52,818 bases of DNA, from the NCBI GenBank assembly GCA_046539305.1, contig JBKHHE010000005.1:1-52818 (forward strand), written 5' to 3'. This DNA is from Candidatus Aenigmatarchaeota archaeon (GTDB lineage Archaea; Aenigmatarchaeota; Aenigmatarchaeia; PWEA01). A model generated the notes under the pieces. That model was not told the origin of the DNA and did not search any database. It saw only the letters and a list, made by a program, of their open reading frames with translations. Positions 1 through 52,818 of the stretch are shown here, in pieces (the stretch's first letter is position 1; each line of letters opens with the position of its first letter). Made by a program: the position numbers and the translations under genes.

Positions 1-171
1 CGCTTCCGTTCTTTGGGTTGCGAGCCCTGTACTACGCCCGTGGAGTCGGACATAACCTCTGTGGACGGTATGATAGAGGAGATAAAACAAACGGAGGAGG
101 GCGAGAGGAGTGGAAGGAGCCAGGACAAAGAGAAAATCATGCAAAAACTCAGAGCGCTCGGGTATATGTGA
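1..171 (+). CDS. cysD: Sulfate adenylyltransferase subunit 2, 3' end (truncated by window start)
   Basis: Frame 1 reads RFRSLGCEPCTTPVES...ERSGRSQDKEKIMQKLRALGYM*, matching the CysD C-terminus (RFRTLGC...ERQGR..D...M..L...GYF). It lies directly upstream of cysN and is missing from the ORF track. Confidence 0.85.
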   Translation, partial: RFRSLGCEPCTTPVESDITSVDGMIEEIKQTEEGERSGRSQDKEKIMQKLRALGYM

Positions 172-175
172 TACC

Positions 176-1390
176 ATGCAGGAAAAGGAAAACCTCAAGA
201 TGGTGCTTGTGGGGCACATAGACCATGGGAAGTCCACGCTTATCGGACGGCTGTTCTACGACACGGAGTCGCTGTCCGCGGACAAGCTCATGGACGTGAA
301 GGACGAGGAGGGAGACATAAAGTTCGCGCACGTGATGGACCATCTGAAGGAGGAGAGGGATCAGGGGATCACTATAGATACGGCGCAGACCTACTTCTCG
401 ACGGACGACAGGAACTACACCATCATCGACGCGCCCGGACACAAGGAGTTCATCAAAAACATGATAACCGGGGCTTCACAGGCCGAGGCCGGAGTTCTGG
501 TTATAGACGCGGATGAAGGCGTCATGCCACAGACAAAGAGACACGCGTATATTTTGTCTCTTCTTGGTATAGATCAGGTGGTCGTGGCTATGAACAAGAT
601 GGACCTCGTGGGAAGGAGGGAGGAGAGATATGAAGAAGTGAAGGGAGATCTGGAAGGATTCCTGGACGGGATAGGTATAGATCCCAACTACGTTATCCCT
701 ATATCCGCGGAAGAGGGCGACAACGTGGCGGAAAAAGGAAAAATGGACTGGTACGACGGGCCCACGGTTCTTGAGGCGCTGGAGAGCTTTGACACGAAAC
801 CCGAGCCCACGGAGAAGCCGCTGCGCTTCCCCGTGCAGGACGTGTACGATGTTGATGGTGAGGAGGTGGTTGTGGGGAAGGTGGAGTCAGGAACTGTGAA
901 GGAAGGTGATACTGTAAAAGTACTGCCACGTGGTGTTGAGACGGAGGTGGAGGAAGTGAAGGAGTTCGGGAAGGAAACGAAAAGGGCGGAAGCAGGAGAA
1001 TCCAAGGGCCTTGTTCTGAGTATTGATGGAGCAGAGAGGGGTGATATGGTATCAGACGCCGTGAAAACTCCGAAAGTGACGGAGGAGGTAGAAGCGAACA
1101 TTTTCTGGATAAACCCGGACGAAATAGAAAAAAAGGAAGAAATAACCTTCAAATGCACTACGCAGGAATCTGAGGGGGTTATAAGCGAAATAAAGAAGAG
1201 GCTGGACTCCTCTACACTTGAAGCTGTGGAGGAGGACGCGGATAGGCTGGGGCAACACGAGGTCGGGGAGGTTGTAATTAGTTTGGAGGAGTCGGTGGTT
1301 GTGGATGAATTTAACAAAATAATGGAGACGGGCCGGTTCGTTATCGACAGGAACAGAAGGATAAACGGTGGGGGAATCGTGGTGATGTAA
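176..1390 (+). CDS. cysN: Sulfate adenylyltransferase subunit 1 (EF-Tu-like GTPase)
   Basis: Motifs GHIDHGKST, ERDQGITID, DAPGH, QTKRH and NKMD, plus C-terminal TGRFVID. It follows cysD; start placed at ATG 176. Confidence 0.85.
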   Translation: MQEKENLKMVLVGHIDHGKSTLIGRLFYDTESLSADKLMDVKDEEGDIKFAHVMDHLKEERDQGITIDTAQTYFSTDDRNYTIIDAPGHKEFIKNMITGASQAEAGVLVIDADEGVMPQTKRHAYILSLLGIDQVVVAMNKMDLVGRREERYEEVKGDLEGFLDGIGIDPNYVIPISAEEGDNVAEKGKMDWYDGPTVLEALESFDTKPEPTEKPLRFPVQDVYDVDGEEVVVGKVESGTVKEGDTVKVLPRGVETEVEEVKEFGKETKRAEAGESKGLVLSIDGAERGDMVSDAVKTPKVTEEVEANIFWINPDEIEKKEEITFKCTTQESEGVISEIKKRLDSSTLEAVEEDADRLGQHEVGEVVISLEESVVVDEFNKIMETGRFVIDRNRRINGGGIVVM

Positions 1391-1391
1391 C

Positions 1392-2171
1392 GTGACGTTT
1401 TTAGTTCTTGGTGTGGATGCGGCCACCTGGAAGATGATAAAACCGAACCTGGACGAGCTTCCCAACTGGAAGAGGCTCATGGAGAAGTGTGAACCCGGGA
1501 CCGTGGAGCTGGACCAGGACCCGCTCTCGCCCCTGATATGGACAGGTATGTTCTCCGGAACCTACTACGAGGATCACGGGCACAAGGAGTACATGGAAGA
1601 CGGAGATATTGTAAGCAGAGAAGACTTGGGTGTTGACTTCCTGTGGGACGAGCTGAACCAAACAAAGGACGTGAGGGCTCTGAACGTTCCGTTTGTGGTC
1701 CCGCCCTACAGCTACAACGTGGACTTCGAGCCCGTTGGTTATGGGCTTCCAACGGAGAAGGAAGAGTGGGAGGAGGAACTGAAGAGAGTTACGGAAAAGA
1801 CGAAGAAGCAGCTGGAAGAAAATCCTGATGTGCTTGTGTCCGTGTTCACTACATTGGACAGGGTGCAGCACTTCCACTGGGGTGAGGACATGGTCCTGGA
1901 CTGGTACAAGGAGGTGGACAAGAGGCTTGGAGAGATACTGTTTGATACGGGGTTTCTGGAGGACGAGGACAACAGGCTTATTCTTATCTCCGACCATGGC
2001 TTCTGTTCGTTCGGCGAGGCGGAGGTCCAGACGCTGCCGAAGGAAACGGAACATGGTGAGTTGAAGGGTGACCATCACGAGGAGGCTGTGGTCATCAAGA
2101 AGAACGTGGACAGGGAAATAAAAGAGCCGCAGGACGTTTACCGTGCGGTTATGGATGTATTTGGTTTTTAG
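1392..2171 (+). CDS. Alkaline phosphatase superfamily protein (nucleotide pyrophosphatase/phosphodiesterase or sulfatase-like)
   Basis: Motifs LVLGVDAA, SPLIWTGMFSG, LDRVQH, ISDHGF and GDH. It starts 1 nt after the cysN stop. Confidence 0.75.
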   Translation: MTFLVLGVDAATWKMIKPNLDELPNWKRLMEKCEPGTVELDQDPLSPLIWTGMFSGTYYEDHGHKEYMEDGDIVSREDLGVDFLWDELNQTKDVRALNVPFVVPPYSYNVDFEPVGYGLPTEKEEWEEELKRVTEKTKKQLEENPDVLVSVFTTLDRVQHFHWGEDMVLDWYKEVDKRLGEILFDTGFLEDEDNRLILISDHGFCSFGEAEVQTLPKETEHGELKGDHHEEAVVIKKNVDREIKEPQDVYRAVMDVFGF

Positions 2172-2180
2172 GCACTACAT
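2166..2180 (+). repeat. Dispersed motif TTTTAGGCACTACAT, copy 1
   Basis: Exact match; overlaps the TAG stop of the upstream gene. Confidence 0.9.
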
Positions 2181-2294
2181 AATTTATCTCTCTACCAAAA
2201 AGACTCTGGTACTTTCGATTTTATATAGAGTTTACTTATAAATCTTTCTGTTTTATAGAAAGATATTTAAATGATTATGGGCAATAATGGAAAC

Positions 2295-2846
2295 ATGAAA
2301 AAGACTGTGATGGTCTGTCTGGAGCTAATGAAGATAGAAGGGAAGACGACACAGTCCGAGATATCTCAAAAACTGTCTGTGTCTCTGAGCACAGTCAACA
2401 GGACCGTGAAGAAGTTGGAGGGGATGGGTGCCGTGGACGTGAGGCAGAGGAGTTTGGGGGTTCTCGACAAGGAAAAGATACTTATGTACCTGGCATCTCT
2501 GAGGAATCCCTCAAAAGACATGGTTTACGAAACGAGGGTCGAAGGTGGCGTCGAGGAGATTGAAAAAAATATGCCAGGTGGAACGGATTTCACTGCCTAT
2601 TCGGCCTACAAGTTCAGTTATGGAGACATGCCTGCGGACTACTCCGAGGTGTATGTCTACGCGGAGGAGGATGCTGTCGATGAGATAAAGGAGAGGTTTC
2701 CAAGAAAAGACGGTCCTGCAAACCTCTTTGTCTTAAGAAAGGAAGTGGATGTAACCCCTTCCTTGATATTCGCAGACCTCTGGAATCTGAGGGAATGGTA
2801 CTCGAAAGAGTTTGTTGGTGATTTACGTGACAGAATACTGGAATGA
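2295..2846 (+). CDS. Winged-HTH protein, putative type IV TA (AbiEi-like) antitoxin
   Basis: N-terminal HTH (TQSEISQKLSVSLSTVNRTVKKLE), then TAYSAY...ADYSEVYVY and IFADLWNL. Overlaps the downstream nucleotidyltransferase gene. Confidence 0.6.
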   Translation: MKKTVMVCLELMKIEGKTTQSEISQKLSVSLSTVNRTVKKLEGMGAVDVRQRSLGVLDKEKILMYLASLRNPSKDMVYETRVEGGVEEIEKNMPGGTDFTAYSAYKFSYGDMPADYSEVYVYAEEDAVDEIKERFPRKDGPANLFVLRKEVDVTPSLIFADLWNLREWYSKEFVGDLRDRILE

Positions 2847-3435
2847 AAACCTTACAAAGGCAAGTTGGAAGAAGCTGCAGGAGCTTTCACAGGAGTACGA
2901 CTTCATTTTAATAGGTGGTTGGGCGGCCTATCTCTGGACAGGAAAGAACAAGTCAAAGGATATAGGCATAATAGTGGACTTTGATACACTGGAGAGGTTT
3001 AAACAGGACTTCGACTTGAAAAAGAACGACAAACTTAAGAAGTACGAAGTAAGGATGGAAGGGTTTGATATAGATATATACGTTCCCTACTACTCCGACC
3101 TTATCCTAGATCTTGATGATGTGAAGACCACGAGGATTGAGGGGATAAAGACGCTCGCCCTGGAGGAGCTTCTTATCCTCAAGCAGGACGCCGAGATAGA
3201 CAGGAGGGGTAGCGTTAAGGGTAAGAAGGACAGGATAGACATCCTCACTATCCTGATTTACGGGGACGTGGACATGAAGAGATACAGGAAACTTATAGAG
3301 GATAATGGAATAGAAGAATTTAAAAGGGAATTGGAGACTGTGGTCAGGGAGTTCAAAGACAAAGACACAAAGTACCTAGATATGAACTTCAAGGAGTTCA
3401 AAGACTGGAAAAGGGACTTCCTTGAAGATCTTTGA
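2827..3435 (+). CDS. Nucleotidyltransferase-fold protein, putative type IV TA (AbiEii-like) toxin; second Asp of the DxD motif replaced by Gly
   Basis: Motifs FILIGGWA, SKDIG (expected SKDID), DIDIY and LKQ...R...KGKKD. GTG start at 2827 follows a GGTGA Shine-Dalgarno. Confidence 0.65.
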   Translation: MTEYWNENLTKASWKKLQELSQEYDFILIGGWAAYLWTGKNKSKDIGIIVDFDTLERFKQDFDLKKNDKLKKYEVRMEGFDIDIYVPYYSDLILDLDDVKTTRIEGIKTLALEELLILKQDAEIDRRGSVKGKKDRIDILTILIYGDVDMKRYRKLIEDNGIEEFKRELETVVREFKDKDTKYLDMNFKEFKDWKRDFLEDL

Positions 3436-3450
3436 TTTTAGGCACTACAT
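3436..3450 (+). repeat. Dispersed motif TTTTAGGCACTACAT, copy 2
   Basis: Exact match immediately after the TGA stop at 3435. Confidence 0.9.
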
Positions 3451-3451
3451 C

Positions 3452-3880
3452 TCATAGCCAAGACTCCTCCGGCTTGATGAAGACCTTCACGTCCAGGAGG
3501 TCGCCGTTCCTGAGGCCGAGTGCTCTGCGGAGGTGGACGTTAGAAACGAGCTCCATTATCCTGTGCGTTTTCCTCTCCTCGGGAATAACTACCGCACAGT
3601 CCGTTTTTCCCAGTTTCGCAGGATAGGCCTCCGCGGCGCCGTGGTGCTCTCCGTCCTTCTCAAAGCCCTCAATACGAATGCCTTCGTGCCAGCTGATGTC
3701 CCTGTGCTTCTTCGTGTTCTCGTCGTCCAGTTTTAAGTTCAGGGTCCCGTGGTGGGGATCTATCTTTAGCTTTTCGCGGAACTGGTCACGGTAGCCATTT
3801 TTTCTGAGGTAGGAAGCAGCTTCGCGTCTCCCCGAAACCACTTCTCCACGCACATAGATGTAGGGAAGGCTGTAAGGCAT
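3452..3880 (-). CDS. ribK: CTP-dependent riboflavin kinase (divergent)
   Basis: GEVVSG..EA..Y, Y..QF.EKL..DP..GTLNL, C-terminal ELVS..HLR..LGL..GD. Confidence 0.75.
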   Translation of the reverse strand: MPYSLPYIYVRGEVVSGRREAASYLRKNGYRDQFREKLKIDPHHGTLNLKLDDENTKKHRDISWHEGIRIEGFEKDGEHHGAAEAYPAKLGKTDCAVVIPEERKTHRIMELVSNVHLRRALGLRNGDLLDVKVFIKPEESWL

Positions 3881-3961
3881 TCTACCCGTTTTAGTTTTAT
3901 ACTCCAGGGTTTAATTTGTTACCTCGGAAATGTTTTATTTATCCGGTGAAAAGGAATAACC

Positions 3962-4771
3962 ATGGATTTGAAGGAGAGAGTGTTGTTGTTCCTCAAGGGC
4001 CTGTTGATGGGTGTTGCGCAGATCATTCCTGGAGTTTCAGCAGGGACGATGGCCCTTGTAACCGATATATACGAGAGGTTTATCCGGACTGTTGACTCGA
4101 TCAACCCCCTCACCGACGAGAAAACTGACCTCGAGTTTCTGGTGGTGGTTGGTCTGGGGATGGGTGTATCTTTTCTCCTCCTATCAAGGATAATACTTCG
4201 GATCATCGAAAGCTACGAAAGCACTGTTTTCGCCTTCTTTTTTGGACTGATAGCTTCCGCGGCCTTTACCACCTACAGAAAGACGGAAAGGGTTGATAGG
4301 AGGACCGTTGGTCTGGGAGCAGTGGGGTTCGTAATATCATTCCTGGTCTCTGGCCTGGAACCCCTTGGTTCGTACCACGCGCTTCCCCTGCTCTTTGTCT
4401 CGGGCTTCCTTGCCATCTGCGCGATGCTTCTGCCAGGCGTCTCCGGTTCGTTTGTTATGCTACTTCTTGGCCAGTACAAGTACATGTTAAACGCGCTCAA
4501 GGAATTCTGGAATTTCTGGATGGAAATAGGAGCGGTTGTTGGGGGAATGGTTCTTGCGTTTTTGACGTTCCCAAAGGCGGTGGACAGGCTTTTTGAATGG
4601 GATAGATGTGCGACCCTCTCATTCCTCGTGGGATTGATGGTCGGCGCCCTGAGAATTCCGTTCCAGAGAATAACGCCAGCGGGAACGGTCCTTGGAAACT
4701 TGCCTGTGCTGGTGGGTGGTGGAGTAGGATTTCTGGCAGTGCTCCACCTCGAGCTGTCAATGAAATCCTGA
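3962..4771 (+). CDS. DUF368 membrane protein (polyprenyl-phosphate translocase family)
   Basis: Repeated PGVSAGT / LPGVSGS motifs and multiple TM segments. Confidence 0.85.
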   Translation: MDLKERVLLFLKGLLMGVAQIIPGVSAGTMALVTDIYERFIRTVDSINPLTDEKTDLEFLVVVGLGMGVSFLLLSRIILRIIESYESTVFAFFFGLIASAAFTTYRKTERVDRRTVGLGAVGFVISFLVSGLEPLGSYHALPLLFVSGFLAICAMLLPGVSGSFVMLLLGQYKYMLNALKEFWNFWMEIGAVVGGMVLAFLTFPKAVDRLFEWDRCATLSFLVGLMVGALRIPFQRITPAGTVLGNLPVLVGGGVGFLAVLHLELSMKS

Positions 4772-4811
4772 AAAAGCTATGGAGTGGAACCCGTGACAAA
4801 CCACGGCTCCA

Positions 4812-5411
4812 TTATATTTCAACTCCCAGATCTCTGAGCCGGTCCACGAGGTGCCTGAAGCCCTTGTAATGTATCCCGTGGATCCCCAGGCTCCTGGCCC
4901 TCTTAATGTATTCGAGAATGTCGTCTATAAAGACAATGTCCAGCCTTTTAGCGCCTGACTTCTCTATCGCGTCCTTGTACCCCGCCCTTTCCCTTTTCAG
5001 GGTTCCGACCTCGAAGGAAAGAGTCTCCGCGTCTATGTAAGGATAGACCTCACATTCCTTGACAACTTTTCTGTAGTGGATGGGATTGATGTCGGAGAAA
5101 AGCTGTATCCTGTAGTCCTCACTGAGTTCCTCTATGAGGCCTATAACCCTGTTGTTGGGCTCAAACATACTACAGTAGATCTCATCGAATTCGTCCTTGG
5201 TGAGGTCAGCCTGGAACTTCTCCTTGACTCTGTGGAAGAACTCGTCCTCCGAAATTTCTCCTGTAGAGACCCTGTCCTCCAGACCCTCATAGTAGAAAAG
5301 CGCCCTGGCCTTGCTCTCCCTTATATTAGACACTTCAAGAAGCTTCTTGAAGAAAATCTCCTTATCGTAGGAGTAGATCACGTTGCCGAAGTCGAAGACA
5401 AGGGCTTGCAT
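4812..5411 (-). CDS. HAD-superfamily phosphatase
   Basis: Motif I FDFGNVI, SD, K and FIDD motifs. Confidence 0.85.
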   Translation of the reverse strand: MQALVFDFGNVIYSYDKEIFFKKLLEVSNIRESKARALFYYEGLEDRVSTGEISEDEFFHRVKEKFQADLTKDEFDEIYCSMFEPNNRVIGLIEELSEDYRIQLFSDINPIHYRKVVKECEVYPYIDAETLSFEVGTLKRERAGYKDAIEKSGAKRLDIVFIDDILEYIKRARSLGIHGIHYKGFRHLVDRLRDLGVEI

Positions 5412-5449
5412 AACTCTTCATTGTTGGATAGAATTTAAAAAGGTGGTGA

Positions 5450-5797
5450 CTACTCCTTGAGCTTCATCACGGCCATCGCGAGGTCTTCCTCTTCCTCCAG
5501 GGCTTCCCTGGCCTCTTCCTTGGATGCGCCCGTTTGCTGCACAACGGTCTCCACGTCCTCCTCGCTGAACTCTACTTCAGTTTTCTCCCTTTCTTCCCCA
5601 GAAGTCTCCACGAACTCGCCTTCCACCTGGAGCATTTCCTTGCCTTTGAGGTTTACCTTCATCACCGAAGGCTCCTTCACGAGAAGCTTCCCGTCTTTGG
5701 TCTTTATCTCTACTTCCAAAGCATCGATCTCCTCGGTATCCATGCCCATCTGCTTCATCATCTTCTGAATTTTTGAGGGATCAAGGTTCGGCATCAT
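5450..5797 (-). CDS. nac: Nascent polypeptide-associated complex protein
   Basis: P.KIQKMMKQMGM N-terminus and UBA-like C-terminus (EEDVETVVQQTGAS.EEA..AL...DLAMAVM). Start at the ATG pair at 5797/5794. Confidence 0.9.
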   Translation of the reverse strand: MMPNLDPSKIQKMMKQMGMDTEEIDALEVEIKTKDGKLLVKEPSVMKVNLKGKEMLQVEGEFVETSGEEREKTEVEFSEEDVETVVQQTGASKEEAREALEEEEDLAMAVMKLKE

Positions 5798-5834
5798 GGC
5801 AAGGAAAGATTTTGTGAGGAGGTATAAAAAGGTC

Positions 5835-5849
5835 ATGTAGTGCCTAAAA
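5835..5849 (-). repeat. Dispersed motif copy 3 (ATGTAGTGCCTAAAA on + strand)
   Basis: Exact reverse complement, in the divergent promoter region between nac and the ORF at 5890. Confidence 0.9.
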
Positions 5850-5889
5850 CGGGCCAAGATATAAATTTCTTACTGGAGCTGCTTATCCC

Positions 5890-6081
5890 ATGAGCGGTGA
5901 AGAAGGGGTGAGGATCGAGGAGATAAAGGAACAGGGTGAGGAGATGAACCTCGACACCAAGGAGGAATATGGACCCAACGACCCAAGAAGCTGCTGGGGG
6001 GTTGAACACCTTTACCATCTCGGACTGTTGAAGATTGGCACGGACCCAAACGGAAAGAACTACATTGAAATTAAGGAGTAG
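5890..6081 (+). CDS. Small acidic hypothetical protein (63 aa)
   Basis: ATG start, acidic composition typical of this genome, fills the intergenic gap. Confidence 0.55.
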   Translation: MSGEEGVRIEEIKEQGEEMNLDTKEEYGPNDPRSCWGVEHLYHLGLLKIGTDPNGKNYIEIKE

Positions 6082-6136
6082 TTCTTCTGGTCCTGATAAA
6101 TATTTAAACGAGGACAGACAATAGTTTAACAGTGGG

Positions 6137-6913
6137 GTGAGTCAGATTCCCAGCCTCGGGGATTTAGAGGACTATCAATCCCCCGCCGACGCGTACTTCT
6201 CTGAAAACGAGCCCGAGAGGATGCTTCTCCTGGCCGACACACATTACAAAGAGGATAAATTCTTCGAAGATAAACCCCTCAAGAGCGACCTAAACAAACT
6301 GGAGGAAATCGGTGATATCTTCGAAATAGATGAAATAGTGTGGGCGGGAGACTGTACATATAGCCCCGGTGACATAATCGACTTTAAAAACTCAGACTTT
6401 TCAAAGAAGAGGGTGGTTATGGGAAACCATGATAGGGAGGATGATGCCTGGTCCTTTGAAGAAGTGTTTGGTGAAACTTTGCCCGAACTGGATGACATAG
6501 ACTACGAAAAATACGAAACTGTGTGGTCGATTGGAAAGGACAGGAAATACGATGTGTGTATGAGACATGAATCCCAGGGGATGGGACTAAGTCCCACGGG
6601 GAGGGGTTCCCCCTACCAAAAATACAATGAATTTGATATACTAATCCACGGCCATCGACACATTCCCTACTACAGAGTTCTCGACAACAGGAAGATGGGG
6701 GTGGGCCTTGGGAGTCTCTTCTCAAACTACACCGAGGACCGAACCATTCCAAGGAGAAGCATCCAGATCATGGAGGTGGATGGTGTAATCGACGTAAAAC
6801 ATATAGACTTTGATGAGATGAGCGTCGTAGAGGAAATCGTGTTTGGTGAGGAGAATGGGGTATTTGGTATGTTGGAAAAATGGGGAAGGGGAGCGCAGGA
6901 GATATTCAGCTAG
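6137..6913 (+). CDS. Calcineurin-like metallophosphoesterase
   Basis: Motifs ADTH, AGD, GNHD, H and HGHRH. Confidence 0.8.
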   Translation: MSQIPSLGDLEDYQSPADAYFSENEPERMLLLADTHYKEDKFFEDKPLKSDLNKLEEIGDIFEIDEIVWAGDCTYSPGDIIDFKNSDFSKKRVVMGNHDREDDAWSFEEVFGETLPELDDIDYEKYETVWSIGKDRKYDVCMRHESQGMGLSPTGRGSPYQKYNEFDILIHGHRHIPYYRVLDNRKMGVGLGSLFSNYTEDRTIPRRSIQIMEVDGVIDVKHIDFDEMSVVEEIVFGEENGVFGMLEKWGRGAQEIFS

Positions 6914-6919
6914 AGGTCT

Positions 6920-7084
6920 CTAGCTCTCGTTATTTAGAAGTCTGTTAATCTCGGTTTGGGAAACCTTGTCCCTGGGACCAAGATATTTCAAAACCTTCTG
7001 CCTGACGTTATCACCTTCCCGTATACTCTCCACAAGGTAGAGATAGGTGTTGCCTGCGATTTGCTTCTCTCTGACAAAGGCCAT
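6920..7084 (-). CDS. 54-aa basic protein resembling the N-terminal beta-sheet domain of IS1634-family transposases (standalone)
   Basis: Manually translated: [54 protein letters not shown]. The pattern M.F.R.K...G..Y.YLVES.R.G..VRQ..L.YLG is typical of that domain. Below the ORF-track cutoff. Confidence 0.75.
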
Positions 7085-7090
7085 GTTCTC

Positions 7091-7140
7091 TTTTAGGCAC
7101 TACAGATTTTTAAGTATTCAATAAAGTTTAGGCACTACAT
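7091..7140 (+). repeat. Dispersed motif copies 4 and 5 (7091-7104, 7127-7140)
   Basis: TTTTAGGCACTACA and TTTAGGCACTACAT in tandem, between the start of the 54-aa gene and the first ORB. Confidence 0.9.
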
Positions 7141-7157
7141 AATTTCCGAAGTCCCCA

Positions 7158-7448
7158 ACACCCCCATTTCAAGTAGAAACTAAATTCGGGGGTGGGACCA
7201 TCACCAGTTTCTATATAACATTGTTATCTTCTTTTATACATACATACAAACACCCCTTTCCACATGAAACAATGGTGTCTGAGGGTTGAAACATCTTCAT
7301 AATATTCATTTTCGGCTCCACGTGAAACAATGGGGTGTAATTTCTCCCACGTTAAGGAAAGTTACGATCCTTTAAAAACCAGAGCACCTCCACCTGAAAC
7401 AGGGGGGTGTTTTGTTTTCATGTTAAACACCCCTTCATTTCACGTGCA
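7158..7448. promoter_or_regulatory. oriC: Replication origin (oriC) with five ORB boxes and an AT-rich DUE candidate
   Basis: ORB-like boxes at 7158-7178(-) TTCTACTTGAAATGGGGGTGT, 7258-7278 TTCCACATGAAACAATGGTGT, 7316-7338 CTCCACGTGAAACAATGGGGTGT, 7388-7410 CTCCACCTGAAACAGGGGGGTGT and 7427-7448(-) TGCACGTGAAATGAAGGGGTGT. AT-rich stretch at about 7208-7250; directly upstream of cdc6. Confidence 0.85.
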
Positions 7449-7535
7449 AATAGATTTTTATAGAAACCATATCTATTTTTACCACAGACAATCGCTCCGT
7501 CCTCAACGGATGTGGGGTGTATTGGGGGTATTTCC

Positions 7536-8747
7536 ATGAAACAGCAATCACTTGAGGCTATGTTCGACGAGTATATAGAAAGCGAGGGCGTGTTCAAAGA
7601 AAAGCAAACCCTTTCTACAAACTACAAACCCCTGAAACTTCCCCACAGGGAAGAAGAGATCCAGTCCGTGGCGTCTTTGCTCGCTCCCTCCCTTAAAGGG
7701 AACAAACCTTCAAACCTCTTTATTTATGGCAAGACGGGAACAGGAAAGAGCGCGGTTATAAAGTACGTCACTAAAAAGCTCAGGGAAAAGGGAGAGGAGA
7801 ACGGAACCGAAGTCAAAATAATATACCTCAACTGCAAGCTCAGAAAGGTTGCGGACACCGAGTACAGGCTTATGGCTGAGCTGGCGAGGAGGTTTGGTGA
7901 GGACGTGCCTTCGACGGGGTTACCCACTGACGAGGTTTACGAGAGATTTTTCGACGCCCTCGATACCAAGGAAAGGATAGTTATACTCATACTTGATGAA
8001 ATAGACTCCCTTGTTGAAAAAACAGGCGACGAGTTTCTGTACAACCTCACGAGGGTGAACGAGGAATTGAAAAATTCACGTTTGGGTTTGGTAGGCATTT
8101 CCAACGACCTTTCCTTTACGGACGATCTGGACCCCAGAGTGAAGTCCAGCCTTTCCGAAGAGGAAATACTTTTCAGTCCCTACAACGCCTCTCAACTCAA
8201 GGACATACTTGAGACAAGGGCAGGGAAAGCTTTCCATGAGGACTCCGTTGACCAGGGCGTAGTTCAGAAGTGCGCGGCTCTGGCTGCACAGGAACATGGG
8301 GATGCCAGAAGGGCCATAGACCTCATGAGGGTTGCGGGCGAGCTTGCCGAGCGCGGGGGGCAGAGCAAGGTAAAACGCGAACACGTGGACAGGGCGGAAA
8401 ACGAGATAGACAGAAACAAGGTTCTGGAGGTAGTTGAAAGCCAGCCGAGACAGTCCCAGGCAGTGCTCTGGTCCATAATAAAACTTTACGAGAAGAGGGA
8501 GGAAATGGTTCAGACGGGGGACGTCCATTCTCTCTACGAGAAGGTCTGTGAATCCTCGGGGTTGGATCCCCTGACCCAGAGGCGCGTTTCGGATCTGATT
8601 TCCGAGCTGGATATGCTGGGAATAATAAAGGCCGAAGTTACATCTCAGGGCAGATACGGCAGAACGCGCCTCATAAGACCCGCGATGTCTCAGAACGTGA
8701 AAAACCAGGTCAAAGATTTACTCAAAAGCAAATACTTTTTCGGTTGA
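7536..8747 (+). CDS. cdc6: Orc1/Cdc6 replication initiator
   Basis: LPHREEEI, Walker A GKTGTGKS, Walker B ILDEID, LDPRVKSSL, GDARRAIDL, and wHTH with GRYGRTR. Confidence 0.97.
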   Translation: MKQQSLEAMFDEYIESEGVFKEKQTLSTNYKPLKLPHREEEIQSVASLLAPSLKGNKPSNLFIYGKTGTGKSAVIKYVTKKLREKGEENGTEVKIIYLNCKLRKVADTEYRLMAELARRFGEDVPSTGLPTDEVYERFFDALDTKERIVILILDEIDSLVEKTGDEFLYNLTRVNEELKNSRLGLVGISNDLSFTDDLDPRVKSSLSEEEILFSPYNASQLKDILETRAGKAFHEDSVDQGVVQKCAALAAQEHGDARRAIDLMRVAGELAERGGQSKVKREHVDRAENEIDRNKVLEVVESQPRQSQAVLWSIIKLYEKREEMVQTGDVHSLYEKVCESSGLDPLTQRRVSDLISELDMLGIIKAEVTSQGRYGRTRLIRPAMSQNVKNQVKDLLKSKYFFG

Positions 8748-8749
8748 TT

Positions 8750-8896
8750 ATGAAGAAGATAGTTTTGAAAGAATGGGAGGACAGAGGTACTTCAAAGGTC
8801 AAGATATCCTTTCAGAACGAAGAAAGGGGGATGAAAGAGGCCATACTCCCAAGGGAAAAGGTAAGCGAATTTCTGGAAGAAAGTGGATGGTTCTAA
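8750..8896 (+). CDS. 48-aa hypothetical microprotein between cdc6 and the DP1-like gene
   Basis: MKKIVLKEWEDRGTSKVKISFQNEERGMKEAILPREKVSEFLEESGWF*. Starts 2 nt after the cdc6 stop; its TAA overlaps the next ATG (TAATG). Confidence 0.65.
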   Translation: MKKIVLKEWEDRGTSKVKISFQNEERGMKEAILPREKVSEFLEESGWF

Positions 8897-9915
8897 TGAG
8901 TGTGGTCGAAGAATTTCTTGAGAAAGGCAAGCTCATCTCTCCCGGAGCAGAGGAAGAAGTCCGAAACCTCGAAGAGAAGGAAGTCCAGGACCTCCTAAGT
9001 TCTTCTTCTTTGGTCGTAGGCCAGGAGGATATTAAGAGGATGGAGACACCACAACCTGTTATCGAAAGTGAAGAGGTGGTGAAGAAGGATGAGATACACG
9101 TTTCCAATTTCACGGAGTTTTACCTTGAGAGGTTCAAGTTCCTTAAGGAGGAAATCAAGCAAAGAATGAAAGACAAGGATGTTTCGTCTATAAAGAACGT
9201 CTCCGGCGGAGAGGCCTCTATAATAGGGATGGTCAGAAGTCAGGAAGATGGGAAAGCGGTTGTGGAAGACAACACAGGCAAAATAACCCTCAGGACACCG
9301 GAGAACTTTCTGGAGGACGAAGTTATAGGGGCCACGGGCAAAGTCATAGAAAACGAAGAGGTGGTGATGAGCCCTGAAAAGATTTTCTACCCCGACGTTC
9401 CCCTCGACAAAGACGTGAAGAGCCTTGAACGGGACCTGAGGGCGCTCTTTGTTTCCGAGATTGACAAAAATTCGGAGGAGAAGATAAAGGAGCTCAACCC
9501 CGACTATGTATTCTCCACGGGTGAGGTGGAGGACTCCGGTCGGATAGGCAGTTACGTGGTTTTTGTATCAGAAACCCCCAACGAATATTCTGGAACGGAT
9601 CCCGTGCGCTGCGATATAGAGGACCTGAGGATACTTATCCATGAGGGAAGCGCAGCTAACAAGGCACAGGAAGAGCTAGGGTATGACAGGAGAAAGACAG
9701 TTATATCCCTACTCAAGAAGAGGCACCTCAACCCCATAGAGATGCACTCTCTCAGGGACAAATATCTCCTCAAGGAGGTCCCTGATATAATCCATACTTC
9801 CGATGGCGAAGATGCCGCGGTGAACTACAAGGGCGTGACCCTCCTCTCGACCACAGAAGAAACAGGCTTTCTAGTTAATCTAGGAACCAGAGAGATAGAA
9901 GAAGTAGAACTTTAG
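8896..9915 (+). CDS. Inactivated paralog of DNA polymerase D small subunit (DP1 / B-subunit-like)
   Basis: DP1-like segments FLEKGKLISP, F..FY..RF..LK, OB fold IIGMV...EDNTG...DEVIG..G, IFYPDVP, LLKKRHLNP, EVPDIIHT and YKGV.L. The phosphoesterase metal ligands (SDxH, GD, GNHD, GHxH) are absent. Confidence 0.8.
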   Translation: MSVVEEFLEKGKLISPGAEEEVRNLEEKEVQDLLSSSSLVVGQEDIKRMETPQPVIESEEVVKKDEIHVSNFTEFYLERFKFLKEEIKQRMKDKDVSSIKNVSGGEASIIGMVRSQEDGKAVVEDNTGKITLRTPENFLEDEVIGATGKVIENEEVVMSPEKIFYPDVPLDKDVKSLERDLRALFVSEIDKNSEEKIKELNPDYVFSTGEVEDSGRIGSYVVFVSETPNEYSGTDPVRCDIEDLRILIHEGSAANKAQEELGYDRRKTVISLLKKRHLNPIEMHSLRDKYLLKEVPDIIHTSDGEDAAVNYKGVTLLSTTEETGFLVNLGTREIEEVEL

Positions 9916-9997
9916 CTCACCGACGATCAACTATTGACTGTTGTATATTCTTTCAAGTCAAGAAATGCATTTTATTAATGAAAACAAAGGTTGTGTT

Positions 9998-12733
9998 ATG
10001 AAAGTCCAGGTTCTAGACGCGGACTACAGGATGATAAACAACCACCCCGTCACGAGGCTGTTTGGGAAGACGGAAGACGGGGAAACGGTCTGTGTCCTGG
10101 ACGAAGACTTCAGACCTTATTTCTACTGCTTGCCAAGAAACAACAACGGTGCCAGAGAGGACATCCTTGAGCTCCTTGAGGAAGAGTTCCCTGGAGAGGT
10201 GGAGAAGATTGAAGAAGTGGAGAGATACCTCCCGATTGGTTTCAACCCCGACAAGGAAAAGATTCTGAAGATAGTTCTTCGGAATCCCTCCAAGGTCCCC
10301 GAGCTGAGAAAATACCTCGGTAGGAACAACGCCGTCGAAGAGCTGTACGAGACGGACATACTCTTCAAGTACAGATATCTGTTGGACCATTCAACCGGTG
10401 GGATGCGCTGGGTAGAGGTGGACGGGAGCTACGTGGACACCGACACCGTAGATTGCAAAGCTATCCAGGCCGAAGATATAGAGCCATTGGATCTCACGGA
10501 GAACCAGGACCTCACCTATCTTTCCTTTGACATAGAATGTATACCGGAAGAGGAGGGAAGGATGGTGGATGCCGAGAAGGATCCAATAGTCCTCATCTCC
10601 TGCTCCTTTGAGCCCGAGTTCAGGGGAGATAAAAACATGGTGCTTGTGGCGAAGGGCGGTAACACCTCGGGAACACATTTCCGGAACGAGGAGGCAATGC
10701 TGGAGGAGTTCCTGAAGATAATAGAGGATTACGATCCCGATGTCATAACCGGATACAACGTCGAGGACTTCGATCTCCCCTATCTGCTCACAAGGCTGAA
10801 GAAATACGACTTGGACAGAGACTTTGGGAGGTGTGGGAAAAATGTCTATGCTAGAAACTACGGCAGTGGAACCGACGTCAATATAACGGGCAGGGTAGTG
10901 GTCGATCCCTATATAATTCTTAAAAACGACGTCTATCGAAGGATGATGAGATACGACCTTGACACGGTATCAAAGGAGCTCCTCGGTGAAGGTAAGGAGG
11001 ATGTGGAGTACGAGGAGATGAAGGAACTCTGGAACTCTGGAGGCGAGGACCTCCAGCGCTTCGTGAAATACTGTGAGAAGGACGCCAGCCTCGCTCTCCG
11101 ACTTCTCACGGAAAAAAGCCTCTTGGACAAGTTCTTTGAACTGGCGAAGACCTCCCGGCTCCTTCTAGGTGACTGTTTTGGCGGGCAGACGCAACGGGTC
11201 AGCAACATGCTCCTTTACGAGTTCATGAAGAGAGATTTTGTGTTCCCACAGAAACCTTCGGATGAGGAGGTGGGAAAACGGAAGGACAGGAGGGAGGAAG
11301 AAGCACTAAAAGGCGGCCTAGTCCTCGAGCCGGAGAAAGGTCTCCATACCGATTCATGTATATCCGTCCTGGACTTCAAATCCCTGTATCCCTCCATAAT
11401 GGGCACCTACAACATATGTCCTTCAACCCTTCTGGGGGGAAGCCCGGAGGAACATGGCCTCGACGAGGAAGATGTTCACGAGTCCCCATCTGGGGGTAGG
11501 TTCGTGAAAAGGGACACAAGGAAAGGAATACTTGCGAAGACCGTCGAGGACCTTATAGATGCAAGGACTGAAGTGAAGAAAAAAAGAAAAGAGGCGAAGC
11601 AGGAGGGCAACGAGGAAAAGTATGACAGGCTGGACGCCAAACAACACGCGTTAAAGATAATGACAAACAGCTTCTACGGCTACACAGGCTACTACAGGAC
11701 AAGGCTTTACAGGCTCGAGATAGCAAACGCCATAACTTCCTATGGGAGGAGAACCATAGAGAAGACGAGGGACATGGTCCAGGAGAAATTTGGAATAAAA
11801 ACAGTCTACGGCGACACTGATTCAATCATGGTTAACGCCAAAACCAAAAACCTTGACGAGGCCCAGGACCTTTCACAGAAGATATCCAAGTTCGTTACCG
11901 ACGAACTTCCGGGGCGGCTGATACTGGAACCGGAAAAAATCTACAGAAGTTTCCTCATACTGACCAAGAAAAGGTATGCGGGATGGGCTTTCGAAAAAAC
12001 AAACGGGGATTGGGAGGAAGATATAGACATGAAGGGTATAGAGACCGTTAGGAGGGACTGGCCTCCCATAGTTTCCGAAACCATGGAGGATGTTATAGAC
12101 ATAATTCTGAAGGAGGGAGATATAAACAAAGCCATAGAACACGTCCAGGAGAAAATAGAAAAACTATCCAGGGGCGAGGTCCCTCTCGAGCAGCTTGCGG
12201 TCGTGAAATCCATAACAAAGAAACTCGAAAACTACGACGGAGTCTTACCTCATATAGAGCTGGCGAAAAAAATAAAGGATAGAAACCCCTCCAACCCTCC
12301 CACACCAGGGCAGAGAATTCCCTACGTGATAATCAAGGGAAATCAGATGTTGTCAAAGCGCGTGGAACACCCGGACTACATAAAGGAGAACGATTTGAAA
12401 GTGGACTCTGGCTACTACATAAACTCCCAGCTTTTACCCCCACTTGAACGAATATTCAACGTTATAGGTGTAGACAAACAGGAGTTGCTGGGGGATGGAA
12501 GACAGGCGACGATGGACGAGATAGTCAACGGCGGCTCGGTTGACAGGGACAGGGATGTTTCAGTGAACAAGGATCCAAGAGAAACCACGGTGGAAGAACT
12601 CAACGGGTTCGAATGCAAGGAATGTGGGAAGAAGTTCAGACGTGTTCCGCTTAAAGGCAAATGCGGGTGTGGTGGCGAGATTTACTTCGTTGGAAACGGG
12701 TCAATAGGAAAGAAGGTGGCCGCAAACGCCTGA
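9998..12733 (+). CDS. polB: Family B DNA polymerase with C-terminal DP2-type Zn finger
   Basis: Exo motifs FDIEC, GYNVEDFDLPYL, YCEKD; Pol motifs DFKSLYPS, KIMTNSFYGY, YGDTDS, KKRY; C-terminal CKEC-x12-CGCGG. Confidence 0.95.
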   Translation: MKVQVLDADYRMINNHPVTRLFGKTEDGETVCVLDEDFRPYFYCLPRNNNGAREDILELLEEEFPGEVEKIEEVERYLPIGFNPDKEKILKIVLRNPSKVPELRKYLGRNNAVEELYETDILFKYRYLLDHSTGGMRWVEVDGSYVDTDTVDCKAIQAEDIEPLDLTENQDLTYLSFDIECIPEEEGRMVDAEKDPIVLISCSFEPEFRGDKNMVLVAKGGNTSGTHFRNEEAMLEEFLKIIEDYDPDVITGYNVEDFDLPYLLTRLKKYDLDRDFGRCGKNVYARNYGSGTDVNITGRVVVDPYIILKNDVYRRMMRYDLDTVSKELLGEGKEDVEYEEMKELWNSGGEDLQRFVKYCEKDASLALRLLTEKSLLDKFFELAKTSRLLLGDCFGGQTQRVSNMLLYEFMKRDFVFPQKPSDEEVGKRKDRREEEALKGGLVLEPEKGLHTDSCISVLDFKSLYPSIMGTYNICPSTLLGGSPEEHGLDEEDVHESPSGGRFVKRDTRKGILAKTVEDLIDARTEVKKKRKEAKQEGNEEKYDRLDAKQHALKIMTNSFYGYTGYYRTRLYRLEIANAITSYGRRTIEKTRDMVQEKFGIKTVYGDTDSIMVNAKTKNLDEAQDLSQKISKFVTDELPGRLILEPEKIYRSFLILTKKRYAGWAFEKTNGDWEEDIDMKGIETVRRDWPPIVSETMEDVIDIILKEGDINKAIEHVQEKIEKLSRGEVPLEQLAVVKSITKKLENYDGVLPHIELAKKIKDRNPSNPPTPGQRIPYVIIKGNQMLSKRVEHPDYIKENDLKVDSGYYINSQLLPPLERIFNVIGVDKQELLGDGRQATMDEIVNGGSVDRDRDVSVNKDPRETTVEELNGFECKECGKKFRRVPLKGKCGCGGEIYFVGNGSIGKKVAANA

Positions 12734-12754
12734 GAAATCTTTCGGTTCCGGATA

Positions 12755-13939
12755 TTACACCAGGAAAAACAAAATTACAGGGAACAGTATAGATCCCATA
12801 AGATAACTCCTTCTACATCCCGATAGAATGGCTCCAAGCCCCAGAAACGACCCGATAACAGTGACGGATAGGCCTCTTATACCCGTAAGGACCAGCGACA
12901 CCAAGAGAATAAAAATTATAATCCCAACACAGAGGGCCCGGTAGTTTACCTTTCGGAAGATTCCAAGGCTTCGTTTACCTAGATATATGGTCGTGTATGC
13001 AGCCAGACCCGCCGAAATCAGACCCACAAGGACGAACATTACCGCGTTGTTGAGGGTCATAGCTTCCATGAGGTTTTTGACCGCCACCGCGATACCGCTC
13101 CTTCCCTTACCTATAAGGTAAACTGCCAGAAGGGAGAGTATTATATTAGAGGTATTGACGCCCCCAATAGCGAGCATGAACCCTCTCTCATCTTCCTCAC
13201 CCGTTAGTTCTCTGGCGACGTATGTGGCCTGTGCGGACCCTATGCCAGGGAGAAGACCCACGACCATGCCAGCTATTGAGCCTATCGTCCCTTCCTTCAG
13301 GGCCTTTCTCCCTCCTATATAGCTTATGGACTTGTTTTGGGGTGGTATTTCTGGGTCTCTTCTCACTGAGTTCAGGAGTATCGACACGCCGAACAGCCCG
13401 CTCAGAAGTGGAAACAGGTCGTGCTGCGTTCCAATGAAGTTATACTCCAGCACGACGTACCCAAGAAGCCCAGACAGGAGAAAGAAAACCACCGAATCAA
13501 ACCTCCTGTCTTTGTATACCATGAACCCTATTATGAGCAGAAGCGCTACGTGTATATATCCCTCAATAAAACCGTAAATACTGTCTATAGTCATTACGAA
13601 GAGGGGAAAGGAAATCGCCACCAGGACTGCGGAGACAATCCCTCCAACCGCAGTCAGACGTATAGCCTCCAACCCCCTTCCTTTGAGCAGGAGCTCGTGC
13701 CCCGGGAGAACGGACAGGGCCGTGGAGGCGGAGGGGGCGCCCAGATATACGGCGGGGATAAAGCTTACAAACGTGTTGGTGACCCCGGCTGCTACGAGCA
13801 TTACTGACGATTCCATGGGAGGAAAAAACAGGTAGCTGAGCGCGAGTGTGGCCAGAAGATTGGGATGGACCCCCGGTATTAATCCAGTTATTACCCCCAG
13901 CAGAAAACCAAGGAGTATGTATAGGAGGAGGTTTAACAT
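12755..13939 (-). CDS. Tripartite tricarboxylate transporter TctA-family permease (archaeal type)
   Basis: GLIPGVHPN, LSVLPGH, GLLPGIG and many TM helices. Confidence 0.8.
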   Translation of the reverse strand: MLNLLLYILLGFLLGVITGLIPGVHPNLLATLALSYLFFPPMESSVMLVAAGVTNTFVSFIPAVYLGAPSASTALSVLPGHELLLKGRGLEAIRLTAVGGIVSAVLVAISFPLFVMTIDSIYGFIEGYIHVALLLIIGFMVYKDRRFDSVVFFLLSGLLGYVVLEYNFIGTQHDLFPLLSGLFGVSILLNSVRRDPEIPPQNKSISYIGGRKALKEGTIGSIAGMVVGLLPGIGSAQATYVARELTGEEDERGFMLAIGGVNTSNIILSLLAVYLIGKGRSGIAVAVKNLMEAMTLNNAVMFVLVGLISAGLAAYTTIYLGKRSLGIFRKVNYRALCVGIIIFILLVSLVLTGIRGLSVTVIGSFLGLGAILSGCRRSYLMGSILFPVILFFLV

Positions 13940-14011
13940 CTATTCCACACCCAATTTCCTACAGATAGGGAAAATTTAAATAGCTTCTCCTTAAAAATTA
14001 ACAGGAGAGGG

Positions 14012-14764
14012 ATGTCATCCGAGAATTCTCCGTCCTTTAACAAACCCAGCAAAGACATGCTGAAGAAACGGCTAAAGAAAAAGATTTCAGGCGAGATAGT
14101 CCTTTCAGATAATCCTGGGAAGACTATAAAGAAATGGAGAGAGATTTTCGAGATATCCCAGAGGACCCTCGCCGACAAAATAAACGTCATGCCTTCGGTG
14201 ATATCCGACTACGAGCTGGGCAGGAGGGAAAGTCCAGGGATAAAGATGATAGAAAAGATAGTCACTGGACTGGTTGAGGTCGACGAGGGGAGGGGTGGGG
14301 AAGTCCTAAAAGAATTTTCGGGCTTCAGGCCCGAAGACATGGTCACTGACGCAATTCTTGATATAAAGGAGTTCTCAAAAGGAGTCACGGTAGGAGATTT
14401 CACTGACGTATGTAACGCGGAGCTTACCACCAACGAAGACCAGAAGAACAAAGAGATATATGGATACTCGATAATAGACTCACTCAAAGCTATAGTTGAC
14501 CTTTCACCATCAGAGCTCGTAAAACTTTACGGCCTTACATCCGAGAGGGCTCTCATTTTCACGAAGGTTACAACCGGGAGAAGTCCTATGGTCGCTATAA
14601 AGGTCACAAACCTCAAACCCGGGCTCGTGGTCCTACATGGAGATATCGACGAGGCCGATGAGCTTGCCGCGAGGGTTGCAGAGGTGGAGAACGTTCCTCT
14701 CGCAGTTTCAAGGGCCTCCGACCTTGAAGAGCTCAAGGAAAACCTTACAAGCAAGTTCGGTTAA
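14012..14764 (+). CDS. XRE-HTH transcriptional regulator (COG1709-like)
   Basis: GEIVLSDNPG.TIKKWREIF.ISQ..LA, SVISDYE.GRR.SPG, RALIFTKVTTGRSPMVAIKV. Start may be ATG 14057. Confidence 0.8.
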   Translation: MSSENSPSFNKPSKDMLKKRLKKKISGEIVLSDNPGKTIKKWREIFEISQRTLADKINVMPSVISDYELGRRESPGIKMIEKIVTGLVEVDEGRGGEVLKEFSGFRPEDMVTDAILDIKEFSKGVTVGDFTDVCNAELTTNEDQKNKEIYGYSIIDSLKAIVDLSPSELVKLYGLTSERALIFTKVTTGRSPMVAIKVTNLKPGLVVLHGDIDEADELAARVAEVENVPLAVSRASDLEELKENLTSKFG

Positions 14765-14773
14765 CGTGATAAG

Positions 14774-14971
14774 ATGTTTGAAAAATGGATAGTTTTTAGT
14801 GTTCATTTTCTCCTCATGGGCCTGAACATCTTTTTTCTTCTGAAGAACCCTCTTGGGTACTTAATCCTGGGGATAGCGGCATTGATATCCATAATTTTAT
14901 TCGCGTCTGGGTTGATCAAGGACAGGAAAAAGAAAATAAATATAAGGTCCTGGGAACACTCATGGGACTGA
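14774..14971 (+). CDS. Small two-TM membrane protein
   Basis: 65 aa with two hydrophobic segments and a basic tail. Confidence 0.5.
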   Translation: MFEKWIVFSVHFLLMGLNIFFLLKNPLGYLILGIAALISIILFASGLIKDRKKKINIRSWEHSWD

Positions 14972-15346
14972 GCCGTAGTTGTCCAGGAACCCCTCCAGTT
15001 TAACACCCTCCTCCAGTCTTATATTCTTACCTTCCCTTCCGAGGAGCTCGGAGGGAGTTTCGACGTATATAGGGCTCCTGTAGAAACCGTAGGTTATAAG
15101 AGGCTGTGCCCCGATCTTCTCTGCTTCATTCTTTATTTTTTCCACCGTTTCTCGTCCGACGTAGATGTAGTCCCTGTCCTTCTGCCCAGTTTTTTTCGCG
15201 TCCACTATGAAGACTACCCTTCCGTCTTTCATCACAAATATGTCATAGGGAGCAGAGGCCGCCTTTCTCTCCGCCTCGAAGCCACTGTCCCTGAACGTGT
15301 CTCTAACCCTTATTTCGAAGTTGTAGCCTCTCTTGTAGTTCTGCAT
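14960..15346 (-). CDS. hjc: Holliday junction resolvase Hjc-like PD-(D/E)xK nuclease
   Basis: Y.RG..FE..V, R.AAS..YDI, VDAK. Confidence 0.7.
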   Translation of the reverse strand: MQNYKRGYNFEIRVRDTFRDSGFEAERKAASAPYDIFVMKDGRVVFIVDAKKTGQKDRDYIYVGRETVEKIKNEAEKIGAQPLITYGFYRSPIYVETPSELLGREGKNIRLEEGVKLEGFLDNYGSVP

Positions 15347-15404
15347 ACTAAATACTACCCGGGTGAGTTTTTTATAGTTTTAACCCTCATTTAAAACTGA
15401 TAGC

Positions 15405-15923
15405 ATGGCAAAGGTGCTGAGGATAGACGACTTTTCCGATGTCGAACTTTCTATAAAGTCGTCGGGCATCCCAAATCCGCAGGGAATTTACACAGAAGTG
15501 GTTGATATCCTCAGGATGGAATGTAACATAAACGAGAACGACATCAATGAGAAAAAATACTCTCATGAGAAACAGAGGGATACGGAGGTAGTATCTTCCG
15601 AAATCCGTGCCTATAAAGGTCTGGACAAGTTCAGCAAACTCTACTTCAAGATAAAGATATTTATAGAGATGAAACCAGCCAAGGCGGAAGAGTATGATTA
15701 CGTGGGAGATGTGGAGATCAGGGGAACCGGAAGGGTAAGGACCGAATACCCCCAGGAGAATTGGCTTCAGCAGTCCATTCTCTGGCACGCCTTCCGAGTT
15801 TTTTACGAAAAACTTATCTACGGAGACGTCAAAGAGGTCTACATCCAGAAGTGCAACAAGTATATGAGAATATTGAGGGATGACGTCAAAAGCTACTTTG
15901 ATATGCTACCCACAGTCAGGTAA
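15405..15923 (+). CDS. Hypothetical protein (172 aa)
   Basis: Full-length ORF with normal composition; no recognisable motif. Confidence 0.7.
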   Translation: MAKVLRIDDFSDVELSIKSSGIPNPQGIYTEVVDILRMECNINENDINEKKYSHEKQRDTEVVSSEIRAYKGLDKFSKLYFKIKIFIEMKPAKAEEYDYVGDVEIRGTGRVRTEYPQENWLQQSILWHAFRVFYEKLIYGDVKEVYIQKCNKYMRILRDDVKSYFDMLPTVR

Positions 15924-16049
15924 GTTTTAATATCTTTCTAACCAAGGTCCCTTTGGGCCCACCTCGATCAGTCCTGTGGAACTTTCCAAACGGAAAAAAT
16001 GTATCAGGATGTTATGGGTGGGCCAAATTATTTTTCCCAGGTGGCAAGT

Positions 16050-16379
16050 ATGGAAAATTTGCAGAAAATTTTTGACAAGTTGGACTGCCCTGTGATAGTT
16101 GAAGGGAAATCGGATGTTGCTGTTATGGAGGACTTCCAAATGGATGAGATCGTTTCCCTCAACGGCAGACCTCTCTACCGTGTGGCCTCTTCCGTATCAA
16201 GGACAGCAGACGAGGCTCTTGTACTCACGGACTTCGACAGCGAAGGGGAAAAGATTGCAAAGAAGCTGAACGTGTTTCTTGAACGTTTTGGTGTAGTGCC
16301 TAAAAACTCCATCAGAGGAAAGATAAAGGAGATAGTAACAAAGGAAGGGGTTTCACAGATTGAAAACATAAAGAGCTAG
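16050..16379 (+). CDS. Small standalone TOPRIM-domain protein
   Basis: VIVEGKSD and LTDFDSEGE motifs. Confidence 0.85.
   Translation: MENLQKIFDKLDCPVIVEGKSDVAVMEDFQMDEIVSLNGRPLYRVASSVSRTADEALVLTDFDSEGEKIAKKLNVFLERFGVVPKNSIRGKIKEIVTKEGVSQIENIKS
16292..16305 (-). repeat. Dispersed motif copy 6 (TGTAGTGCCTAAAA on + strand), intragenic
   Basis: Exact 14-bp match inside the TOPRIM gene (encodes GVVPKN). Confidence 0.8.
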
Positions 16380-16401
16380 GCCCTATTGGCCCAAAAACAT
16401 A

Positions 16402-17577
16402 TCACACCGTTTCCATTTCCGTATCCATAGAGGTCAGCACTTTGTGACCACCTCCTTGGACCACCACCACGTCTTCTATCCTTACACCCCCTACATCTGG
16501 GTGATATAGACCAGGTTCGATAGCTATTACGTTTCCTCTTTCCAGCTCCGACTCGCTGCCATCACTTATATGAGGTCTTTCGTGCACTTCCAGCCCGACT
16601 CCGTGGCCGGTGGAGTGGGGGAATGCGGGCTCCCCTTCATCTTTCCGGTGCGTTGAAAACCCATATTTTTCGAAGACCTCGCACACCACGTCATCAACTT
16701 CCGAGGCCTTGGTACCGGGTTTTATTTTTGCCAGACCCGTTTCCCTGGCTTCGAGGACCGCGCGATACATTTCCTTCAGGGCTCCAGAAACCTCTCCCTT
16801 CACAAAGGTTCTCGTCATGTCACCGTGGTATCTGCTTGATGTCCTAACCGGGAACACATCGACTATTATAGGCTTACCAGCCTCCAGTTCCTTCTCATCT
16901 TCGCGTCTAGGGTGTGGGATACTGCTTCTACTCCCCGAGGCAACTATAATATCCTCGGCGGTACATCCCCACTCCACAAGTTCGTGTAGAATCGCCTTCT
17001 TGAGGTCACCTTCGGTAAGGGCTTCACCCTTGAATACTAGGGCGCCTTCTTTGGTTTTCGCCCCCGAAAGAATTTCCTTTACCTTTCTTATAGAGCTTGC
17101 CGCAGCCTCCTGTGCTCTTTTGACCTCCTGGACCTCTTCCCCATCTTTCCGTTCTCTAAGCTCCTTTACTTTGTTCTCGACCACCCTTACTTCGTAGTCT
17201 TTGTCCAGCTCTTTATAGAGATCCACAGGAAACCTGCCCGTGATCCCAATCTTTCCCGAGTTAACCCCCTTACTTTCAAGGAGCTGGGCTATCATTAACG
17301 ACTTTTTCTTGTACCTGGCCTCATCCTTACCTTCCTTCTCCGGTTTCAGGTCTTCAGGTGCAAGGACTTCCTCAACCCTGGTCTTCTCCCCGGCCCTTTC
17401 CTTCTCCAGCTTGTTTACAAGAAGAACCTCCTCTCCTCCAACGTTGATGTATATAAATCCATCGGAAGTTAAGAGCCCGCTCATGTAGTGAATGTTTGGA
17501 TTGGCGTAGCTGTTTCCTTCGAGAATTAGCGCGTCAATACCTTCAAGCCTTTCCCATAGATCCTTTCCCAATCCCAT
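16402..17577 (-). CDS. Xaa-Pro aminopeptidase (M24 family)
   Basis: DVFP, GDMTRT, HSTGHGVGLEVHE, EPGLY and GVRIED. Confidence 0.92.
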   Translation of the reverse strand: MGLGKDLWERLEGIDALILEGNSYANPNIHYMSGLLTSDGFIYINVGGEEVLLVNKLEKERAGEKTRVEEVLAPEDLKPEKEGKDEARYKKKSLMIAQLLESKGVNSGKIGITGRFPVDLYKELDKDYEVRVVENKVKELRERKDGEEVQEVKRAQEAAASSIRKVKEILSGAKTKEGALVFKGEALTEGDLKKAILHELVEWGCTAEDIIVASGSRSSIPHPRREDEKELEAGKPIIVDVFPVRTSSRYHGDMTRTFVKGEVSGALKEMYRAVLEARETGLAKIKPGTKASEVDDVVCEVFEKYGFSTHRKDEGEPAFPHSTGHGVGLEVHERPHISDGSESELERGNVIAIEPGLYHPDVGGVRIEDVVVVQGGGHKVLTSMDTEMETV

Positions 17578-17662
17578 GGATAGAAATAAACCTTCAACTA
17601 ATAAAAATTAACTCGGAACTTCGGATCTTAAACTTTAAAAGATTCACCCTCCAATTATTATT

Positions 17663-18070
17663 ATGGCTGAGAAAACAGTCGAGGAAGCTGAGGACCTGGA
17701 CACGGGCATTGTTAGAAAGATAGTTGAAACTGTTGACGTGAAAAGCGATAGGCTGGAAGAAATTCATTCAAAGCTGGACAGCCTCGACAAAAGGGCAGAC
17801 AGGATAGAAGGAAAACTGGACAAACTTATAACCAACGGCACGGAGAAATCAGACCTCAAGGACGTCCACAGAAGGATAATAGACTTGCTTCAAAGCTGGA
17901 TGTCAACCAAAAACTTGGCCAGGATATTGAACTACAGACAGGAATACGTCAGCCGAAAGGTCTCCGAACTCAAGAACATGGACCTCGTAGAGGAAAAAAG
18001 AGAGGGAAAGTCCATACTTTACAGGAGGAAGGACGGTGTGAAGGAGGCAATGGAAGAAGAGGAAGATTGA
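17663..18070 (+). CDS. Coiled-coil + ArsR-like winged-HTH protein
   Basis: Heptad region, then LARILNYRQEYVSRKVSELKNMDLVEEKREGKSILY. Confidence 0.65.
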   Translation: MAEKTVEEAEDLDTGIVRKIVETVDVKSDRLEEIHSKLDSLDKRADRIEGKLDKLITNGTEKSDLKDVHRRIIDLLQSWMSTKNLARILNYRQEYVSRKVSELKNMDLVEEKREGKSILYRRKDGVKEAMEEEED

Positions 18071-18077
18071 CGCCATA

Positions 18078-18452
18078 TTATTTTAGAACCTTTACTTCGA
18101 CCGGTATGACCTGCAGTTCACCTTCATAAAGCTCTACATCTCCTTCCACCTCTAACCTTCTGGTATTTTTCAGAACTGTGGGGTCCAAATCCATACTTTC
18201 AAGGTCGTCATTGAAGAGCACCACATTAATTTCCCCTGTTCCATCCTTCACGTGAAAGAACAAATGTCCATCATCATGTAAATAGGGGTTCTCCATGGTT
18301 CCTTCTACTTTGATTCGCCTACCCACATCATCTTCTCCCAATGACCCTATTTCGACTTTTTTGGGTTCACTGATCCTAACAAACACGAAGAGCGATACAA
18401 TTCCAATTACTGAAACTAATATGCAGAGACGACGTAGTTTTTCATCCTTCAT
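18078..18452 (-). CDS. Membrane-anchored OB-fold nucleic-acid-binding protein
   Basis: N-terminal TM, then GHLFFHVKDGTGEINVVLF...VEG.V..YEGELQV. Confidence 0.75.
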   Translation of the reverse strand: MKDEKLRRLCILVSVIGIVSLFVFVRISEPKKVEIGSLGEDDVGRRIKVEGTMENPYLHDDGHLFFHVKDGTGEINVVLFNDDLESMDLDPTVLKNTRRLEVEGDVELYEGELQVIPVEVKVLK

Positions 18453-19000
18453 AGGCGGTAGTCTTTGATTTTTTTGTATACCGGACCTTCTGACTTCAGC
18501 TCACTTTCAAACAGCGTGACCTCCTCTACCATCATTTTCCCGAACTCCTTCCCCTCCCATTTTCTTATTTTTGACTGGATCCGGCCTTTGTTCCTCCCGC
18601 TTTTAACCCTTCCTACGGTTATATGTGGAACAGGTTTATTTTTCTCCTCTTCAAACCCCTCTTCGCCAAGCCTCCCATCAGTTCTTTTCATCAGCTGTCT
18701 GAACTTTTTCTTCCCTTGACCGGCGCCGATCCACAGCACCTTTATATAGTCCTTTGAGGGAAAGGCTCCGACACCTTTCAATTCTACCTTAAATGGTTGA
18801 AATTCCTCAAGAACCTCCTTCATAACGTCTATGTCTTTTATTCTACCTTGTTTGATTTCTCCAAGGAATTTTACCGTAAAATGGAGGTTTTCGTCCAACA
18901 CAGGCTTTATATCTGCATTGATTTTGGTGAACCCATCCTTCACTCTGGATACTTCAGGAATTAAAGACCCATCTAGTTTTGTTCCCAGAAAACACCTCAT
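18449..19000 (-). CDS. thpR: RNA 2',3'-cyclic phosphodiesterase (2H phosphoesterase)
   Basis: Two HxT motifs (HFT, HIT), MRCFLG N-terminus and SEL...GPVY. Confidence 0.92.
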   Translation of the reverse strand: MRCFLGTKLDGSLIPEVSRVKDGFTKINADIKPVLDENLHFTVKFLGEIKQGRIKDIDVMKEVLEEFQPFKVELKGVGAFPSKDYIKVLWIGAGQGKKKFRQLMKRTDGRLGEEGFEEEKNKPVPHITVGRVKSGRNKGRIQSKIRKWEGKEFGKMMVEEVTLFESELKSEGPVYKKIKDYRL

Positions 19001-19107
19001 ATTCCATCAATTTAAATTTTCCAGGGATATTTTATAAAACCACTGTAATAATATTATATAACTTCAGAAAATCCAGACCTTTGTTGAACGCTGTTCAGGG
19101 ATGAACT

Positions 19108-19422
19108 ATGCCAAAAGAAGGCTCAGAAGATGGACCAGATTTAGAGAAATTAGAATCACTTATTAAGACATTGAGGAAATATCCTGACGGTATTTGGCTT
19201 AGAAAGCTTTCTAGGGAGTCCTCTATAGCTCCGTCGACAGTACATTACTATTTAGAAGAAGTTGTAGATTCATTTGTCGAATCTAAGGGTGCGAAGGATG
19301 GAGAGGGCAAATACTTTGGAATAAGGCTCATAAAGTTGAAAGAAGGCATCAGAAATCAACTTGAATCAGGGAAACCAGTAGAATATCTCCTCAAAACTAG
19401 AGATATTCTCACAGATAGTTGA
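19108..19422 (+). CDS. Winged-HTH protein
   Basis: LRKYPDGIWLRKLSRESSIAPSTVHYYL HTH pattern. Confidence 0.65.
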   Translation: MPKEGSEDGPDLEKLESLIKTLRKYPDGIWLRKLSRESSIAPSTVHYYLEEVVDSFVESKGAKDGEGKYFGIRLIKLKEGIRNQLESGKPVEYLLKTRDILTDS

Positions 19423-19992
19423 GAGACAATCACCCTAAATTAACCCTCACATTATACACTATATCACACACTTTATCTCCGATAAGGGTCATATATCCCT
19501 CACATTTAACGGAATATACGCCGTTTTTACCCCTTACTTCAGTTAACCTCCCTCAAATTCTCACATTTATTCCGGAAAACCGATGATCTCTGGTTCTGGA
19601 ACACTCACATTTCCCAATAATATCGAAAAATTTACTCAAAATAGGGCTTACTTCAGGTTTTAGTCTGCTCTCAACCCCCATAGAAAGACGGTTATCTTCA
19701 TATTTGCCCATATGAATGGATATTTACTTAATGTGAAGAGAATGTGTGCCTGACGTGAATGTAATTTATGGTTAACGTTAAATTAATCAAACATTCACAA
19801 ACCCTTAACGTCATTAATATAGGTTAAATATTTGTAACGTTACATTCACATGAATTAAATTTTTAAACGTGAAGTAATTTAAAGTGAAAGTGAAACATCT
19901 ATTAAACTTAACGTTTAAATATTAAACACACAAAGGTTTAATATCAAATTCACGTAATATTCACAAGAAATCAAAGATTCCATGAAGGAGTC
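19423..19992. promoter_or_regulatory. 570-bp AT-rich intergenic region with short iterated motifs
   Basis: CTCACATT at 19446, 19499, 19560 and 19604; palindromes TTAACGTTAA (19772) and TGTAACGTTACA (19833); many TCAC/GTGA half-sites. Confidence 0.55.
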
Positions 19993-21078
19993 GTGAATAT
20001 TTTGTTAAACAATTATGAAGTAAAGATAAACGACTGGTTTGAAGAAGCGGACCTTGAGGGAAATCCTTTCACTTTAAATATAGACCCCTCGCTTTTTGTG
20101 GGTTACGAGGAAGCTCTCAAGAAACTGAGCTTACATATCCAGGAGGGCCGAAAGTTTGCCCTTGTTTCCGGGGCCACAGGATCCGGTAAAACCACGCTCT
20201 TAAAGCTTCTTGAAAAGGAATTCTCCGGAAGCCACGAGATTCTCTACCTTTCCAAACCTCCCGAATACGATGAAATGGTCGACGTCTTTACGGAAAAGGT
20301 TAGGCCGTCGTTTTTTCAAAGACTGTTTGGTTTTAATGTGAGTGTTCACGAGCTTTCAGGTTATCTAAATGAAAAGTTAAAGGAAACCCTCCTCCTTCTC
20401 GTGGATGAAGTGCATGAAGCCGACGTGAAGGTGTTACAGTGGCTGAGAACGATAACGGACCAGGTCGATGAAATACAGCTGATACTTGCCGGTTTGCCCT
20501 CCATCGAGGATAAACTGAAAGGGAATGTCGAGACCTTGCAGAGCAGGATAACAACCAAAGTAGAGCTGACTACCCTTACCGAGGAAGAAACCCGTGATCT
20601 GATAGAGAGGAGGATAGAAAGATGGGGCGGCGAGGATCTGGGCCCCTTCACGGAAGGCTGCGTAAAGCAAATTTACGATAGGACGGGGGGGTTCCCAAGG
20701 GAGGTCCTCAAGGTCTGTGATAAACTGATAAACCGGGCAATTGAAAAAGACGAAAAGAAGATAGATGAGGTCGGTGGCCTGGAAGGTGAGGACAAAGGCG
20801 AGAGGGACAAAAGAAGGGGAAAGGACCTTTTGAAGGAGCTTCCATACAAGCAGAGGGAGATAGTAAAGATACTTTCGGAGGAAGACGAACTCTTCCCCTC
20901 AGAAATAGCCGAGAAGCTGGGTACGGATAGCTACAAGACCAAACAACACGCCGTAAGGTCCGTGAACAATATTCTAAGGAGACTTCTCAAGGAAGATATA
21001 CTCAAGAGAGAGAAGAAGGGAAAGGGATACATCTACTCCTTGGACATTAAGACAAAAAATTTATTAGTGGACACGTAG
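19993..21078 (+). CDS. ExeA-like AAA ATPase with C-terminal winged-HTH
   Basis: NPF, Walker A GATGSGKTT, Walker B VDEVH, LILAG.P, TGGFPRE and a C-terminal wHTH (SEIAEKL...LRRL...REKKGKGYIYS). Confidence 0.8.
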   Translation: MNILLNNYEVKINDWFEEADLEGNPFTLNIDPSLFVGYEEALKKLSLHIQEGRKFALVSGATGSGKTTLLKLLEKEFSGSHEILYLSKPPEYDEMVDVFTEKVRPSFFQRLFGFNVSVHELSGYLNEKLKETLLLLVDEVHEADVKVLQWLRTITDQVDEIQLILAGLPSIEDKLKGNVETLQSRITTKVELTTLTEEETRDLIERRIERWGGEDLGPFTEGCVKQIYDRTGGFPREVLKVCDKLINRAIEKDEKKIDEVGGLEGEDKGERDKRRGKDLLKELPYKQREIVKILSEEDELFPSEIAEKLGTDSYKTKQHAVRSVNNILRRLLKEDILKREKKGKGYIYSLDIKTKNLLVDT

Positions 21079-21091
21079 TATATTCTACCTG

Positions 21092-21769
21092 ATGATTCTT
21101 TTAGAAGCTCTATTGGGATGTTCTATAGTTGCGTTGATTTCCTGGAAGGTAGATATTCTTTCGGCTCCTGCCAGCATTATAGCTTTTCTTATGGGCGCGG
21201 GAATATGGACCCTTAACGGGTCTCAGGGGCTGTTCTGGGTGCTGCTCCTCTTGATCTTTATGGGCATTGGTTACCTAGGGACCAAGTGGAAAATTGGTCT
21301 GAAAAAAGATATGAATGTGGAGGAGTCCAATACCGGCAGAAGGGACCTTAAAAACATACTTGGGAACGGAGTTTCACCCACCTTTTTCGCAGTACTATCT
21401 AACCCCTTGGCATTTTCTGGTGCCGTATCCACTGCGATGGCTGATACCTTGGCATCTGAGATAGGGGTAACTTCGGATAAAGCCTGGCTCATAACAACCC
21501 GGGAAAGAGTTGTTCCAGGGACCGAAGGGGCGATATCACTCCTTGGAACCCTCTCTTCTCTTCTGGGTTCGGGAACCATAGCTATCCTCTCCTATTTTAT
21601 ATTCGGGGTAAATCCTCTGGCAACTTTCCTGGCCGGTTTCCTTGGCTGTCAGATAGATTCCATTCTTGGCGCTCTCTTTGAAAGGGACGGTAGCCTGACC
21701 AAGTCCCAGGTAAACCTCATAGCGACCTTTTCCGGAGGGCTTTTGGCTATGTTAATAGTCTTCTTGTGA
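21092..21769 (+). CDS. DUF92 (TIGR00297) membrane protein
   Basis: R...NILGNG, ADTLASEIG, PGTEGAIS.LG, DSILGA..E, VN. Confidence 0.9.
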   Translation: MILLEALLGCSIVALISWKVDILSAPASIIAFLMGAGIWTLNGSQGLFWVLLLLIFMGIGYLGTKWKIGLKKDMNVEESNTGRRDLKNILGNGVSPTFFAVLSNPLAFSGAVSTAMADTLASEIGVTSDKAWLITTRERVVPGTEGAISLLGTLSSLLGSGTIAILSYFIFGVNPLATFLAGFLGCQIDSILGALFERDGSLTKSQVNLIATFSGGLLAMLIVFL

Positions 21770-21822
21770 AGCCTTACTCTAAATTTTAAATAAGGCGGGA
21801 AATAATATTAAATGGTGATAAC

Positions 21823-22080
21823 ATGGCAGACATTAGAGGAAAAAAGCTTATGGGCAAGGTAGTGGTTTCTGAAGAAGCCGGCAAAAAGTTTGGATCGGTC
21901 GGCGACGTTTCTTTCATAACCGAGTCGGGTGAACTTATGAATATCGTCCTGACGGACCCGACGAAACATGTCTCTGAACTTCAAGTAGAAATGGACGACC
22001 GGGGCAGGCATCTAATTCCTTTCTCGGCAATAAATTCAGTTGGAGACTTCGTCATAGTGTCCGAGAAAGATATAATTTAG
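21823..22080 (+). CDS. PRC-barrel protein (CdpB-like cell-division candidate)
   Basis: LMGKVVV...G..FG.V.DV....SGEL and LIPFSAI.SVGDFVIV. Confidence 0.8.
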   Translation: MADIRGKKLMGKVVVSEEAGKKFGSVGDVSFITESGELMNIVLTDPTKHVSELQVEMDDRGRHLIPFSAINSVGDFVIVSEKDII

Positions 22081-22092
22081 AGATCGTGTCCA

Positions 22093-23037
22093 CTACTTGT
22101 CAACTATGCCCCTTTCGGTTATCTTGAAGGGCGCTTCACCTTCGGGCTTGTAGGGACTGTCAACAAGCTTGCAAATCCTGGTTTCTCCCTTCCCCTTCCT
22201 AAGGTATAGTCTGAAAGAGGCGGCATGGTGGAGTATATGTCCACCAATAGCCTTGGTGGGGTCTCCGAAAAGGACATCGGGTTTAGACATTACCTGATTG
22301 GAAACGAAGATAGCGACGTTGTGAACCTCGGCCAGTCTCTGAAGGTCGTGAAGATGTCTATTCAGCTTCTGCTGCCTTTCCGCAAGATCTCCTCTACCGG
22401 TGTAATCGGCCCTGAACTGTCCTGTAAGGGAATCCACCACTACAAGCCCGATATCGTTCTCTTCAAGTATTTCATCTGCCTCGTTCGTGAGCACCATCTG
22501 ATGATCGGAGTTATAGGCCCTTGCGACGTATATATTATCCAGAACCTCCTCGGGATCCATGTCCCGGGTTTCGGCTATTTCCTTGATCCTTTCAGGCCTG
22601 AAGGTATTTTCGGTATCTATAAAAACACAACCACCATCAAGACCACCATCTTCCCCACTCATTTGCACATTAACAGCTAACTGAAATGCAAGCTGGGTTT
22701 TACCGGAGCCGTAGCTTCCATAAGCCTCGGTGAGAGTCTGTGTTTCCACGCCACCACCTATCAGCTCGTCTATCTCCTCTGAGCCGGTAGTGATCTTCCT
22801 GGCCTCGTCCCTTTTCTCCCAGACCTCCGTCGCTGTATCAAAGCCCATATCCAGTTCCTTCCTCGCCGCGCCTATTATTTTCTCTGCGGTTGATTCCCCA
22901 ATAGAAGTTTTCCCCGATATCTCTCCAGAGGAAGCTGCGGCTATGGACATCAGGTCCTTGTAGCCCTCTTCTTCAAGCTTTTCTGCAGTTTTCTTACCCA
23001 CACCGGGCAAGCCTTTGAGTTCAGTTTCTTCCGGCAT
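22093..23037 (-). CDS. radA: DNA repair and recombination protein RadA
   Basis: Hh[41 protein letters not shown]. Confidence 0.97.
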
Positions 23038-23077
23038 TTGACCAACAAAGAACTTTCCGTTTCCAATTTTAAATACT

Positions 23078-24073
23078 TTATATAGCTTCAAGAACTTTCT
23101 CCGTCTCCTCCTTTAAGTCCACCTCCTCTATTGAATTGGCTATGAACTCCGGCCGCCCAAAAAAATCATTCATCTTCACGCGCCCCTGAAGCAGGACCTC
23201 GTCGCCCATCCTTTCCTTGCATTTTTCTGTGAATTCCTCCATAGAACTTCCCTCATCGGTCATTTCCCAGGCATCTTCCGTGTCGACGTCCACAAGCTCT
23301 TCCACCTCTTCACCAAAGAATACCGTCCGTATGGATTCCGTTCCATCGTCGACCACGGCCGAAAGGGCCATATTTACCTCGAAGTCTCCGTGTTCTTCAC
23401 ACTCTTCCTCCACCCTCTTATCACATTCCGGACATGTCTTGAAGAACGGACTGTCAGCAAAGACGTTAACGATTGTTCCCCTTATTTCGCATCTGGCCCC
23501 TGGGGAAAGGTCTTCAATTTTCATCCTCCCCTGACCTTTGTTGGCAGCTCCTGTGGTCTTGACTTCCACATCGATCTTCTCATCCGATTCTTTTACCTTT
23601 CCTGATCTTCCAAGCCTGAGTTCAGGCTCGTCTCTGTTGTCTTCAGTCACGTATCCGTTTTCCACCTTTATCGTGTCACCGACCTCTACCTTCTCCTCCT
23701 CTATCAACCTTTCTACTTCCTCGTTCCACAGTGAGAACCGGACGCTTCCTGTTTCATCTCTAAGTATCAGGTTCGCAACTTTGCCCTTGCCGTCCTCCGT
23801 TTCAAACTCCCTGGGTTCAAATATCCTCTCGACCTTTCCTGTGACGGTAGCGCTGTTCATCCCGGGGACGATATTCTCTATGTCAAGCGAGCCCCCCTCC
23901 CTGTCTGTAAGTTCTATACCCGCCTCCTTTGCCACTATATGGGCGGCACCTTCTTTAGAAATAAGGCCGCTGTATTCCTCCTCCTTTGCCTCCACCATTT
24001 CCATTACTTCATCTAACTCCAGGTCCTCCTTCTCTCCTATCTTCTCAGCTAACTCCTTGACTTCTTCCTTCAT
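23078..24073 (-). CDS. rpa: Replication protein A (OB folds + Zn finger)
   Basis: GKVANL.L.DETG..R.SLW, CPEC...CEEH and VDDGT..IR. Confidence 0.85.
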
Positions 24074-24094
24074 AAAACCACGGCTAAAAAGAAT

Positions 24095-24304
24095 CTAGAA
24101 GCCTTTCCTACTCGCGAGCCTGACGTCTTCTCCCTTCACAGTCTTCCTGCCCGCATGTTCGGCCAGGGCGGCCGATTCTGCAGCCAAGTCACCAGCAATC
24201 TCCTCTATAACTTCGGAAAACTCCTTCACGGCTTCCTCAGAAACTCTTTTCGCTCCCTGACTTCTAATAATCCTATCAACCGGAGCTAAAGGTATTTCCC
24301 CCAT
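24095..24304 (-). CDS. Archaeal histone
   Basis: MGEIPLAPVDRIIR..GA.RVS...A.HAGRKTVK.EDV.LA. Confidence 0.95.
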   Translation of the reverse strand: MGEIPLAPVDRIIRSQGAKRVSEEAVKEFSEVIEEIAGDLAAESAALAEHAGRKTVKGEDVRLASRKGF

Positions 24305-24400
24305 TTTAAACACCACAGAGAAAAGAGGATCTCACGTATTTAAAATTTATCCAAGAATAGAGCGTTAACGCTTTTATTTTTATTTCACCCATTACTATCT

Positions 24401-25423
24401 ATGTCGGAAAAATTGCTTGTTCTCTGCGTGGACAGAGACGACGACGTTGGCAGAAAGACGGATATGGAAGGCCCCGTGGTAGGCAGAGAGAAAAATCTGG
24501 AACTTGCAGAAAGCCTGGCCCTTTCCGATCCCGAGGACTCCGACCCCAATGCAATCTTTGAGTCCATCAAGATATATGATAGCAAGGAAAATGCGGAGAT
24601 AGCTACTATAACAGGCGATTCTCATGTGGGGGTAGAGAGCGATGAGAGGCTTGCAGAGCAACTTGAGAAAGTTCTCGAGGAGACGGGCACCGATAAGGTA
24701 ATACTTGTTGTGGATGGCACGGAAGACGAGCAGATACTCCCGATAGTTCAAAGCCACGCGGATATAGTTTCCATAAGGAGAGTTATAATGAAACAGAGCG
24801 AAAGGCTCGAGGGCATGTACTACCAGATAAATGAGTTTTTCAAGGAAATTGTCTCGGATCCCAAGATGGGCAAAATAATTTTGGGTATACCTGCCATTTT
24901 CCTTATATTTTACGCCCTTCTTGGAACTAGGGGATGGAGGATAACTTTAGGTGTACTGGGGACGTATCTCTTGGTCAAGGGTTTCCACCTCGAGGATCCT
25001 ATAAGGTCTGCCTACGAGGAGGTTCAGACATCCTTCACCGCCAGAAGAGTCACATTCTTCTTTTACGTTGTCTCTCTGGCAATCGCAGCTATAGCTATTA
25101 ACAACGGATATACCGCTATGCAGATGGAGCCAACCCCGGATTTAATCGAGTCCAGTGCAGCGTTTTTAAGAGGATCCATTTATCTTTTCTTCCTCTCCTT
25201 CCTCGTTTCAATAGTAGGAAGGTCTGTGCACATCCTTCCCGACAAAAACAAAATACTTAGACATTGCACCTACACCGCCTTCTTCCTGGGGTTTACGGTT
25301 GTGGCTTCCGAGGCCAGTAGAGTAATCCTCAGCCCGGAGGCTGGAATGGGGCGCTTCGCGGCATCTATCGTGTTTGGCCTGGTCATCGTCTCCATAACTC
25401 TCACATTAGAAAAAACTTCTTAG
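24401..25423 (+). CDS. DUF373 family membrane protein
   Basis: LVLCVDRDDD, DPEDSD.N, DG.EDE, Q...LE..Y and C-terminal TM helices. Confidence 0.9.
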   Translation: MSEKLLVLCVDRDDDVGRKTDMEGPVVGREKNLELAESLALSDPEDSDPNAIFESIKIYDSKENAEIATITGDSHVGVESDERLAEQLEKVLEETGTDKVILVVDGTEDEQILPIVQSHADIVSIRRVIMKQSERLEGMYYQINEFFKEIVSDPKMGKIILGIPAIFLIFYALLGTRGWRITLGVLGTYLLVKGFHLEDPIRSAYEEVQTSFTARRVTFFFYVVSLAIAAIAINNGYTAMQMEPTPDLIESSAAFLRGSIYLFFLSFLVSIVGRSVHILPDKNKILRHCTYTAFFLGFTVVASEASRVILSPEAGMGRFAASIVFGLVIVSITLTLEKTS

Positions 25424-25427
25424 TCGT

Positions 25428-25568
25428 ATAAAAAATATTTTATAGAATATATTTATTTATATATATTTTATAAAAGATATTTTATATCAAATTTATAATA
25501 AAATATATAAAATAAAACATTTTAAGTATAATATATGTTCTAAAAAATTGGATTAGATATTTAAATAC
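25428..25568. other. Extremely AT-rich tract 1
   Basis: Almost pure A/T with repeated ATTTTATA, against a roughly balanced-GC coding background. Confidence 0.8.
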
Positions 25569-25614
25569 TCCGAAAATTAATAGTGTACAGGTGTGGGAAG
25601 TGACTTCTAAGGAC

Positions 25615-25941
25615 ATGTTCAAGAAACTGTTCTTGCAGGAGAAGCCGGCAGAGATGCTTGTTTTTCTAAAGCAAGGGGACGACCCCAACTACGCGACCGA
25701 GGTAAGCAAGGGGATCGACTGCACATATTCACACACAATCAAAGTTTTAGACCAGTTTGAGGAGCTTGACCTCGTGGAATTCACCAAGGAAGGGAGGGTA
25801 AAGCTTATAGAGCTGACCGATGATGGGGAGGAAATAGCGCACGATCTTGAAGGTCTGGTTAGAAAGTTTGAGAGAAAGATCGAAGAGGAAGAGGAAGAAG
25901 ATGAGCCTGAAGAAGAGTCCGAAGAAGAAGAGGAAGAGTGA
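25615..25941 (+). CDS. MarR-like winged-HTH DNA-binding protein with acidic tail
   Basis: FLQEKP..ML, YATEVSK.IDCTYSHT.K.L, GR.K.I.LT..G. Start could be an upstream GTG. Confidence 0.8.
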   Translation: MFKKLFLQEKPAEMLVFLKQGDDPNYATEVSKGIDCTYSHTIKVLDQFEELDLVEFTKEGRVKLIELTDDGEEIAHDLEGLVRKFERKIEEEEEEDEPEEESEEEEEE

Positions 25942-26114
25942 TTTCCTTTGCACAACGGTTTGATAAACTAGACCATCGAGAGTCCGGTTTTAGGGTATAT
26001 TTTCGTCGGTTCCCTTGGGGGCTCAATCCATATTTCTTTTCTCAATAACGATATGTTGTAAACTTTTATTTACTAGGGAGTTAATATTTATAACGAAACG
26101 TTGTGCAAAAGAAA
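25942..26114. repeat. 19-bp imperfect inverted repeats bracketing the intergenic region
   Basis: TTTCCTTTGCACAACGGTT (25942-25960) versus AAACGTTGTGCAAAAGAAA (26096-26114): 17/19 complementary with an exact 11-bp core. Confidence 0.7.
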
Positions 26115-26137
26115 ATCTAAAAAAGCAAGGTGATTTC

Positions 26138-26611
26138 ATGTCCAAAGGAAACGAAAAGCCTGTTCCTGTCAAGGGTGAAACTCTGAAGAGCAAGGAGAGT
26201 CTGTATTTCCCCTCAGTCCAGAGCGATAAATGGCCGGCCATAGACGAGGACATACGATGGGACCTTGAGGACGTAATAAACCACATCTTCCCAAAGGAGT
26301 ACCAGGAAAGGAGCAACGAATACGCCACGGAACTTGTCGATTTTATTCTCTCAAACCCAGATGGTGTGGACAAGGATATGCTCTCCGATTTCCTTGAAAA
26401 GAAGGGAATTCCCACATCCACGGCGTACAATGTGGTCATACCAAAACTAGTAAAATTCGGGGTCCTGCAGAGGGAAAGAGAGGCCGTGGAATCGGATCCT
26501 GGGAGGGGGTGGTTCATGGTCCTCAAGCCTTCGAAGTCCCTTTCCTCGCACCTAGAGAAGCTGGCAAAGGAGTGGAACAGCATATATAAAACTGCACTGA
26601 AAAACAAGTAA
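26138..26611 (+). CDS. Hypothetical protein with probable winged-HTH
   Basis: GIPTSTAYNVVIPKLVKFGVLQRER resembles a recognition helix plus wing. GGTGA SD precedes ATG 26138. Confidence 0.65.
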   Translation: MSKGNEKPVPVKGETLKSKESLYFPSVQSDKWPAIDEDIRWDLEDVINHIFPKEYQERSNEYATELVDFILSNPDGVDKDMLSDFLEKKGIPTSTAYNVVIPKLVKFGVLQREREAVESDPGRGWFMVLKPSKSLSSHLEKLAKEWNSIYKTALKNK

Positions 26612-26883
26612 TTTAATAAATATTTTGGAAGAAATTTCCAGGAAAAGACATTTTATAAAGTATATAATGTTAAGTATATTTAAAAAGAAATTTTATATAA
26701 AAAATATATTTAAAAATATGTTATATAGTAAATACTTACAAAACTCACGAAAATGTGAGAGTTAGTGGTAATTCTCACGGCATTTTGAATGGCTTAAACT
26801 GGGAATAAAGCTCTAAAAAGGAATAAAACAGTATAATATAAGTTTAAATAGATTTAAATTAAAAATAAAAGATTTAGAGAGGT
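26612..26883. other. Extremely AT-rich tract 2 between convergent genes
   Basis: About 270 bp, mostly A/T, with CTCAC/GTGAG inverted elements at 26744-26778. Shares AGTATAATATA with tract 1. Confidence 0.75.
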
Positions 26884-27318
26884 TTAACCTATGTATCGAG
26901 CACTATCAGACTTTTTCTTCGCTTTTGGGAACCTTATCGGCGGGGGAATCTGAAGAGACTCTGATATATCCACTGCTTTAGTCAGGGACTTTCTCATTAT
27001 ACTGTTTATTGTAGGAATTACTATTTCATCGGGGAGCTCCTTGTTTTCCTCCCAGTTTTCAAGTATTTCCTGGGGGTCATCCGTCAGAAAAAGCACTTCA
27101 CCGCCTATGTTTACCTCTGCAACAGCTTTGTCTTCATCTTCCTTTCCGTACTCGCAGGAGTACTCGAAGTCTATAGAAAGGGCTTCCTTTCCCAAGCTGC
27201 CTACGGTCTTCACTTCAACGTCCTTGATTTTCGGAGTGTTGTTGACTTTCAGATTTCCGCTGACTTTCTCTTCCCTTTCCGCGCTGATCGTCCTAAGGTT
27301 GACACCTACTACCGGCAT
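26884..27318 (-). CDS. Conserved archaeal hypothetical protein (possibly SecB-like fold)
   Basis: MPVVGVN...I.AER, F.Y...Y, I.GEV, LPPP-like C-terminus; GGAGGTG SD. Confidence 0.7.
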   Translation of the reverse strand: MPVVGVNLRTISAEREEKVSGNLKVNNTPKIKDVEVKTVGSLGKEALSIDFEYSCEYGKEDEDKAVAEVNIGGEVLFLTDDPQEILENWEENKELPDEIVIPTINSIMRKSLTKAVDISESLQIPPPIRFPKAKKKSDSARYIG

Positions 27319-27403
27319 ATTAACACCTCCTTGAAACAAAAAACCTTTTTACCTTGAAGTTTATAAAAGTGAGTTTCAACTAAACATAGGCAGAAAGAAA
27401 CAG

Positions 27404-27492
27404 AGCCCCGTAGTCTAGCGGTCAAATTATGAGGCCAAGGATGTGAGGTTCTGGACCTCATGGCCCAGGTTCGAATCCTGGCGGGGCTACCA
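27404..27492 (+). tRNA. tRNA-Gln(CTG) with 13-nt intron in the D-arm (about 27426-27438)
   Basis: Acceptor AGCCCCG/CGGGGCT, anticodon arm TGAGG-TTCTGGA-CCTCA, T-arm CCAGG-TTCGAAT-CCTGG, encoded CCA, extra 13 nt in the D-loop. Confidence 0.9.
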
Positions 27493-27506
27493 TTCAACGT
27501 GATTTT

Positions 27507-27986
27507 ATGAGGGTCGAAGTAACTAAGCAGCAGTTGGGAGCTATCCTAGTAGCTCTTCTTTTCGGGGGCTCGGGAGTGGCATATGCAATAACCGCCGCCC
27601 TTCCCGGGGACAGTGGAGGCGAAAATCCTTTGGCCCAAGCCCGTCTGGAGGTAGAGATATGTGGAGACCCGCAGGAACTTCCTGAGGTGGAGACTGAGCT
27701 GTCCCAAGGCCAGCTGACTTTTGATGGAGAAAGCTTGATAGAGTTCCCGGGGGATAGTGGTGTAACTCTTGGTCACGTCTTCGATGCAATGAACAGGACC
27801 TTCACAGAAACGGAGCTAATGGGCTACAAGAACGACAATATGTGCAACACCTCCTACAGCAATGAGGTCAGCGTATCTAGGGGAAGGTTCCTGGAAGGAA
27901 GAGAAGAAGAACCGGTCAGGTCAATAGATCAGTACGAAAACTACCAACTAAGACATGGAGACTACATAATAATTAGGTACGACTGA
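27507..27986 (+). CDS. Exported or membrane-anchored hypothetical protein
   Basis: N-terminal hydrophobic helix, two Cys, C-terminal Y....GD.I.I.Y. Confidence 0.65.
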   Translation: MRVEVTKQQLGAILVALLFGGSGVAYAITAALPGDSGGENPLAQARLEVEICGDPQELPEVETELSQGQLTFDGESLIEFPGDSGVTLGHVFDAMNRTFTETELMGYKNDNMCNTSYSNEVSVSRGRFLEGREEEPVRSIDQYENYQLRHGDYIIIRYD

Positions 27987-30776
27987 TTATTTGAGGTCGA
28001 ACCCCTTAACAAGCCCGTCCTCCTCCTTCACAACCTTCGCTTCTTTCTTCACTTCTTCCACCAGGTCTCGTTCTGAGTTGCTTCCCTTGCCGGCCACAAC
28101 AGCATTTCCTCCACGCAAAAGAACGGCCTTCTCATCAGAGTTTTCAGCTATCCTCTTCACAGCTCTGATAAGTGCCCCAGCGTTTTCGACGGGGATTTCC
28201 TTTCTGACAAATCTTTTCTGGGAGCCAAGGGCCTCATCTACAAAATCTTCACATACCTCCCTTTCCAGATCCTTTATTTCCTTCCTCATATTCTTCCACT
28301 CCTCGAAAAGCTTCTCCGGGTCCCTTGGCCTTACCTCATATTTCTTGATTTCCTCACCCAAGAAACCCCCCAGCTCTTCTAGACGTTCTTTCCTCCCTTC
28401 CCATTCCTGGGAGAACCTCTCTACCACGGATTCCAGCTCTTCAATGGGCACATCGAAAAACCCCCCTATCTTCTCAAGCGTGTAACTTTCCGTATCAATC
28501 CATTCCCCCAACCTCCCCTTGATTCTATCCCTGAAATCTCTGTACTCTCTTGCGGCCTCTCCTGCTTTGAACTCAAGACGTACTACCCCGTCCTGGACCT
28601 TCGTACTCCTTACCAGGGCTATATCATCCACCTCTGAGGTGTTGTCCAGGTGAGTGCCTCCACAGGCCTCCACATCTCTTCCGCCGCCTATATTAACTAT
28701 ACGGAGCTCGTTTCCAGGGGGGACTCCGCCCTGATATATCTTAAAACCATACTTTTTTTCGGCCTCGGACTTTTCCATGACCGTTTTCTTCACCTCAAGC
28801 CCTTCCTCAACCCAGTCCCTTGCCGCCCTTTCTATTTTATCTATCTCCTCTCTGTCAAGGTTTTTGTAATGTGTGATGTCCAACCTTGCCTTCTCCTCCG
28901 TCTTCTTGGCGCCAGCCTGGGATATGTGATCACCGAGGACTTCCGTAGTGGCCCCGTTTATAACATGGGTTGCGGTGTGATGTTGCATTAGCTGTTTCCT
29001 CCTGTTGCTGTCTATCTCTCCTTGCACAGTTTCCCCCTCCTTGAAGTCAACGTCTTTCATTATATGAAGGACTGTGCCGCCTTCGTTAACAGCTTCCAAG
29101 ACCTCTGAGCCGTTTATAGTTCCGAGGTCACTTATCTGTCCTCCCTGGCTAGGGTAAAAGCATGTCCGGTCCAAAGCCACGTACTTTTTACCTTCTTCTT
29201 CCAGTATTTTCAGAACCCTGGCCTCGAATTCCACTTTCTTCTCGTCCTGTAGGTACAGCTTTTCGGTTTCGGGCAGTCCGGACAGATCCAGTTCTACGTC
29301 CTCCTCATCTTCTACCTCCTCCCCCCCTTCCCCCGACACCCTCGAGTAAAAGTTCTTCGGCATTTCGAAGTCCACGTCAAACCTCCTTAGCAGCTCCGGT
29401 GAAATTCCGTGGGTCTCGTAAAGCTCCAGAAGTTTAGATTCATCTACTTTCTTACCCTTTAGTCCCTTTATAATTTCCCTGGCCTTCTCCTTGGTTTCCT
29501 CATATTTCTCCCTCTCGTGCCTTATTATCTTTTTGGCCTGGTCCAGGTTCTCCTTTAGTTCTGGAAACATTTCCTTGAGCTCTTCTGCGTGCCACTCCAT
29601 TACTTCTTCGAGGCTGATATCCCACTTGTACCTGTCTATAAAGTCAAAGGCGCGCCTTGCCACGACCCGAAGTGAGTGTTTCTCGCCCGTGTTGGATGGC
29701 AGTGCGCCGTCTACGAAAGCGAATAGCAGTGCCCTTGTATGGTCTGCTATAGAATAAAGCGCGGCCGTTGGTTTTATCTCTTCTCTGAGCTCCTCCTCCG
29801 TAACTCCAATTTTCTCCGCCACTTCTCTCCACGCAGTTTTCACGTCCTCTACCTCGTCCACGTTTAGCTCTCCTGAATGGGTTGTGAACTTCCTCCACAG
29901 GGATCTGTCTTTCTCCGTTCCCGTCCTTTCCACAAGCTTTTCTATAACTTGGGGCATAGAAGCCTGGTAAGAGGTTTCAGTTCCTTGGACTATCCACGCT
30001 ATCCTTTCATGGCCCATACCCATGTCAAGGACTTTTATATCAAGTTCCGAGTAGCCCCTTTCCGAGTCGTCGATCTCGTAGGACATGTAGACCTGGTTTA
30101 GAAGCTCCAGGCCGCCGACGAAGAACTCTATAGAGACGCCTAGATTTCCTCCGCCTCCCCACGCGTCTTCGTGTAAAACCACTTCTTCCTCGGGAATTTT
30201 AAGCCCCTCGACAATCCAGTCCAGCATGTCTTCAAAGTACTTTTCCTGATCGTAGTTTCCCGGCTCCTGGAACGTATGCTGGCCAATATGGTCATGGAGT
30301 ACGTAGTGTGCGCCCGTTATTCCAACGTTCTCTATGTCGTTGAACCTCAGGGATGGCTGTGCTATAACCAGGGGGTTCGCGGGAGGATCTACCTCACCCG
30401 AAACCACGTAGGGCTGAAAGTCGTAGATCGAGGCGCGCACGAACTCCGTGTCGTCTCGCCACCTTGCGAGGACAGGATATCTATTCACGGGCGTATAGCC
30501 CCTTTTCTCCATAAAATCCCGAAATTCGGTCCACACAGATGTGTAGCTCAGCTCCCGTTCCGCGGGTGAGTTACCTATGAAAGTATATCCACTGGAGCAT
30601 TCCGCCTCTCCACATACCTCCCTGTTTTTGTCCTTGGACCAGAAGTACTTCCCACAGTTTTTACATTTACCTCTCTGGAACCCCCTCTCCCTGAGCTTGC
30701 TTACAGGGAAGAACTTTTCAGGATTCTCTGACGCTTCCCCGAGTATCTGCGTCTTCAATTCCTCTAACTTTCCCAT
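27987..30776 (-). CDS. alaS: Alanine--tRNA ligase (archaeal type)
   Basis: CxxC N-terminus, RYPV.ARWR, ASIYDFQP, DMGMG.ER, IADHTR, editing HTATH and CGGTH. Confidence 0.96.
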   Translation of the reverse strand: MGKLEELKTQILGEASENPEKFFPVSKLRERGFQRGKCKNCGKYFWSKDKNREVCGEAECSSGYTFIGNSPAERELSYTSVWTEFRDFMEKRGYTPVNRYPVLARWRDDTEFVRASIYDFQPYVVSGEVDPPANPLVIAQPSLRFNDIENVGITGAHYVLHDHIGQHTFQEPGNYDQEKYFEDMLDWIVEGLKIPEEEVVLHEDAWGGGGNLGVSIEFFVGGLELLNQVYMSYEIDDSERGYSELDIKVLDMGMGHERIAWIVQGTETSYQASMPQVIEKLVERTGTEKDRSLWRKFTTHSGELNVDEVEDVKTAWREVAEKIGVTEEELREEIKPTAALYSIADHTRALLFAFVDGALPSNTGEKHSLRVVARRAFDFIDRYKWDISLEEVMEWHAEELKEMFPELKENLDQAKKIIRHEREKYEETKEKAREIIKGLKGKKVDESKLLELYETHGISPELLRRFDVDFEMPKNFYSRVSGEGGEEVEDEEDVELDLSGLPETEKLYLQDEKKVEFEARVLKILEEEGKKYVALDRTCFYPSQGGQISDLGTINGSEVLEAVNEGGTVLHIMKDVDFKEGETVQGEIDSNRRKQLMQHHTATHVINGATTEVLGDHISQAGAKKTEEKARLDITHYKNLDREEIDKIERAARDWVEEGLEVKKTVMEKSEAEKKYGFKIYQGGVPPGNELRIVNIGGGRDVEACGGTHLDNTSEVDDIALVRSTKVQDGVVRLEFKAGEAAREYRDFRDRIKGRLGEWIDTESYTLEKIGGFFDVPIEELESVVERFSQEWEGRKERLEELGGFLGEEIKKYEVRPRDPEKLFEEWKNMRKEIKDLEREVCEDFVDEALGSQKRFVRKEIPVENAGALIRAVKRIAENSDEKAVLLRGGNAVVAGKGSNSERDLVEEVKKEAKVVKEEDGLVKGFDLK

Positions 30777-30824
30777 AGCGACCAACTATAATTACAAATA
30801 AGAGAAAAATAAACGTTCTGGTTT

Positions 30825-31154
30825 TTACTCTTCAAACAGGCTACCGAGTCCTTCGGCAGCTTCCTCTTCGCCTGCTCCTTCTTCCTCCTCTTCTTCATCA
30901 CTCTCTTCCTCCTCCGCGCCCTTCTCTTCGCTTTCTTCTTCCTCATCTGTAGATGCTGGTGCGGCGCCCCCTGCAGGTACTGCAGTGCTCTCTATTGCTT
31001 CGTCTATGTCGACGTCTTCCAGCGCAGCGACAAGGGACTTGACCCTGGCTTCGTCCACGTCCACGCCTGCGGCTTCCAGCACTGCAGTGATGTTCTCCTC
31101 GTTGATTTCCTTGTCAGCGGAGTGAAGGAGCATGGCTGACTGTACGTACTCCAT
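30825..31154 (-). CDS. rpl12: 50S ribosomal protein P1/L12
   Basis: MEYV..AMLLH and acidic tail ending GLGSLF. Confidence 0.95.
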
Positions 31155-31155
31155 C

Positions 31156-32001
31156 TTACGACACCTCCTCGTCTACTTTCAATTTAAGGGATTTTACCTT
31201 TGAACTGTTTATTCTTAATAACCCCTCCGCCGTTTCCTCTGTAACGAACTCGCTCTCCAGTGCCACCGAACTTGCCTCTCCCCGGGCCTTCCTGAGCAGA
31301 GACCTCACGTTCTCCCGGGTCATGTATCCCGCGTTTATAGACAGGTTCATCGCTTTCTGATATGCGCCCTTGACCCTTTCCTCGTATTCTTCCACGTCTA
31401 TGTCCAGGTCGTCCGGCTTGAAGACGTTCCCGTCCTCCCATACAGCTTTTAGACTCAGACCTATCTCCATGGGCTCTAGGTCAAGCATCTTCAAAGCTTC
31501 CGCGACCTCGTGTGTTACCTCCTCTCCATCCTCCACAATCTTGCTCTCTTCGGCCACCTGTATCTCCCCCTCATCGATGGAGGTCTTTATACCCGCGTTC
31601 TGAAGCTTGCCTATGGCGGGTCCAGGGTCTATTCCCGTTCCACCCTCCGGAATCGTGATGTCGTTGGGTGCGATGTCTCCTGCCTGTGCGGGCGCGGAAC
31701 TCTTGTTCTCCTGAAGGTAGGAGTATAGCTTGAAGGGGTTCATCTCGGTGAATATGAAGGCGGCCTCGCCCTTCAGATGGTCCTTCAACTTGTCTCCGCC
31801 TTCTACATCCGCCTCGTCCAGAGCTATCTTCATAAGCGTTTTCCTCGACATCTTTATCTTTGCCTTGCCGTGCAGGTCCTTCCTCATCTCCTGGAGCTGT
31901 GCCGCAGGAATTTTGTACATGCTTGTGACTCCGACAACGGGGTGGTCCTCCAGCAACTGCTTCAGCTCTTCGACCTCCTTCTTTTTCCATTCCCTGGTCA
32001 T
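31156..32001 (-). CDS. rplP0: 50S ribosomal protein L10 (P0), lacking the acidic C-terminal tail
   Basis: [39 protein letters not shown]. Confidence 0.95.
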
Positions 32002-32636
32002 TATATCAGCCTCACAGGACTCGACATCGTAAGTTTTATGTAGGCGGAGTATATTTGCTTCGGACCTTTGGGAAGATTTGCTTCTATCTCGTCCAGAACA
32101 GCATTCACGTTCTCTGATATCATATCCGCGTCCATGTTTTCCGTTCCCACAGGGAAATGTAGTGTCGGGCCTTCGCCAACTTTAACGGTGAGCGCGTTCT
32201 CCCTCTTCTTCAAAACGTCCTCCAGGTCAGCATCGGGGGGGAAGGGATTGGGCATCTTTCCCCTCGGTCCCAGCACTGGCCCAAGCACTTCACCAATTTT
32301 AGGCATCAGCGGAGCTTCGGCCAGAAAGTAGTCGTTTTGTTCGGCTATATTCTTTATCTCGTCTGTTTCTCCTTCCAGCTCCTCCAGGTCATCCTTCGTA
32401 ATAAGGTTCACGTCAAGGTTCTTGGCCTCACCTATCTTTGAGTCGGCTATAACACATACCTCCCTCTCCTTGCCCCTTCCATGGGGAAGTATAATGTCCG
32501 TAGAAAACCTGTTCCCGGGGTCAGTGAGGTCTATATCTCCCAGATTAACCACTAGGTCCACTGTCTGAAGGAAGTTCCTCTCGTCCGATCCTTCCTCCAG
32601 CTCTTTCACTTTCTCTACTAGATCCTCGCTGTCCAT
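32001..32636 (-). CDS. rpl1: 50S ribosomal protein L1
   Basis: RNF.QTVDL, LPHGRGK, LGPRGKMP, KLTMS. Confidence 0.95.
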   Translation of the reverse strand: MDSEDLVEKVKELEEGSDERNFLQTVDLVVNLGDIDLTDPGNRFSTDIILPHGRGKEREVCVIADSKIGEAKNLDVNLITKDDLEELEGETDEIKNIAEQNDYFLAEAPLMPKIGEVLGPVLGPRGKMPNPFPPDADLEDVLKKRENALTVKVGEGPTLHFPVGTENMDADMISENVNAVLDEIEANLPKGPKQIYSAYIKLTMSSPVRLI

Positions 32637-32709
32637 AATCTCACCTCCTACCGTCAGAACCGACGGTAGTGAACGGATGGAAACCTAATACACCTGAACT
32701 TATTTAAAT

Positions 32710-33486
32710 CTAAGCTTCTCCCCCTTCCTCGCCGGCCTCTTCCTCACCTTCTCCCCCACCCTCCTCTTCTTCCTCCTCCTCAGGCAGGTACTCGACAATT
32801 ATTTCGTAAGGTATATCCTCCCCCTCCAGTTTCCTGACCTTTTCGTCCCTCGAAAACTCGACTTCCTCTTCCTCTTCCTCCGTCTCCATCTGGCTGAGCA
32901 GCTCCTCTGCCTTTTCTCTGAACTCCTCTTCCTTTTCCTTCCTCTTCTCCTTTAGCTTTTCTCTTTTCTCCCTGAGCTTCTCCTTCTCCTCCTCGGTTAG
33001 CTCCGTTTTCTCCTGCTCAATCTTCTCGTCGTGTTTGCCTTCGTCTATATCCTCCAGTACCTCCTTTGGATCCTTTCCCTCCACCATTACACCCGAGGAT
33101 ACGCATGAACCCACCACCTGTTTCACCGCGGCCTTCATATTCGAACAGTTGAGGTCGGGAAGCTTGGACTTCGCAATCTTTATGCACTGTTCGATAAACA
33201 TATCCGCTACTTTGTCCTCCTTGGGGTGTGACGACAAGGCCTCAAGCTCCGTTTCCTTCTTTATCATCGCTGCTGTGGGAGGGGTCCCTACCTCCACCTC
33301 GAACTCGTTTGTCTCCTCATCAACAGTGACAGTTACAGGAATTTCCATTCCCTCAAAGTCCTTGGTCTTCTTGTTTATCTCCGATACAACCTCTCCTATA
33401 TCAACCCCCAGCGGACCCAGCTGTGGGCCTAAAGGAGGGCCTGCGGATGCATTCCCTGCCTCGACAAGTGCGTTTATATCAGCCAT
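32710..33486 (-). CDS. rpl11: 50S ribosomal protein L11 with long charged C-terminal extension
   Basis: GPPLGP.LGPLG, VGTPPT, GSC.S.GV.VEG, followed by about 100 extra E/K-rich residues. Confidence 0.93.
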   Translation of the reverse strand: MADINALVEAGNASAGPPLGPQLGPLGVDIGEVVSEINKKTKDFEGMEIPVTVTVDEETNEFEVEVGTPPTAAMIKKETELEALSSHPKEDKVADMFIEQCIKIAKSKLPDLNCSNMKAAVKQVVGSCVSSGVMVEGKDPKEVLEDIDEGKHDEKIEQEKTELTEEEKEKLREKREKLKEKRKEKEEEFREKAEELLSQMETEEEEEEVEFSRDEKVRKLEGEDIPYEIIVEYLPEEEEEEEGGGEGEEEAGEEGGEA

Positions 33487-33487
33487 T

Positions 33488-33937
33488 TTATTCACTCTCA
33501 CCTGAACTTTCTACTATCTTTACAGATCCTACTCCGACTGTGACCGGTATAGGAACTGTGGCCTCCAGTAGCTCGAGTGTGACCTCGGAGTTCGCTTCGT
33601 CCACTCTCGTGATCTTTCCCTTCTCACCCTTGAACGGGCCCCCAATCACCTCAACTATATCGTCTCTCTCCACTTCTATCTCTATTTCCTTCGACTCAAG
33701 GAACTGGTTTATTTCGTCTATACCAACGTCCTCGGATATTATACCTTTTGCATGCCTTACGTCTCTTACGACCTTCCTTATGTCTGTGGCATCCCCCTCT
33801 AATATCACGTATCCATCCAGCTCTTCGGGATGCACCATGGCTTTTATATCGTGGCCCGAGGAGTGCACCCTTTCATTTATGTCTTTCATCACTGTGGACT
33901 CCCTGCCTATCGTCGTCTTCAAAGTCAGTATAGTCAT
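33488..33937 (-). CDS. spt5: Transcription elongation factor Spt5 (NusG)
   Basis: KTTIGRE, GYV.LE and KOW motif GGPFKGEKG. Confidence 0.95.
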   Translation of the reverse strand: MTILTLKTTIGRESTVMKDINERVHSSGHDIKAMVHPEELDGYVILEGDATDIRKVVRDVRHAKGIISEDVGIDEINQFLESKEIEIEVERDDIVEVIGGPFKGEKGKITRVDEANSEVTLELLEATVPIPVTVGVGSVKIVESSGESE

Positions 33938-33938
33938 C

Positions 33939-34115
33939 TCACATCCCCAGAGTGCTTGGAAGCTGGAAGATAAGGAACACAGCAAACCCAATGGCCCCTA
34001 TAAGGCCTATACCAATGGCTGTCACCTTCGCGGTCTGAAAAAATTCTTCCCTTGAAGGTTTGGTTGCTACCTTCAAAACCCTTTTACAACTTTTGAAAAA
34101 AGACGATATCGACAT
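33939..34115 (-). CDS. secE: Protein translocase subunit SecE (Sec61 gamma)
   Basis: RVLKVATKPSREEF and GIGLIGAIGF; lies between ftsZ and spt5. Confidence 0.93.
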   Translation of the reverse strand: MSISSFFKSCKRVLKVATKPSREEFFQTAKVTAIGIGLIGAIGFAVFLIFQLPSTLGM

Positions 34116-34234
34116 GTTATCTGTTACGACAAATTTTAATAGGACCCAACCTTTAAAAAACTGTTTCATTCTGTCGAGACGTATAAATAAAAAAGAAAGG
34201 GTTCGCCTCCCAGGCACCCCCACAGCCGGAAGGC

Positions 34235-35362
34235 TCACTCCACGAACTCTATTCCAAGAATTTCCTCGATTTCTCTCTGTTTTTCCTCACTGTATTTCTT
34301 TCTAGGTCCGTAGATTTGCGAGGACTTCACGCCCGTCACTATGAGCATGGTCCTGATCGACTCACCGAGCTCTTCGACGATCTGCGAACCCCAGATGACC
34401 TTCGCATCATCATGTAGCTTCTCTGATACTGCTTCCACGATTTCCTGTGCTTCGCTGATGGTGCTGTCCGGGCCACCCGTGACGTTTATCAGGGCTCCAT
34501 CTGCACCTTCTATGTCCACGTCGAGCAGCGGGTTTGTCAGCGCCTTTTCAACTGCTTCCAGAGACCTGTTCTCCGTGTCTGACTCGCCCATTCCAATCAT
34601 AGCGAGTCCACCGCTTTTCATCACTGCCTTGATGTCGGCAAAGTCCAGGTTCACCAGACCTGGTTTTGTAACAAGCTCTGCAATTCCTTTGACCGCGTTT
34701 ACCAGAATCTCATCCGCGACCTTGAACGCCGTGGTCACGGAGACATCTGGTACAATCTCCAGAAGTTTGTCGTTGGGAATCACGATAAGGGTGTCCACTT
34801 CGTTTTCCAGTTTCTCTAGACCTCTTCTCGCGTTTGCCCTTCTCTGTTTGCCCTCCATGGTGAAAGGAAGCGTCACGATCCCCACAGTCAGCGCGTCCAG
34901 TTTCTGCGCTGTCTGTGCAACAATCGGTGCGCCGCCTGTTCCCGTCCCACCGCCCAGACCACAGGTTATGAAGACCATGTCACTTCCCTCGAGCTTTTCC
35001 TTGATGTCCTGTTTGGATTCTTTTGCGGCCTCTTCGCCAATTTCCGGGTCGGCTCCTGCGCCAAGTCCCTGGGTGATCTCCTTTCCTATCAGAAGCTTTC
35101 TATCGGCGTCCGTGTAGAGAAGGTCCTGTGCGTCCGTGTTTATCGCCACGGACTCCGCGCCGACAATGCCTACCTGTGTCATCCTGGAGATGGTGTTTCC
35201 TCCTGCACCACCTACACCCACAACCCTTATCTCCGCTTTCCTCTCTTCCAAAATATCCTTGAGGTTCTCGTCTATTTCATGATCAAGCTCGGGTTCGGGC
35301 GATTCAATCCCTTCGTCGTTTCTAGGCCCTTCTTCTCTTTGAATTTCCTTCGTTTCAGGCAA
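34235..35362 (-). CDS. ftsZ: Cell division protein FtsZ (FtsZ1-type by synteny)
   Basis: GVGGAGGN, GLGGGTGTG, NLDFAD; TTG start with GGAGGTGA SD. Confidence 0.97.
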   Translation of the reverse strand: MPETKEIQREEGPRNDEGIESPEPELDHEIDENLKDILEERKAEIRVVGVGGAGGNTISRMTQVGIVGAESVAINTDAQDLLYTDADRKLLIGKEITQGLGAGADPEIGEEAAKESKQDIKEKLEGSDMVFITCGLGGGTGTGGAPIVAQTAQKLDALTVGIVTLPFTMEGKQRRANARRGLEKLENEVDTLIVIPNDKLLEIVPDVSVTTAFKVADEILVNAVKGIAELVTKPGLVNLDFADIKAVMKSGGLAMIGMGESDTENRSLEAVEKALTNPLLDVDIEGADGALINVTGGPDSTISEAQEIVEAVSEKLHDDAKVIWGSQIVEELGESIRTMLIVTGVKSSQIYGPRKKYSEEKQREIEEILGIEFVE

Positions 35363-35547
35363 GATTTCACCTCCACGTTATTTGTTTTTAAACACTAATT
35401 TGGCTTAAAAATGACACGTTTGATGTCAAATGAGTCAAATAAAGCTTCACAGAGCCCCTTTACAATTTTAAAGACCCTGTGAGACTTTATAAACAAAATA
35501 ACTGATTCAAAGGTATTTAAAGGTTTTGCCAGGAGAGCCTTGATGAA

Positions 35548-35835
35548 TTAGAGGTCGGTTATATTGTAGGTAACACATCCACAGGCTTCCTTGGGACCGT
35601 CAAAGTTAGTGTCTTCCACCAGATTGTAAAGCCTCTGACCCACTTCCATTTCCCTTATCTCTTCCTCCGTCAGGTGGCATCCGTTCCTCCTTGTGAACTC
35701 GGCGCAGTTCTTCTCCAGCTCGGTCCTTGGAAACCTTGCAGAATGAAATGCAAGAACTACAAATAGAACTATCCAGAAAACAACTATTACCTTCTCTCTC
35801 CTACTCAGACTCTTCAGTCTTTCCTTCGGGTTCAT
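35548..35835 (-). CDS. Small single-TM protein with four Cys
   Basis: Basic N-terminus, TM helix, C...C...CGC; overlaps the end of the FKBP gene. Confidence 0.55.
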   Translation of the reverse strand: MNPKERLKSLSRREKVIVVFWIVLFVVLAFHSARFPRTELEKNCAEFTRRNGCHLTEEEIREMEVGQRLYNLVEDTNFDGPKEACGCVTYNITDL

Positions 35836-36478
35836 CTTCCTCTACCTTCTTGAAGTCGATTTCCTCTATATCCAGGTGCTCCTTCACTATGTCTTCGAAC
35901 TTTTCGAGTGCCTCGTCTTTGAGCTTTTCGGGTACCTCCACCGTTGCTTTTTTCCCTTCCACCTCTACGTCCGGATCCTCGCCCAGGTAGTAGCCTATAA
36001 CTGCGGCGACCTGCTCCTCCGTACCTTCTATTTTTTTATTTATCTCCACTTCGTAGTTAAGGGTTCTTCCGGCAAGGGGATGGTTCAGGTCGACCCTGAC
36101 TCTTCCGGAGTTAACGGAAAGGATTCTGCCCATCTTACCATCGAGGTTCACGCGCATACCAGGGTAAGGATTCATCTCCTCGTCTTTGAACTTCTTCTCG
36201 GAGAATGTCTTTATCAGGTCGCCCTCCCTGCTTCCGAACCCCTTCTCGGGTGGAACCTCTACCTCTCCCCCTCCACCGACCTCCATGTCCAGTAGCGCCT
36301 CGTCAAGCCCCTCCACCAACATTTCCGCACCCACTACGACCTTCACAGGCTCGTATTTCGCCCTCTCATTAACCGCGTTCTCCTCTTCTGCAATCCCCCT
36401 CTTCGTCGTGTCAAATAGCTCCCCGGACTCCTTGACTCTTCCCACGTAGTCTATCTCGACGACGTCGCCTTCTTCCAT
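35801..36478 (-). CDS. FKBP-type peptidyl-prolyl cis-trans isomerase (long archaeal SlyD-like)
   Basis: FDTT, GLDEAL, PPEK.FG, VD.NHPLAG.TL. Confidence 0.92.
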   Translation of the reverse strand: MEEGDVVEIDYVGRVKESGELFDTTKRGIAEEENAVNERAKYEPVKVVVGAEMLVEGLDEALLDMEVGGGGEVEVPPEKGFGSREGDLIKTFSEKKFKDEEMNPYPGMRVNLDGKMGRILSVNSGRVRVDLNHPLAGRTLNYEVEINKKIEGTEEQVAAVIGYYLGEDPDVEVEGKKATVEVPEKLKDEALEKFEDIVKEHLDIEEIDFKKVEEDEPEGKTEESE

Positions 36479-36523
36479 AATACCCCAAGAATAACAGGCC
36501 CTGAATTTATAAAAACTTGTCCT

Positions 36524-39181
36524 TCATTCTTTGAGAACTATCGCGGGCTTCCCAGGCCTCGCCTTCCCCGCCTTCTCCTCACCACTCTCCCCCTCCTTCT
36601 CAACGGTCAGTTTGACGTTGAGCTCCTCCTCCAACGTTTCTTTCATTTCCTCCAATACCTCCACTTCTCCTCCGCTGTCTAATATTAATTCCTCCAGCTC
36701 GTGCTCTTTGTTCAGCTCCTGGAAGTAGCTTGCGGCTTCGTCGCCCCGGCTCCTTATATCTTCGTTTTCCATTATCTCCGAAAGCTCCTTTCCATCGAGG
36801 ACCTTTTCGTAGAGCTCGTATTTCCACGGATCGGCCACTATTATCTTCGCCTCGTCTGGATCCTCTATGCCTGTTATCCTCTTTATCTCCCTTACGTCAT
36901 CTTCCAGCGTATCGACCATCTCCATGGCCGATTCCGCTTCCCCATCCATTTTCTCCTCTTCCACCTCCGGCCACTTTGCCTCCGCCACGAAACCTTCTTT
37001 TCCCATCCTGTCCCAGAGTTCTTCACAGATGTGCGGCGCGAAAGGCGCGAAAACAAGTACTAGCTTTTCTATATATTCCTTCAGTATTCCATTTTTCGCG
37101 CTTGTCCCAGAACCTTCTCTGAGGTATTTTATCGCGTTTCCCAGGATCCTGTCTATGATATCCGTCGCGTAGTGGTAGTTCATCTCCTCCATCTCCTCCG
37201 TGAGTTCCTTCAGGGACCCGTGGAGCAACGAGAGGTAGTATCTCTCCTCCAGCGTTTTGGCCTCCGTTCCACCATTTCCTTCCATCCTTCCTTCGACGTC
37301 TTCGTAGAACTCGTAAAATCTTTCGATGGTTTTCTTCGCGGACCTCACGCCCTCGTCGGTCCAGTTTATCTCCTTTTCCGGAGAGCTTTTGGAGAGTATG
37401 AAAAGCCTGCCCACATCGGCGCCATAGTCCTGTATTATCTCCTCCGGTTTTATCACATTACCCTTCGACTTCGACATCTTCTCTCCGTCGAGAAGGACCA
37501 TACCCTGGTTCAACAGCCTTTTGAAGGGTTCCCTGAACTCCAGAAGGCCGAGGTCTGAGAGCGCCTTGGTGAAGAACCTTGCGTAGAGGAGATGAAGAAC
37601 CGCGTGTTCTATTCCTCCCGTGTACTGGTCCACCGGCATCCATGAGTGGACCTCTTCCTCGTCAAATGGACCTTCCTCGTAACCCGGAGAACAGAACCTC
37701 AGGAAATACCAGGCCGAGTCGACGAAAGTATCGAAGGTGTCGGTCTCCCTCCTTGCCTCCCCGCCACATTCAGGACATTCGGTATTTACAAACTCCTCGA
37801 CATGCTCCAGAGGGCTTCCTTCCACGTCTATTTCTATATCTTTCTTCGGCAGCTCCACAGGAAGATCCTCCTCAGGAACCGGTACTTCACCACACTCCTC
37901 GCAGTAAATTATAGGTATGGGGCAACCCCAGTAGCGCTGTCTCGACACGTTCCAGTCCTCGAGCTTGTAGTTGACTGTCTCTTCGATTTTGTCCCCTTCC
38001 TTTAGATATTCGGTTATTTCCTTTCTGGCCTTTTCCGAAGACAGCCCGTTGAACTCCTGAGAATTTACAAGCTTCCCTTCTCCGGTGTAGGCCCGTTCCA
38101 GCTCCCCGAGCCCCTCCTCCGGCTCAATGACCTTGACTATATCTATGTCATGCTTCTCCGCAAACTCGAAGTCCCTCTGGTCGTGTGCCGGGACTGCCAT
38201 TATGGCGCCGGTGCCGTATTCCATCAGTACGAACTCGGCTATGTATATCGGTATTTCCTCTCCGTTCACGGGGTTCACAGCCTTTAGCCCGGTGTCTATG
38301 CCCCTTTTACCTTTCCTCTCCCTGTCCTCCAGCTTCTTTATCTCGTCCACGAACTCCCTTATCTCTTCGTTTTCCCTGGCCAGTTCCTCCGACAGGGGGT
38401 GTTCGGGCGCGAGCGCCATGAATGTACAGCCGTGGAGCGTGTCAGGCCTGGTGGTGAAGACATTCAGCGATCCACCCCTGTTTACGAGGTCGAAGGTTAT
38501 CTCCACCCCCTCGCTCCTTCCTATCCAGTCCTCCTGCATCTTCTTTACCTTGCTGGGCCACTCGATTCCTTCAAGGCCTTCCAGTAGCTCGTCCGCGTAA
38601 TCTGTAATCTTGAAGAACCACTGCTCCTTCTTTTTCTCCTTGATTTCTGTTCCACACCTCTCGCACCTGTTGCCAACCACCTGCTCATTCGCGAGCACGG
38701 TCTTACAACTGGGGCACCAGTTCACTCCTTCTTTATCCTTGTAGACCAGCCCTTCTTTGTACAGCTGCAGGAATATCCACTGATCCCATCTGTAGTAACT
38801 TTCCCGGTGTGAAGCCACTTCCCTGGACCAGTCGAAGGAGAAGCCGAGGCGCTTCATCTCTTTTTTTATGCTCTGGATGTTCGATTCCGTCCAGTCTTTG
38901 GGGTTCTTACCTCTTTCGATGGCCGCGTTCTCCGCAGGAAGTCCAAAGGAGTCGAAGCCCATTGGGTAAAGTACGTTGTATCCCTGCATTCTTTTGAAGC
39001 GGGCGTTTGCATCTCCAAGGGCGTAGTTCCTCACGTGTCCCATGTGCATAGATCCGGACGGATAGGGGTACATGTCCAGCGCGTAGAACCTTTCTTTGTC
39101 TGTACTGGCCTCAAAAATACCCGCCTCTCTCCACCTCTCCTGCCACTTCCTTTCTATCTCTTTCAGCTCTTCTGTGTTCAT
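36524..39181 (-). CDS. leuS: Leucine--tRNA ligase, bacterial-type core with archaeal-type C-terminus
   Basis: MYPYPSG.MHMGH, D.FGLPAENAAI, TVLANEQV, FTTRPDT, GTGAIMAVPAHDQRD, GGIEHA, KMSKS; ends A.PGKPAI. Confidence 0.95.
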   Translation of the reverse strand: MNTEELKEIERKWQERWREAGIFEASTDKERFYALDMYPYPSGSMHMGHVRNYALGDANARFKRMQGYNVLYPMGFDSFGLPAENAAIERGKNPKDWTESNIQSIKKEMKRLGFSFDWSREVASHRESYYRWDQWIFLQLYKEGLVYKDKEGVNWCPSCKTVLANEQVVGNRCERCGTEIKEKKKEQWFFKITDYADELLEGLEGIEWPSKVKKMQEDWIGRSEGVEITFDLVNRGGSLNVFTTRPDTLHGCTFMALAPEHPLSEELARENEEIREFVDEIKKLEDRERKGKRGIDTGLKAVNPVNGEEIPIYIAEFVLMEYGTGAIMAVPAHDQRDFEFAEKHDIDIVKVIEPEEGLGELERAYTGEGKLVNSQEFNGLSSEKARKEITEYLKEGDKIEETVNYKLEDWNVSRQRYWGCPIPIIYCEECGEVPVPEEDLPVELPKKDIEIDVEGSPLEHVEEFVNTECPECGGEARRETDTFDTFVDSAWYFLRFCSPGYEEGPFDEEEVHSWMPVDQYTGGIEHAVLHLLYARFFTKALSDLGLLEFREPFKRLLNQGMVLLDGEKMSKSKGNVIKPEEIIQDYGADVGRLFILSKSSPEKEINWTDEGVRSAKKTIERFYEFYEDVEGRMEGNGGTEAKTLEERYYLSLLHGSLKELTEEMEEMNYHYATDIIDRILGNAIKYLREGSGTSAKNGILKEYIEKLVLVFAPFAPHICEELWDRMGKEGFVAEAKWPEVEEEKMDGEAESAMEMVDTLEDDVREIKRITGIEDPDEAKIIVADPWKYELYEKVLDGKELSEIMENEDIRSRGDEAASYFQELNKEHELEELILDSGGEVEVLEEMKETLEEELNVKLTVEKEGESGEEKAGKARPGKPAIVLKE

Positions 39182-39632
39182 CCTACCACAGTTCTTGTTG
39201 CATCCTCACGTTAAAATATCTTTCCTACCGTCCGTTTTCGTCTAAGTCATAAGGTGTGGAAACCCTGAGGATCTCAATAATCTCTTCCCGCTTCCTGATT
39301 CCATACATATTTTTCAGCCTTTCCTCCACCCCCTCCCCATTTCTTCGTAGATTTTCTTCGCCTCGGATCTATTTCGCAGTCTCATCACCTCGCAGTTAAA
39401 GTTTGAAAGGATTTAATGAGGTGAAGAGCGCCGTTGCTCTTCAAACCAGTAGTACAAGCAGGAGTAGGGCTACACCCGAGGAAAGACAGATCGCTTCCTT
39501 CTTGCCGAACTCCTTCTTCCTCTTCACGATACCACTGTCCATACCTATTGCAGGAGGGTTTATAAATCTTAACCGCGGAATGGCCACCGATGAACAAAAG
39601 ATATAAGTTTCCGTTATCAATTTTACAGTCAT

Positions 39633-39763
39633 GGGCGCGTAGCTCAGCTTGGACAGAGCACTGGCCTTCTAACCACCCTTTACTCGCTTACGCTCGCAAA
39701 ACGTGGGCGAAAAGGGAAGAGGAAAGCCAGGGGTCGTGGGTTCAAATCCCACCGCGTCCGCCA
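39633..39763 (+). tRNA. tRNA-Arg(TCT) with 53-nt intron at 37/38 (39672-39724)
   Basis: Acceptor GGGCGCG/CGCGTCC, CTGGC-CTTCTA..A-GCCAG, BHB helix CTTC/GAGG, encoded CCA. Confidence 0.92.
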
Positions 39764-39888
39764 CTTTAAGAGGATGCCCTTCCACTTGAAGTTCATTCAG
39801 GTTCCATCTTCACTCCGTTCAGATCCTGTCTTTTGATGGGCATTTTTCTAAAAGGTCCTTCCGAAATCCCACCGCGTCCGCCACTTTA
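39744..39888 (+). repeat. 25-bp direct repeat of the tRNA-Arg 3' end (att-like), 120-bp period
   Basis: AAATCCCACCGCGTCCGCCACTTTA at 39744-39768 and 39864-39888. Confidence 0.88.
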
Positions 39889-39912
39889 TATTGAAGCCCT
39901 CCAATCTAAAGT

Positions 39913-40050
39913 TTACTCGGGTTCCACTTTCACTTCGTTCAAGTCCAAGAACAGCCCATCGTTTGGATGAAACCTTTCCAAAGGCAGCCGCTCTCCCCTA
40001 CTCTTGTATAAGAGGATGTCGCCTCTTTCCAGCAGCTCGAACTTTCCCAT
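39913..40050 (-). CDS. 45-aa hypothetical ORF or gene remnant
   Basis: MGKFELLERGDILLYKSRG...DLNEVKVEPE*. A diverged copy of its 3' end (DLNGVKMEPE*) lies in the first repeat unit. Confidence 0.4.
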   Translation of the reverse strand: MGKFELLERGDILLYKSRGERLPLERFHPNDGLFLDLNEVKVEPE

Positions 40051-40165
40051 GTGACTCACAGTTAAATTATCTCCTCTCTTTGTTATAATTTTTTCCTTGG
40101 AATCCGTGCGCAGCAGTTTCCAAATATTTAAGCTTTTAAATCTTAAGGTAGATTGATATGGTAGA

Positions 40166-40939
40166 ATGTCAAAGGTTTTGTCCGTAGCTTCAGGTAAGGG
40201 AGGAGTAGGAAAAACAACAGTGGTTTCCAACCTAGGTGCACTTCTGACGGAGCTGGGCAAGGACGTTGTGCTCGTGGATGGGAACCTGAGCACGGCAAAC
40301 CTTTCCTTGCACCTCGGAATACCCCTATACCCCGTTACCTTGCATGATGTTCTCAAAGGAGACGCCATGATGCCGGAGGCGATGTACGTCCATCCCTCGG
40401 GGATGAAGGTCGTCCCATCGGGAATAGGCATAGATGATTTAGAGGGGACGGATTCAAGGGATCTGCCCATAGTGGTAGATGAACTGGTCGGGGAAAGTGA
40501 TATGGTTCTACTCGACACGGCAGCCGGACTGGGCCAGGAGACGATATCTACACTTGAAGCCTCGGACGAGCTCCTTCTTGTGACACATCCGAACCTTCCC
40601 TCCCTGACCGATGTCCTCAAGACCAAAAACCTGGCCGAAGGACTAGGTGTTAAGGTAAAGGGAGTTGTAATAAATGCCCATACAGGCTCAGGAGAAGAAC
40701 TTAGCAGTGAGGAAGTCAGGGACATGCTTGACGGACTTCCGGTTCTGGCTAAGATACCCCACGACGAGAAGGTAAGGGAGGCGGTCGCTATGAAGAAGCC
40801 CGTCGTCCACCACGACCCGTACTCCCCAGCGAGCAAGGCCTTTGAAGGGCTCGTGTCCGAAATAGTTCCTCATAAAGTGGATTTCGGGCGCAAGCAGGGA
40901 AGCATATTTGAAAGGGTTGCAAATTTCTTCAATTTTTAG
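40166..40939 (+). CDS. minD: MinD/ParA-family ATPase
   Basis: SGKGGVGKTT, LVDGNL...NL, DTAAG, IP.D..VREA. Confidence 0.9.
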   Translation: MSKVLSVASGKGGVGKTTVVSNLGALLTELGKDVVLVDGNLSTANLSLHLGIPLYPVTLHDVLKGDAMMPEAMYVHPSGMKVVPSGIGIDDLEGTDSRDLPIVVDELVGESDMVLLDTAAGLGQETISTLEASDELLLVTHPNLPSLTDVLKTKNLAEGLGVKVKGVVINAHTGSGEELSSEEVRDMLDGLPVLAKIPHDEKVREAVAMKKPVVHHDPYSPASKAFEGLVSEIVPHKVDFGRKQGSIFERVANFFNF

Positions 40940-40945
40940 GAAGAA

Positions 40946-42565
40946 CTACCTTATCTTATCCAGATCCAGCTCAAAACCCGCGACCGGCTTCTCCAGTTCC
41001 CAGTTCTCAAGGACCTGTGGATGCACCTCTCCCACTTCACCTATCACTTCCCCATTGACTAATATCTTTGCCCCTCTGCTTTCCATGAAGAGAGGACCAT
41101 CCGATTCTTCTAGCTCGTACTCGGCGCCAACCATTTCCATGAGCGAGTCCACCACGGAGGCTAGGTCGGTGTAGTTCACTTGCTTGGCGGAAACCGCAGC
41201 CGACAATCTCCTTCTGTTTTCACCACCAGTTTCACCTTCTCCTGGCACAACGACGTCCCCCGCTTCGAATATTTCCTGTGGATACGACCGGTGTTTATTC
41301 TCCTTCAGGACCCCAAGAAGCCCGGGAAGTAACCCTCTCCTGCAGACGCTGTACTTCTCCGAGAGGGGATTTTCCGCCTCAACGACCTCCATTTCCTCCC
41401 TTTCCATCCTCGTGAACTGTTTGTCCCGGTTGGTGAGAACTGGGGTCATCACCTCCTGGAAGCCAAAACCGATCATAAGATCCCTTACCTCGTCCGTGAA
41501 TTCTTCAAAGGCGTCGGGCCTTCCCACGCCGCCAACGTCGGGTATATCCGGCTCAAAGTTCTCGTATCCGTAGCTTATCGCCAGGTCTTCGACTATGTCC
41601 ATGGGATGCATTATGTCGACGCGATAGCAAGGGACAAGGGCCTCTCCGTCGTCGTATCCGAAGCCCATACCGGCCAGCAAGCCTTCCAGTTCATCTTCCG
41701 ATAGTTCGAGGTTAAGCAGCCGGTTTGCGTAATCGAGGTCCACATCAATTTTCTCCGGACTGAGGTCCGGTTCTCCCTCGCCGTCCACAGAGACGCTCTC
41801 TATATCTCCACCCCTCTCGGCAAGCTCCGTGGCTATCAAGTTCAGCGCCTGGTCGACAGCCTGTTGATCGGTCCCAGTCACGTCTATAAAGATGTCCTCC
41901 GTGTCCTCCGTGAGTTTAGTAACCGTCCCGTTGATGACCGGAGGGAAGCTCAGGACCTGTCCGTTCCTGTCAACTATTATCGGCCACCTGTCGTTCCCCT
42001 CCAAGATAGTTGCGTATTCACCTTTCGGGTGTTTCTCCTTTATCTCAAGCAGGTTCATTTTCTCCTCACAGTGGAGGGGGATGAACTCTACGCTCTCAGG
42101 CCCGACGGCCTTGTAGGTGAATGGGCCCTCGACGTTTTCCATGTCGTGGATACCTATAGCGACCTTTCTTCTGCCCCTCCCAAAGGTCGCATGTATCTTC
42201 TCCTGCACCTGCATCAACGACCTCAAAACGCCCTCGGTCAAATCCACGTTTCTGACCACACCCGCCGAAACACAGGGTCTGACCTCCTCTACGGAGCTAT
42301 CCACGTCAAGCTTCAGGTCACCTTCCCCCACCTCGTAGTTAACTAGCCCCTGCGAAACGCCCAGAAACTGTCTGAAGCTTCTGGCGAACCCCTCTACCGA
42401 GAGGAGATCGGGCCTGTTCGGGAATATCTCTATCTCTACGGAGCCTTCATTTACCTCCTCGACGTCACATCCCATCATAGGAGCCTTGCTATCTAGAACT
42501 TCATCTGAAAGCCTCTTGCCCACGAGAGCGTCGAGCTCTTCTCTGTCAAAACTCACAATTGCCAT
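40946..42565 (-). CDS. pheT: Phenylalanine--tRNA ligase beta subunit
   Basis: PNRPDLLS.EG.AR, QEK.H...GR.R.KVAIG.HD, R.DI.HP.D.VED, GEVHPQVL. Confidence 0.96.
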   Translation of the reverse strand: MAIVSFDREELDALVGKRLSDEVLDSKAPMMGCDVEEVNEGSVEIEIFPNRPDLLSVEGFARSFRQFLGVSQGLVNYEVGEGDLKLDVDSSVEEVRPCVSAGVVRNVDLTEGVLRSLMQVQEKIHATFGRGRRKVAIGIHDMENVEGPFTYKAVGPESVEFIPLHCEEKMNLLEIKEKHPKGEYATILEGNDRWPIIVDRNGQVLSFPPVINGTVTKLTEDTEDIFIDVTGTDQQAVDQALNLIATELAERGGDIESVSVDGEGEPDLSPEKIDVDLDYANRLLNLELSEDELEGLLAGMGFGYDDGEALVPCYRVDIMHPMDIVEDLAISYGYENFEPDIPDVGGVGRPDAFEEFTDEVRDLMIGFGFQEVMTPVLTNRDKQFTRMEREEMEVVEAENPLSEKYSVCRRGLLPGLLGVLKENKHRSYPQEIFEAGDVVVPGEGETGGENRRRLSAAVSAKQVNYTDLASVVDSLMEMVGAEYELEESDGPLFMESRGAKILVNGEVIGEVGEVHPQVLENWELEKPVAGFELDLDKIR

Positions 42566-42567
42566 AC

Positions 42568-43824
42568 TCACACCTTTGTCCTTTTCAAAAAGTCGAGGTC
42601 GTTTTCGAAGTAGAATTTCCTTATGTCGTCTACGCCCAGGTTCAGCATCACGGGCCTCTCAAGGCTGAGTCCCCACGCGAGCACGGGGACGTCTATACCC
42701 AGCGGTTTGGTGACTTCGGGCCTGAATATTCCGGACCCACCCATCTCCAGCCACTCGTCCCTTTCCTCGAAGTAAACCTCGGGCTCCACGGACATCTCCG
42801 TGTAAGGGAAGTATCCGGGTCTGAACCTCACCCTGTCGAAGCCAAGTTTTCTGTAGAATTCCTTGAGGTATCCAAGCAGGTTGTCGAAGCTCACAGATTC
42901 GCCCGCTGCTATCCCCTCCACCTGTATAAACTCCGGCAGGTGGGAATAGTCGACTGTCTCGTTCCTGAAGACCTTGTCCACAGTGAAGACCTTCGTCGGG
43001 GGCGATAGCTCCGCCAGGTTCCTTACACTAACGGCCGTGGTATGGGTGCGCAGGACCGGATTCTCCGCAACCTCCTCGTCCCAGTTGTAGCCCCAACCCT
43101 TTGATTTATCTGTACCTTTTTCGTGCGCTTCCTTTACTTTCTCCACAAGCTCCTTTTCGGGAAGTTCCGTGCTCTTAGGGTTTTTCAGGTAGAAGGTATC
43201 TGCTAGCTCTCTAGCGGGATGGTCCTGCGGCTGGAACAGCGCGTCGAAGTTCCAGAAGCTGGATTCCACGTACGGACCCCTCCTCTCCTCGAATCCCATC
43301 TCCAGAAATATCCTCCTGATTTTTCTTATAAAATGCGTGAGTACGTGCCTCCTGCCAGGATACTTTTCCTTTCCAGTCTTCTTGACGTCGTATTCCTTAA
43401 AGTCCGCCTCCCTCCAGAGCCCGGTTTTTATCAGTTCCGGTGTCAGGCCCGCTATTTTTCCTTCCTTCAACTGTTCTTTGGCCCTCTTCACCACGTCCTC
43501 CCTGACCTCTTCTATCAGGTTCCTGTCTTCAAGGATCTCCACCATCTCCCCGGAAACATCCTCCTCCGAATCCACGTTCTTCAACGCTTCCTGAACCCCG
43601 AAGCTACCTGGACTTTCCTTTAGCTCCACGACGCCTTCGCTAACCTCGACCCAGCCGTTCTTCAGGGCCCAGTTTATGGCTATAGAGGAGTTTTCTATTT
43701 TCCTTCCAATTGACTCCATCTTGGCCTCCCCCTCCTCCTCCAAAAGCTCAAGGAGTTTCCTCTCGGGGAGCCCTTCTTCCAGATACTTCTTCCCCTCTTC
43801 CGTTAGCCTGTACATGATCGACAT
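42568..43824 (-). CDS. pheS: Phenylalanine--tRNA ligase alpha subunit
   Basis: FWNFDALFQPQDHPARE, LRTHTT, FRNE, YFPYTE.S; start at 43824 or 43815. Confidence 0.96.
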   Translation of the reverse strand: MSIMYRLTEEGKKYLEEGLPERKLLELLEEEGEAKMESIGRKIENSSIAINWALKNGWVEVSEGVVELKESPGSFGVQEALKNVDSEEDVSGEMVEILEDRNLIEEVREDVVKRAKEQLKEGKIAGLTPELIKTGLWREADFKEYDVKKTGKEKYPGRRHVLTHFIRKIRRIFLEMGFEERRGPYVESSFWNFDALFQPQDHPARELADTFYLKNPKSTELPEKELVEKVKEAHEKGTDKSKGWGYNWDEEVAENPVLRTHTTAVSVRNLAELSPPTKVFTVDKVFRNETVDYSHLPEFIQVEGIAAGESVSFDNLLGYLKEFYRKLGFDRVRFRPGYFPYTEMSVEPEVYFEERDEWLEMGGSGIFRPEVTKPLGIDVPVLAWGLSLERPVMLNLGVDDIRKFYFENDLDFLKRTKV

Positions 43825-43832
43825 CTAAAGTT

Positions 43833-44044
43833 TTACCCTTGCTTATTAAATATCTTTACCTTCTGCCACACCCGGTCGAGCGAGTAGTACCAGACGCTGC
43901 TTGCCACCTCTATCGTGAGAACAACGGAAACGCTTCCAACTAGCCGCCCAGTGTAAAGGTAGGTGACGCAGGTAGCTATAAGGAATGTAACGATTCTGTA
44001 GGCGCCCGTCTTCAGCAGAGAGGATTTTCTACTGCAAATTCCAA
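43833..44044 (-). pseudogene. DUF2061-like small membrane protein lacking an in-frame canonical start
   Basis: Frame reads SRKSSLLKTGAYRIVTFLI..YLYTG......IEV....YYSLDRVW. The SD-associated TTG at 44044 is out of frame and an in-frame TAA lies just upstream. Confidence 0.6.
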
Positions 44045-44187
44045 ATTACCACCTCTTGGGGATGCTTTTTCGGAGAAGATTTGCAAATAGGAGAGCTTCT
44101 TGTCACTTCATTTACGGCGCAAATTGGCAGGGCATCACTATCTCCTTGTACCACATCTTTCCTCCGGAGGTATATAAGCTTTCTCCT

Positions 44188-45231
44188 TCACCCCTTCTTT
44201 CCGGGGTATACATCCTCATCAAGAAACGAGAGCTCTTTGCTCTCAAGGAAATCCACGCCGTAGTATACCCCGAGGGAACCGCCGACAGCCAGGATGCCCC
44301 AGAACCAGACAAGCCTGTCCAGGAATACCATGGTGGCAGATATGCCCGCGGGCACCCCAAGGAGAACGAAGACGGACACCATGCCACCCTCGAATACTCC
44401 TAGACTGCCGGGCGTGGCCGGTACCATCATCAACATGTATCCTATGCCTATAAAAATCAATATAACGACAGGGCTTATTTCATATCCGAGGGCCACGAAG
44501 AGGATGTAGTATTTCGAGAGGATGATTACCTTCCTGAATACAGTCAATAATAGACCTTTGACGAAGAGCTTCCTGTCACTCATTATCCCCCTGAAGTTCT
44601 CCCTGAAGGTTTCGTATGCGTCCTTTATTTTTTTCTCGTAGCCCTCCAATCTTTTTACGCGTCCACACACCCACTCTATGAGCTTGTAAAAGATCTTTCT
44701 TCCCGTATAGATTCCCACCAACCCGAAGACTATCACCGAGGACATGAGTATGAATATCGCTAGGACTCCGTAGATCCAGAGGGGTGGGCTGAAGAATATC
44801 AAGAAGAATATCATTGCGAGCAGTACGAGGATCCCATCGATTATAAATTCCATCGTCAGGTCGGAGGTAACGGTTGCCAGGCCCTCTCTTCCTCTGACGT
44901 TGTTTTTCTTCTTGAGCAGGTATATCCTTGCCGGCTCCCCCCCAGCCTTGAATACGGGCGTGAGATAGTTCATCGCCATCCCAACAAGCAGGTTTTTTAC
45001 AAGGTCAAGATGGGACACATGAGGATGATCTTTCCTCACGAAGATTCCCCATTTAGAGGACCAGACAAAAATATCCAGGACTGACAGACCTATAAAGGCG
45101 ATATATAGAGGAATGTAAAGCTGCGAGATCGCGCTGATTATCTTTTCCCAACCCACAAAACTAAAGACCGCAAGGAATATCGCTGAACCCACAATGAAAA
45201 GACCGGCAAGTTTTATCACGTTATTTTTCAT
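44188..45231 (-). CDS. Lysylphosphatidylglycerol-synthase TM / flippase-like (UPF0104) membrane protein
   Basis: NYLTP...GGEP.R, TPG.LG.FE, R...FW. Confidence 0.85.
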   Translation of the reverse strand: MKNNVIKLAGLFIVGSAIFLAVFSFVGWEKIISAISQLYIPLYIAFIGLSVLDIFVWSSKWGIFVRKDHPHVSHLDLVKNLLVGMAMNYLTPVFKAGGEPARIYLLKKKNNVRGREGLATVTSDLTMEFIIDGILVLLAMIFFLIFFSPPLWIYGVLAIFILMSSVIVFGLVGIYTGRKIFYKLIEWVCGRVKRLEGYEKKIKDAYETFRENFRGIMSDRKLFVKGLLLTVFRKVIILSKYYILFVALGYEISPVVILIFIGIGYMLMMVPATPGSLGVFEGGMVSVFVLLGVPAGISATMVFLDRLVWFWGILAVGGSLGVYYGVDFLESKELSFLDEDVYPGKKG

Positions 45232-45240
45232 CTTTCCACC

Positions 45241-45864
45241 TCAGCGCCTGAATTTGTTTATAGTGCTAATCATATGGTACAGGGGATTGCTCAGGGATCC
45301 TTTTATAGCAGTTTTGCCCTCCTCCAGCTTCTCCTTGAACTCTTCAAGGTTCTCTGCCTCTGCTTCAACGTAGGCGTTTCCAACTTCCCAAGTAGTATGG
45401 GCGTCGCTTCCTGCGGTCTTTATGAAGCCGTTTTCCTCTGCGAACTTTCTCGCCCTTCTGTTTTTCATCCCAAGGAGATTCCTGCTGTTAAAGACCTCCA
45501 CACCGTCCAACCTCTTAAGCTTTTCTATCCCGTCCAGTCCTCCGAAGGTCCTGAAGGGATGTGGAACTACAGCAAGTCCTCCGGCTGATTTTATTTTATC
45601 TACCACCTCCTGGGGTCGTTTTCCCCCTATCTCTTCGTCTACGAAAAGTCCAAGAATTTCACCCCTTTCCGTCGAGACTTCTATTCCCGGAACGATAATC
45701 ATTCCATCGTTCGCCTTTTTTACTTCTTCCAGCCCTTCCGTTGTGCCGTGATCCGTGACCGCGAACCCGTCCAACCCCTTCTTTCTCGCCACCTCCGGTA
45801 GCTTTCCTGGTCGTATCATCGAGTCCTTGGAATAATTTGTGTGTACGTGGAGGTCTATTTTCAT
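45241..45864 (-). CDS. PHP-domain phosphoesterase
   Basis: DLHVHT..S.D, TDH, G.E, HPF, GSDAH. Confidence 0.9.
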   Translation of the reverse strand: MKIDLHVHTNYSKDSMIRPGKLPEVARKKGLDGFAVTDHGTTEGLEEVKKANDGMIIVPGIEVSTERGEILGLFVDEEIGGKRPQEVVDKIKSAGGLAVVPHPFRTFGGLDGIEKLKRLDGVEVFNSRNLLGMKNRRARKFAEENGFIKTAGSDAHTTWEVGNAYVEAEAENLEEFKEKLEEGKTAIKGSLSNPLYHMISTINKFRR

Positions 45865-45927
45865 GCTGTATGACCTTTGTGAACTTTTAAATTTAAGTTT
45901 GAAATATTATAAGGAGGTTGTGGAAAT

Positions 45928-47445
45928 ATGGATATACAGAAGATAGCGTCTTTTTGTAAAAAGACAGGAATAATTTTTCCGAACTCAGAGATATACGGAG
46001 GGTGCGCCGGGTTCTGGGACTACGGACCTGTAGGTATCCAGATAAAGAGGAACATGAAGGAGCTATGGTGGAACGAGTTCGTGGAGCAGAGGGATGACGT
46101 GGTGGGTATAGATGGTGCCGTAATAACCAGTCCTGAGGTTTGGAAAGCATCGGGACACGTTGATTCCTTCTCCGATCCGCTGGTGGACTGCAAGCGCTGC
46201 AAGAACAGGTTCAGAGCCGACCATCTAATAGAGGACGAGGTCGGCGAAACTGTAGAGGGAATGGACCCAGAGGAGCTGGACGGTCTCATAGAGGAGAATG
46301 GGATAAAATGTCCGAGGTGTGGTGGCGAGCTGACGGATACAAAGGAGTTCAACCTCATGTTTAAGACCAACCTTGGACCTGTGGAGTCCGAGGAGAACAG
46401 GGCCTATCTCCGACCAGAGACAGCACAGCTGATTTTCACCAATTTCAAGCTCGCCAAGGAGACAACGCGCCAGAAACTACCTTTCGGGATAGCACAGATG
46501 GGCAAGGCCTTCAGAAACGAGGTCTCGCCGCGCAACTTCGTCTTCCGAACGAGAGAGTTCGAGCAGATGGAGATAGAGTACTTCGTGCACCCCGACAGGA
46601 GAAACGAATGTCCCTACATGACAGACGAGATAAGGGAATATGAGGTACGGATCCTTCCTAAAGAATACCAGAGAAAGGACAAGAAACATGAAAAAATGAC
46701 CGTGGGGGAGGCGCTTGACCGTGGTTATCTGAACACGGAATGGCACGCCTACTGGCTGTATCAGCACTACAGGTGGTTCGTCGATCTCGGCGTCGACGAG
46801 GAAAATCTTCGCCTGAGAGAGCATACCGAAGACGAAATGGCACATTACGCAAGTTCTTGCTACGATGTAGATTACAAATTTCCTTTCGGCTGGAAGGAGG
46901 TCTACGGGAACGCGGACAGAGGTGACTTTGACCTTAAACAGCACATAGAGCATTCCGGTGAAAACCTCAAGGTATACGACCAGGATAAGGAGGAAAACGT
47001 GATACCCCACGTCGTCTCCGAACCTTCTCAGGGCACCGACAGGAGCGTTCTCACCTTTATAGTGGATGCATACACAGAGGAGGATAGCAGAACCCTTCTC
47101 AAACTCCACCCAAAGCTCGCGCCCATCAAGTGCAGGATATTTCCCCTGATGACCAAGGACGGGCTGGGCGAAAAGGCTGAGAAGATTTACGAGAGGCTAA
47201 AGGGCAAGATGAACGTGGAGTATGAGGAAAGAGGATCAATAGGCAAGAGGTATGCGCGCGCGGATGAAATAGGAGTTCCCTACTGCATAACTGTGGACTA
47301 CGATACGCTGGAGGACGACACCGTTACTATACGAGACAGGGACACCACGGAGCAGATAAGGGTCTCGGTAGACGATCTGACGGAGGTTCTTGAAAAGTTG
47401 GTTGAAGAAAAACTCACACTTAAAGAAGCCGGCGAAGCTTACTGA
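45928..47445 (+). CDS. glyS: Glycine--tRNA ligase (alpha2 type)
   Basis: EIYGG, YLRPETAQ, FRNEVSPR, REFEQME, EPS.G, SIGKRY.R.DEIG. Confidence 0.96.
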   Translation: MDIQKIASFCKKTGIIFPNSEIYGGCAGFWDYGPVGIQIKRNMKELWWNEFVEQRDDVVGIDGAVITSPEVWKASGHVDSFSDPLVDCKRCKNRFRADHLIEDEVGETVEGMDPEELDGLIEENGIKCPRCGGELTDTKEFNLMFKTNLGPVESEENRAYLRPETAQLIFTNFKLAKETTRQKLPFGIAQMGKAFRNEVSPRNFVFRTREFEQMEIEYFVHPDRRNECPYMTDEIREYEVRILPKEYQRKDKKHEKMTVGEALDRGYLNTEWHAYWLYQHYRWFVDLGVDEENLRLREHTEDEMAHYASSCYDVDYKFPFGWKEVYGNADRGDFDLKQHIEHSGENLKVYDQDKEENVIPHVVSEPSQGTDRSVLTFIVDAYTEEDSRTLLKLHPKLAPIKCRIFPLMTKDGLGEKAEKIYERLKGKMNVEYEERGSIGKRYARADEIGVPYCITVDYDTLEDDTVTIRDRDTTEQIRVSVDDLTEVLEKLVEEKLTLKEAGEAY

Positions 47446-47460
47446 TTATTTTTCGAGCGT

Positions 47461-48594
47461 CTATCCTCCCTCTCTTCTTCTTTCCACCTTCTTCTCGTGA
47501 TGTTTTGTGAACCTTTTCTCGAGCTTCTCCAGGCATTTGTTTACCGCTTCCGCCGCCTCCCATTCCCAGTCCTGCTTGGCGGTGAAGAGCCCGTCAGAGG
47601 TGAAAAGCCTGGCGTGCGTGGAATACTGTGCGTTTTTTCCCTCACGGTTCTGGGACTTCATATGCACGATTAGACTTTGAACATCGTCGAACATTCTCCC
47701 TGCTTTCTTTACCTTTCTCTCCGCCATATCTAGCATCTTGTCTCGCGCAAAATTATCAAAATCCTTTACTCCCGCGAGCTGTATATATGCTCCCTTCTCC
47801 TCTATTTTTGAAGCAACAAGCTCCATTATATCTTTCGGCGTGACTATGGCCACGGGCTTGTCTTCTTCCACAGCTATTGCATAAAGGCTGTTTTTCTTGC
47901 TCATTTTCTTCGCAGCTTCCTTCAGACTGGAACCGCACGACATGGCGAGTGGGGATCGGTTCATTATTCCTGTTACCGGCGAATCCCTCTCTGGAAGTGA
48001 TTCCCCCTTTCTTTCACCTACCTGCATGGCCTTCTCAGGGTTGAACGTCTTAACAAGGCCGGAAAGATCCACGGATCCAATCAACTTCCCATCCTTGTCA
48101 ACAACGGGCAGCCTCGCGATCCTATTTTCTCTCATCAGGGCCTTTGCCCTTCCTATAGTTTCACTTTCAGTAATGGTCACGAGTTCCAGAGACATGTCTT
48201 CTATTTTTTTGTCGCCAAAACTCTCGTCCTTGGAAACAGCATCTATTATTTCAGCCTGAGTGATTGTTCCAATGAAGTTTCCGTTTTCATAGACCGGGCA
48301 GGCTCTGGAACCTGTTTCGAGCATCTTCTCCGCCACCTCCACAAGGTTCATTTCTGCGTCTATCGTCGGGGAATGAATTAGAAGCTTCTTCACCTTCGTC
48401 TTTGGGGAGGTGGACCTCTGAAGTATTTTTCTCCAGGTTATGATACCTTTAAGCTCCTCGTCTTCCATCACAGGCACTGCAAAGACATCCTCGTCTCTGA
48501 TCTTGCTCAGAACTTCTCTGATGTCGTCATCGGAGTCCACTGAAAAGTAGTTTTCGTCTATAATGGACTTTACCTTTACATTTTCAATCTTCAT
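47461..48594 (-). CDS. CBS-domain protein with C-terminal HPF/RaiA-like domain (putative ribosome hibernation factor)
   Basis: Four CBS repeats, then a beta-alpha-beta-beta-beta-alpha-like segment (KVKK..R.F.....L.VH...Y....RL....F.A....W....A....LEKLEK). Confidence 0.7.
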   Translation of the reverse strand: MKIENVKVKSIIDENYFSVDSDDDIREVLSKIRDEDVFAVPVMEDEELKGIITWRKILQRSTSPKTKVKKLLIHSPTIDAEMNLVEVAEKMLETGSRACPVYENGNFIGTITQAEIIDAVSKDESFGDKKIEDMSLELVTITESETIGRAKALMRENRIARLPVVDKDGKLIGSVDLSGLVKTFNPEKAMQVGERKGESLPERDSPVTGIMNRSPLAMSCGSSLKEAAKKMSKKNSLYAIAVEEDKPVAIVTPKDIMELVASKIEEKGAYIQLAGVKDFDNFARDKMLDMAERKVKKAGRMFDDVQSLIVHMKSQNREGKNAQYSTHARLFTSDGLFTAKQDWEWEAAEAVNKCLEKLEKRFTKHHEKKVERRREGG

Positions 48595-49673
48595 GGCTTT
48601 ATCCTCCTTATCCTGTAGTATTTTTTAGTTCCATCCACAACTCCTAAGGTTGGCTTGCTCCTTATATTTAAAGCTAATCTGACGAACCGCGAAAGCTCGG
48701 GGTAGGACCAGGTGAAGTTCTCAGGAACCGCATGTACAACCCACTTGGTGTGCTCGTCGGGGCTTTTCTGACCACGTTTAAGTTCCACTCCACGGTCGTA
48801 GACACGGAAATGTGTCCCGAACTTGAAACCGCATTTTACGAGGAACCCTTTTTCGCGCAGGTCCTCGTAGACTTTGTGTTTGTTCTCAAATTCGATATCC
48901 TTTTCCTTGCCCATTTTTCTAAGTTCATCCGTACCTACCTTTTCCCCATCTTTCTCCACCTCAAGTTTTCCCCTTTCCGAGAGGAAAACGGCTTCCACGA
49001 GATTCAGTTCCACCCTTCCGTCCCTCTTCTTCCCGAAGTATCGGGGCCCATATATATTTTCCAGGTCCTCCCAGACTACTACGGTCTTGTCCTCCAGAAA
49101 CCCCCTGACACGCTCCACCTTGTCTAATCCTTCCTTTACCCCTTCGTTTAACCTTCCCTCTTCCTCTACTTCGTAGTAGGTGACGTCACCTTCCTCGTCT
49201 ACTATGCCCAATGCCAGTTTGCTACGTATGTTTTTGGCCTCTTCTAACTTGTCCGTTTTTTCCTTCAAAGAAAATTCTGAGTCAGTCCTTACGACGTCCA
49301 GCAACCATCTCACATGCTTCAACTTTTTCTCGTTTTCGTCGAAGGATACTCCTCTTTCGTATACTCTTAGGTCACAGGGAAATGAGTAACCCGGCCGGAC
49401 GATAAATCCTCTGTTCCTTAGGTCCTGGTAAACGAGCAGCTTCTCATGGAAGTTCTCCACCAGATTGCAGGCTTCTCTGTAAAACTTTTCCTCACCCAGT
49501 TCTTCCTCCTCTTTCACTACTTTCAGTTTATCTCTCTGCATGAGATTCATGGCTTCGGCGGGCTCCAGGAGGAGTTTTTCTTTCTTCATTCTACCGTAGC
49601 CCCCGATATTGAACACCTCCTCGGGTTCGTTTTCCACGACTATCTTCCCGTCCTTTAGTTCAGCCTGATACAT
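48591..49673 (-). CDS. endA: tRNA-intron endonuclease, two-unit (alpha2-like)
   Basis: Two tandem units: VYQDLR.RG...DEEGDVTYY (structural) and VYEDLR.KG..VK.GFKFG..FRVY...H (catalytic). Confidence 0.9.
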   Translation of the reverse strand: MYQAELKDGKIVVENEPEEVFNIGGYGRMKKEKLLLEPAEAMNLMQRDKLKVVKEEEELGEEKFYREACNLVENFHEKLLVYQDLRNRGFIVRPGYSFPCDLRVYERGVSFDENEKKLKHVRWLLDVVRTDSEFSLKEKTDKLEEAKNIRSKLALGIVDEEGDVTYYEVEEEGRLNEGVKEGLDKVERVRGFLEDKTVVVWEDLENIYGPRYFGKKRDGRVELNLVEAVFLSERGKLEVEKDGEKVGTDELRKMGKEKDIEFENKHKVYEDLREKGFLVKCGFKFGTHFRVYDRGVELKRGQKSPDEHTKWVVHAVPENFTWSYPELSRFVRLALNIRSKPTLGVVDGTKKYYRIRRIKP

Positions 49674-49797
49674 TTTGGCGCCCCCCGACAGACAAGTTAT
49701 TTTTAAATAGATGTTTAAACCTTTTCCTCTCCACAAGCAATTAACCTCCACTTTATTTAAACTTCCAAGGACCAAGGTATGTGTGAGGAGATGGGAC

Positions 49798-50085
49798 ATG
49801 TTCCAGAGACTGAGATCGTGGTATAACAGGGCCTACCGCAAGAACTACTGTCCAAACTGCGAGGAGAAAATAACCCCTAAAGAAGTGTACAGATGGGAAG
49901 TTGTTGTTATAGGCGCCCTTGGTGTGCCCCTCGCAATAGGTCTTTATGGGGGCATAGTTGGTATCTTGGTCCTTCTATTGGCGGTCCTCGCGTTCTTCTT
50001 GGACAGACTTTACGTCTGGGACAGGATGTGTCCAAACTGCGGTACCCCATACAAGGACTTGGAGAGAAGAGATGTAGAGGAGTAA
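49798..50085 (+). CDS. LITAF-like Zn-ribbon membrane protein
   Basis: CPNC - hydrophobic hairpin - CPNC. Confidence 0.6.
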   Translation: MFQRLRSWYNRAYRKNYCPNCEEKITPKEVYRWEVVVIGALGVPLAIGLYGGIVGILVLLLAVLAFFLDRLYVWDRMCPNCGTPYKDLERRDVEE

Positions 50086-50093
50086 GAAACGGA

Positions 50094-50618
50094 CTACCCG
50101 AGTGGAAGACCTTTGGTTGATATATTCAGTTGACATTCCTCGCAAAAGTTCTCGCCCTTGTCGTCGATACCTTTCACTGAGCCAGAATACTGCATGACAC
50201 AACCCGGATTTTCACAATGATCCATTCCGAAGCAGTGGCCAAGTTCGTGTATCACTTCTTTTTTCAGCCTCCTGAGAAATATGTCGTTGTCTCCCTCCTC
50301 GTCGTAGAACCTGGGATCGAGCCTGTGCATACTGACAATTGCGGGACCTCTGTATTCCGCTTCACCGAAAACGTAGTTGTTGCCCTTGCTGTACACGTCC
50401 TCTTTCGTTATAAGAACCTGTATTCCGTCCTCTCGGAACGAGTCCATCACCCTCTCTGCCATATACTGGTCGCGAAAGTCATTGTAACTTTCGTCAGGAA
50501 ACCTTACTTTTCCTTTGACGTAGAACCTGAGTTTTTTGAAATGACTGTTAAGCATATTTTTTGTTTTCCTGAGGGCATCCTCCGGAACCTTTCCAACACC
50601 AAGGAGAGGGATGCGCAT
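50094..50618 (-). CDS. amzA: Archaemetzincin Zn-dependent protease (M54)
   Basis: R.QY.A, NYVFG.A, KE..HELGH.FG..HC....CVM..S, FC..C. Confidence 0.92.
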   Translation of the reverse strand: MRIPLLGVGKVPEDALRKTKNMLNSHFKKLRFYVKGKVRFPDESYNDFRDQYMAERVMDSFREDGIQVLITKEDVYSKGNNYVFGEAEYRGPAIVSMHRLDPRFYDEEGDNDIFLRRLKKEVIHELGHCFGMDHCENPGCVMQYSGSVKGIDDKGENFCEECQLNISTKGLPLG

Positions 50619-50672
50619 GTTATCGTATAGTTATTGGGCGTCTATACTAATAAGCTTTGGAAGGTGGAGAAG

Positions 50673-50805
50673 TGGTGGGAGGGGTGGGATTTGAACCCAC
50701 GACAACCAGATCTCCATCAGGATCTTCAGTCTGGCGCTTTCGGGATTTCGTACGGGCGAACCGAAAACCTTGGTTCCGAATTCTCCCGAGCTGAGCTACC
50801 CTCCC
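50673..50805 (-). tRNA. tRNA-Phe(GAA) with two introns (D-arm about 50739-50782; anticodon loop about 50712-50723)
   Basis: Acceptor GGGAGGG/CCCTCCC, D-stem GCTC/GAGC restored by removing 44 nt, CCAGA-CTGAAG[12 nt]A-TCTGG, T-arm GTGGG-TTCAAAT-CCCAC, CCA. Confidence 0.85.
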
Positions 50806-50893
50806 TCAAACGCGCTTTGAAATAACTCCTCCTAGATATAAAAAACTTTCTTCCAGCCTTCCCCGTACCGTGTGTCTTCTCCGTCCAAGTCTT

Positions 50894-51094
50894 CTAGTGC
50901 AAATCCCCTGGCTTGTCCCTCTTATAGGAGTGGATTATTACCAAGAGGGAGGTAACTATAGCTGCCACCAGGAAAGAAACCCCGAAATTAGGGCCGATAC
51001 CCAGTTCCGTTGTATAGTGCAATACTCCGAACACCAGTAGTAGAATTGCTACGAATATAGGACCTTCCTCTTCAAGCTGCCATCCATATTTCAT
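50894..51094 (-). CDS. Small two-TM membrane protein
   Basis: 66 aa from ATG 51094 with two hydrophobic helices. Confidence 0.55.
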   Translation of the reverse strand: MKYGWQLEEEGPIFVAILLLVFGVLHYTTELGIGPNFGVSFLVAAIVTSLLVIIHSYKRDKPGDLH

Positions 51095-51188
51095 GTTTAT
51101 ATAATATAGTCTTAAGTATAAAAGATTGTGGCGACATCCCTGATAAAAAGGTTTATAAACTTTCACCCATCAAACTGGACCGGGTAGT

Positions 51189-51347
51189 ATGGCCAAGAAA
51201 AATCAGAGGAAGATGCCTTCAGGATTCGCGGGGCTTACCCGCTACTTCGACGAGTCACCGGAGAAGATCAAGCTCACACCGCACCAGGTTGTAATTTTCT
51301 CCGTTTCCATTATAGTGTTGGTCAGCGCACTCAAATATATAATGTGA
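51189..51347 (+). CDS. secG: Preprotein translocase subunit Sec61beta (SecG)
   Basis: Manually translated MAKKNQRKMPSGFAGLTRYFDESPEKIKLTPHQVV..., carrying the AGL.RYF...K..P signature. Not in the ORF track. Confidence 0.9.
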   Translation: MAKKNQRKMPSGFAGLTRYFDESPEKIKLTPHQVVIFSVSIIVLVSALKYIM

Positions 51348-51364
51348 TTTTCTCAAGTGCTAGC

Positions 51365-52126
51365 ATGGAAAGAGACCGACTACTGTTTTTACTTGTACTG
51401 ATTTTTATCCTGGGAGCCTTCGTTTTTGCGGAGCATGGTGAGAGTTACGAAGTAAGATATGAAAACGTCACCAGAGTTATAGATGGCGACACCTTCGTCG
51501 TGGAAGGTAACGAAACAGTACGACCCAAAGGATTTGACACCACAGAAACAGGAGAAGAATGTTCTGAGGAGGCCATGGAGTGGGTGGAGGAAAGGATAGA
51601 TGGTGAAGAAGTAAAAATGAAGGTCACAGGGGAAGACATCTACGGCCGAACCCTGGCGCACGTATACCACGAAGGCGAGCATCTGGGAAATCAACTGGTG
51701 GGGGAGGGCCTTGCCTATACCTACTACTTAGACGAGGACGGGATGTTTGTTGACGATCTGATAGAGAAGGAGAGGAAAGCCATGGAAGACAACAGAGGCT
51801 GTCTATGGAGTAGGGATCTCGGAAATCCGGAAGAGGTAATCGATGCGTGTGATGCTGACGGACACGTTTCCGAGGTTTCGGTGGTTGAGGGAGTTGTTGA
51901 AGATGTAAGTAGAGCGGAGAATATAACTTTCCTCAACTTCGGGGAGGAGCATCCCGACCACTGTTTTACGGGTGTGGTGTGGGACAGTTACAGGCCCAGG
52001 TTTCCGGAAGACTGGAAAACCTACGAAAACAAGACCGTCAGGATTGAAGGCCTGGTAACTGAGTACGATGAAAAGCCTCAGGTAGAGCTGAGAGACTCAC
52101 TCCAGATAAAAGTCCTCGAGCCGTGA
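51365..52126 (+). CDS. Secreted thermonuclease (SNase) with C-terminal OB fold
   Basis: Signal/TM, VIDGDT, D.YGR.LA.V, then TFLNFG..HP...FT.V...G.V..Y..KPQ. Confidence 0.85.
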   Translation: MERDRLLFLLVLIFILGAFVFAEHGESYEVRYENVTRVIDGDTFVVEGNETVRPKGFDTTETGEECSEEAMEWVEERIDGEEVKMKVTGEDIYGRTLAHVYHEGEHLGNQLVGEGLAYTYYLDEDGMFVDDLIEKERKAMEDNRGCLWSRDLGNPEEVIDACDADGHVSEVSVVEGVVEDVSRAENITFLNFGEEHPDHCFTGVVWDSYRPRFPEDWKTYENKTVRIEGLVTEYDEKPQVELRDSLQIKVLEP

Positions 52127-52386
52127 CCAATTATAGGAGGGGTTCAATACCCGAGAAAATGGCGCCCGGAGCAGACTACGATATTTAATGTAGAAAGGCG
52201 GGGACGCAAAGTCGGTTCGTGTTTCTTTCAGGGCAGTTTTTGGTGTTGAATCTACTTAAAAGTTGTAGTGGCTAAAGGAACTCAGAATCTGAAGGACAGA
52301 GGATATAGAAATAAGGAAGTTTAGAAGCCTCAATGAACTTATAATCCTATGCCATCTTGGGTCATTGATTCCCTTCATAATTATAC

Positions 52387-52602
52387 TCACCAATAACCAA
52401 GGTAAGTCAATATAAGGAAAATTATTATAAAAAATATTAGGATAGGACTAAGGACAATAGCCCGTGTCCGTGCAGCTTTATACCAGGTTTTTTCAAAATC
52501 TTTGAGTTCCTTTCCAGACCTCTTTTTCCTGATAATATAAACAGTATAACTCAAAGAAAGTACAACAAGGACGAGTGCTGTTATTGGTTCTGTATAAGAC
52601 AT
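52387..52602 (-). CDS. Small two-TM membrane protein (islet cargo)
   Basis: 71 aa, two TM helices, low GC, GGAGGT SD. Confidence 0.6.
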   Translation of the reverse strand: MSYTEPITALVLVVLSLSYTVYIIRKKRSGKELKDFEKTWYKAARTRAIVLSPILIFFIIIFLILTYLGYW

Positions 52603-52725
52603 TCTTTATTACCTCCCAATGCCTGATATAATTATTACCACTCGTGTTTTTAAATTTCATTATATAGCAAAAATAGGAACCAAGACTTGGGATCTTTCTA
52701 CCCAAAGTTCCTATAAGTCAAGAAG

Positions 52726-52740
52726 ATGTAGTGCCTAAAA
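52726..52740 (-). repeat. Dispersed motif copy 7 (ATGTAGTGCCTAAAA on + strand)
   Basis: Exact 15-bp match; a variant TGTAGTGGCTAAA lies at 52264-52276. Confidence 0.9.
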
Positions 52741-52772
52741 ATACGACCTAATCGATACCTTGTGAGGGAATA

Positions 52773-52818
52773 GCGCCCGGAGCAGGATTCGAACCTGCGA
52801 CAACCACGTTAACAGCGT
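52773..52818 (-). tRNA. tRNA-Asn(GTT), 3' portion (truncated by window end)
   Basis: Minus strand ..ACG-CTGTTAA-CGTGG, GCAGG-TTCGAAT-CCTGC, TCCGGGC-G. Confidence 0.85.

What the first reader, a model, noticed from the sequence alone, without database searches (positions are those of the whole stretch)
8896..12733. Eukaryote-like two-subunit polymerase: exonuclease-dead DP1 paralog next to a PolB carrying the DP2 C-terminal Zn finger, at the origin
Seen: 8896-9915 keeps the DP1 scaffold (N-terminal helix, OB fold, RHLxP, VPDIxH) but every phosphoesterase metal-binding motif is eroded. It has FVSEI for ISDxH, no GD or GNHD, IHEG for YHG, and HTSD for HTGHxH. The adjacent PolB has intact Exo and Pol motifs. 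After a PIP-like QATMDEIV it ends in FECKECGKKFRRVPLKGKCGCGGEI (about 12608-12688). Established: PolD DP2 ends in FRCxxCxxKYRRxPLxGKCxxCGG, part of the domain that docks DP1. Eukaryotic Pol alpha/delta/epsilon use a Cys-rich C-terminal domain to bind B subunits, which are inactivated DP1 homologs. Inference: this archaeon may assemble a PolB + dead-DP1 holoenzyme encoded downstream of cdc6, an archaeal parallel or relative of the eukaryotic architecture. I recall that C-terminal Zn fingers in some archaeal PolBs have been noted before, so novelty lies mainly in the linked dead DP1 and the untested complex.
Basis: partly seen in the sequence, partly recalled or inferred. Interest (0 to 1): 0.87.

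Follow-up and report, generated by a model that had tools for sequence, protein, structure and literature searches.

The report
Known PolB plus dead-DP1 polymerase pair
This small archaeal genome has lost its usual replicative polymerase and instead pairs a family-B polymerase ending in a borrowed zinc finger with an exonuclease-dead DP1 subunit, a eukaryote-like design already described and interaction-tested for this phylum.

Summary
Window 8896-9915 encodes a 339-aa protein with the DP1/B-subunit fold (AF2 pLDDT 89.9; best PDB matches are P. abyssi DP1, then human Pol delta/epsilon/alpha B-subunits). Its phosphoesterase motifs are eroded and the GNHD segment is deleted. The next gene (9998-12733) is a PolB with invariant exo and pol motifs, a conserved PIP-like box and a C-terminal Cys4 finger that matches only the DP2 C-terminus. 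The genome (89.8% complete) shows no DP2 and no second DP1. ORB repeats and orc1/cdc6 lie upstream.

The dead DP1 is under purifying selection (dN/dS about 0.09). The order cdc6, DP1-like, PolB holds in 11 of 11 order-level relatives. The pair lies within 8 kb in 111 of 119 DP2-less genomes of the phylum. A complex model passes its controls (0.70 against 0.03).

It is not new. Kazlauskas et al. 2020 (PMC7544198) described this Aenigmarchaeota "B6-aenigma1" PolB with inactivated DP1 and no DP2. A 2025 paper (PMC12680538) reports AlphaFold3 and yeast two-hybrid evidence for the interaction.

The parts
7158..7450 (.). Cluster of origin-recognition-box-like repeats (about 23 nt, CTCCACGTGAAACAATGGGGTGT type). 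Three are direct copies and two are inverted copies, in the 598-nt gap upstream of orc1/cdc6. This is the putative replication origin.
   Evidence: the repeat finder families D1/D2 and inverted pairs I1/I2; sequence read. That they are ORB elements is my reading from their likeness to the archaeal ORB consensus (recalled); binding was not tested.
7512..8747 (+). orc1/cdc6 replication initiator (411 aa).
   Evidence: NCBIfam NF001625 ORC1-type, E 1.1e-158, 528 bits, above the cut-off of 501. Pfam Cdc6_C, Cdc6_lid and AAA.
8896..9915 (+). Exonuclease-dead DP1 / B-subunit-like protein (339 aa). It has an N-terminal helical domain (residues 1-60), a long helix plus OB fold (residues 61-165) and a shrunken phosphoesterase-fold relic (residues 166-339).
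   Evidence: AF2 model pLDDT 89.9, pTM 0.85. Foldseek top hits are P. abyssi DP1 (9f29_A, E 1.5e-19; 5ihe), then Pol delta p50, Pol epsilon p59 and Pol alpha B. Motif loss is shown. dN/dS is 0.087 for the closest pair.
9076..9390 (+). Helix plus OB part of the DP1-like protein (residues 61-165). It holds the predicted docking surface for the PolB zinc finger: residues 63-80, 112-115, 124-128 and 140-141, including the invariant E124 and D125 and the nearly invariant D141 and E142.
   Evidence: Interface list of complex prediction. This is the most conserved segment of the protein (mean pairwise identity 0.63 in 21 close homologues).
9998..12733 (+). Family-B DNA polymerase (911 aa) with intact 3'-5' exonuclease and polymerase motifs.
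   Evidence: Pfam DNA_pol_B E 1.5e-109 and DNA_pol_B_exo1 E 8.4e-34. Invariant residues in 70 homologues: D178/E180, N254/D259, Y358/D362 (exo); D459..Y464, K553..G561, D606/D608 (pol).
12503..12526 (+). PIP-like box QATMDEIV (residues 836-843), at the place where canonical archaeal PolBs end.
   Evidence: Conserved as GRQxx[LM]x[DE]hh in the alignment of 118 PolB C-termini. Q836 is invariant and G832/G834/R835 are nearly invariant. PCNA binding was not tested, and the two aromatic positions of the canonical PIP are aliphatic here.
12608..12730 (+). DP2 Zn-III-like Cys4 finger (C873, C876, C889, C891) with the basic FRRVPL loop and a conserved tail (G901). This is the predicted DP1-docking module.
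   Evidence: NCBIfam DP2 models hit residues 871-905 (E 2e-5). A same-phylum DP2 matches C5:12608-12727 (40% over 42 aa; a weak match, E 0.021, close to a chance-level C1 match at E 0.048) and no other stretch reaches E below 0.02, so no DP2 body is seen. The cysteines are invariant in 70 homologues. Predicted contacts are residues 881-887, 895-897 and 904-909.

Best explanation
The locus encodes the main replicase of a DP2-less Aenigmatarchaeota archaeon. It is a two-subunit enzyme.

The catalytic subunit is a proofreading-competent family-B polymerase. After its PIP-like box it carries a single Cys4 zinc finger derived from the third zinc module of the PolD large subunit DP2. The basic RRxPL loop of this finger, and the short strand after it, dock into the acidic groove formed by the OB fold and the preceding helix of the small subunit.

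The small subunit is a shrunken DP1 that has lost its phosphoesterase (exonuclease) site. It serves only as a structural or adaptor subunit, as the B-subunits of eukaryotic Pol alpha, delta and epsilon do.

The genes follow orc1/cdc6 next to an ORB-bearing origin.

Shown here: fold, motif loss, absence of DP2 in the assembly, purifying selection, conserved linkage. Predicted here: the interface. Shown by others for the phylum: the two-hybrid interaction. Inferred: the adaptor role and PCNA binding.
For: Fold and motif loss:
- The DP1/B-subunit fold is supported.
- The catalytic motifs are lost and not conserved among 21 close homologues.
- The PolB exo and pol motifs are invariant.

Origin of the finger and absence of PolD:
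- The finger matches only DP2 C-termini.
- The own genome has no PF03833, no PF04042 and no tblastn match to a DP2 body or a second DP1.
- In the phylum sample of 151 genomes (including G000), the DP1-like protein is found in 136, the CTD finger in 145 and the DP2 N-domain in only 8.

Linkage:
- Of 119 DP2-less genomes with both places listed, 87 have DP1-like and PolB co-directional with a median gap of 2635 nt, 3 have the reverse order, 21 are on opposite strands within 8 kb, and 8 are on different contigs.
- 11 of 11 order-level loci keep cdc6, DP1-like, PolB.

Selection:
- dN/dS is 0.087 for DP1-like and 0.010 for cdc6 in the closest pair, L005/L006.

Complex model:
- ipSAE is 0.70 (runs 0.70, 0.67, 0.70) against a best control of 0.03.
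- That mark was reached by 58 of 80 solved complexes and 2 of 110 mismatched pairs.
- The runs share at least 77% of their contacts, and the partner pLDDT is at least 63.
- R881, R882 and L885 contact E124, D125 and D141.

Literature (passages read):
- PMC7544198 sections 19-21.
- PMC12680538 section 6: two-hybrid and AF3 show DP1 binding PolB-DP2CTD in Aenigmatarchaeota, and not binding PolBs that lack the CTD.
- PMC6355029 section 9: Zn-III with the KxRRxP loop docks in the acidic OB/PDE groove of DP1.
Against: - The complex model may pass from memory, because DP1-DP2 CTD and B-subunit-CTD complexes are solved. It shows likeness, not binding of this copy.
- My own alignments were used, so the calibration counts hold only roughly.
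- No confident contact to the PDE relic was predicted. In PolD the finger sits at the OB/PDE interface.
- The assembly is 89.8% complete, so absence of DP2 in this one genome is not proven.
- The published two-hybrid test used other Aenigmatarchaeota proteins. I could not see which, because supplements are closed.
- A second PolB without a finger exists in the genome (C12), so which PolB is the main replicase is inferred.
- dS is saturated in most pairs: 11 of 21 DP1-like pairs gave no estimate.
Confidence: 0.85

Rival explanations
1. The DP1-like gene is a decaying leftover of a lost PolD with no present function, a recent pseudogene that still happens to be open.
For: It evolves faster than its neighbours. 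Within the genus its amino-acid identity is 50-54%, against 79-82% for cdc6 and 72-75% for the PolB N-half. Its dN is 3-5 times higher. All catalytic motifs are gone.
Against: - The frame is open and full-length in all 12 order-level genomes, and matches occur in 136 of 151 genomes of the phylum sample.
- dN/dS is 0.087 in the closest pair and 0.066-0.124 in the nine other pairs that gave an estimate.
- The helix/OB surface and the KRHLxP and PDI motifs are invariant or nearly so.
- The model is confident.
Confidence: 0.03
2. The zinc finger works mainly as a DNA-binding or primase-binding element of PolB, and the neighbouring DP1-like protein acts elsewhere.
For: [quoted passage not shown] PMC12680538 (section 7 passage) reports a primase to DP2-CTD two-hybrid interaction in Heimdallarchaeia.
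Against: - The predicted finger/DP1-like interface uses the invariant RRxPL loop and the invariant acidic residues.
- The pair lies within 8 kb in 111 of 119 DP2-less genomes.
- A two-hybrid interaction is published for the phylum (PMC12680538, section 6).
- The two roles do not exclude each other.
Confidence: 0.07
3. The DP1-like protein keeps a nuclease or phosphoesterase activity through a rebuilt active site.
For: Several histidines stay conserved in the close family: H68, H249, H277, H284 and H300. In the window's copy, acidic residues replace the ligands of motifs I and II (E, D, E).
Against: - The replacements at motifs I and II are not conserved among the 21 close homologues (SEID, TEIT, SGIG, SKID and others).
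- The GNHD segment is deleted.
- There is no Metallophos Pfam hit.
- The PolB partner has its own intact exonuclease.
Confidence: 0.04

Closest known systems
Aenigmarchaeota 'B6-aenigma1' PolB with the 'Aenigma_GB_GCA_002789635-like' inactive DP1 (Kazlauskas et al. 2020, PMC7544198). Interaction tested by AlphaFold3 and yeast two-hybrid in PMC12680538 (2025).
   Same: - PolB with one C-terminal Cys4 motif that is most like DP2 zfIII.
- DP2 absent.
- DP1 inactivated.
- Same phylum: every source-named homologue that bears a phylum name is an Aenigmatarchaeota/Aenigmarchaeota MAG protein, and one is labelled only 'archaeon'.
   Different: Nothing in kind. This is another genus of the phylum. I did not place the PolB in the B6 clade by phylogeny, and I could not see the papers' supplements listing which genomes they used. 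What may be additions are:
- the phylum-wide linkage counts;
- the cdc6/ORB context;
- the series from partly to fully eroded DP1;
- the interface restricted to helix plus OB.
Archaeal PolD: DP1 bound to the DP2 C-terminal domain (P. abyssi, PDB 6hms/6t8h; PMC6355029).
   Same: - The small subunit has the same fold.
- The finger has a KxRRxP-type basic loop that docks on an acidic groove of the small subunit (compared with the section 9 passage).
   Different: - The catalytic subunit is a PolB, not the two-barrel DP2.
- The helical bundle of the DP2 CTD is missing.
- The small subunit has no exonuclease site and is about 140 residues shorter.
Eukaryotic Pol alpha, delta and epsilon: catalytic-subunit CTD bound to the B-subunit (PDB 4y97, 6tny, 5vbn).
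   Same: A family-B catalytic subunit is tethered by a C-terminal metal-binding module to an inactivated DP1 homologue. The B-subunits are the next-best structural matches.
   Different: - There is one Cys4 motif instead of CysA plus CysB.
- There is no helical bundle.
- The B-subunit is much smaller.
- Descent of the eukaryotic enzymes from this lineage is not implied. PMC12680538 favours Baldrarchaeia PolB3 as the closer relative.
Baldrarchaeia PolB3 fused to the DP2 CTD (PMC12680538).
   Same: PolB plus a DP2-derived CTD, DP1 retained, DP2 lost, and DP1 binding shown by two-hybrid.
   Different: According to that paper's Extended Data Fig. 6 legend, the Aenigmatarchaeota CTD is shorter ('degenerate') and has a different predicted structure.

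Membership tests
DP1 / polymerase B-subunit family | N-terminal domain plus OB fold plus calcineurin-like phosphoesterase fold. | tested here: met
   AF2 model pLDDT 89.9. The Foldseek top 40 or so matches are DP1 and eukaryotic B-subunits, best E 1.5e-19, TM (query-normalised) 0.59-0.68.
DP1 / polymerase B-subunit family | Sequence match to the curated family models (Pfam PF04042 DNA_pol_E_B; NCBIfam DP1 equivalogs). | tested here: not met
   No Pfam hit at E <= 0.1. PF04042 is not found in the genome. The NCBIfam hit is partial, 83 bits against a cut-off of 445. Homology is nevertheless shown by phmmer links to PF04042-bearing DP1s (E 7e-10 to 6e-5).
Active DP1 (PolD proofreading exonuclease) | The five phosphoesterase motifs: DxH, GD, GNH(D/E), H and GHxH. 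| tested here: not met
   Motifs I, II and V are replaced, motif III is deleted, and only the motif IV His is kept.
B6-aenigma1-type PolB (Kazlauskas 2020) | Family-B polymerase with a single C-terminal Cys4 motif most similar to DP2 Zn-III. | tested here: met
B6-aenigma1-type PolB (Kazlauskas 2020) | Occurs in Aenigmarchaeota genomes that lack DP2 and have an inactive DP1. | tested here: met
   The taxon rests on source names of homologues, not on a marker-gene tree.
B6-aenigma1-type PolB (Kazlauskas 2020) | Placement inside the B6 clade of the PolB tree. | not tested
   No reference sequences of the other PolB groups were fetched and no tree was built.
PolD (DP1-DP2) | Presence of the DP2 two-barrel catalytic subunit. 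| tested here: not met
   PF03833 is absent from the assembly, which is 89.8% complete. A same-phylum DP2 of 1106 aa gives as its best match only the 42-aa finger of PolB (E 0.021), plus chance-level matches elsewhere (C1 E 0.048; the rest E 5 or more), and no DP2 body.
Eukaryotic replicative PolB catalytic subunits (alpha/delta/epsilon CTD) | CTD with two metal-binding motifs (CysA and CysB) and a helical bundle. | tested here: not met
   Only four cysteines lie downstream of the thumb (C873, C876, C889, C891). About 27 mostly non-conserved residues lie between the PIP-like box and the finger. The locus works like this family but is not a member.
PolB/B-subunit holoenzyme | Physical binding of the CTD to the small subunit. 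| tested here: inconclusive
   The model supports binding (0.70 against a best control of 0.03), but the pass may come from likeness to solved complexes. The published two-hybrid test (PMC12680538) is for other members of the phylum.

The most novel reading that the evidence does not exclude
In these archaea the polymerase may dock only on the helix plus OB part of the dead DP1. The shrunken phosphoesterase relic makes no confident predicted contact with PolB. It is nevertheless kept under purifying selection, with invariant KRHLxP and PDI motifs. It could therefore be the landing pad for another replisome component such as GINS/CMG, primase or RPA. That would mean the 'B-subunit as replisome adaptor' role arose in archaea as soon as the exonuclease became redundant. 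The series seen in the phylum, from forms that keep four of five motifs to fully eroded forms, would then record the conversion step by step.
Probability: 0.3. Interest if true: 0.55.

Novelty: already known. Interest (0 to 1): 0.27.

Why it matters
The architecture matters for the origin of eukaryotic replicative polymerases. It shows that three changes could all happen inside archaea: replacing the DP2 core by a PolB, keeping the DP2 finger, and silencing DP1. That point has already been made in print and partly tested for this phylum. This window therefore adds an example and some quantitative context rather than a discovery:
- linkage to orc1/cdc6 and an ORB origin;
- phylum-wide gene-order counts;
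- dN/dS;
- a predicted interface limited to the OB side.

Tried and rejected
1. Upstream metallophosphoesterase (6137-6913) as a split-off or replacement DP1 nuclease: rejected.
- It is a generic Metallophos_2/YfcE-like protein.
- It has no PDB sequence match.
- It is found in only 4 of 21 relatives including G000, and on contigs other than those bearing the DP1-like/PolB pair (one search compared).

2. In-situ replacement of DP2 by PolB inside an ancestral cdc6-DP1-DP2 operon (such an operon in Pyrococcus is recalled, not from a call): not supported.
- In the phylum's own PolD-bearing genomes the DP1 and DP2 places are on different contigs in 8 of 8.
- In 7 of 7 fetched f7 loci, DP1 has neither cdc6, PolB nor DP2 beside it. 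Several of these loci end at contig ends.

3. phmmer of the DP1-like protein against PDB sequences found nothing at E <= 10. Only the fold search linked it to DP1.

4. dN/dS: dS was saturated in most pairs. No estimate came back for 11 of 21 DP1-like pairs, 15 of 21 cdc6 pairs and 18 of 21 PolB pairs, so only the closer pairs are informative.

5. Rfam found only three tRNAs in the window, and nothing in 6900-12733.

6. The literature search for 'Aenigmatarchaeota' + 'DNA polymerase' + 'B-subunit' returned 0 papers. The searches found the relevant papers.

7. Papers seen only in search listings and not read: PMC4996933, PMC13136892, PMC4187176.

8. Supplements of PMC7544198 and PMC12680538 were not seen (closed). 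They hold the motif alignments, the genome lists and the tested constructs, and could show that the erosion series or the gene order is already documented.

Full report
**What is there.** The stretch holds three co-directional genes.
- orc1/cdc6 lies at 7512-8747. It matches NCBIfam NF001625 at E 1.1e-158, above the cut-off.
- A 339-aa ORF lies at 8896-9915.
- A PolB lies at 9998-12733.

The 598-nt gap upstream of cdc6 carries five copies of a 22-23-nt repeat of the CTCCACGTGAAACAATGGGGTGT type, in both orientations, between 7158 and 7450. I read these as origin recognition boxes by likeness to the archaeal ORB consensus (recalled).

The window is contig 5 of a 695,701-base, 17-contig assembly that is 89.8% complete. 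Every homologue of both proteins that carries a phylum name from its source is an Aenigmatarchaeota/Aenigmarchaeota MAG protein, apart from one labelled only 'archaeon'.

**The small protein.** Sequence searches give little.
- It has no Pfam hit.
- It has no PDB sequence hit.
- It has only a partial NCBIfam DP1 match, 83 bits against a cut-off of 445.

phmmer links it through a chain of 300-400-aa proteins to canonical DP1s of 440-590 aa that carry PF04042.

The AF2 model from a 60-row alignment is confident (pLDDT 89.9, pTM 0.85). It shows an N-terminal helical domain, a long helix, an OB barrel and an alpha/beta domain. Foldseek against the PDB puts P. abyssi DP1 first (9f29_A, E 1.5e-19; also 6t8h, 5ihe, 6hmf). 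Human Pol delta p50 (6tny_B), Pol epsilon p59 (5vbn_A) and Pol alpha B (4y97_G) follow.

In the alignments the active DP1s show FISDxH, GDxVDG, GNHD, YHG and GHxH. The window's protein compares as follows.
- It has FVSEID in place of motif I.
- It has STGEVED in place of motif II.
- It has a deletion where GNHD lies.
- It has IHEG at motif IV.
- It has SDGED in place of motif V.

The replacements at motifs I and II vary freely among the 21 close homologues, so no alternative metal site is conserved. Only the motif IV histidine persists.

**The PolB.** Pfam DNA_pol_B scores E 1.5e-109 and the exo domain E 8.4e-34. In 70 homologues the exo I/II/III and pol A/B/C residues are invariant.

After the thumb comes a conserved GRQxx[LM]x[DE]hh box (QATMDEIV here). 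A variable linker of about 27 residues follows. Then comes FxCxxCx3[FY]RRxPLxGxCxCGG with four invariant cysteines and a conserved tail.

The finger hits only the C-terminal 35-38 positions of the NCBIfam DP2 models (E 2e-5 to 3e-4). A DP2 of 1106 aa taken from a PolD-bearing genome of the same phylum has the finger as its best tblastn match in this genome (40% over 42 aa, E 0.021, close to a chance-level match on C1 at E 0.048). It finds no DP2 body.

**No PolD.** PF03833 and PF04042 are absent from the assembly. A canonical DP1 finds only the 8896-9915 gene (E 1.9e-13).

A second PolB lies on contig 12. It is at least 727 aa, has active-looking motifs, and ends in QESLEDFP with no finger.

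**Is the small gene alive?** Evidence that it is:
- The frame is open in all 12 order-level genomes, and matches occur in 136 of 151 genomes of the phylum sample.
- For the closest pair of loci (L005/L006), dN/dS by NG86 is 0.087 (dN 0.122, dS 1.41) for the DP1-like gene and 0.010 for cdc6.
- The nine other DP1-like pairs that gave an estimate range from 0.066 to 0.124. Eleven of 21 pairs were saturated.

The gene evolves faster than its neighbours. Within the genus its identity is 50-54%, against 79-82% for cdc6 and 72-75% for the PolB N-half. It is far from neutral.

Conservation is highest in the helix plus OB part (0.63) and in the last 80 residues (0.62). It is lowest in the N-terminal domain (0.45) and the first half of the relic (0.46).

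**Linkage.** All 11 fetched loci from the same genus, family and order keep cdc6, DP1-like, PolB.

I compared the listed places across the phylum sample (coordinates transcribed by hand). Places for both genes were listed in 127 genomes.

| Arrangement in the 119 genomes without DP2 | Genomes |
|---|---|
| DP1-like upstream of PolB, same strand (median 2635 nt from the DP1 match to the finger, about one PolB length) | 87 |
| Reverse order, same strand | 3 |
| Opposite strands, within 8 kb | 21 |
| Different contigs | 8 |

- The eight genomes with a DP2 N-domain are all 7 of family f7 plus G090. They have the two places on different contigs.
- In six of the seven f7 genomes the 'finger' match sits on the DP2 contig itself.
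- In seven f7 loci the canonical-size DP1 (450-494 aa; one of 847 aa) has neither cdc6, PolB nor DP2 beside it.

PolD and the PolB-finger/short-DP1 pair therefore look mutually exclusive in the genomes searched. The gene triplet is a feature of the DP2-less lineages.

**Binding.** Complex prediction was run with the DP1-like alignment and PolB residues 828-911.
- Its verdict was that the model supports binding but does not show it.
- The ipSAE was 0.70 (runs 0.70, 0.67, 0.70) against a best control of 0.03.
- That mark was reached by 58 of 80 solved complexes and 2 of 110 mismatched pairs.
- The runs share at least 77% of their contacts, and the partner pLDDT is at least 63.

Because DP1-DP2 CTD and B-subunit-CTD complexes are solved, the pass may reflect likeness rather than binding of this copy. 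My own alignments also make the calibration counts approximate.

The confident contacts join PolB 881-887 (RRVPLKG), 895-897 and 904-909 to DP1-like 63-80, 112-115, 124-128 and 140-141. These include the invariant E124 and D125 and the nearly invariant D141. This mirrors the published PolD interface, where the KxRRxP loop of Zn-III lies in an acidic groove of DP1 (PMC6355029, section 9 passage). No confident contact reaches the phosphoesterase relic. That fits the absence here of the DP2 helical bundle, which binds that domain in PolD.

**What is known.** I read passages of three papers and no supplements.

Kazlauskas et al. 2020 (PMC7544198, sections 19-21) describe the following.
- DP2 is absent from most sequenced Aenigmarchaeota.
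- An 'Aenigma' group of DP1 homologues is inactive and co-occurs with these PolBs.
- The authors propose that the CTD came from DP2 zfIII by recombination and that DP1 inactivation became affordable because PolB proofreads.

The 2025 Nature Ecology & Evolution paper (PMC12680538, section 6 and the Extended Data Fig. 6 legend) states the following.
- The Aenigmatarchaeota PolB has a shorter, 'degenerate' DP2 CTD.
- AlphaFold3 and yeast two-hybrid show DP1 binding the PolB-DP2CTD in both clades, and not binding PolBs without the CTD.

**Verdict.** The finding is a further member of a described and partly tested system.

Possible small additions are listed below. I cannot tell whether the papers' supplements already cover them.
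- The conserved orc1/cdc6, DP1-like, PolB order next to an ORB origin.
- The phylum-wide linkage counts.
- The dN/dS estimate.
- The series from DP1 forms that keep four of five motifs (for example P0030, P0033, P0037, P0039) to fully eroded ones.
- The hint that docking uses only the OB side, which leaves the conserved relic free for another partner.

Noticed in passing
G000 contig 12, about 8891-10057 (-), locus L014 1435-3618: A second family-B polymerase in the same genome. It is at least 727 aa (the frame runs off the fetched locus) and has exo and pol motifs. It has no zinc-finger CTD and ends in a canonical-looking PIP (QESLEDFP).
   Followed up: partly
window 6137-6913 (+): A stand-alone calcineurin-like metallophosphoesterase with intact DxH, GD, GNHD and GHxH motifs lies just upstream of the origin. 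It is not conserved in this position: it was found in 4 of 21 relatives including G000, on other contigs. It is therefore not part of the polymerase module.
   Followed up: yes
proteins P0030, P0032, P0033, P0037, P0038, P0039: DP1 forms of about 390 aa from the same phylum keep FISDxH, GD, HG and GHxH but lack GNHD. Other forms (P0022-P0029, P0031) have lost everything. Together they make a graded erosion series of the exonuclease site.
   Followed up: partly
PolB homologues P0103, P0108, P0110, P0121, P0128 and others; G138 locus L021 4681-7224: Many PolB-CTD orthologues are 1300-1460 aa and carry intein Pfam domains (PF14890, PF14528). One canonical DP1 of the PolD-bearing family is 847 aa with a large insert between its two matching halves, possibly also an intein.
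   Followed up: no
families f17 and f11 of the phylum sample (for example G130, G060, G098, G012, G029, G142): In 21 genomes the DP1-like gene and PolB lie on opposite strands 1.6-5.5 kb apart instead of in tandem. This is a lineage-specific rearrangement that still keeps them close.
   Followed up: partly
window 39633-39760 (+) and 27404-27489 (+): Two tRNA matches are longer than a standard tRNA (128 and 86 nt). The first probably contains an intron. A third tRNA is cut by the window end at 52774-52818.
   Followed up: no
G090 (family f12), contigs C64, C11 and C30: This is the only genome outside family f7 with a DP2 N-domain. A DP1-like match lies next to that DP2 on C64, there is a second DP1-like match on C11, and there is a PolB finger fragment on C30. 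It could be a mixed bin, a transfer or a transitional state.
   Followed up: no
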